Below, piece after piece: positions 1 through 25,736 of a stretch of DNA of 25,736 bases. The stretch comes from a virus (Duplodnaviria; Caudoviricetes): the IMG/VR virus record IMGVR_UViG_3300035676_000530, positions 1 to 25,736 of that record; one strand, 5' to 3'. The notes under the pieces are model-generated. The model was not told where the DNA came from and did no database searches. It worked only from the letters and a program-made list of their open reading frames with translations. The position numbers and the translations under genes are program-made. Each line of letters begins with the position of its first letter. Positions within the stretch are counted from its first letter, which is position 1.

Positions 1-156
1 CAGGGGCGAGAGCCTCCGCCCACGATGAACGAGTTATCGTAACCGACACTTTCGCCCATTCTACGATGCGGCGCACGGGCGCTCTTCGTTTAAGTTACCA
101 TGCCTCCGGTAACCCCCTCTTTGGCCTCCTTTCTGGCTATCTGCCAGACGAGTACC
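1..156 (-). ncRNA. structured RNA directly downstream of tRNA-Thr, cut by the window edge; family unassigned
   Basis: Starts 2 nt after tRNA-Thr. Hairpins CTGGC-AGATA-GCCAG, GTTACC..GGTAAC, CGCCCGT..ATGGGCG and GGGCG..CGCCC. GC-rich, no credible ORF. Confidence 0.55.
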
Positions 157-158
157 AA

Positions 159-230
159 AGCCACCACTGAGATTTGAACTCAGGACCCCCATCTTACCAA
201 GATGGTGCACTACCACTGTGCTATGGCGGC
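159..230 (-). tRNA. tRNA-Thr(GGT)
   Basis: Cloverleaf GCCGCCA..TGGTGGC. Anticodon arm CCATC-TTGGTAA-GATGG. T-loop TTCAAAT. No encoded CCA. Confidence 0.96.
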
Positions 231-233
231 AAA

Positions 234-305
234 TCGGGATGGCAGGGATTGAACCTGCGACTTCTTGCTCCCAAAGCAAGCATTCTACCGCTGAACTACA
301 TCCCG
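234..305 (-). tRNA. tRNA-Pro(TGG)
   Basis: CGGGATG..CATCCCG acceptor. Anticodon arm CTTGC-TTTGGGA-GCAAG. T-arm GCAGG-TTCAATC-CCTGC. Confidence 0.96.
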
Positions 306-308
306 AGT

Positions 309-466
309 GACCCCCAGGTTTGAGCTTTCGTGAAGAGGCTTAGGGGGTGTGCAGAGGGCGATCAACTCCTCCGGCCCAGGAAGGGTAACCCTGACCAGTG
401 CAGGAACCCAGAACTGGGACTTAGGGGCGAGATAAATCTCGCGAATGCCGCTGCAATGCAGTGGCA
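309..466 (-). ncRNA. series of hairpin and multiloop RNA modules upstream of tRNA-Pro
   Basis: Stems ACCCCC..GGGGGT, CTGGTC..GGCCGG enclosing AGGG-TTA-CCCT, CCCAG..CTGGG and GCGAGA-TTTA-TCTCGC. Boundaries uncertain. Confidence 0.4.
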
Positions 467-469
467 ATA

Positions 470-558
470 GGGAGTAGGCGGAGTTGCACCGCCATTGCTG
501 AAGAACGGAATCGAACCGCCTCTGACGCCGTCGCGCCCACCATCCAAGGTGCACTCCC
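470..558 (-). ncRNA. tRNA-like RNA with two T-arms and no anticodon loop
   Basis: 7-bp acceptor-like stem GGGAGTG/TACTCCC. Arms CACC-TTGGAT-GGTG, GGCGC-GACG-GCGTC, GGCGG-TTCGATT-CCGTT and GGCGG-TGCAACT-CCGCC. Confidence 0.65.
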
Positions 559-653
559 AGAAGGCCCCATTTAACACGTGAGACGCCTCAAGGACGAAAC
601 AGAGGTGGGGGCTCGTTTGCCGGTTTTCAACCGACCCCTGGAATGAAATCCAG

Positions 654-808
654 GATGCATCGTTCTCCCTCGGGCGATCCGAAGAACGCGGGACGGTGAT
701 TGCAGACCGCATTTGGAACGATGGCAACTGCCCGCCATCGCGACCCGGCAGTGGGTCAGCCCGATGCCGAAGCAGAGCGGGAACGCGAACCAGCAAGCTG
801 GCCGCACC
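654..808 (-). ncRNA. probable manA-motif RNA (multi-hairpin with kissing loops)
   Basis: Closing helix GGTGC/GCATC. Adjacent hairpins GACCC-ACTGCC-GGGTC and CGATGGC-GGGCAGTT-GCCATCG have complementary loops (ACTGCC/GGCAGT). Also a cUUCGg hairpin and a CGTTCTTC/GGAGAACG stem. The structure is seen directly; the manA name is from recollection of cyanophage tRNA-associated manA RNAs. Confidence 0.6.
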
Positions 809-897
809 ACACCGACAGAGCAGTGTGGGTGGTTGTTGGGCGAAGGAATAAACCCCCCTTTCGTTTAACGCTCGCTGACGGTGAAGCGAGAGCCCAG

Positions 898-980
898 TGA
901 GGCAGGTGCGGTATCTCCAGAAACAACCGACTTACATCGTTGATTCCGGTTCCCATGCTCCTTTTGCTTTCCTTACCTCA
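898..980 (-). ncRNA. small structured RNA directly downstream of tRNA-Asn
   Basis: Terminal stem TGAGGTA/TGCCTCA. Inner hairpin CCGGAA-CAAC-GAT-GTAA-GTC-GTTG-TTCTGG with a GNRA loop. Purine-rich internal loop. Confidence 0.55.
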
Positions 981-982
981 AA

Positions 983-1054
983 CTGGCGTAGTAGGATTCG
1001 AACCTACGACCGGACGGTTAACAGCCGTCAGCTCTACCGCTGAGCTATACGCCA
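983..1054 (-). tRNA. tRNA-Asn(GTT)
   Basis: TGGCGTA/TACGCCA acceptor. Anticodon arm GACGG-CTGTTAA-CCGTC. T-arm GTAGG-TTCGAAT-CCTAC. Confidence 0.97.
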
Positions 1055-1060
1055 TTGATA

Positions 1061-1146
1061 GCAGGAGGGATTTCTATGTGCGGACAGAATCACCTTTCAC
1101 ATTTCCAAGCTGGGTATCAACCTGGCAGCGGTGTTGCACTTCCTGC
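1061..1146 (-). ncRNA. tRNA-sized small RNA between tRNA-Leu and tRNA-Asn
   Basis: 86 nt closed by GCAGGA/TCCTGC. Begins 2 nt after tRNA-Leu and ends 6 nt before tRNA-Asn. No cloverleaf. Confidence 0.55.
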
Positions 1147-1148
1147 AA

Positions 1149-1229
1149 TGCCCAAGAGAGGACTTGAACCTCCATGCACAAGGCACATGATCCTAAGTCA
1201 TGCGTGTATACCAATTTCACCACTTGGGC
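1149..1229 (-). tRNA. tRNA-Leu(TAG)
   Basis: GCCCAAG/CTTGGGC acceptor. Anticodon arm CATGA-CTTAGGA-TCATG. Long variable arm. T-arm GGAGG-TTCAAGT-CCTCT. Confidence 0.96.
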
Positions 1230-1253
1230 AGTAGTTTCAATTTTCAAGGTTCA

Positions 1254-1333
1254 GGTTGAGGGCTTGGATCCACACGAGAGAATCTCCAAGCTAGAGACCC
1301 GGAGGTGCGAAACCAACCGGACCTCTCTCAACC
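1254..1333 (-). ncRNA. three-way-junction RNA at the 5' end of the tRNA operon
   Basis: Closing stem GGTTGAG/CTCAACC. Arms AGAGGTCCGG/CCGGGTCTCT and GCTTGGA/TCCAAGC. Begins about 8 nt below the -10 box. Confidence 0.6.
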
Positions 1334-1341
1334 ACCTTTAC

Positions 1342-1404
1342 AGTATAGCCTTTTTAGGCGTCCCGGTAAAGGGCGGGAAACCGGCTATTCGGGTCGGTAT
1401 ACCG
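1342..1404 (-). promoter_or_regulatory. tRNA operon promoter with two CGG-N4-CCG boxes
   Basis: TTTACC-17 bp-TATACT (1342-1370). Boxes at 1374-1383 and 1395-1404. Confidence 0.7.
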
Positions 1405-1546
1405 TCGGGTGAGTTTTACACCACTCACGAAATTGTTGTTTCATTTCTTCCCAAGATTTCTCGCAACTACTCATTTTTAAAGAGTCACAAGCTTGAGGAA
1501 TGTTCCATTTTGCTCGAAAGAGCATATCAAACGGATCTGGTTTCAC
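1385..1546 (-). CDS. small hypothetical protein, 53 aa (not in ORF track)
   Basis: Hand-translated MKPDPFDMLFRAKWNIPQAC...REWCKTHPTVYRPE. GTG start overlaps the upstream TGA (GTGA). Resembles a common cyanophage small protein. Confidence 0.7.
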   Translation of the reverse strand: MKPDPFDMLFRAKWNIPQACDSLKMSSCEKSWEEMKQQFREWCKTHPTVYRPE

Positions 1547-1800
1547 CAATTATTCTCAAAATATTCAAATCGGGGCCAAGTATCTTCGGTCCAAATAATT
1601 GCCTTAACCATATCTGCTCGAGCTTTCATTTTGGAAGGAGCACTTCCGGAGTGCATATGTGTGCCCCAACTCGTACCATCTTCCCAAACAAGCATCCAGT
1701 GCCATTCTTGTTTTCTCTCGCACCACCAAACCTGGCCACTTGAATTCCGTTCATCAATACGAACGGTTGTCATGTATCTGCTTCCAGAACCTTGAATCAT
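1543..1800 (-). CDS. Trp-rich hypothetical protein
   Basis: ORF in the operon chain. ATG at 1800 overlaps the upstream stop (ATGA). Confidence 0.65.
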   Translation of the reverse strand: MIQGSGSRYMTTVRIDERNSSGQVWWCERKQEWHWMLVWEDGTSWGTHMHSGSAPSKMKARADMVKAIIWTEDTWPRFEYFENNW

Positions 1801-2333
1801 TGCAACAATTGTTGAGCTTGGCAATAATATGCTTGATAAGAAGGCATGCGTTCAACATAAACTTTGTTGTCCGCAATAATCTGACCACTTACTTTCCAAA
1901 TCCAGGCACGAACATCATCCAGTAAGATTCGCGCTGGAGGTTCTTTATGGTCAACAGGAGACGAAGGAGAAGGAATCAGTTTAACTCCGTTACCGAGATA
2001 CACAGTTTTTGCGATTGTCATCGCTCTTTCCATGTGATATCCATCGGTTACTACATAAAGCTCTTTGGCACCCATACCAAGAATGCGGTCATAAGTGCAT
2101 GTAAAATTAGTAACCGTATCCCATGCAAGATAATCAAGATAAAATCTGTCTTGACTAATTCCCGCTTCTTTGCAAGAGTCAATGCAAAGACTGGGATTTT
2201 CTACTGTGGAAAACAACAAAAATGCATCAGGCATTTGTGTTGCTAGTTCAATAGCTTTTGGAGTCCTGCCAGAGGGATTACCTCCAAGTTCGAGAATAAC
2301 TTTATCAAACGTCATATTCTTTATTTTGCTCAA
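1797..2333 (-). CDS. YdcF/DUF218 (SanA/ElyC-like) family protein
   Basis: Motifs ILELGG, R..KAIEL, AWDTVTNF and VVTDGYHMERA. Confidence 0.85.
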   Translation of the reverse strand: MSKIKNMTFDKVILELGGNPSGRTPKAIELATQMPDAFLLFSTVENPSLCIDSCKEAGISQDRFYLDYLAWDTVTNFTCTYDRILGMGAKELYVVTDGYHMERAMTIAKTVYLGNGVKLIPSPSSPVDHKEPPARILLDDVRAWIWKVSGQIIADNKVYVERMPSYQAYYCQAQQLLQ

Positions 2334-2578
2334 GATGCAACAGTCTGAGTTCTTCTTTTAGACGTCGATTTTCTTCTGCTAGGAGTGCTAATTTCTTCAG
2401 AAGTGTCTTTTCCGACTTCTCGCAAAATGAGGGTGTTGGGTAGTGCATCGAATTCAAGTTCTGTTCCTTCTTGCCACCCCATGGCGTCCAAAAGTTCATC
2501 AGGGAATTCCAAAACGAGATTACCTTCTTCATCGGTACCACACGTGGTAGTATATACAATTTTATCAGGGCCAGGCAT
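2330..2578 (-). CDS. AbrB/MazE/SpoVT-like DNA-binding protein
   Basis: DEEGNLVLEFPDELLDAMGWQEGTELEF swapped-hairpin pattern. Confidence 0.7.
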   Translation of the reverse strand: MPGPDKIVYTTTCGTDEEGNLVLEFPDELLDAMGWQEGTELEFDALPNTLILREVGKDTSEEISTPSRRKSTSKRRTQTVAS

Positions 2579-2756
2579 TGTTTTCGGTTAAAATAAGTTT
2601 TCTAGTGGGGTGAATCATGAGGAGGTGATTTCGAAGTTCATTTAACTTGCTTCTATTTTTAGAAGAAGTAGGTAATTCTTCAACTAAAATTTTTTCCTCA
2701 TTTACAATTTCGTAAAGTTGTATAACTCCCGGAGGAATTTTTCTAGGAGGGATCAC
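2565..2756 (-). CDS. hypothetical protein
   Basis: ORF coupled by GTGA overlap within the operon. Confidence 0.6.
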   Translation of the reverse strand: MIPPRKIPPGVIQLYEIVNEEKILVEELPTSSKNRSKLNELRNHLLMIHPTRKLILTENNAWP

Positions 2757-2914
2757 TGTACTTGTTCTTTAGCTAGGATTAAAACCTCATCTAATTCCTC
2801 TCCTTCTTCGTGCAAAGAACGAGTGGCCGCAGCAACGGAGAAGAACAACCGTCCCTGTTCGCTCCAACCGAAGCCGTTCCAATATTGACCATGAGCATTG
2901 ACAACCAGGAACAT
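2753..2914 (-). CDS. small hypothetical protein, 53 aa (not in ORF track)
   Basis: Hand-translated MFLVVNAHGQYWNGFGWSEQGRLFFSVAAATRSLHEEGEELDEVLILAKEQVQ. Its stop overlaps the next start. Confidence 0.65.
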   Translation of the reverse strand: MFLVVNAHGQYWNGFGWSEQGRLFFSVAAATRSLHEEGEELDEVLILAKEQVQ

Positions 2915-2936
2915 TCTAGCAGGAGGCGCTGCATCT

Positions 2937-2963
2937 AATTTAGTTCATAGCCCCGTGGGTAAA
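2937..2963 (-). promoter_or_regulatory. putative promoter, 15-bp spacer class
   Basis: TTTACC-15-TAAATT immediately after the upstream stop codon. Confidence 0.4.
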
Positions 2964-3398
2964 CTATGCTAAATATGACTGAAGCAGATACATATCAGTT
3001 AGAACTACACTCGACATTGATTGCATTTGATTGCCAATTGCAACGAGGCGAGGATCTTGCTTATTTTTCTCGCAGAAAGCGTAATATAAAGAAATGGTCC
3101 CTTCCAAAGCCATTAAGTAGTCGAGTGCTAAAGCAGCCAACGTATGACAATCATATTCATCCATACTGATGCCTGGACCTGAAAAAAGTTTAAAGTCAGG
3201 ATTCATTCCACAGGCTCGAAGTTGTTCGACGAGAGAATCCATAAGTTCTCCAAGGTCATTGTAAACTCTTTCGAAGAGCAGATGCGCTTCATAAAAATTG
3301 CTTCCTCTTACGTTCCAATGACAGAGGCGGGATACAATAGTCGCGTCGTTTAAATACTTGACGACTTTATTCGATAAAATTGAAAACTCTTCGTTCAT
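2964..3398 (-). CDS. dps: Dps/ferritin-like protein
   Basis: HWNVRGSNFYEAHLLFERVY..DSLVEQLRA matches the Dps ferroxidase signature. Confidence 0.85.
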   Translation of the reverse strand: MNEEFSILSNKVVKYLNDATIVSRLCHWNVRGSNFYEAHLLFERVYNDLGELMDSLVEQLRACGMNPDFKLFSGPGISMDEYDCHTLAALALDYLMALEGTISLYYAFCEKNKQDPRLVAIGNQMQSMSSVVLTDMYLLQSYLA

Positions 3399-3730
3399 AA
3401 TTTTCCCCGCTGATCACGGCGCATTCTTCGTTGCAATTTTTTAGCGACTGCTTCTTGAACTTTACGTTGTTTGTCCGCTATTTGATTCGCTTTTTGCTGA
3501 GCTTTGGAGATGCGTTGTTGAAATAACTTTTCTCTCTTCTCTGCTGGAGTTGATACAGGTAGACCCGTATCACACTCGACATCCATCGATAATCCGGCTC
3601 CGAGCGAAGTGACAGCGAAATCGTATACTTTACTCTGTTCAACGAAATCAGAAAACTCAATATTAGAGTTTTCGGCTGCCATTTGATAAGCGGTTAAAAT
3701 AGCATCTTTTGAGAAACTATCAGTTCTCAT
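3395..3730 (-). CDS. hypothetical protein with acidic leader and basic coiled-coil tail
   Basis: Clean ORF. GGGTAAAA lies 23 nt upstream. Shares VYDFA with 10913-11305. Confidence 0.75.
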   Translation of the reverse strand: MRTDSFSKDAILTAYQMAAENSNIEFSDFVEQSKVYDFAVTSLGAGLSMDVECDTGLPVSTPAEKREKLFQQRISKAQQKANQIADKQRKVQEAVAKKLQRRMRRDQRGKL

Positions 3731-3902
3731 CTTCTTTTTGCAGTCTTTTCGGTTTTACCCCTGAGTTCCTACATTGATGAACATGACTCCGAAGAAGTTC
3801 TACGCTAAACATTTCGACTGTGCCTTCGTCTGTCCAGCCTACCAGTCCCCCGCAAACAGGGCATCTAAATTTGGATTTTATATACTCTAGGTTATGATCC
3901 AT
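3720..3902 (-). CDS. small zinc-finger-like protein
   Basis: CPVC...HVHQC. Confidence 0.6.
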   Translation of the reverse strand: MDHNLEYIKSKFRCPVCGGLVGWTDEGTVEMFSVELLRSHVHQCRNSGVKPKRLQKEDEN

Positions 3903-3916
3903 GGAGCTACCACATA

Positions 3917-4234
3917 TCAGTCTAATGTGGTTTTAGAATACAATTCAACTGAAATAGAATCCCCATTTTGTTGAACTGCAAGGAATTCGGTATCGGGGTT
4001 GTAATTGGCGAGAGACTCAATCAGTTTTTCACTGAAACATTCTTTTTGAACTGCCGGAGGTAAAGAGTCTATAAACTGAAATACTTCTTTCCAAGATAAA
4101 AATTGACAAGACTTTGAGTCATAAAAATGACACCCGCGCTCTCCGACATGTTCTTCAAAGCTTTTTACCAAGTGCCCCATTGATATCTCCGCAAGGTACA
4201 AGTGCTCCGCGAATACGCATTTTTCGAACAACAC
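3917..4234 (-). CDS. hypothetical protein (start uncertain)
   Basis: ORF in the operon. C-terminal YNPDTEFLAV motif. Confidence 0.65.
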   Translation of the reverse strand: MLFEKCVFAEHLYLAEISMGHLVKSFEEHVGERGCHFYDSKSCQFLSWKEVFQFIDSLPPAVQKECFSEKLIESLANYNPDTEFLAVQQNGDSISVELYSKTTLD

Positions 4235-4340
4235 GAGGAGCTGAAATCATCGGAGCGTTGCGAGTACTGGCATCTTCAGGATTTAATTCTTCAGATCCTT
4301 CGCATGAAGTGCTTATGTCAAAATTAGATTCGGAATCCAT
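4155..4340 (-). CDS. hypothetical protein
   Basis: ATG overlaps the upstream TAA (TAATG). Confidence 0.45.
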   Translation of the reverse strand: MDSESNFDISTSCEGSEELNPEDASTRNAPMISAPRVVRKMRIRGALVPCGDINGALGKKL

Positions 4341-5038
4341 TAGTACTGTATTTGCCAGGTTCCATCGGATTTCTCCGAGATTACGAACGGAAATTGTTTC
4401 GCTTGTTCGTTAGGTGGAGTGTCGTAAAAAATCCCTTTAAACTGTTTACCATCTTCGGAAAGCAGATAGTTATTACTGGAATTCGGTGGGTTACCCTCCG
4501 TATCAGTTACTTCAGTAACTCCATCGAGATAAACAGAAGCAATTACTTTCTTTAGGAAAGTTTCCATCTTTTCGCTTAAAGCGTCAGTATTCTCTCGGTT
4601 TGGAGTTACGGATGCTGTGGCAGATTCTTCGAGTGACCCCTCGGGAGTTTCTACAATTTCTTCTTCGGAAATTACTTCATCAGCAAAATCAAATTCGCTG
4701 AAATCTATATCTGGTTCAATTTCATACTGAAGATGTCCAACCGGAACTTCGAGAACAGATTCCGGTTCTGGCCATTGAGATGGATTAACACTCAATAAAG
4801 CGTCTACAACTTCGCAATACTCTTCATAGGTCGCCTCAGGTCCCAAATCAACCCTGTCGATAACTTCCAACATGGAAATTTTGCCGTCCGAGAAGTCGTG
4901 ACGTAAAGCTTCCAAATAAGATTTGGGTATGCTGGAAAGATCTCCTCGAGAGGTTTCCCACAGAAGATCTGCAACTCGGCGAGCACTCTCGCAAAAAGCC
5001 GCATCTTTTCCAAATTTCGGATTGCGATCGTAAGACAT
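4340..5038 (-). CDS. acidic hypothetical protein
   Basis: 232-aa ORF with an upstream promoter motif. Internal DFSEFDFADE. Confidence 0.8.
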   Translation of the reverse strand: MSYDRNPKFGKDAAFCESARRVADLLWETSRGDLSSIPKSYLEALRHDFSDGKISMLEVIDRVDLGPEATYEEYCEVVDALLSVNPSQWPEPESVLEVPVGHLQYEIEPDIDFSEFDFADEVISEEEIVETPEGSLEESATASVTPNRENTDALSEKMETFLKKVIASVYLDGVTEVTDTEGNPPNSSNNYLLSEDGKQFKGIFYDTPPNEQAKQFPFVISEKSDGTWQIQY

Positions 5039-5061
5039 TGCGAATAGCAGCTCTAGACGCT

Positions 5062-5088
5062 ATTATACCCGTCTAAAAGTTTCGTAAA
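5062..5088 (-). promoter_or_regulatory. putative promoter, 15-bp spacer class
   Basis: TTTACG-12-GGGTATAAT. Confidence 0.6.
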
Positions 5089-6570
5089 TTAACGGCTAAT
5101 CTCTTGCCAATCTAGAGAACCGTAAGCTATTTGGTTATCATTCGCACCCGCTACAGCTAAAACATAGGGTGAAGCTGTTCCCGTCAAACCGTTTCTTTCA
5201 TATTGAAAAGAAAATAACTCAGTGCTTGATATATCTATAGATGACGTGCTTTGATTAGATGCAGTAAAAAATCCAGAATAAACTACTTCGCCGCCAGTGA
5301 AAGAAGTAATATCGAGAGAATACTCTACTGCAGCGGAAGCGTTAACTGTTGACCAGGTGCCTCCGGTAAGTGTGGGATTTTTAACAAGTACCCATCTGTA
5401 GGTTTCGTTATTGCCACCACCTATAACAGAAGCTCCTGATAAGATAGCAACTGCATTTAGTTGCGTAGAACGTAATCGAGAGGCAACCAAGGGATAATAA
5501 GTGCCTTTATTGGCCAATGTCTTTGGTGTTGTAATTGGCGTTGCAACACTATATTGTTGCCCGAGAATTTGATAACCGCCTTCAGATATAACAGTTGAAC
5601 AAATTTGTTTCAAAGTACTTGCTGACCCAACATTCCCTGTATTTTCAATCTCATACATTAGAGGCAACGACGCAGTTGTAATGTATGTTGAGGTAATTAA
5701 ATTAGCATGATTAAATTTGTGGCATATAATAAATTGACCATCGATAACAAAACCCATACGAACGGTTCCAACTCCGAGCCATTCCATATCTATAAACAGA
5801 ATTTGAGCCTTCGTAGGATCTAACGTTATCCCTGAGGGTCCAGTACCATTCAAAGGATCAACATTCCAATTGGCTTGAAGAACAGGAATATTTACAATCG
5901 AACCGCTTACAGCCGATCTCTCAACAAAGGAAAGTGTATTATTATCCAACGATAAATAATATCCATTACTTGCGTCGTAATAACCTACACGCTGTCTTAA
6001 TCCTGTTTGCTGCGGGGCCAACACGAAAGTTGACATTACAAGTAAAGATTTCCCTGGTTGATAGGAAAAAATTTTGTTTGTTTGTCTTGCAACAGAGGAT
6101 CCTAGGGCACCAGTAACGTTAAGGTCCATTAAACCCTGTGCGGCGTTAAATGTCGCTGTGCCACCTGTAGCTGTCGCAGTTGACCATTTACCGTTATCTG
6201 TATAACGATAACTAGAGTCAAACATTGTATAAGGATTTGATGTTCGAAGACGTCCGAAAGCATCTCCTGTGGATCCTCCAAACCCTTCAATAACTACGGG
6301 AGTTTGAGAAGAATCCTCATATAGTAATATTTGCAGATCGTCTGTAGATTCACAAAAATCAGCGGTGTTTTGCTCTAATGTTAAAACTGTATTTCCATTC
6401 ACGATTTGGTAAGTTACGCCTACTTCGTGATTGTCTGGTAAATATAAAGGGATATTACGTGTTACGTTGTATATAGGGCCAATAATGTCAAAATCAATGA
6501 CGCCAGTTAGCGTGATAGTGCCCTCATATGCAGCACCTGGGGTGAACACGTAATCTGTAAATACGTACAT
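5089..6570 (-). CDS. probable virion structural protein (beta-rich, tail-associated or lectin-like)
   Basis: 493 aa rich in T/S/G/N. DAFGRLRTSNPYTMFDS and QILFIDMEWLGVGTVRMGF blocks typical of a widespread aquatic-phage protein. GGGTAAAA 20 nt upstream. Confidence 0.65.
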   Translation of the reverse strand: MYVFTDYVFTPGAAYEGTITLTGVIDFDIIGPIYNVTRNIPLYLPDNHEVGVTYQIVNGNTVLTLEQNTADFCESTDDLQILLYEDSSQTPVVIEGFGGSTGDAFGRLRTSNPYTMFDSSYRYTDNGKWSTATATGGTATFNAAQGLMDLNVTGALGSSVARQTNKIFSYQPGKSLLVMSTFVLAPQQTGLRQRVGYYDASNGYYLSLDNNTLSFVERSAVSGSIVNIPVLQANWNVDPLNGTGPSGITLDPTKAQILFIDMEWLGVGTVRMGFVIDGQFIICHKFNHANLITSTYITTASLPLMYEIENTGNVGSASTLKQICSTVISEGGYQILGQQYSVATPITTPKTLANKGTYYPLVASRLRSTQLNAVAILSGASVIGGGNNETYRWVLVKNPTLTGGTWSTVNASAAVEYSLDITSFTGGEVVYSGFFTASNQSTSSIDISSTELFSFQYERNGLTGTASPYVLAVAGANDNQIAYGSLDWQEISR

Positions 6571-6599
6571 GATTCGACTTAAAAATAAGTTTTACCCAG

Positions 6600-6821
6600 T
6601 TAGAGCTCAGGTTTTTCAAATTTAGGGTTCCTGGTCCCACCTGTTAACCAAATTTTTTCAATCTTAATTCCCCTGTCCCAATAATAATCAAATATGCGAA
6701 CCGAACTGTATTCTTTCACTATGTCAACAGTTCCGTTAGCTCTACGTACAAATTTGCAGTCACATGTTAATTTTTTAGGATTGATCTCATCGAGATCTAC
6801 ATTTTCACATAGAATCTGCAT
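6600..6821 (-). CDS. hypothetical protein, cyanophage-conserved type
   Basis: IFDYYWD..GTRNPK motif. AGGTAAAA 24 nt upstream. Confidence 0.7.
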   Translation of the reverse strand: MQILCENVDLDEINPKKLTCDCKFVRRANGTVDIVKEYSSVRIFDYYWDRGIKIEKIWLTGGTRNPKFEKPEL

Positions 6822-6875
6822 TTATATGCTTACGAAGTAAAAGATTTTACCTTTTAAAGGTTCTCTAAATACTTG

Positions 6876-6896
6876 AAAAGGGAGGTATCCCTCCCT
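6876..6896 (-). terminator. intrinsic terminator
   Basis: AGGGAGG-GATA-CCTCCCT followed by TTT. Confidence 0.7.
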
Positions 6897-6901
6897 CGTT
6901 T

Positions 6902-7000
6902 TCACACAATACCTTGGGGCAAATTTGTGATAAACTGATTTTTAATTCGTTTGCTGCGTTTACGGACTGCAGCTAACCATACAAGAAAAGGATGTTTCAC
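6902..7000 (-). CDS. 32-aa basic microprotein (not in ORF track)
   Basis: MKHPFLVWLAAVRKRSKRIKNQFITNLPQGIV. GTGA overlap with the DUF4278-type gene. Ends just before the terminator. Confidence 0.5.
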   Translation of the reverse strand: MKHPFLVWLAAVRKRSKRIKNQFITNLPQGIV

Positions 7001-7149
7001 AGCTTGCACTCCTTTACTCCACGGTACTTAAGTCCACGATAAGTAAACCAGAGACTTGCGTTGCAATGAAACTGATTCCACCAAGCAAGAAAATCTTTTT
7101 GGTGTTGTTCGGTGTCGTATTTGACACCACGATACGTCGCAATAGACAT
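6997..7149 (-). CDS. DUF4278-type small protein, 50 aa (not in ORF track)
   Basis: MSIATYRGVKYDTEQHQKDFLAWWNQFHCNASLWFTYRGLKYRGVKECKL with repeated TYRG.KY. GGAG Shine-Dalgarno. Sits under the glutamine riboswitch. Confidence 0.8.
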   Translation of the reverse strand: MSIATYRGVKYDTEQHQKDFLAWWNQFHCNASLWFTYRGLKYRGVKECKL

Positions 7150-7158
7150 AGGATTCTC

Positions 7159-7273
7159 CGAAATGAATGAACATTTCGCGTTCCTTCAGTCGGCGTTTGC
7201 GTTCGCTATTTGCAAATAACGAATGAACGATCCGTTCCGCGTCGGCTTACTTCCGTCCCTTTCGGGATGAACG
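7159..7273 (-). promoter_or_regulatory. tandem glnA-type glutamine riboswitch
   Basis: Two aptamers: CGTTCATCCC-GAAA-GGGACGGAAGTAAGCCGACGCGGAACG (7233-7273) and CGTTCATTCG..CGAACGCAAACGCCGACTGAAGGAACG (7179-7229). Then hairpin CGAAATG/CATTTCG abutting the SD. Confidence 0.85.
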
Positions 7274-7283
7274 GTATTTATTG

Positions 7284-7304
7284 TTACCCCGTTGAAGGGG
7301 TAAA
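7284..7304. promoter_or_regulatory. back-to-back GGGTAA promoter elements
   Basis: TTACCCC-GTTGAA-GGGGTAA inverted repeat between divergent units. Confidence 0.55.
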
Positions 7305-7325
7305 CTTCAAAGAAGTGGTGAAAAA

Positions 7326-7523
7326 ATGAAACATGCTATAATTGTTTCTCTTTGTTTTCTGCCGCTTGCGATTATCTACATAGTCATGAAAGTGGCGCTC
7401 TGGCTTTCTTCCAGTGTTACAGAAGTTAACTATGTCCGAGAAGACTCCAAACGAGAGCATGGACCCTATGTGGAAAATGCATATGCAGACATTGACGAAG
7501 AAGATAAAAGTTATAGAAATTAA
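7326..7523 (+). CDS. small membrane protein, cyanophage-conserved type
   Basis: N-terminal hydrophobic helix, then REHGPYVENAYADID. Confidence 0.75.
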   Translation: MKHAIIVSLCFLPLAIIYIVMKVALWLSSSVTEVNYVREDSKREHGPYVENAYADIDEEDKSYRN

Positions 7524-7608
7524 CGAAAAATTAGACAGGGCACTTTGGGAATGGTACTCAGAGAGAGGTCTTGAGGTGCCCCCTTGGAAAAGTTATAGAG
7601 ATCTATAG
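7483..7608 (+). CDS. small hypothetical protein
   Basis: MQTLTKKIKVIEINEKLDRALWEWYSERGLEVPPWK resembles a cyanophage small protein. May be C-terminally shortened. Confidence 0.5.
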   Translation: MQTLTKKIKVIEINEKLDRALWEWYSERGLEVPPWKSYRDL

Positions 7609-8258
7609 TCACCTTCCACAACCAAATACCAATCACAGCTTTTACCATCACTGCTATTATCATCAAAGTAATCTTCCCCGTTGTAAGAAAAGCCAGTCAC
7701 GATATCTGCAAGTCCGTCCACTTCGATCACGTCAAATGTTAGCTTACGGACGTCAAACTCCTCTCCATCAGGGAGTTCAATTTCGGCACCCCATCCACCT
7801 TTAAAGCCGTGATGGTAGGCTACACCGCACTCCCAGACTGTGTCGTCGTCAACAAATTTGCAACCAGGCTCCTCATAGCGAATATTCCGGCGAGGACAAA
7901 TCTCTTCGTCGTCTGTATCTTCGGGAATCGCAAGCTCGTTATAATCACCTGACCAAATAATTTCTTCTTCACCGTCTTCCAGAACTTTGGAGACGCCAAA
8001 CGTTTGGTCCGTATAAGCTCCGTACCCCAGACAACCATTTTCAATCTCATCTCGCGTAGGAAAATCATCTTCTCCATCAGATTCAGTGCCCCAGTCGCGG
8101 TGCAACCTTTCTGACATCTCGTCGGTGTCTAGGTCATCCAGGTCTTCAGGGATCCAACGGTTGGTTTGTGCTTCAGTGAGTGGATAGTAACCCACTTCAC
8201 CTAGATATGACCGATTCCAAGAATGTTCGCCACCAACCCAAACGTTATATTTAACCAT
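7593..8258 (-). CDS. very acidic hypothetical protein
   Basis: 221 aa, roughly a quarter D/E. Has its own strong promoter. Confidence 0.8.
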   Translation of the reverse strand: MVKYNVWVGGEHSWNRSYLGEVGYYPLTEAQTNRWIPEDLDDLDTDEMSERLHRDWGTESDGEDDFPTRDEIENGCLGYGAYTDQTFGVSKVLEDGEEEIIWSGDYNELAIPEDTDDEEICPRRNIRYEEPGCKFVDDDTVWECGVAYHHGFKGGWGAEIELPDGEEFDVRKLTFDVIEVDGLADIVTGFSYNGEDYFDDNSSDGKSCDWYLVVEGDYRSL

Positions 8259-8281
8259 GAAGTGTAAGTATATACAAGTAT

Positions 8282-8323
8282 ATTATAGCCTGTATTTCAA
8301 AATTTGTAAAGTTCGGATTACCG
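8282..8323 (-). promoter_or_regulatory. sigma70-like promoter with CGG-N4-CCG box
   Basis: TTTACA-17-TATAAT. Box at 8314-8323. Confidence 0.7.
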
Positions 8324-8506
8324 ACCTTGCTGTTTTTTACAAATTTCTCTCGCCCAGGCTCTACTTAAGCTGTCAATATGAGAACAAGGACGCTTCGATT
8401 TTCCGCAATATGGACACTTTGCTACAGAAGGATCATTGGCATAAACATCCGCATTTTTCTTCAATGTCTTTTTATTCAGTTCGCGTTTATGTTTATAATG
8501 GTGCAT
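8318..8506 (-). CDS. small basic Cys-containing protein
   Basis: CPYC..PCSH..WAREIC. Confidence 0.65.
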   Translation of the reverse strand: MHHYKHKRELNKKTLKKNADVYANDPSVAKCPYCGKSKRPCSHIDSLSRAWAREICKKQQGR

Positions 8507-8509
8507 ATT

Positions 8510-8546
8510 AAAAATCCTCCACGATAAGTATATCGCAGAGGACTTT
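8510..8546 (-). terminator. intrinsic terminator after psbD
   Basis: GTCCTCTGCGATA-TACT-TATCGTGGAGGAT followed by a T run. Overlaps CTTACT-15-TATACT. Confidence 0.75.
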
Positions 8547-8557
8547 GAGTAAGTTTA

Positions 8558-9613
8558 TCAGAGAGCGTTTCCTCGAGGGAGAATTTCCTCCGGGAACATA
8601 AAGTTCTCGTGAGGTTGATCTACTGGTGCCATCCACGCTCTAAGCCCTTCGTTAAGAAGGATATTCTTCGTATAGAACGTTTCAAACTCAGGGTCCTCAG
8701 CCGCTCTAATTTCCTGCGATACAAAGTCGTAAGCACGCAAATTAAGAGCAAGACCGATGATGCCAATAGAAGAAGTCCAGAGACCCATAACTGGAACGAA
8801 AAGCATAAAAAAGTGCAACCAACGCTTATTGCTAAACGCAATACCAAAGATTTGAGACCAAAATCGGTTAGCCGTAACCATGGAATAGGTCTCTTCTTCT
8901 TGAGTTGGTTCAAATGCTTTGAAAGTATTTGCCTTGTCGCCATCTTCGAATAATGTGTTTTCAACTGTTGCTCCGTGAATTGCACAGAGTAGAGCTCCCC
9001 CAAGAATACCAGCAACTCCCATCATATGGAAGGGATTGAGGGTCCAGTTATGAAAACCCTGAAGGAACAGAAGGAACCTGAAGATCGCTGCCACACCGAA
9101 GCTGGGAGCAAAGAACCAGCTGGATTGCCCCAGAGGATACATCAGGAACACGCTGACAAATACAGCGATAGGACCAGAGAATGCAATCGCATTATAAGGA
9201 CGAATACCAACCAGTCGAGCAATCTCAAACTGGCGAAGCATGAAACCGATTAGAGCGAAAGCCCCGTGGAGTGCCACAAAAGTCCAGAGTCCCCCAAGCT
9301 GGATCCAGCGAACGAAATCTCCCTGAGACTCAGGACCCCAAAGTAGAAGAAGAGAATGACCCATAGCGTCAGCAGGCGTCGACACAGCTGCTGTGAGGAA
9401 ATTAGCGCCCTCAAGGTAAGAAGACGCCAACCCGTGGGTGTACCAACTTGTAGCAAACGTTGTGCCAGTAAGCCAGCCACCAAGGGCCAAATAAGCAGTG
9501 GGAAAAAGAAGTAATCCAGACCAGCCCACAAAGACAAAGCGATCGCGTTTAAGCCAGTCATCCAGGACATCGAACCATCCTCTCTGTGGAAGTGTTAGAG
9601 TAGAAGCAGTCAT
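8558..9613 (-). CDS. psbD: photosystem II D2 protein
   Basis: [21 protein letters not shown] ... [10 protein letters not shown], full length. Confidence 0.99.
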
Positions 9614-9714
9614 AGTATAATGATAACCAGGAGTGGTACTGTTATAGTGAGAACACCGAGTAAAAAGCCCCCAATCGTTTGGATCAGGGGCAGTAGACTG
9701 TGAGAGTCAGACAT
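9610..9714 (-). CDS. 34-aa single-helix membrane microprotein between psbA and psbD (not in ORF track)
   Basis: [39 protein letters not shown] overlap with psbA and ATGA overlap with psbD. Confidence 0.7.
9662..9691 (-). terminator. intrinsic terminator after psbA, inside the microprotein ORF
   Basis: GCCCCTGATC-CAAAC-GATTGGGGGC-TTTTT. Confidence 0.75.
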
Positions 9715-10793
9715 TAACCGATAGTTGGAGCTGTTAGAGCAACGGGAGTGTTGCTAGCGGCTGCCAAGTCAAGCGGAAAATTGTGGGCATTCCTTTCGTG
9801 CATTACCTCAATACCGAGATTAGCACGGTTCAGAACATCAGCCCAGGTGTTGAGCACTTTACCTTGACTATCAACGATAGACTGGTTGAAGTTGAATCCG
9901 TTCAGATTGAACGCCATAGTAGATACACCAAGAGCGGTAAACCAAATACCCACGACGGGCCAAGCAGCAAGGAAGAAATGCAGACTACGAGAATTATTAA
10001 ACGAAGCATATTGGAAGATGAGACGACCAAAGTACCCGTGTGCGGCAACAATGTTGTAGGTTTCTTCTTCTTGACCGAACTTGTATCCATAGTTTTGTGA
10101 TTCATTTTCAGTAGTCTCACGAACCAGTGAGGAAGTAACCAGAGAACCGTGCATAGCACTGAACAGAGAACCGCCGAAGACACCAGCAACTCCAAGCATA
10201 TGGAATGGGTGCATCAGGATGTTGTGCTCTGCCTGGAACACAAGCATGAAGTTAAAAGTACCAGAGATACCCAGAGGCATACCGTCAGAGAAAGAACCCT
10301 GGCCAAAAGGATAAACCAGAAAAACGGCGCTCGCAGCAGCTACCGGAGCAGAGTAAGCAACACAAATCCAAGGACGCATACCGAGGCGGTAGCTAAGCTC
10401 CCATTCCCGTCCCATATAGCAAAAAATGCCGATGAGAAAGTGGAAAACAACCAACTGATAGGGGCCACCATTGTAAAGCCACTCATCGAGAGAAGCAGCT
10501 TCCCAAATTGGATAAAAGTGAAGTCCAATGGCATTGGAGGAAGGAACAACAGCACCGGAAATAATATTATTACCGTACAAGAGAGAACCAGCAACGGGCT
10601 CACGGATGCCGTCGATGTCAACGGGGGGAGCGGCGATGAAGGCGACGATGAAACAAACAGTTGCAGCAAGCAACGTCGGAATCATGAGAGTACCGAACCA
10701 GCCAACATAAAGACGATTGTTGGTGGAGGTTACCCATTCACAGAAAGATTCCCAAGAATTAGAGCGGGAACGAGTAAGAGTAGAAGAAGTCAT
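9714..10793 (-). CDS. psbA: photosystem II D1 protein (Glu130 high-light type)
   Basis: [26 protein letters not shown] and [13 protein letters not shown]. No intron. Confidence 0.99.
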
Positions 10794-10858
10794 TAGTCAT
10801 AAGAGTACGTTTGCAGAGTATGACTCGGCGGAGTCGCGAACTGACCGCCTACATAACT

Positions 10859-10909
10859 ATTCTACCCTTTCGTTACGGAATGTAAACTTTTCGTGAGAAC
10901 GGTAAACCG
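10859..10909 (-). promoter_or_regulatory. psbA promoter with HLR1-like repeat and CGG-N4-CCG box
   Basis: TTTACA-16-TAGAAT preceded by GGG. Repeat TTTACATT-CC-GTAACGAA. Box at 10900-10909. Confidence 0.65.
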
Positions 10910-10912
10910 AAC

Positions 10913-11305
10913 CTATGCCTGCTTTACGGGAATAACCTTAGCCCCTTTTGGCAGCATCTTCTGAAGCATGCTCTCTGCTGATTCTCCGCTAGGGATCGGA
11001 ACACCAATGGAAGCAATCATATTTTCTGCTTTTTTAAGTTCAGCGGGTGTCATCTCACGACCCATTTTCTTAATAAAAGCTTTCTTTAGCTTCGCCATGC
11101 GAGTGTCGCTTCCTTTTGTTTCTGTTATCTCTTTATCACCAATCTTGCGCCCAACTTTGCATTGCTCATCCTCAGAAACACCGTAGACTTTTCCACCTGA
11201 GGTTACGCAACGTGCGAAATCATAGACAGGAGCTTCACCGAAGTCAACACCTTCGGAACACATGGAGTTGAATTTTTCTAAGGTCGCTTCGGTGAAATAT
11301 CCCAT
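10913..11305 (-). CDS. hypothetical protein with acidic leader and basic tail
   Basis: DFGEAPVYDFARC. GGGTAAAA 28 nt upstream. Confidence 0.8.
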   Translation of the reverse strand: MGYFTEATLEKFNSMCSEGVDFGEAPVYDFARCVTSGGKVYGVSEDEQCKVGRKIGDKEITETKGSDTRMAKLKKAFIKKMGREMTPAELKKAENMIASIGVPIPSGESAESMLQKMLPKGAKVIPVKQA

Positions 11306-11327
11306 TGCACCAGATTCCGTTTGAGCG

Positions 11328-11528
11328 TTAATTTTTACCCTCTTGTTCGTGAATCCAGGTTTTTAAGTCAGCTATGTAATGGCGCAATTTTTCTGCTTGA
11401 CAAAAATGCCAGGGGTCTTTTGTTCGAATATATAACTTAATATGTAAGTCTATGGCGTTTAAACAGTGTTTAATAACTGGGTTCCAGGGTTCCCGTAAAG
11501 GTGTATTCCATTCTCTAGACATCACCAA
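11328..11528 (-). CDS. hypothetical protein, cyanophage-conserved type
   Basis: REWNTPLREPWNPVIKHCLNAID..LKTWIHEQEG. Confidence 0.75.
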   Translation of the reverse strand: MVMSREWNTPLREPWNPVIKHCLNAIDLHIKLYIRTKDPWHFCQAEKLRHYIADLKTWIHEQEGKN

Positions 11529-11905
11529 TGCTCCTCATCGTGATGCTCTACATGTTTATGGATATGCTCAATTTGAGTGGCCAGATCTTGTAATAGTTCA
11601 CTATCACGAACATCGATCAAATAATGATCTATATCTCGTTTACGATCTATTTCTGATTGTCGGTTTGCAGCCATTAACAAGACAGGACCTGTAAAGGCTG
11701 CTTGAAAAGATAACATTAAATTCAGTAGGATAAACGGGGGTTGATCCCACTTAATCGGAGAAAATGTATTTAAAGTAAGCCAAAGAAATAAAACTGTGGC
11801 TTGAGTTCCTATAAATTTCCAGCTACCGATAATTTCGGAGCAGCGATCAGAAAGAGTTTTCTTTGGGGGTTGTTTCGGTTTAATAATCCGAAGACGTGTT
11901 CCCAC
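11522..11905 (-). CDS. DUF1003 family membrane protein
   Basis: GSWKFI..DQPPFILLNLMLSFQAAFTGPVLLMAANRQ. Start reassigned to GTG 11905 (GGAG 5 nt upstream). Confidence 0.85.
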   Translation of the reverse strand: MGTRLRIIKPKQPPKKTLSDRCSEIIGSWKFIGTQATVLFLWLTLNTFSPIKWDQPPFILLNLMLSFQAAFTGPVLLMAANRQSEIDRKRDIDHYLIDVRDSELLQDLATQIEHIHKHVEHHDEEHW

Positions 11906-11927
11906 AAACACTCCGCATAAAAGATTA

Positions 11928-12104
11928 CTTATTCTTACCTCAACATTGCCGCAGCTCTTCAGACTCCGAATACGGCATATCGGAATAAGAAAGGTTGCTG
12001 AGCGTGACACGGTAAACCGCGCCCCGTTACTCTCAGCAGCTTCCTTTCACTTAGGGTCAACATACGACGTAGCGTAACTGGTCCTCACGGATACCAATCT
12101 GACC
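11928..12104 (-). ncRNA. candidate structured ncRNA or leader, about 180 nt
   Basis: Starts about 10 nt below a promoter motif. Stems GGTCA/TGACC, GATTGG/CCAGTT, TCC-GTGA-GGA, GAAAGG/CCTTTC, TGCTGAG/CTCAGCA, ACGG/CCGT, TCCGA/TCGGA and CTTATTC/GAATAAG. Confidence 0.5.
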
Positions 12105-12114
12105 ATGCTTAAAC

Positions 12115-12141
12115 ATTATACCCTAAACGCTAACAAGTAAA
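12115..12141 (-). promoter_or_regulatory. putative promoter, 15-bp spacer class
   Basis: TTTACT-12-GGGTATAAT. Confidence 0.6.
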
Positions 12142-12142
12142 T

Positions 12143-12511
12143 TTATTTCGACCACGGAGATTTTATTTCCATAGCTCCTCCAAGTAGTTCTTGCGCTTTT
12201 GATCCATCTGGAGGATGTTCTATGAGTACCGCTCCTGTATTCTCATCATGCAAAGTGACTTTAGCCTCAGGATATTGTTTTTGAAAGCGTTCAACAATCA
12301 GTTTGTTTTCCTCTTCTTTCCATTTTACTTTGAGATCTTCCGCTTGTTGGTCAACGTCACGCATTGTTTGTTCGGTTCTCCACGCAACCCAGTCTTGAAA
12401 ACAATGCTCCAAGATTTTGTCAATAACCCAGTTGCGTTTTAGCTCTGGTTTGTACTCTACAATTGCAAGACAAATCTCATAAAGTAAAGCATTCAGAAGA
12501 TTGTATTTCAT
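12143..12511 (-). CDS. hypothetical protein
   Basis: ATGA-coupled ORF. Confidence 0.75.
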   Translation of the reverse strand: MKYNLLNALLYEICLAIVEYKPELKRNWVIDKILEHCFQDWVAWRTEQTMRDVDQQAEDLKVKWKEEENKLIVERFQKQYPEAKVTLHDENTGAVLIEHPPDGSKAQELLGGAMEIKSPWSK

Positions 12512-13020
12512 CCTTCTTGGAAAACCGAAACATAGACCTTGCCGGATTTCGTCAACGGTAGAAGTTTATCCCTAAGATGCTGATTATGCATGCGAACACA
12601 ACCATGAGTCGAAAATAATTTTTGCATTGGCTGCCATGCTCCAGGCCAACCGCACGCAGATCCTCCCCCGTGAATCATGATTCCGGCACGGCCATATTTA
12701 TTTTCTTGATTCTCGAGTTCCTCAAGGTCAAAAGAATACCAACCAAAAGCCATTAAAGTACGATCGTATTTGGGATTGGAGCCAGCTACTTCGTAATCCC
12801 TATAAATAGTGCCAATGCGGTAAAGTCCAGGAGGAGTATCTGTGTTGGTTAGTTTATATTCGTAATCAGATCCTTGTCCTCTAGCGAGACAGGGCAGTTC
12901 CCATAAAAGTTTACCTTCGTAATCGAAAGCCTTAACTGTCTCAGTTACATCATTAACAATTAAATGATGATCCCCAGCTTTGAAACCAAAATCCTGGGGT
13001 TTTTTCTTAGGTCCTATCAT
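12508..13020 (-). CDS. L,D-transpeptidase (YkuD) catalytic-domain protein
   Basis: TPPGLYRI, IMIHGG and STHGCVRM (catalytic His/Cys). Confidence 0.88.
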   Translation of the reverse strand: MIGPKKKPQDFGFKAGDHHLIVNDVTETVKAFDYEGKLLWELPCLARGQGSDYEYKLTNTDTPPGLYRIGTIYRDYEVAGSNPKYDRTLMAFGWYSFDLEELENQENKYGRAGIMIHGGGSACGWPGAWQPMQKLFSTHGCVRMHNQHLRDKLLPLTKSGKVYVSVFQEG

Positions 13021-13023
13021 AAT

Positions 13024-13046
13024 AAAAAGGGGACCAAAAGGTCCCC
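13024..13046 (-). terminator. intrinsic terminator
   Basis: GGGGACC-TTTT-GGTCCCC-TTTTT. Confidence 0.8.
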
Positions 13047-13051
13047 GCGAG

Positions 13052-13276
13052 TCATTTTTTGAAGAATGGGAGTTTAATTACGAAATCGTATAAAGGTTGA
13101 AGTTTCTTTAGATTATCGTCGATACTTTTCATTAATAGAATAAGCATATCGATTTTCTTCTCTAAAGCATCGATACGTTTGGTAATCGGTTCTAAACCCT
13201 CTTCGAGTTCTTGCTTAATGTAAGCACCAGGGTCGCCCGATTCAACCAAACCTCCAACCAATTTATCTAATTTCAT
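13052..13276 (-). CDS. small coiled-coil protein
   Basis: Heptad pattern ITKRIDALEKKIDML. ATGA-coupled to hsp20. Confidence 0.7.
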   Translation of the reverse strand: MKLDKLVGGLVESGDPGAYIKQELEEGLEPITKRIDALEKKIDMLILLMKSIDDNLKKLQPLYDFVIKLPFFKK

Positions 13277-13632
13277 ACTTCCTCGGAAACTTTAACTTCT
13301 ACGATTCTAGCATCCCTCTTAGGGATTTTGATCGTAAGCAGTCCATGCTTAAGAGATGCTGTAGCATCGTCAGCGGAAAGGCGTTGACCAATAGTAACAT
13401 AAGCGTTACCGCGAGGAGTTTCAACAGAGAGTGAACGACCTTCGATGCGAACTTTCACATCGTTGGGGTCAACACCAGGAACCTCAATCTCTGCAACTGC
13501 AGCGTTGTCCTCGCTAAGAATGCGATAGTTAAGCTGGGTGTTACGCGAGACTGGGGCTTGAAACTGAGTGTAGTGGTTAACCAACTGTTCAAACTCAGAA
13601 AACAAGGGGTTGCGAACAATAGCGTTAGTCAT
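13273..13632 (-). CDS. small heat shock protein (Hsp20/alpha-crystallin)
   Basis: EVPGVDPNDVKVRIEGRSL and ASLKHGLLTIKIPK. Confidence 0.9.
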   Translation of the reverse strand: MTNAIVRNPLFSEFEQLVNHYTQFQAPVSRNTQLNYRILSEDNAAVAEIEVPGVDPNDVKVRIEGRSLSVETPRGNAYVTIGQRLSADDATASLKHGLLTIKIPKRDARIVEVKVSEEV

Positions 13633-13684
13633 GGTTCTCAGGGCTAAATAGCAAAATGTGAGAATGGAGCGATGCTCCGACGCT

Positions 13685-13711
13685 ATTATACCCTGTCAGA
13701 AAAACAGTAAA
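13685..13711 (-). promoter_or_regulatory. putative promoter, 15-bp spacer class
   Basis: TTTACT-12-GGGTATAAT. Confidence 0.6.
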
Positions 13712-13975
13712 TTAAGGATGCACGGAATGCGTACCGTGACACTTTTTTCTTGTTTGTGCGGATTTTTTGGCAGCTTCAGACCTATTACCAGGTTGAGGTT
13801 GATTTTTCATTTCTTGCGATCGAATTTTATCAGCTTGTTTTTGTGCAGGAGTGCGTTGCATTTGTCTGCGCTTCCGTTTTTCTTTTTGATCGCATTGACC
13901 TGTTAGATCGTGTTCTTCAAAAAGAAGAGTCTCGATATAATTCCATGACTCTTGAGAAAAACCAGAAATTCTCAC
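13712..13975 (-). CDS. small protein with acidic leader and very basic C-terminus
   Basis: GFSQES..LLFEEHD, then RSEAAKKSAQTRKK. Confidence 0.7.
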   Translation of the reverse strand: MRISGFSQESWNYIETLLFEEHDLTGQCDQKEKRKRRQMQRTPAQKQADKIRSQEMKNQPQPGNRSEAAKKSAQTRKKCHGTHSVHP

Positions 13976-14460
13976 CCCAACATCCTCAAACCTTGGACAT
14001 CTTTGCTAGAGCCACCTTGGGGATTCCCTGGACCCTTTGGAAGAGCAACACCCGATAACATTTCGCTGTCAGTGTTAACTTTCTGTTTCCCTTCGTCTCC
14101 CGGTTGCTTGCCTGCTTGGCTCTCAATATCCCAACTGGCCATACCACCTGAGTTACGATGAAACCACGTAGGAGACTTATAATTCGCTTTTTTCTCCGGA
14201 CCAGGACCTTTTCCAGTTTCGAACTGTTTTTGCCAGTCTAGTTCTGCGAATATAGAAACTACTTCAGAAGCAGCTTTCTCTGAATACCCTAAAGAGATTA
14301 AAGTTTCCGCATATTTACTTTGCCCGCATACAGCCAGAGCTATGGCTTTAGCTTGTTGAGGATCTGTCACAACCTTTTTACTTTCACCGGAATGCAGCTC
14401 TCCCTTATGGAAACGCTGCATCTCTTCCCCAACACAGTCTGGCCCCTTATGTACAGGCAT
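13972..14460 (-). CDS. hypothetical protein with DUF6496-like N-terminus
   Basis: EMQRFHKGELHSGESKKVVTDPQQAKAIALA. Confidence 0.7.
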   Translation of the reverse strand: MPVHKGPDCVGEEMQRFHKGELHSGESKKVVTDPQQAKAIALAVCGQSKYAETLISLGYSEKAASEVVSIFAELDWQKQFETGKGPGPEKKANYKSPTWFHRNSGGMASWDIESQAGKQPGDEGKQKVNTDSEMLSGVALPKGPGNPQGGSSKDVQGLRMLG

Positions 14461-14636
14461 CAGCTTTTCTTGGCAAACTTTTGTAAAAATTGTCTAACTA
14501 CATTAATAACCAGCTGTAGCGTAGAGTTAGCTTTTAATTTTTCGTTAGCTGCAATATATTGTTCAAATACCAGCCAGAGAGCTAACAGCCATGTGCCATT
14601 AGCATTTAAAAAGGCAATTAGTGCACCGAGAGACAT
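14460..14636 (-). CDS. 58-aa membrane protein, possible holin (not in ORF track)
   Basis: MSLGALIAFLNANGTWLLALWLVFEQYIAANEKLKANSTLQLVINVVRQFLQKFAKKS. TGATG overlap with the next gene. GGGTAAAA 25 nt upstream. Confidence 0.65.
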   Translation of the reverse strand: MSLGALIAFLNANGTWLLALWLVFEQYIAANEKLKANSTLQLVINVVRQFLQKFAKKS

Positions 14637-14652
14637 AGTTTTATCTCAAAAA

Positions 14653-14862
14653 CTATTTCTTTTTACCCTCGATCTCGTTCACATAATCTTTTAATTGCAC
14701 TACTTGGTCAGCTAATTTGGTCATAATTAAGAGAGCTTCTGATAGAAATTCTTCAAGTTCCGCTCTGCTTAATTCGTGCAACCGTTTCTTAACTGACAGT
14801 ACCTTAAATTCTTTTTCTAGAGAAAGGGGTTGTACTTGAAAGGAATCATTCTCCGAAGCCAT
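14653..14862 (-). CDS. nblA: NblA-like phycobilisome degradation protein
   Basis: PLSLEKEF...LHELSRAELEEFL..M matches the NblA LSLEQQF...MSxxQAxxFL pattern and size. Confidence 0.7.
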   Translation of the reverse strand: MASENDSFQVQPLSLEKEFKVLSVKKRLHELSRAELEEFLSEALLIMTKLADQVVQLKDYVNEIEGKKK

Positions 14863-15517
14863 GCGCTATTCCCTGTAGTTCAAAAAACTTTTCTGCAGCC
14901 CATTCTTTTTCCTCTTCACTAATTTCCGCTCCTTCAATATAACTAATTAACATTTTCATCTCAGGGTCAGACAAAGAACGAATTTCGTCTAACAACTCTG
15001 GTGAAAGTAATGCAGCTTTGTGTTCTTCGAAATTGTATACAAATTCAGGTGTTACCCAATCTTCAGGAGCACTGTCGTAAGAGACATGGTAATTATTAAC
15101 CGACAGATCACAATTTAAAACTTTTGTTTCGTCCAAATTTAAAATGTCGGCTATTTCTTTGTAGGACTTACCTTGTGCTACAAGGTCATTAACTTTATTT
15201 TTGTAGTTTGCTACCCAACGTGGAGTTCTCACCATACGCGAATAATCACGCAAAGCGTGTTGAATATAGCCTCTCGCTGTGTTCCAAGCGTAAGTGCTAT
15301 ACTTTACATTCATATCCGATCGATACCGTGTGGCTGCAACGCACAAAGCAAAGTTGGCTATGGATTCTAAGTCTTCCCTTGTTAAAGATCCCGTATGACC
15401 TCCTGTCAAGCACTTGGCACCATGTGCTAACCTGCCTGATATCCACCCGTGTTCCGCAACTAATTTCTGTTGTTCAGGGGTAAGAGACGGGTATTTTTTG
15501 TGACGGCGCCTTGTCAT
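14846..15517 (-). CDS. RNA polymerase sigma factor, SigB/F/G-like
   Basis: EDLESIA, KYSTYAWNTARGYIQHALRDYSRMVRTPR and a helix-turn-helix SYKEIADILNL. Start reassigned to ATG 15517. Confidence 0.85.
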   Translation of the reverse strand: MTRRRHKKYPSLTPEQQKLVAEHGWISGRLAHGAKCLTGGHTGSLTREDLESIANFALCVAATRYRSDMNVKYSTYAWNTARGYIQHALRDYSRMVRTPRWVANYKNKVNDLVAQGKSYKEIADILNLDETKVLNCDLSVNNYHVSYDSAPEDWVTPEFVYNFEEHKAALLSPELLDEIRSLSDPEMKMLISYIEGAEISEEEKEWAAEKFFELQGIAHGFGE

Positions 15518-15518
15518 T

Positions 15519-17426
15519 TTAGGCTTCACAGGAGAGACAATCTGCATATGTAGTAGTATTTGTAGTGGCTTTTGAATTTACGTAATCCGTGTATCCTCCT
15601 ATATGTCGCCCGTGAATCCAGAGTTGTGGTACTGTTTTCCACTCTTCGTTCCACAGACCTGCTTCTTGAGCTTTTTCTTTGCTTAATTCAACGTAATCAA
15701 TTCCTTCGCTCTTTAAGAGTTCTTTTAACCGAGTGCACCAAGGACATTCAGGTTTGGTTACGATTTGTGCTAAAGTAGGAGTTTTCTTTTTTGTTAACAG
15801 AGAACTTGATTTCAAGTAATAGAGTGATTTCAGACCCATCTTCCAAGCGGATAAGTGCAAACGCATAATATATGCAGGGTCAGACTCAGGGTCTACAAAT
15901 AAGTTTAGTGATTGCCCTTGACAAATAAACTTTTGTCGATCTGCAGCTTGTTTGATTAACTCAAATTGATCAATCTCTCTTGCTGTTTTGAAAATTTCTT
16001 TTTCCGTAACAGAGAGACAATCTAAGTCTTGCACACTACCTTTTGATTCTAATATTTTTTCCCAGATAGAAGGGTCAACTCCTCTGTCACAAAAGAGTTT
16101 TTCTAATACAGGGTTTTTTCGAACGTAGGTTCCTTTGGCTTGTTTTGCGACGAAATAATTTGAGTCGATGGGCTCAATCCCTTGACTAAATGCTCCACTA
16201 ATGACTGCATTAGTCCGAGTAGGAGCAACAGCGAGAAGATGACTATGGCGCATACCAGAGCCCACACACCATTCGGGCTCCCCAAACTTTTGGGCCAATT
16301 CTCGTGAGGCAACTTCTGCTCTTTCTCTGATCCATTGATGCGTTTCGATGTTGAGTTCGCGAGCGCCTGGCGAGCTGAAAGGTAATCCACGTTTTTGATA
16401 AAGAGTATGAAGACCCATGGTGCCCAAACCTAGGGCACGAGATTTTTCGGCAAAGCGAACTGAACGTCCGAGACCAACTTTGTCTTTTGCTTTACGAATG
16501 AATTCCGAAACGACCGCATCAAGGAGATGGACCGCGAGTTCGGGGACTGTACGTCCTGAAGTAGCAGATTTCCACCCACTAAAGTCGTCATACCGACTAA
16601 GATTGAGACTGCTGAGGACACAGACGAACGAATGATGCTCATCGGTATGAAGAAAAATTTCAGAACAAAGATTAGAAGTTTTGACGGAAAGACCACGCTC
16701 TGTGTAGCATTCCGGGTTTTGACGATTAGCGTTGTCGATGAAGATTAAATAAGGTGAACCCGAGATCATCCGTGTTTTCAGAACTTCACCAAATAGTTCT
16801 TGTTTCTGATGATCCCCAGCTACCATAGACTCAACCCATTCATCTGTAATTGTCAAGGCTACGTTTGAATCCACAAACTTGCGCGGATCCCCCTTACTAT
16901 GATCTTTAGCACGTAGCAACTCCGGGACATCAGGGTGGTCGATCGGTAAATAGATAGCGAAGGATCCTCGTCGAACTCCGCCCTGTGATACGACACGAGC
17001 GGCCAAATCGTACTGTTGAGCCCAGGGAACAACTCCCGTCGATTTACCGCCACCTGAGATAGGAGCGCCCGCAGGGCGAACATCGCCAAAATAAACGCCA
17101 ACACCACCACCGTTTTTACTCAGTTGTGCAACTTCTTTAAGATGCGAATAAATGCTGCTAACACTATCGCTGAGGTGAACAGAATAACAGGAAATAGGAA
17201 GTGCGCGGGAAGTCCCGAAGTTAGCAGCAACGGGAGAAGCGAGACCAATCCACCCGTTCCAAAGGCAAGTAAAGAGATCGTCGAATAGTGTAGGGTCTTC
17301 ATTTATTTGCGCTGCAGCTTTGGCAACTCGTTCAAACATTGCCCGAGGAGTTTCCCCCGGAAGCAGATAACCTGCTGATAATGTGTGCATGCCCTCCTCA
17401 GAGAGCCATTCAGGAGCGATGGTCAT
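15519..17426 (-). CDS. nrdA: class I ribonucleotide reductase alpha subunit with inserted glutaredoxin domain
   Basis: PISC, SNLCSEI, VCVLSSLNL, APT and LKSLYY, then CPWC..TVPQ..HIGGY and terminal CLSCEA. No ATP cone. Confidence 0.96.
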   Translation of the reverse strand: MTIAPEWLSEEGMHTLSAGYLLPGETPRAMFERVAKAAAQINEDPTLFDDLFTCLWNGWIGLASPVAANFGTSRALPISCYSVHLSDSVSSIYSHLKEVAQLSKNGGGVGVYFGDVRPAGAPISGGGKSTGVVPWAQQYDLAARVVSQGGVRRGSFAIYLPIDHPDVPELLRAKDHSKGDPRKFVDSNVALTITDEWVESMVAGDHQKQELFGEVLKTRMISGSPYLIFIDNANRQNPECYTERGLSVKTSNLCSEIFLHTDEHHSFVCVLSSLNLSRYDDFSGWKSATSGRTVPELAVHLLDAVVSEFIRKAKDKVGLGRSVRFAEKSRALGLGTMGLHTLYQKRGLPFSSPGARELNIETHQWIRERAEVASRELAQKFGEPEWCVGSGMRHSHLLAVAPTRTNAVISGAFSQGIEPIDSNYFVAKQAKGTYVRKNPVLEKLFCDRGVDPSIWEKILESKGSVQDLDCLSVTEKEIFKTAREIDQFELIKQAADRQKFICQGQSLNLFVDPESDPAYIMRLHLSAWKMGLKSLYYLKSSSLLTKKKTPTLAQIVTKPECPWCTRLKELLKSEGIDYVELSKEKAQEAGLWNEEWKTVPQLWIHGRHIGGYTDYVNSKATTNTTTYADCLSCEA

Positions 17427-18400
17427 ACGAGAATCAAATCAAGAGTTTTTAAATTGACGCCCATAAAATCTTGGGTCGGTTTTGAAATATAATTTGCACC
17501 ATCTGCTTTCTGAGCAAAGAAGTCAGTGCTGGTGGCTCCAGCCATCAAAGGGTGGAACCATTCTTTGATACGGTTTGCAGAAGGTTCATCGTATTTGAAA
17601 ACTTTTTGCACACCCAGACGCGCCAATCGGTCGTTAGCCCGATAAAGAATATATTCTCGAACATCATTTTTGTGAATGGTGCTCAGGGTACGACCCTCAA
17701 AGATTTTCTCTAGGAAAGCAAACTCATTTGCGATCACTGCATCGAATCCTTCTACTATACCTCTTGTTTCTTCTAGTGACAAAGGATCCTCGGCGATTAA
17801 TTCTCTGAAAAGTTTAATACCCGTGTCAGAATGCTGCTGTTCGTCTAACGCACTCCAAGAAATAATTTGAGCAATTCCTTTAAATCTTCCGGTAAGATTG
17901 AGGGAAAGCAAAACAGCAAAGGAACTAAAGAGAGAAACACCTTCCCCCGCGCCGCTAAACACAGCCAAAGACTCTTTAATACCACGATTTTCAAGGAAGT
18001 AACCAATCTTCTGTTGAGCGACAGGATCTCCTAAAAACGCTTCGAACTCATCTAAGCCAAGCGTGTCCGAAAGCAAATTGTATGCTTCCGCGTGTACAAT
18101 TTCCGACAGGGAGAAAGCACGAGATACCGCCGCAATTTCATGTTTAGGGAACCAAGTAGGTATGTTCGCCCAATAATCGCTTACATGACATTCCAGTTGA
18201 GTGAATCCTCTCAAAATGCCACCAATAATTTCTTGCTCCTCGGAGGGAGAACTTTGCCAATCTCGAATGTCGCTCTCAAAAGAAACCTCTTGAGGGCGCC
18301 ACACGGATGATAATGCTTTTTGATAAGCTTCGAAAAATTGAGGGAACTCAAACTCCCCGTTAACTTTATACGGCTGACGGTACTCTCGGATACTTGTCAT
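17423..18400 (-). CDS. nrdB: class I ribonucleotide reductase beta subunit
   Basis: Ligand motifs LECHVSDYW, EIVHAEAY (radical Tyr), EGVSLF and DEQQH. Confidence 0.96.
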   Translation of the reverse strand: MTSIREYRQPYKVNGEFEFPQFFEAYQKALSSVWRPQEVSFESDIRDWQSSPSEEQEIIGGILRGFTQLECHVSDYWANIPTWFPKHEIAAVSRAFSLSEIVHAEAYNLLSDTLGLDEFEAFLGDPVAQQKIGYFLENRGIKESLAVFSGAGEGVSLFSSFAVLLSLNLTGRFKGIAQIISWSALDEQQHSDTGIKLFRELIAEDPLSLEETRGIVEGFDAVIANEFAFLEKIFEGRTLSTIHKNDVREYILYRANDRLARLGVQKVFKYDEPSANRIKEWFHPLMAGATSTDFFAQKADGANYISKPTQDFMGVNLKTLDLILV

Positions 18401-18965
18401 TTTTGCGCTTTATACGTTTTGCTTCTCGCTCGGCGAGATATTGGTTACGCACAGGTTCGTGCTTTGTTTCATCCCACCAACTGGGTTTTTCGCTAAAGTT
18501 CCAGACTGCGTAACCTTTGTACCCGTTAATATAGTTGCGATACGCTTGTACGGGGTCACCAGGTACTTTGAATTCATCAGGCATTGCTTGGACAAACTCG
18601 GTGTGGTCAAACGAGTCTACCTCAGGGTAATGCCACTTAATAAGGTCTTCGAGCTGGGATAAGGCATAGTTTACACCGTGTTGTTTATGGTAACGAGCGG
18701 TGTATTCCTCTGACATTGCCTGAGCGTGTTCCCACAACCAGAGAACATTTGCGGGACTTTCGTAGAGCCATTTTGCACAAGGATGATGAGCAAATCCTTT
18801 TGTGCCGTAATTGGTCCCGTCGGGTTTCTCTATGTAAACGTTATGGACGTTAAACGCCCACGGAGTCAGCAACTGAACGCTTTCCGTAGGCATTTTGACA
18901 ACAAGCTTGTCAGGTAGATCGCATGCAGCGATAAGTGGGTTGTTGTTTACAGCGAAGATGTTCAT
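18366..18965 (-). CDS. pyrimidine dimer DNA glycosylase / DenV-related protein
   Basis: MNIF..DKLVVKMPTESVQLL, HHPCAKW, EYTARYHKQH, FVQAMPD and AYRNY. Confidence 0.75.
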   Translation of the reverse strand: MNIFAVNNNPLIAACDLPDKLVVKMPTESVQLLTPWAFNVHNVYIEKPDGTNYGTKGFAHHPCAKWLYESPANVLWLWEHAQAMSEEYTARYHKQHGVNYALSQLEDLIKWHYPEVDSFDHTEFVQAMPDEFKVPGDPVQAYRNYINGYKGYAVWNFSEKPSWWDETKHEPVRNQYLAEREAKRIKRKNDKYPRVPSAV

Positions 18966-18986
18966 GTGGTTTGAACAGATAAGTTT

Positions 18987-19013
18987 AATATACGATTAAG
19001 ACTTTGGAGTAAA
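18987..19013 (-). promoter_or_regulatory. putative promoter, 15-bp spacer class
   Basis: TTTACT-15-TATATT. Confidence 0.5.
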
Positions 19014-19014
19014 C

Positions 19015-19218
19015 TTAAGATTCCATTTGTGCGTATTTTTGCATACGCTCATTCTCTTTCTGGACCATTTCCAGATATCCACGTTGTAGTTCCTGGATTT
19101 TCTCTTGTTGTATTCTCTCGGCTCGTTTCGCCATAGTTCCGATCACCCAGAACATCCCTAGATTCCCTAGAAATGTCCCCAGCGCCGAAGCTATACCAAT
19201 CCCTAGGATTAATCCCAT
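19015..19218 (-). CDS. small membrane-anchored coiled-coil protein
   Basis: Hydrophobic N-terminus and charged helical tail. Confidence 0.7.
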   Translation of the reverse strand: MGLILGIGIASALGTFLGNLGMFWVIGTMAKRAERIQQEKIQELQRGYLEMVQKENERMQKYAQMES

Positions 19219-19405
19219 AACGCCCTAAACTAAAATTGTTAACCATGCGAACATCGGAATTGGGTAATGTCCAACATTCACCATTTTCGTTTAAAAAGAC
19301 CACCCACAAAAGATCGTGCTCTTGTGAATAGTCGATTAAAAGATGAGCCCACCCTCGTCCTTTCGGAGTATCAAGAGGTAAGGGTGGATTCAACTGTATA
19401 ATCAT
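19049..19405 (-). CDS. conserved phage hypothetical protein
   Basis: QLNPPLPLDTPKG.GWAHLLIDYSQEHDLLWVVF..GECWT. The part beyond about residue 62 overlaps the next gene. Confidence 0.75.
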   Translation of the reverse strand: MIIQLNPPLPLDTPKGRGWAHLLIDYSQEHDLLWVVFLNENGECWTLPNSDVRMVNNFSLGRYGINPRDWYSFGAGDISRESRDVLGDRNYGETSRENTTRENPGTTTWISGNGPERE

Positions 19406-19548
19406 TTACCCTGACCGCGATAGCGCTTAAGTTTCCCACGGGTAGGGGTTGCGCCTAGGTGCGTATTCCTTGATTTGCCTTGACGAGTTTTCTTTGGTTT
19501 GGCTTCAATAATTACTTTGTTCGTCAAAGATTGTTTCAGTTTTGCCAT
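19402..19548 (-). CDS. 48-aa highly basic protein (not in ORF track)
   Basis: MAKLKQSLTNKVIIEAKPKKTRQGKSRNTHLGATPTRGKLKRYRGQGK. The KKTRQG/YRGQG motif is common in aquatic phages. Confidence 0.8.
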   Translation of the reverse strand: MAKLKQSLTNKVIIEAKPKKTRQGKSRNTHLGATPTRGKLKRYRGQGK

Positions 19549-19765
19549 GTTCTTCTAAAGTTTTGTTTACGTATTCAGTGAGCATGTTAACGAACTGCTC
19601 TTCGAAAACTTTGTGGTGAGTTTCGTCTTGATTCCAGAAAGAAAGCCATTCAGCGCATTCAGTGCCATCTGGAGCAAAGAGTTCAAATCCATGCTCCGTA
19701 TCTTCTACAACTAAGTCTGTAAGCGCTTCAGGCGAGGGCCACCACATGGGTAGAGACGTATTCAA
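19505..19765 (-). CDS. acidic hypothetical protein (start uncertain)
   Basis: ORF in the operon chain. Confidence 0.65.
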   Translation of the reverse strand: MNTSLPMWWPSPEALTDLVVEDTEHGFELFAPDGTECAEWLSFWNQDETHHKVFEEQFVNMLTEYVNKTLEEHGKTETIFDEQSNY

Positions 19766-20237
19766 GGACTTTCTCCGGGGTAGTTTCTGTGTAAGGGTCT
19801 TCAGGACAGTTATCCATACGACCAGGCTCTTCTACTAACCATTCGATGTTTCCATTGTCAACAACTGCAGCATAGCGCCAAGAACGATAAGCAAATCCGA
19901 GATTTTCTTTCTTGACTAGCATCCCCATTTCGTCTGTGAAATGACCATTCCCATCCGGAATCATTTTTACGTTGACGATGTTTTGATCTTTAGCCCAAGC
20001 GTTCATAACAAATCCGTCATTGACAGAAATGCAATAGATATCATCAATGCCAAGATCACGAAACTTCTGACAATCCAGTTCGAAACCCGGAAGTTGAAAA
20101 GTTGAGCAAGTCGGAGTAAAAGCTCCAGGCAATGAGAAAATAATTACCCGTTTGTTGCTGAAAAGTTCATCTGTGGTAACGTTGACGAACTCACCATCTT
20201 TTCGGAAGAGAAAAGTAACTGCAGGAACTTTTTTCAT
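19728..20237 (-). CDS. peroxiredoxin (Prx5/type II)
   Basis: FSLPGAFTPTCS, SVNDGFVMNAW and RSWRYA. Confidence 0.95.
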   Translation of the reverse strand: MKKVPAVTFLFRKDGEFVNVTTDELFSNKRVIIFSLPGAFTPTCSTFQLPGFELDCQKFRDLGIDDIYCISVNDGFVMNAWAKDQNIVNVKMIPDGNGHFTDEMGMLVKKENLGFAYRSWRYAAVVDNGNIEWLVEEPGRMDNCPEDPYTETTPEKVLEYVSTHVVALA

Positions 20238-20271
20238 TTTAATGTTTAATTGGTAGTTGATTGAATGAAAA

Positions 20272-20472
20272 TCACCAAATGCCAGGAATCAGTTGACCCG
20301 TGGTGGCGTAAGCTCCGATTGCTGCCATTACGCCAAGCATAGCTAGACGACCATTCAGCATCTCTGCCTTTTCGTTGTGAGTGACACTATAATCTTTGTT
20401 AGGATCGACGTACATCTTCGGCTCTTTGGCCCACATGTTTTGTTGACCTTTCTCGTTAGTAGTGACTGTCAT
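20272..20472 (-). CDS. hli: high-light-inducible protein
   Basis: AEMLNGRLAMLG and TGQLIPGIW. Confidence 0.95.
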   Translation of the reverse strand: MTVTTNEKGQQNMWAKEPKMYVDPNKDYSVTHNEKAEMLNGRLAMLGVMAAIGAYATTGQLIPGIW

Positions 20473-20495
20473 TATTATAGAGAGTAGACTGATTT

Positions 20496-20522
20496 AATAT
20501 AGTCTCCGTAACTTTTCGTAAA
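20496..20522 (-). promoter_or_regulatory. hli promoter (15-bp class) with HLR1-like direct repeat
   Basis: TTTACG-15-TATATT. Repeat TTTACGAA-AA-GTTACGGA. Confidence 0.55.
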
Positions 20523-20654
20523 CTATTTCTTTTTCTTCTTTTCTTCTTTGCGTTTTTTCTTCTCTTCTAACCACTTGCCAAAAAATGTTAAATCTGCCCA
20601 ACTCCATTGATCTGGATGCTTAATTGCTTCTTTCACTATCTTTTTCGTTTTCAT
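20523..20654 (-). CDS. 43-aa Lys-rich protein (not in ORF track)
   Basis: MKTKKIVKEAIKHPDQWSWADLTFFGKWLEEKKKRKEEKKKKK. ATGA overlap with speD. Confidence 0.7.
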   Translation of the reverse strand: MKTKKIVKEAIKHPDQWSWADLTFFGKWLEEKKKRKEEKKKKK

Positions 20655-21001
20655 CGATTAAACTCCTGAATTGAAACTTCAATTGGTTTAAAATGCTCGA
20701 TCAAAACTTGCATCCCTTTCATGGAGTTCATGTCTCCACACGTATATACGTCTATCGCACACGAACCTTTTTCGGGGAATGTATGAATCGATATATGCGA
20801 CTCAGCGAGAGCATACACCATCGTAACGCCTTGTGGATGAAACTGATGAGAGAATCGATTAAGGACGGTGGCCCCACATACATCGACCGCTTCCTCGAAA
20901 GCGGTTTTGATTCCATTAAGATCATCCAGCAAACCGAATGTAATGCCATAAAGACTGACTAAAACATGGTGTCCCAATTCATAAATACCTCGTTTATTCA
21001 A
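20651..21001 (-). CDS. speD: S-adenosylmethionine decarboxylase proenzyme
   Basis: HQFHPQGVT, LAESHISIHTFPE (E|S self-cleavage) and DVYTCG. Confidence 0.93.
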   Translation of the reverse strand: MNKRGIYELGHHVLVSLYGITFGLLDDLNGIKTAFEEAVDVCGATVLNRFSHQFHPQGVTMVYALAESHISIHTFPEKGSCAIDVYTCGDMNSMKGMQVLIEHFKPIEVSIQEFNR

Positions 21002-21362
21002 CAGTGGGCTCTATTGTTTCTTTAATTTTGTCTCTCAGTTCCGAAATAGTTGCCGCTCCAATTATATGACCTTGATACATACCTTGTTTAGATAAAAAGA
21101 CATACACAGGCAGATCAATCGTATAGTCAGGATTGAGAGCGTATTTCTCAAGGCATTGATAAATTCGATGCAAAGTTAAAGGTCTTGCTGAATCACCAGG
21201 ATTGATTACATCGTCAAGTAAAACTTCCTGATACCCTATTTCTGGAAAGCTCTCGAAAGTTGAACGATCATGTCTAGACATATGTTTACATATGTCACAG
21301 TTCTCATCGTACACTTTCGTGACAATCAAGGTTTTACCCGCAGTAGACATAATATTACGCAA
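20994..21362 (-). CDS. thioredoxin-fold protein
   Basis: CDIC motif and cis-Pro-like LPVYVF. Confidence 0.65.
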   Translation of the reverse strand: MRNIMSTAGKTLIVTKVYDENCDICKHMSRHDRSTFESFPEIGYQEVLLDDVINPGDSARPLTLHRIYQCLEKYALNPDYTIDLPVYVFLSKQGMYQGHIIGAATISELRDKIKETIEPTVE

Positions 21363-21957
21363 TCAGAGAATGGAGTTCAGGGTGCTTTTCGCGGATAATT
21401 TTCGTAAAACGAGCAATATGAGAATTAATAGCCTGTTTGGTCATGCCGTGTTTTTTCGCCACTTCCCCTTGTCGGAGAGCTTCTCGACCGAGCAGCCCGT
21501 ACCTGTCACAAACGATTTGAGCGCGTTTGCTGTTGACAGAGCCACATCCTGCTACAACGATGTCATAAGCGAAATCTGGGGTGTATTCTTCTTTCACTTC
21601 AAATCGATCGGGATCTTCCAAATTCTTCGCCCAATCACTTTGCTCAAGAGACAGAGGATATTTCGGAGCCCGGTTGTCTTTTCGTGCCACTCCTTGCACT
21701 GCTCCCCGAACTTGTGGATAAATCCAAGTCATGGGTTTGACGTTTTGCGACAGGTCGAAAGTTTCGATCGCTTTTACGATACCCAACAAACCTTCCTGCA
21801 CCAAATCTTCCCTACTATGAGAGGGCGACATCCAGCAATACTTGTTTACAATTTTATGAACAAGAGGTGTGTATTGTTTAACTACAGCAGTAATGGCTTT
21901 GGCATCACCTTTGACAGCAGCGTAAAACAAGTCTTGAGTGGTCATGAGTTCATTCAA
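21355..21957 (-). CDS. RNA polymerase sigma-70 family factor (regions 2 and 4)
   Basis: EDLVQEGLLGIVKAIETFD and RYGL..QGEVAKKHGMTKQAI. Confidence 0.9.
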   Translation of the reverse strand: MNELMTTQDLFYAAVKGDAKAITAVVKQYTPLVHKIVNKYCWMSPSHSREDLVQEGLLGIVKAIETFDLSQNVKPMTWIYPQVRGAVQGVARKDNRAPKYPLSLEQSDWAKNLEDPDRFEVKEEYTPDFAYDIVVAGCGSVNSKRAQIVCDRYGLLGREALRQGEVAKKHGMTKQAINSHIARFTKIIREKHPELHSLIA

Positions 21958-21965
21958 CTCCTACT

Positions 21966-22030
21966 AGTATACGACATTTAGACAGAGGTGTAAAGTTCGG
22001 GTAACCGAACGTTTTTTCGGCAACCCGAAC
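21966..22030 (-). promoter_or_regulatory. sigma gene promoter with two CGG-N4-CCG boxes
   Basis: TTTACA-17-TATACT. GTTCGG-GTAA-CCGAAC (21995-22010) and TTCGG-CAAC-CCGAA (22016-22029). Confidence 0.7.
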
Positions 22031-22254
22031 TATATTCCATCTAGTCCTTGCTCTAGTATTTTTATTCTTTCTTCCCAACCGATTCCTCCCTCAGTTCCTT
22101 TTGCTGGATTTACGCATCCTTCAGCCTTTTCGGAAGATAGTCTCCGGCATACGAGAGCGTTAAGGTCGGCGTCTTTTCCTGATTTTCCTGTTGCCCAGTA
22201 CAGTTGTCCGTCAACCCAGTGGGCTCCACAGACGGGGCAGTTTCTGTTAGACAT
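22030..22254 (-). CDS. small Cys-containing protein
   Basis: CPVCGAHWVDGQLYWATGK..LNALVC..CVNP. Confidence 0.7.
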   Translation of the reverse strand: MSNRNCPVCGAHWVDGQLYWATGKSGKDADLNALVCRRLSSEKAEGCVNPAKGTEGGIGWEERIKILEQGLDGI

Positions 22255-22745
22255 AAGTCAAAGCTCGAATAATAAAGAACTTTAACGCCTGCCTCATAAA
22301 AAAGTTCGTTTGCTGCAAGAAAGTTTTTTCTCCATCGTTCCGGAGCCAATGCCGGATCTGGGCAAACCACTTTTGCAACACCTGCTTGAATCACTGCGGA
22401 AGCGCATTGTGAGCAAGGTGGAAATGTAACGTAAAGCGTAGATCCTTCGACCTTCGTTCCGTTTTTTGCTGCATTAAGGATGGCGTTTTTCTCAGCATGT
22501 ACTGTAATGCTAAGTTTGTACTCCCTGTCAATATAGCGTTCCAAATTGTCTTCAATTAGTTGAGGGAAGCCATTGTATCCTGTAGACAGGATTCGACGGT
22601 CATGCACAAGCACGCACCCAACTTTAGTGCCAGGATCTTTACTCCAGAGACGAACTTCTTCTGCAATACGAAGAAATCTATTGTCCCATTTCGATAGGTG
22701 AGGATTCCTCGAGGTATTCGATGTATTCTCCGAGCGCATGAGCAA
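22110..22745 (-). CDS. dCMP deaminase (start uncertain)
   Basis: SKDPGTKVG, TGYNGFP, HAEKNA and PCSQC. Confidence 0.92.
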   Translation of the reverse strand: MLMRSENTSNTSRNPHLSKWDNRFLRIAEEVRLWSKDPGTKVGCVLVHDRRILSTGYNGFPQLIEDNLERYIDREYKLSITVHAEKNAILNAAKNGTKVEGSTLYVTFPPCSQCASAVIQAGVAKVVCPDPALAPERWRKNFLAANELFYEAGVKVLYYSSFDLCLTETAPSVEPTGLTDNCTGQQENQEKTPTLTLSYAGDYLPKRLKDA

Positions 22746-22938
22746 ACTCTACACAAATTTGTTTTCGTGATTTAAACTCTTGACAATAAGCATCGGATGT
22801 ATGAATAAAACCATCCCAGCATGCTTTAAGTTCACTTAAGCCGTATTCAACTTGAAGATAAGAAGTTGTTTCTGCCAGTTCGTATAAACCGGAAGCCACT
22901 CGCATCATATGCTCAAAAGTGCACTCAGACGCTTTCAT
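22678..22938 (-). CDS. hypothetical protein
   Basis: ATGA-coupled to mazG. Confidence 0.7.
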   Translation of the reverse strand: MKASECTFEHMMRVASGLYELAETTSYLQVEYGLSELKACWDGFIHTSDAYCQEFKSRKQICVEFAHALGEYIEYLEESSPIEMGQ

Positions 22939-23294
22939 CGGTTGTCTCCTGAACCTCCCAGAACACCTCGCTCTTGGCGAGAACGAAGTTTAAAGAGGTT
23001 CATTTCCATGATTTCCCCGAGAGAATAACCTAGTTCATTTGCAAGAACGGCGATGTACCAGCACACATCAGACAATTCTTTAGCAATTTCTTCTTTGGTA
23101 GTTTCGTCTAGAAAATGGGAATTTCCCATGATGCTAGGGTTGGGGGAATTACCGTCCCGAATAATTTTTTTAACTTTTTCCGCTACTTCACCGGCTTCAC
23201 CGACAAGTCCAAGAGTAGGATAGAGAAAGTTGCTCCCTTGGTTTGGATAGATTGCGGTTTCGAGAGCTTGACGTTGGTATTCGTTGGAGAGCAT
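22935..23294 (-). CDS. mazG: MazG-like nucleotide pyrophosphohydrolase
   Basis: LGLVGEAGEVAEKVKK, KELSDVCWY and GSGDNR. Confidence 0.9.
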   Translation of the reverse strand: MLSNEYQRQALETAIYPNQGSNFLYPTLGLVGEAGEVAEKVKKIIRDGNSPNPSIMGNSHFLDETTKEEIAKELSDVCWYIAVLANELGYSLGEIMEMNLFKLRSRQERGVLGGSGDNR

Positions 23295-23314
23295 AATCGT
23301 TTTGAATCGACTGT

Positions 23315-23341
23315 AGTATAGTTGAGGGATGTTACTGTAAA
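23315..23341 (-). promoter_or_regulatory. putative promoter, 15-bp spacer class
   Basis: TTTACA-15-TATACT. Confidence 0.55.
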
Positions 23342-23854
23342 CTAGAAACCCACGTCCACTTCGCGAGCCACACCTCGTTCCACCAAATCGTCCCAGTCAG
23401 TACTGACAACACCGATAGTAAATTTGACGATTGATGGGCTTTTACCCGCGAAAGCGGCCACTTCCTTCAAAAGTTCTTGATAAAAGGTAACTTCTGATGC
23501 GAATTCGTCGATTACAAGTTTGGGTATAAAAACCAAACATGACATGTCATGGTCCTCCGTTAAGAAATAAACGGTGACAGGTTCACGTCCTACAAAGAAA
23601 GATATAGGAAAAACAATTTCGCTAGTATCCGTTCGTGTCTCAACCAGTAGAGAATTCCAATCTCCTCTATCTGAAGAGAAACATGATTTAATTTTTTGAA
23701 GAGCAAGTGAACGATCTTTACCATAACCGTAATCAACTGTTGCTTCAGCCGAGACGGTAATCCCTGTTAAGTAAACGCCGAACAAGTCGGATTTTCCTTT
23801 TCTAGTGACTAAATTAGTTAAAAAGGAAACTGGATCATGGATTTTGTGATTCAT
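23342..23854 (-). CDS. hypothetical protein
   Basis: 170-aa ORF in the operon. Confidence 0.75.
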   Translation of the reverse strand: MNHKIHDPVSFLTNLVTRKGKSDLFGVYLTGITVSAEATVDYGYGKDRSLALQKIKSCFSSDRGDWNSLLVETRTDTSEIVFPISFFVGREPVTVYFLTEDHDMSCLVFIPKLVIDEFASEVTFYQELLKEVAAFAGKSPSIVKFTIGVVSTDWDDLVERGVAREVDVGF

Positions 23855-24302
23855 TGTATGAGGGTTGTGATGCTTGAGGTTGATTTTCGTAGGCTATATA
23901 TCCCCCATTTTGTACAAGTTTTGTTGGATCGTTTTTCATAACTTCACGAGTGTTATTCTGGATTCTACCATTTTTAAACTCGGGATGTGTTTTCAGCAAG
24001 TCAAACACATTACGCTTGGCTTCAATACTGAAAGACCCAAAATATCGATCCGTTGCATTATCCGTTTGCGATCCCCCTGTATTCAGTGGCCCCTCCCCAT
24101 ATTTGGGGAGAGTTCCGTTTCTCATCGGCTCCACTCCGGATTTCGGTTGATCTAAATCTTTTCTTGACTTAACTTTACGAGAACCGTATTTATTTTTAAG
24201 ATTAAACTCTCCAGCGGCATTACCATATTTTTGAGTGGGATCTCCTGCGCTACTAATCGGTGTAGGCGCATCAGGAACATTGTCGCCAAAGAATTCTTCC
24301 AT
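23835..24302 (-). CDS. hypothetical protein (polar, probably disordered)
   Basis: 155-aa ORF starting 1 nt after the upstream stop. Confidence 0.75.
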   Translation of the reverse strand: MEEFFGDNVPDAPTPISSAGDPTQKYGNAAGEFNLKNKYGSRKVKSRKDLDQPKSGVEPMRNGTLPKYGEGPLNTGGSQTDNATDRYFGSFSIEAKRNVFDLLKTHPEFKNGRIQNNTREVMKNDPTKLVQNGGYIAYENQPQASQPSYNESQNP

Positions 24303-24303
24303 A

Positions 24304-24690
24304 TTAAGTCAAGGGCAAACGCAAACTGGGAACAAACACTTTTTCGCCAACTCTGCGGATACCAATTACATACTTCGCAGTGAAGTATTCTCCGGGTTGA
24401 GGAATAATGTAATTAAATTTGATAATTTGCCACAAAGGACAGAGAAAGAAAGAATGCTCTAAATCTTCGGATCCCTTCGCGTATAATTTGCAAAGAAGCC
24501 TAGGAGTGTATAACTGACAAAAAGTTTCCACTTCCTGAACAGTTCCGATCAAATCATACAAATTCGCAGGATCGTCACAGCAGGTGAAACCTTCTGACTC
24601 AAGCTGTTCTTTTAGTCGAGCTTGTTTTTGGCATTCATATTGGAAGGCATCCATTGATGTTTCTTCGGTAAAGTTAGTTACATCAAACAT
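24304..24690 (-). CDS. hypothetical protein
   Basis: Start reassigned to ATG 24690 (MFDVTNF), 1 nt after the helicase stop. Confidence 0.7.
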   Translation of the reverse strand: MFDVTNFTEETSMDAFQYECQKQARLKEQLESEGFTCCDDPANLYDLIGTVQEVETFCQLYTPRLLCKLYAKGSEDLEHSFFLCPLWQIIKFNYIIPQPGEYFTAKYVIGIRRVGEKVFVPSLRLPLT

Positions 24691-24691
24691 T

Positions 24692-25735
24692 TTACCCCTC
24701 CAGTTTGTAAAGTTTCTCTCTAGCTGCTTTTCTAAACACTTCTGCCCTATCAGGCGAATAATGTTTATTCTCGATCCAAGAATCAATACAGGTTTGGTCT
24801 GGATTAGTCAAGCGTTTAACATCACGCTCATCGAGCTCGAGTAATAGTTCTTTGCCTTCCGCTTCAAGTTCTTCACAAGCGAAGCGCATGTTTTCCCAGT
24901 TCTCGATCACATAGTTAGCTGCTCCGCCAATTTGGAAACCATCCCTCATAACAAGACGTTCCATTGTTTCTTTGATAACCTTCGATGCTGTTTCTCGAGA
25001 ATTTTGACCTTCTTGGAGATAATAAGAAACCGCTTTCTTTACCGACTCCCAACGAATTTCTCGATAACCCTGATAATAATGTGTTGAAGGTCTACCTGCT
25101 TCCTCCCAACGCTTTTTCATTTTATCCATCAATTTAAGACCTGATGGATCAACCCCTACAAATCTGAAGTGGTCTAGGCATTCGTGAAGGATTTCCGGCG
25201 TAAGTTCCGGGATGTTCGCGTCACCTGTCCGGAGCATCCATGCGAATGCCATACCGTTAACAAGCGCCTGCGTGACATCAGCCTTGAAACGGATGCGCTG
25301 GCGTGTCGTCCAATACCTGACCTCGACCTGGAGCCGATTAATTGATGGGTCACGAGTGTCCGTAATGACCTCCCAGAAGCGGTCGGTCGCGAGCCGTAGA
25401 CACCATAGATAGAGTGCCTCCGGACTGACTCCGAGCTTGTTTGCCAGATACGGGATATGTGCTCTTGGACGAAGATCAGGCGAGCCCTCCGACACAGTTC
25501 CCTCCAGACAGTCACGGTTCTTAGCAACCTCGTACTCCCGGTAGGTGGAAATGATCTTGATCCGGTCGATGATTCCTGGGTCAAGGTCGTAGGCGAACTT
25601 GCTGTTCCAGTCGTTTGAGTTAACGAGGATAACAGTCTTCGGCCAGATCTGCTCAGCGTCCTGAAATTTCTCTTCAACCTGAAATAAGCCATTTGTAATT
25701 AAGATTTTGGTTTCTTCGGCTGCGAGGAACTTTTT
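24692..25735 (-). CDS. C-terminal part of D5-like / SF3 primase-helicase (5'-truncated by window)
   Basis: The frame of the 267-aa ORF is open to the window edge: KILITNGLFQVEEKF (B'), VILVNSN (motif C) and DPGIIDRI (Arg-finger region). Confidence 0.7.
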   Translation of the reverse strand, partial: KKFLAAEETKILITNGLFQVEEKFQDAEQIWPKTVILVNSNDWNSKFAYDLDPGIIDRIKIISTYREYEVAKNRDCLEGTVSEGSPDLRPRAHIPYLANKLGVSPEALYLWCLRLATDRFWEVITDTRDPSINRLQVEVRYWTTRQRIRFKADVTQALVNGMAFAWMLRTGDANIPELTPEILHECLDHFRFVGVDPSGLKLMDKMKKRWEEAGRPSTHYYQGYREIRWESVKKAVSYYLQEGQNSRETASKVIKETMERLVMRDGFQIGGAANYVIENWENMRFACEELEAEGKELLLELDERDVKRLTNPDQTCIDSWIENKHYSPDRAEVFRKAAREKLYKLEG

Positions 25736-25736
25736 G

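What the first reader, a model, noticed from the sequence alone, without database searches (positions are those of the whole stretch)
1..1340. tRNA operon packed with at least eight non-tRNA structured RNA modules
Seen: only about 300 of 1340 nt are tRNA. The rest is GC-rich and splits into self-closing modules (1254-1333, 1061-1146, 898-980, 837-896, 654-808, 470-558, 309-466, 1-156). Several begin just 2 nt after a tRNA 3' end and end in terminal stems. Known: T4 species 1/2 RNAs, manA, GOLLD and ROOL RNAs sit in phage tRNA clusters. Inference: one promoter drives a polycistronic RNA that host RNase P/Z cut into a set of small stable RNAs, most of no family I recognise. They could act as decoys for anti-phage nucleases or RNA-binding proteins, or assemble with each other.
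Basis: partly seen in the sequence, partly recalled or inferred. Interest (0 to 1): 0.85.

Follow-up and report, generated by a model that had tools for sequence, protein, structure and literature searches.

The report
Phage array of orphan antitoxin-like RNAs
A lake virus of cyanobacteria packs the gaps between its tRNA genes with about fifteen small, exchangeable folded RNA modules, and some of them copy RNAs that bacteria keep beside RNA-cutting toxin genes, so the array likely acts as a set of antidotes and decoys against the host's self-destruct defences.

Summary
Window 1-1340 (minus strand) is a cyanophage tRNA operon (Leu, Asn, Pro, Thr) whose spacers hold about 15 modules. Ten module families show compensatory changes, and the modules recur shuffled, nested or cleanly deleted in other lake phages, so this is not one large RNA. 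This scan found such chains and the two-T-arm tRNA mimic before on other DNA.

New here: modules with cellular homes. Window 310-347 is Rfam abiF, shown in Clostridioides to be a trans-acting RNA antitoxin; the phage records searched lack its toxin. Window 758-784, plus the stem at 352-422, copy the first two hairpins of an uncatalogued three-hairpin RNA. In bacteria that RNA sits directly downstream of a MazE-less MazF-fold gene (63 of 120 cellular hits, 4 of 125 viral), has its own predicted promoter and covaries strongly.

Best reading: an array of orphan RNA antitoxins and tRNA decoys for counter-defence. Nothing functional is tested. No cyanobacterial copy of either toxin was found, and most modules have no known partner.

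The parts
1342..1370 (-). sigma-70-like promoter (TTTACC, 17 nt, TATACT), predicted start of the operon
   Evidence: consensus match only
1241..1333 (-). leader hairpin (1254-1333) and conserved leader motif at 1241-1252; resembles an rRNA-operon boxB/boxA antiterminator (resemblance recalled, not confirmed)
   Evidence: a like motif lies within 45 nt before a tRNA in 15 other printed phage leaders, each behind a hairpin of varying length; no full-length homolog by nhmmer; paper search did not find the motif
1149..1229 (-). tRNA-Leu(TAG), no encoded CCA
1061..1146 (-). module B, three-way-junction RNA, starts 2 nt after tRNA-Leu
   Evidence: 14 unique sequences including the window; 8 of 23 predicted pairs change on both sides
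983..1054 (-). tRNA-Asn(GTT)
898..980 (-). module C, conserved base with a variable tip, starts 2 nt after tRNA-Asn
   Evidence: 8 unique sequences; 2 of 13 pairs two-sided in the 6 aligned
837..896 (-). module D, stem-UUAAAC-stem junction; optional cassette
   Evidence: no nhmmer homolog; skipped by a joint 834-897 in RNA contigs and replaced in DNA contigs of relatives; similar layout by eye in L144, L168
785..835 (-). module E0, two hairpins, the second can carry an insert
   Evidence: 15 unique sequences; 5 of 13 pairs two-sided in the 14 aligned
758..784 (-). module E1, bulged hairpin matching the consensus of hairpin 1 of the bacterial RNA downstream of MazF-fold genes
   Evidence: covariance model R1 of the bacterial RNA hits 694-789 at 34.4 bits, next best 7.2
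715..757 (-). module E2, two hairpins with complementary loops (predicted kissing loop)
   Evidence: only 2 unique hits, covariation untested; skipped by a joint 709-757 in one RNA contig
655..712 (-). module E3, two hairpins with a possible pseudoknot
   Evidence: 8 unique sequences; 4 of 14 pairs two-sided
619..654 (-). module E4, two short hairpins
   Evidence: 2 unique sequences; weak
564..612 (-). module F, bulged stem with conserved CUUG loop
   Evidence: 16 unique sequences; 5 of 16 pairs two-sided
469..558 (-). module G, tRNA mimic: 7-bp acceptor stem, two short hairpins, two T-arms, no anticodon arm
   Evidence: 80% identical to an unannotated spacer between tRNA-Phe and tRNA-Ile of S-CREM1; 99.2% of cells paired, 7 of 26 pairs two-sided in 10 sequences
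424..466 (-). module H1, two short hairpins
   Evidence: 2 unique sequences; weak
352..422 (-). module H2: AAGUCC...GGCC stem (hairpin 2 of the toxin-linked RNA) with an insert at 380-413 and a short third hairpin
   Evidence: the motif follows E1 directly in 35 of 77 phage loci and in bacteria; aligned insert family 5 of 15 pairs two-sided; model R1 scores it only 4.5 bits here
310..347 (-). abiF RNA motif (Rfam RF03085), no AbiF gene seen
   Evidence: 42.3 bits, gathering 37; Abi_2 in 0 of 5 related phage records
234..305 (-). tRNA-Pro(TGG)
159..230 (-). tRNA-Thr(GGT)
124..156 (-). module J1, stem-loop with CAGAUAG loop that elsewhere sits in the anticodon position of tRNA-like elements
   Evidence: 16 unique sequences; 3 of 8 pairs two-sided in the 14 aligned; position in tRNA-like elements seen
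1..118 (-). module J2, multi-stem junction with UUAAAY linker, also in S-CREM1; ends at the contig end
   Evidence: 6 unique sequences; 8 of 24 pairs two-sided

Best explanation
The region is a cyanophage tRNA operon whose spacers carry a shuffled array of small folded RNA modules, and the array likely works as a counter-defence toolkit: orphan copies of RNA antitoxins and tRNA-shaped decoys that would bind and silence host RNA-cutting defence toxins during infection. Shown: modularity, covariation, the abiF match, and the tight bacterial pairing of the E1/H2 RNA with a MazF-fold gene that the phage records searched lack. Inferred: (1) one promoter makes a long transcript that RNase P and RNase Z trim at the tRNAs and at module G, releasing module clusters; (2) the bacterial three-hairpin RNA is the antitoxin of a type III-like system with reversed gene order, made from its own promoter whose -35 box lies in the toxin's last codons; (3) the phage's abiF and E1/H2 neutralise the matching host toxins in trans; (4) the other modules do the same for partners not yet identified.
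For: abiF at 310-347 passes Rfam's cut-off. abiF-motif RNA neutralises the AbiF HEPN toxin in cis and in trans by direct binding (bioRxiv 10.1101/2025.04.15.648962, passages; review PMC12737573, passages). Abi_2 was found in 0 of 5 related phage records, 2 of them complete. E1 hits have a PemK-family ORF ending within 150 nt upstream on the same strand in 63 of 120 cellular loci, against 4 of 125 viral loci. Starting from the protein instead: of 75 metagenomic loci with enough flank, 50 match hairpin 1 and 73 the hairpin-2 motif; the model finds the RNA behind 4 of 5 genes in a blind sample of 400 genomes and behind 5 of 6 plasmid genes. In 26 protein-first sequences 97.5% of cells pair and 14 of 22 pairs change on both sides (0 of 500 shuffles; slid controls 32-43%). 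TTGAC lies 28-45 nt before hairpin 1 in 109 of 121 loci, and a -35/-10 pair is present in 69 against 1 in a control stretch. No shared upstream gene: 41 of 158 loci have any same-strand ORF there, largest cluster 3; no MazE among 29 scanned. The protein models as a MazF fold (pLDDT 91.5), the fold of type III toxins (PMC5086642, passages). The toxin family is absent from 0 of 5 and 0 of 4 hits in phage records searched and from all 77 phage loci within 1.2 kb. Precedent: pseudo-ToxI of phage TE; S-CREM1 encodes protein antitoxins (PMC9964418, abstract and passages).
Against: No function was tested. No cyanobacterial copy of the MazF-fold gene or of AbiF was found. The named carriers are mainly Pseudomonadota, cyanobacterial genomes could not be reached, and the 'mazF1' of Synechococcus CB0101 reads as a PIN/VapC-type sequence by eye. 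The third-hairpin loop of the phage versions (UUGAUC, GAUGGCC, GGACG types) differs from the bacterial GAUUGCAA or GAUAACAA types. In this window E1 and H2 lie about 335 nt apart, and R1 scores H2 at only 4.5 bits. Only abiF and E1/H2 of about 15 modules have a cellular home. E1 also occurs without the toxin in 57 of 120 cellular hits, many of them chance matches inside ORFs but some not, and follows a -10 box in 47 of 81 viral copies, which also fits a 5' leader role. Most phage records searched for toxins, and this 25.7 kb window, are fragments.
Confidence: 0.55

Rival explanations
1. The modules are cis-acting transcription and stability elements (antiterminators, 5' protective hairpins, nuclease road-blocks) that help the phage make and keep its tRNA transcript; E1 would be such a leader in bacteria too.
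For: E1 follows a TAnnnT box in 47 of 81 unique viral copies against 0 in a control position. A conserved leader motif precedes tRNA clusters. Several modules look pseudoknotted.
Against: The bacterial RNA lies downstream of the toxin gene and ends in its own terminator. In L349 and L390 it faces the gene from the opposite strand. Arrays occur in phages with no tRNA nearby. abiF works in trans.
Confidence: 0.2
2. The modules are stable small RNAs that bind host housekeeping proteins (translation, tRNA-processing or RNA-decay factors) to tune the infected cell, unrelated to defence toxins; abiF and E1 are minor passengers.
For: Module G has tRNA ends and two T-arms. Related clusters carry tmRNA, manA and wcaG. 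Most modules have no toxin-linked homolog.
Against: Module content and order vary between close relatives, with clean gains and losses, the pattern expected of arms-race cargo. Both modules with an identified cellular home are toxin-linked.
Confidence: 0.17
3. The 676-nt gap between tRNA-Asn and tRNA-Pro is one large ornate RNA of the GOLLD or ROOL kind.
For: Long, GC-rich, inside a tRNA cluster; z about -2.2 for the whole gap; RNA contigs cover 570-980 across several modules.
Against: No GOLLD or ROOL match at E up to 10. The module order differs across the loci mapped and tRNAs fall between modules. Whole modules are absent in near-identical relatives.
Confidence: 0.04
4. The units after tRNAs are self-cleaving ribozymes (theta/HDV-like, pistol, hammerhead) that free tRNA 3' ends.
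For: Three modules start 2 nt behind a tRNA; theta ribozymes sit at phage tRNA 3' ends (PMC10879173, passages).
Against: No ribozyme family at E up to 10. A home-made HDV-like descriptor, run without a positive control, and the hammerhead core found nothing. The modules also occur away from tRNA ends.
Confidence: 0.04

Closest known systems
AbiF type III-like toxin-antitoxin system with abiF RNA (Rfam RF03085; RCd22, AbiFr)
   Same: Window 310-347 scores above the Rfam cut-off; the motif is the antitoxin unit that binds the HEPN toxin in trans.
   Different: Single copy inside a tRNA operon with no AbiF gene in the related records searched; the reading here is counter-defence, not toxin control. 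A copy was noted in S-CREM1 without a role.
Type III TA systems ToxIN, CptIN, TenpIN, AbiQ
   Same: MazF/Kid-fold protein paired with a structured RNA and no protein antitoxin seen.
   Different: The RNA is a single three-hairpin unit downstream of the gene with its own predicted promoter, not upstream tandem pseudoknot repeats before a terminator; no PADLOC match.
Pseudo-ToxI of phage TE (and RNA anti-CRISPRs, recalled)
   Same: Phage-borne RNA copy of a host defence RNA without its protein partner.
   Different: Here several unrelated RNA types are strung in one exchangeable array inside tRNA operons; activity untested.
Phage T4 rnaC/rnaD (species 1 and 2 RNAs)
   Same: Small non-tRNA RNAs of unknown job in a phage tRNA cluster.
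   Different: No module model matches rnaC or rnaD; the only T4 hit under E 0.01 was G's T-arm on a tRNA.
manA and wcaG RNAs of cyanophages
   Same: In S-CREM1 manA lies between tRNA-Leu(TAG) and tRNA-Asn, where module B lies here.
   Different: No Rfam match of B to manA, and the B model does not hit the S-CREM1 manA.
Candidate DNAVirus_248 (PMC10690425 supplement)
   Same: A viral candidate RNA linked to YifN/PemK genes.
   Different: 57 nt, listed as upstream of the start codon, Neisseria phages; the RNA here is about 85 nt and downstream. Its sequence was not readable, so overlap is not excluded.

Membership tests
abiF RNA (RF03085) | Score above the Rfam gathering threshold | tested here: met
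   42.3 bits against 37
abiF RNA (RF03085) | Located upstream of an AbiF/Abi_2 gene | tested here: not met
   followed by tRNA-Pro; Abi_2 in 0 of 5 related records
abiF RNA (RF03085) | Binds and inhibits an AbiF toxin | not testable with these tools
   needs a binding or rescue assay
Type III TA (bacterial source of E1/H2) | Protein of MazF/Kid fold | tested here: met
   PF02452; model and Foldseek hits to MazF at E about 1e-6, 11-23% identity
Type III TA (bacterial source of E1/H2) | No protein antitoxin gene; a conserved structured RNA beside the gene | tested here: met
   2 weak RHH and 3 HTH genes among 29 upstream ORFs are exceptions
Type III TA (bacterial source of E1/H2) | Antitoxin as upstream tandem repeats followed by a terminator, one promoter | tested here: not met
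   single RNA downstream with its own predicted promoter and terminator; upstream regions were not scanned for repeats
Type III TA (bacterial source of E1/H2) | Toxic RNase neutralised by direct RNA binding | not testable with these tools
   no assay possible
pemK RNA motif and other Rfam families (bacterial RNA) | Rfam match | tested here: not met
   20 cellular loci at E up to 1: no pemK hit; only weak hits below gathering over the RNA
tRNA (module G) | 7-bp acceptor stem and T-arm | tested here: met
tRNA (module G) | Anticodon arm with 7-nt loop; tRNA model match | tested here: not met
   no ARAGORN or Rfam call in the window; loops are 6 and 4 nt. ARAGORN does call some homologs Leu or Ser
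GOLLD / ROOL large RNAs | Rfam match and fixed domain order | tested here: not met
Theta (HDV-like) ribozymes | Nested double pseudoknot starting at the tRNA 3' end with catalytic C | tested here: inconclusive
   no Rfam hit; descriptor negative but without a positive control
T4 rnaC/rnaD | Sequence similarity | tested here: not met

The most novel reading that the evidence does not exclude
Phage tRNA-cluster spacers are an RNA-only anti-defence locus: a polycistronic, tRNA-punctuated array of stolen RNA antitoxins and tRNA decoys. Each orphan module would then point to an undiscovered RNA-regulated defence toxin in the host, and E1/H2 already reveals one: a widespread MazF-fold, reversed-order type III system with a three-hairpin antitoxin.
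Probability: 0.4. Interest if true: 0.92.

Novelty: new variant of a known kind. Interest (0 to 1): 0.77.

Why it matters
Non-tRNA RNAs in phage tRNA clusters have lacked a function since the T4 species 1 and 2 RNAs. This locus gives two named, testable partners: AbiF, and an uncharacterised MazF-fold family with a conserved downstream RNA. If the reading holds, phages use arrays of RNA antidotes as they use anti-CRISPR clusters, a new type III-like toxin-antitoxin family exists across several bacterial phyla and prophages, and orphan phage RNA modules become baits for finding further defence systems.

Tried and rejected
Folding z-scores alone were not decisive. Relatives of the neighbouring DUF218 gene gave modules in only 2 of 62 loci. 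BLAST of 1-158 and of 740-800 against cultured phages found nothing. BLAST of 307-982 against plasmids gave 28 records, mostly short chance matches; the exceptions were E1 and abiF. B as a small manA: rejected. Ribozymes: no support, descriptor unvalidated. One large RNA: rejected. CB0101 mazF1 as the host toxin: rejected, it reads as a PIN-type sequence. Scans for B and E3 returned mostly chance matches, and the true hits lay in phage arrays. The boxA reading of the leader motif is recalled; the paper search did not confirm it. RNA runs: contigs from three studies cover parts of 570-980 at 96-100% identity with no cover over 1401-6720. The runs were chosen by this region and are contigs only, so this is a weak hint of expression, not evidence of level or ends. 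Ten paper searches showed no description of the MazF-plus-downstream-RNA pair or of orphan antitoxin arrays. The library lacks most subscription papers, and the alignment files of PMC10690425 could not be searched, so modules may be listed there unnamed.
Full report
Setting. The window is a 25.7 kb virus record; its ORF translations read as psbA, psbD, hli and nrdA/nrdB (recognised by eye), so a T4-like cyanophage. Runs that hold part of the region are wetland, lake and freshwater metagenomes. Positions 1-1340 hold four tRNA genes on the minus strand, 297 nt in all; the remaining 1043 nt are 56% GC against 43% elsewhere. A sigma-70-like promoter lies at 1370-1342. Rfam finds one non-tRNA family, abiF at 310-347 (42.3 bits, cut-off 37), and nothing else near its cut-off at E up to 10. 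Folding z-scores are modest and not strand-specific.

The modules are real and independent. Pattern scans of viral contigs and local nhmmer searches gave these numbers of unique sequences, window included: B 14, C 8, E0 15, E1 249, E2 2, E3 8, E4 2, F 16, G 13, H1 2, H2/insert 10, abiF-like 19, J1 16, J2 6; A and D only the window. In ten families, pairs with changes on both sides were B 8 of 23, C 2 of 13, E0 5 of 13, E3 4 of 14, F 5 of 16, G 8 of 27, insert 5 of 15, abiF-like 4 of 12, J1 3 of 8, J2 8 of 24, against fewer than 0.5 expected from other column pairs. Short or weak hits were dropped before aligning, and these structures were predicted from the same alignments, so the counts lean high. 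For G, a named structure on 10 sequences gave 99.2% of cells paired, 7 of 26 pairs two-sided and slid controls near 50%: a tRNA mimic with an acceptor stem, two T-arms and no anticodon arm, also present unannotated in S-CREM1. Module order differs from phage to phage, tRNAs fall between modules, and some arrays have no tRNA. Modules are nested in each other's stem tips. Near-identical relatives skip D (joint 834-897) or E2 (joint 709-757). This rules out one large RNA. Earlier notes of this scan describe the same kind of chain and the G family on other genomes.

Module A is the operon leader. A similar hairpin and the motif at 1241-1252 precede a tRNA in 15 other printed phage leaders. I recall this motif as the cyanobacterial rRNA boxA; a paper search did not confirm it.

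First cellular link: abiF. In Clostridioides difficile an RNA with two abiF motifs neutralises the AbiF HEPN toxin in cis and in trans by direct binding (bioRxiv 10.1101/2025.04.15.648962, passages). A review describes the same for PbAbiF (PMC12737573, passages); I did not read the primary structure paper. Abi_2 was found in 0 of 5 related phage records, two of them complete. Earlier papers list the S-CREM1 copy without a role (PMC9964418 and PMC12197685, passages).

Second cellular link: E1 and H2. A scan of bacterial genomes with the E1 pattern returned 120 loci of an estimated 160. In many, E1 opens a conserved RNA: hairpin 1, an AAGUCC or AGAC stem, a third hairpin, then a terminator. Upstream lies a 140-residue PemK/MazF-family ORF. 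It ends within 150 nt on the same strand in 63 of 120 cellular loci (40 of the 120 had only about 300 nt of flank) but in 4 of 125 viral loci. Searching from the protein gave the same pairing. Of 80 metagenomic loci, 75 had enough flank (five of them duplicates); 50 matched hairpin 1, 73 the hairpin-2 motif and 45 the third loop. Of 69 unique viral loci, 64 had the hairpin-2 motif (the motif is short, chance about 0.3 by my estimate). A covariance model found the RNA behind 4 of 5 genes in a blind sample of 400 genomes, with a partial hit at the fifth, and behind 5 of 6 plasmid genes. A Vibrio prophage copy scored poorly but shows a divergent version by eye. On 26 protein-first sequences the structure had 97.5% of cells paired and 14 of 22 pairs two-sided, 0 of 500 shuffles as high, slid controls 32-43%. 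It has no Rfam match in 20 loci. Among 203 unique toxin loci, 121 had a recognisable hairpin 1; TTGAC lies 28-45 nt before it in 109, in most printed examples within the gene's last codons, and a full -35/-10 pair in 69 against 1 in a control stretch. In two loci the RNA faces the gene from the other strand. No shared upstream gene exists: 41 of 158 loci have an ORF there, largest cluster 3, and none of 29 of the 32 short ORFs scanned is MazE, though 2 are weak RHH and 3 HTH. The protein models confidently as a MazF fold, the fold of type III toxins, but known type III systems put repeated antitoxins upstream (PMC5086642, passages). I infer an uncatalogued type III-like pair with reversed order. 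The model of the bacterial RNA hits the window once, at 694-789 (34.4 bits, next 7.2); most of that score is E1. In other phages E1 runs straight into an AAGUCC stem (35 of 77 loci; none of the 77 has the toxin within 1.2 kb). Whole-record searches found the toxin in 0 of 5 and 0 of 4 phage records, mostly fragments.

Mechanism. Shown: modularity, covariation, orphan status within the records searched, and the bacterial gene-RNA pairing. Inferred: one transcript is trimmed at tRNAs and at G by RNase P and Z (none of the tRNAs encodes CCA); released clusters present antitoxin folds that bind host RNases such as AbiF and the MazF-fold family; G and the J1 loop serve as decoys for tRNA-cutting nucleases. 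RNA mimicry by a phage has a precedent in pseudo-ToxI, and S-CREM1 encodes protein antitoxins.

Against. Nothing is assayed. I could not search cyanobacterial genomes; named carriers of the toxin are mainly Pseudomonadota; the CB0101 'mazF1' is unrelated by eye (PMC5498466, section 10 and supplement rows). Phage third-hairpin loops differ from the bacterial ones. In this window E1 and H2 are apart, and H2 scores only 4.5 bits. E1 follows a -10 box in 47 of 81 viral copies, which fits a copied small-RNA gene but also a leader element. About twelve modules have no partner. Expression evidence is contigs only.

Novelty. Ten paper searches showed no account of this gene-RNA pair or of orphan antitoxin arrays. 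PMC10690425 (passages and four searched supplement files) lists a 57-nt candidate upstream of YifN/PemK genes in Neisseria phages, probably a different element; its alignment files were unreadable, so overlap remains open. Verdict: a real array, a new variant of RNA-based counter-defence if the inference holds (0.55), with a separate and well-supported lead to a new bacterial toxin-RNA family.

Noticed in passing
window 7175-7273 (-): Two tandem glutamine-riboswitch-like aptamers (32.9 and 24.6 bits, cut-off 35) upstream of the 50-aa ORF at 6997-7149; RNA contigs also touch this stretch.
   Followed up: partly
L364:2058-2620; L473-L632; L822-L827: Uncatalogued bacterial and prophage locus: a 140-aa MazF-fold gene with no MazE, followed by a covarying three-hairpin RNA with its own predicted promoter and terminator; at least 1514 proteins at E 1e-20. 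It deserves its own study.
   Followed up: yes
L828:1876-3180: Vibrio cyclitrophicus Vinavirales prophages carry this gene beside the repressor at the genome end, with a divergent RNA behind it.
   Followed up: partly
L075:1810-1990; L072:1820-1990; L074 after tRNA-His(atg): A further conserved, pseudoknot-like module chain that is absent from the window.
   Followed up: no
L074, L079, L064: A tRNA-like element that ARAGORN calls His(ATG), with an odd anticodon loop, recurs in these arrays and is unannotated in S-CREM1.
   Followed up: no
L066:1506-1704 (-); L075:3873-4024: Permuted tmRNA genes beside the module arrays.
   Followed up: no
L118, L131, L144, L153 and similar: Contigs with no tRNA gene in the fetched stretch carry E1 plus F or D-like modules, so the arrays are not confined to tRNA operons.
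   Followed up: partly
L140, L178, L351, L107: E1 hairpins without the toxin in prophage-like or proteobacterial contigs, some next to tRNA genes.
   Followed up: no
window 1797-2333, 2330-2578, 2964-3398 (-): Neighbouring genes: DUF218 protein, a small AbrB-like ORF (by eye; no Pfam hit) and a ferritin/Dps-like protein.
   Followed up: partly
L634:1501-1543: An abiF-like stretch on a Piscirickettsia salmonis plasmid, followed by an IS6 transposase rather than an annotated AbiF gene.
   Followed up: no

What the first reader, a model, noticed from the sequence alone, without database searches (positions are those of the whole stretch)
470..558. tRNA mimic with two T-arms and no anticodon
Seen: a 7-bp acceptor-like stem stacked directly on a 5-bp arm with a 7-nt loop (GGCGG-TGCAACT-CCGCC), which is the 12-bp tRNA top half. 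It also has a GG-containing D-like arm, a tetraloop hairpin where the anticodon arm should be, and a second canonical T-arm (GGCGG-TTCGATT-CCGTT). Inference: it could be matured and CCA-tailed but cannot decode. Possible roles are a decoy for anticodon nucleases or tRNA-modifying toxins, or an interlocked T-loop platform like those in T-box RNA and RNase P that bind tRNA elbows.
Basis: partly seen in the sequence, partly recalled or inferred. Interest (0 to 1): 0.8.

Follow-up and report, generated by a model that had tools for sequence, protein, structure and literature searches.

The report
Double-elbow tRNA mimic of phages
Diverse bacterial viruses keep, mostly among their tRNA genes, a conserved gene for a predicted 90-base tRNA-shaped RNA with two T-arms and no anticodon, which likely folds into two tRNA corners and likely acts as a shape decoy for host proteins that grip tRNA.

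Summary
Confirmed, on the minus strand (558-470), in a cyanophage tRNA/ncRNA array. It belongs to a widespread phage RNA family with no Rfam match and no paper found: acceptor, D-like arm, short hairpin without anticodon loop, T-arm 1, a GG linker, T-arm 2. One pattern gave 120 IMG/VR loci (88 distinct; 55 with a full 7-bp acceptor); only 4 clear copies lie in 185,579 bacterial and archaeal genomes. Acceptor, middle hairpin and both T stems covary. Key result: the window's odd terminal loop (G55) comes with a linker GG-to-AG change, seen in four lineages and matching the rule in ordinary tRNAs (11 of 11). So the terminal T-loop pairs with the linker as a normal tRNA elbow, not with the other T-loop. 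A second elbow (D arm with T-arm 1) is inferred, untested. No amino-acid identity or neighbouring protein is conserved; Ro60 is absent from 4 of 5 complete genomes. Four copies fill the spacer of permuted tmRNA genes. Best reading: a matured, uncharged shape mimic acting as decoy (function about 40%). This scan found the family before on another genome (e1-6178732).

The parts
470..558 (-). Whole double-T-arm RNA gene (89 nt plus discriminator T469; CCA not encoded, as in the window's four tRNAs)
   Evidence: model R1 scores it 108 bits, by construction
552..558 (-). Acceptor-like stem, 5' strand (7 nt)
   Evidence: pairs with 476-470; 3 of 7 pairs change on both sides in 21 close members
538..551 (-). 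D-like arm, 4-bp stem, loop TTGGAT; its GG is the inferred partner of T-loop 1
   Evidence: GG near the start of this arm in 68 of 68 members; stem invariant in close members; the contact itself is untested
524..537 (-). Hairpin in the anticodon-arm position, 5 bp with a GACG tetraloop; no anticodon loop
   Evidence: 3 of 5 pairs covary; loop 4 nt in 47 of 68, 7 nt in 1 of 68
504..520 (-). T-arm 1 (internal), loop TTCGATT
   Evidence: 94.6% of cells paired in 68 members; loop TTCGATT in 56 of 68
494..503 (-). Unpaired linker acting as a stemless D-loop; carries AG at 499-498 where relatives carry GG
   Evidence: GG in 21 of 21 full-acceptor hits of a scan that did not select the linker, against 59 of 99 others; AG goes with G55 in T-loop 2
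477..493 (-). T-arm 2 (terminal), contiguous with the acceptor 3' strand; loop TGCAACT with G55 at 487
   Evidence: 98.2% of cells paired in 68 members; G55 variant in 4 of 68
470..476 (-). Acceptor-like stem, 3' strand
159..1230 (-). Surrounding array (context): tRNA-Leu 1148-1230, tRNA-Asn 983-1054, unannotated structured RNA 570-980, the element, module 350-469, abiF 310-347, tRNA-Pro 233-306, tRNA-Thr 159-230

Best explanation
It is a conserved phage gene for a predicted 90-nt tRNA-shaped RNA with two T-arms and no anticodon loop, which is likely cut out of the tRNA-array transcript by the host's tRNA-maturing enzymes, likely folds into two tRNA elbows, and likely serves as an uncharged shape decoy for a host protein that grips tRNA by its elbow or acceptor arm. 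Shown by comparison: the helices, the absence of an anticodon, and the coupling of the linker GG with the terminal T-loop (elbow 1, 12 bp from the 3' end as in tRNA). Inferred: (a) the D-arm GG pairs with the internal T-loop to give elbow 2, by elimination; (b) RNase P and RNase Z or exonucleases plus the CCA enzyme mature it (established knowledge that these read the acceptor/T top half); (c) it is not charged by one conserved synthetase; (d) the target is a tRNA-attacking defence effector or another tRNA-sensing host factor. I put the structural part at about 0.9 and the decoy function at about 0.4.
For: Family and structure. Elbow 1: among 68 members, 64 have U55 with linker GG, 4 have G55 with linker AG and no GG, and all 68 keep the D-arm GG. 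The window and L476 each have U55/GG relatives 7 changes away and differ from each other by 14, so the swap likely arose more than once. Ordinary tRNAs in the same loci: GG in 706 of 717 with U55, 0 of 11 with G55. tRNA-like handling: 28 of 68 lie within 15 nt and 39 of 68 within 300 nt of a tRNA. It fills the slot right after abiF in L154, L157, L182, L218 that tRNA-Pro fills in the window. It fills the intervening segment of permuted tmRNA genes in L172, L181, L183, L244. A 3' CC is encoded in 11 of 18 members whose neighbours encode CCA and in 1 of 14 whose neighbours do not (related sequences inflate this). Shape, not identity, is kept: discriminator A20/G20/C18/T10, first pairs vary, G3-U in 2 of 68. 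Phage-biased: 4 clear copies among 58 GTDB pattern loci against 120 IMG/VR loci. Precedent for tRNA-targeting defence met by phage tRNA 'as a decoy or supplement': PMC13096335, passages read.
Against: No binding partner, phenotype or mature end is shown. The window's own element is not covered by RNA contigs. Elbow 2 could not be tested: no clean member with G55 in T-loop 1 among 20 + 23 loci. Three borderline RNAs do not fit neatly: L350 (G55 and linker AG, but also AG in the D-like loop), L411 (G55 in T-loop 1 yet GG in the D-like loop) and L419 (31 bits; U55 in T-loop 2, no GG in the linker). Most U55 members came from a pattern that demanded the linker GG; the unbiased sets are 19 distinct close members and 21 full-acceptor hits. 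The defence nucleases in the paper read here cut specific tRNA loops, which a mimic without conserved identity would copy poorly. A simple decoy does not need two elbows, and the family is usually single-copy.
Confidence: 0.4

Rival explanations
1. Scaffold or tether: the matured RNA uses its two elbows to bind or bridge two proteins (phage or host), as Y RNA tethers Ro60 to PNPase.
For: Two separate recognition corners; T-loop 1 is more invariant than T-loop 2 (TTCGATT in 56 of 68 against 24 of 68), as if read by a specific partner; usually one copy per genome; Y RNA precedent (PMC4201824, passages).
Against: No recurring protein family among 77 flanking reading frames (flanks only 300-1500 nt); Ro60 absent from 4 of 5 complete genomes and about 94 kb away in the fifth.
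Confidence: 0.22
2. Translation modulator: the RNA enters or binds the ribosome or its factors (EF-Tu, SmpB, L1 stalk) and alters trans-translation, stalling or the stringent response.
For: The top half with a stemless D-like loop resembles the tRNA-like domain of tmRNA; four copies sit inside phage tmRNA genes; a tag-less tmRNA of phage DS6A is reported to inhibit host tmRNA (PMC11915505, passage).
Against: No alanine identity (G3-U in 2 of 68) and no conserved discriminator; the GG loop lies 3' of the internal domain, not after the acceptor 5' strand as in tmRNA (recalled architecture); full CCA encoded in only 5 of 18 where neighbours encode it.
Confidence: 0.18
3. Cis-acting punctuation or stabiliser: it only supplies RNase P and RNase Z cut sites, or a nuclease block, for neighbouring RNAs in the array.
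For: In the window it separates two unannotated structured RNAs; two RNA contigs of one study stop at 570, 12 nt before its 5' end (one study, a weak hint at most).
Against: It is kept, with compensatory changes, between tRNAs a few bases away (S-CREM1 tRNA-Phe and tRNA-Ile) and inside tmRNA spacers, where the neighbours carry their own cut signals; one elbow would suffice.
Confidence: 0.12
4. Interlocked T-loop platform: the two T-loops interdigitate, as in T-box or RNase P RNA, to bind tRNA elbows.
For: Two conserved T-loops in one small RNA.
Against: T-loop 2 position 55 covaries with the linker purine, as in a D/T elbow; there are two GG motifs for two T-loops.
Confidence: 0.04
5. Decayed or rearranged ordinary tRNA (type II, with T-arm 1 as variable arm), or a tandem duplication of a tRNA 3' end.
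For: ARAGORN miscalls 12 of 68 members as tRNA-Ser, -Leu or -Asp; many GTDB two-T hits are such 3'-end duplications.
Against: Compensatory changes in acceptor, middle hairpin and both T stems, no anticodon loop, two T-arms with unlike stems, and the same layout across very divergent sequences.
Confidence: 0.02

Closest known systems
tRNA (Rfam RF00005), phage-encoded
   Same: 7-bp acceptor stacked on a 5-bp T-arm; G18G19 to T-loop elbow with the same GG/U55 to AG/G55 swap; lies in tRNA arrays
   Different: No anticodon loop; second T-arm; the terminal T-loop's partner is a 3'-side linker, not the D arm; no Rfam or ARAGORN call at the window
YrlA, bacterial and phage Y RNA (RF02553; PMC4201824, passages read)
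   Same: Non-decoding tRNA mimic with D and T arms, substrate of tRNA enzymes; one species is cut by RNase P and CCA-tailed
   Different: YrlA has one T arm in the order T, acceptor-like stem, D and lies next to Ro60; here two T-arms, open acceptor, no Ro60 nearby, no RF02553 match
Phage T4 RNAC and RNAD (PMC3014915, PMC9697503, passages read)
   Same: Small RNAs of unknown role transcribed from a phage tRNA region
   Different: The corresponding region of the T4-like phage P922 (my assignment of that region rests on the probe sequence printed in PMC9697503 and on recall) shows one canonical T-arm and does not match model R1
tmRNA tRNA-like domain and tag-less tmRNAs (PMC11915505, passages read)
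   Same: Acceptor plus T-arm with a stemless D-like loop and no anticodon
   Different: No G3-U70 alanine identity, no tag frame, different strand order, extra D/T domain; some members sit inside a tmRNA gene as passengers
GOLLD and ROOL RNAs (bioRxiv 10.1101/2024.12.08.627333, passages read)
   Same: Structured phage RNAs of unknown function near tRNA islands
   Different: Those are 650-800+ nt; this is an autonomous 80-100 nt unit

Membership tests
tRNA (RF00005) | 7-bp acceptor stacked on a 5-bp T-arm with 7-nt loop | tested here: met
tRNA (RF00005) | Anticodon arm with a 7-nt loop | tested here: not met
   GACG tetraloop here; 4 nt in 47 of 68, 7 nt in 1 of 68
tRNA (RF00005) | Single T-arm whose loop contacts the D-arm GG | tested here: not met
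   two T-arms; terminal loop covaries with the linker
tRNA (RF00005) | Aminoacylation | not testable with these tools
   no conserved discriminator or first pairs
YrlA / Y RNA | Encoded next to a Ro60 (TROVE) gene | tested here: not met
   PF05731 absent from 4 of 5 complete genomes, about 94 kb away in the fifth; none among 26 window ORFs and 77 flanking frames
YrlA / Y RNA | Permuted order T, acceptor-like stem, D; match to RF02553 | tested here: not met
tmRNA tRNA-like domain | G3-U70 alanine identity and a tag frame | tested here: not met
   G-U at pair 3 in 2 of 68; no tmRNA call at the window
tmRNA tRNA-like domain | SmpB binding | not testable with these tools
   needs a binding assay
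Interlocked T-loop platform (T-box, RNase P, L1 stalk) | Two T-loops interdigitate with each other rather than with a D-loop GG (recalled definition) | tested here: not met
   T-loop 2 position 55 covaries with the linker purine in four lineages; T-loop 1 partner untested
T4 RNAC/RNAD | Lies in the phage tRNA region | tested here: met
   39 of 68 within 300 nt of a tRNA
T4 RNAC/RNAD | Sequence and structure homology | tested here: not met
   model R1 finds only tRNA-Tyr (28.5 bits, background) in T4-like P922
GOLLD / ROOL | Several-hundred-nt RNA matching the Rfam models | tested here: not met
   no match; members 80-100 nt

The most novel reading that the evidence does not exclude
A phage-wide class of two-elbowed tRNA mimics: a tRNA top half whose elbow is rebuilt from a stemless 3'-side loop, carrying a second D/T elbow where the anticodon domain would be. 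It is matured by the host's tRNA machinery, rides even in tmRNA spacers, and works as an RNA-only counter-defence that soaks up tRNA-attacking immunity proteins across many host phyla.
Probability: 0.3. Interest if true: 0.88.

Novelty: new variant of a known kind. Interest (0 to 1): 0.66.

Why it matters
It is an unannotated, well-supported RNA family with a tRNA architecture I found nowhere in print, present in a cultured phage-host pair (S-CREM1 on Synechococcus CB0101), so it can be tested directly. The natural GG/U55 to AG/G55 swap maps a tertiary contact without a structure and gives ready rescue mutants. It bears on the old question of what the non-tRNA small RNAs of phage tRNA clusters (T4 RNAC and RNAD) do. 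If it is a decoy, it would be an RNA-only counter to tRNA-targeting immunity. In practice, tRNA finders miss it or miscall it as tRNA-Ser or -Leu (12 of 68).

Tried and rejected
Exact window-derived pattern in IMG/VR: 0 hits. BLAST hits in Enterococcus phages and T4-like P922 were T-arm look-alikes, not members. L130 is a chance match. BLAST of two distant members against cultured phages found nothing or only S-CREM1. Scans for members with G55 in T-loop 1 or in both loops gave no clean member, so elbow 2 is untested. The MAFFT alignment of 68 members misaligns the 5' half; I used it only for the T stems. Expression: none of 15 listed runs holds half of the window's words. Four RNA runs cover 570-834 and 897-979 but not 470-558; absence there proves nothing. 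One contig each in two other RNA runs carries a relative at depth 4; in X11 it runs on past the 5' end of the element, and no silent stretch was laid, so DNA is not excluded and I do not count it as evidence. The promoter-like site at 1370-1342 is at chance level (1 against 0.8). No recurring neighbour protein. Literature: 0 papers for 'tRNA-like'+'two T-loops'+'phage' (32), 'two elbows' (79) and A18/G55 (57); only unrelated papers for six 'second/two/extra T-arm' phrases (82); some searches gave only the comparison papers cited or off-topic ones. The S-CREM1 paper (PMC9964418, passages) lists 24 tRNAs, abiF, wcaG, manA, glnA and has 0 occurrences of 'tRNA-like' or 'pseudo'. The library lacks most subscription papers, and I read no supplements; large ncRNA screens may list this motif in supplementary tables.

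Full report
Setting. The window is a cyanophage contig: two photosystem II D1-family genes, ribonucleotide reductase, sigma factors, MazG and primase, all on the minus strand. Bases 159-1230 hold a minus-strand RNA array: tRNA-Leu, tRNA-Asn, about 410 nt of unannotated RNA, the finding, a 120-nt module, abiF, tRNA-Pro and tRNA-Thr.

Observation. Read 558 to 470 on the minus strand, the element has a 7-bp acceptor, a 4-bp D-like arm (loop TTGGAT), a 5-bp hairpin with a GACG loop, T-arm 1 (loop TTCGATT), a 10-nt linker, and T-arm 2 (loop TGCAACT) contiguous with the acceptor 3' strand. CCA is not encoded, nor in the window's 4 tRNAs. ARAGORN and Rfam do not call it. The lone fold is modest (z -1.90).

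Homologs. BLAST against 50,697 phage records found one full match, unannotated, in Synechococcus phage S-CREM1, a few bases from tRNA-Phe and tRNA-Ile, with compensatory changes. A 5'-half pattern gave 11 IMG/VR loci, 10 of them members with two canonical T-loops. A middle-part pattern that leaves the D loop, linker and T-arm 2 free gave 40 loci (19 distinct); all 40 keep the D-loop GG, TTCGATT, the linker GG and U55 in T-loop 2. Without any filter on stems, the three free pairs of the T stems pair in 232 of 264 and 252 of 264 cells (shuffled means 127 and 112). A 7/7 acceptor is found in 55 of 88 (shifted control 3, shuffled mean 4.9, maximum 10). I picked 68 members by eye from these and later scans, dropping near-duplicates and non-members: T stems 96.4% paired with 198 two-sided changes, lengths 80-100 nt. 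In 21 close members all five helices pair in 99.3% of cells and 9 of 26 pairs change on both sides; the D stem is invariant there. A model built from those 21 alone scores 47 of the other 56 members at 30 bits or more, 7 lower, and misses 2; ordinary tRNAs reach 28.5-29.9 bits. In GTDB the same pattern gave 58 loci, of which 4 score above 43 bits and 1 is borderline; many of the rest are tRNA 3'-end duplications. Eight complete or large phage records that hold a member each have one clear copy; L218 has two in tandem.

No decoding, no shared charge. The loop in the anticodon position is 4 nt in 47 of 68 and 7 nt in 1 of 68. The discriminator is A in 20, G in 20, C in 18 and T in 10, and the first three pairs vary. 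ARAGORN overlaps 12 of 68 with inconsistent tRNA calls.

Which loop pairs with what. The window differs from its relatives at two positions together: the linker has AG instead of GG, and T-loop 2 has G55 instead of U55. In the ordinary tRNAs of my loci (770 distinct, 738 parsed) the D-loop GG is present in 706 of 717 with U55 and in 0 of 11 with G55, which show AG. I scanned for two-T RNAs with G55 in the terminal loop without constraining the linker (92 viral and 33 metagenome loci). The clean members found, L348, L475 and L476/L499, all have linker AG and keep the D-arm GG (the model was given 95 of the 168 loci from the four G55 scans). The window and L476 each have U55/GG relatives 7 changes away and are 14 apart, so the swap likely arose independently. 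In a scan that did not select the linker (a sample of about 830 stretches), 21 of 21 hits with a full acceptor have a linker GG against 59 of 99 others. The terminal T-loop therefore behaves as the partner of the linker: a normal tRNA elbow, 12 bp from the 3' end, built from a stemless loop. This argues against interlocked T-loops. By elimination the D-arm GG pairs with T-loop 1, in the usual D, hairpin, T order, giving a second elbow; no clean G55 variant of T-loop 1 was found to test it. Against or unclear: L350, L411 and L419, borderline RNAs that do not follow the scheme neatly.

Context. 39 of 68 members lie within 300 nt and 28 within 15 nt of a tRNA, with flanks of only 300-1500 nt in view. 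Four directly follow abiF, the slot of tRNA-Pro in the window. Four fill the intervening segment of permuted tmRNA genes, between CCA and the 5' acceptor strand; PMC11915505 (passages) reports one true tRNA in such a segment as a unique case. Being kept where neighbours have their own cut signals argues that the RNA is wanted for itself. No protein family recurs among 77 flanking frames; Ro60 is missing from 4 of 5 complete genomes and distant in the fifth. Expression of the element is not shown.

Mechanism. Shown by comparison: helices, no anticodon, elbow 1. From established knowledge: RNase P, RNase Z and the CCA enzyme read the acceptor/T top half, so the RNA is likely matured like a tRNA. 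Inferred: since only shape is conserved, even through the A18-G55 swap, the partner reads the elbow or top half. Since the family is nearly confined to phages and crosses hosts, the benefit is the phage's. A decoy for a tRNA-gripping host factor is my best guess (0.40); phage tRNA acting as 'decoy or supplement' against Septu is discussed in PMC13096335 (passages). Rivals: scaffold (0.22), translation modulator (0.18), processing punctuation (0.12), interlocked platform (0.04), decayed tRNA (0.02).

Comparison and novelty. It works like other anticodon-less tRNA mimics (YrlA, PMC4201824 passages; tmRNA tRNA-like domain; T4 RNAC and RNAD, whose roles PMC3014915 and PMC9697503 call unknown, passages) but fails the membership tests for each. 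No Rfam family matched the element itself in the window or in 40 member loci, and the searches found no description; subscription papers and supplements were not seen. What my own calls establish here is the breadth of the family, the tmRNA-spacer copies and the covariation that fixes elbow 1. Verdict: real, undescribed as far as I can search, a new variant of a known kind; interest 0.66.

Noticed in passing
window 570-980 (-): About 410 nt of unannotated structured RNA between tRNA-Asn and the element. Blocks are near-identical in L127 with different insertions; RNA contigs of two studies cover parts of it (DNA not excluded); no Rfam match. Earlier notes e1-6143022 and e1-6016001 describe look-alikes as chains of modules.
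   Followed up: partly
window 350-469 (-): Hairpin-rich 120-nt module between the element and abiF, 97% identical in L127, fold z -2.54, no Rfam match.
   Followed up: partly
window 310-347 (-); L154, L157, L182, L218; L314 1232-1268: abiF RNA is followed within about 5 nt by a tRNA or by the double-T element in several phages, suggesting abiF's 3' end is set by RNase P.
   Followed up: no
L172 562-648, L181 and L183 563-647, L244 290-374: Phage permuted tmRNA genes (alpha- and beta-type matches) whose intervening segment is filled by a family member.
   Followed up: partly
L315-L394 (e.g. L318, L319, L378, L381): A different, frequent phage RNA with several T-arms in series, U55 and G55 loops alternating, without this family's acceptor; not matched by model R1 in the loci given.
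   Followed up: no
L105 103-190, L008, L021: RNAs that start like tRNA-Leu (full D arm) but carry a second T-arm in place of the anticodon domain; possible sister family or origin. L105 scores 35 bits.
   Followed up: no
L060, L061, L081, L095, L096: Another recurring phage RNA with two T-loops 33 nt end to end, followed by a GTGCAA hairpin.
   Followed up: no
L425: A phage locus with three tRNAs (Met, Asp, Pro) that all carry G55 and lack the D-loop GG.
   Followed up: no
L218 165-256 and 287-378: Two family members in tandem after abiF, one close to the window type (102 bits) and one diverged (44 bits).
   Followed up: partly
window 8558-10793, 14653-14862, 20272-20472 (-): Two photosystem II D1-family genes in tandem (359 and 351 aa; the shorter is probably D2, by recall), a weak NblA-like ORF and an hli-like ORF.
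   Followed up: no
window 1-158 (-): GC-rich non-coding stretch after tRNA-Thr with 73% similarity to L127; possibly another RNA module.
   Followed up: no
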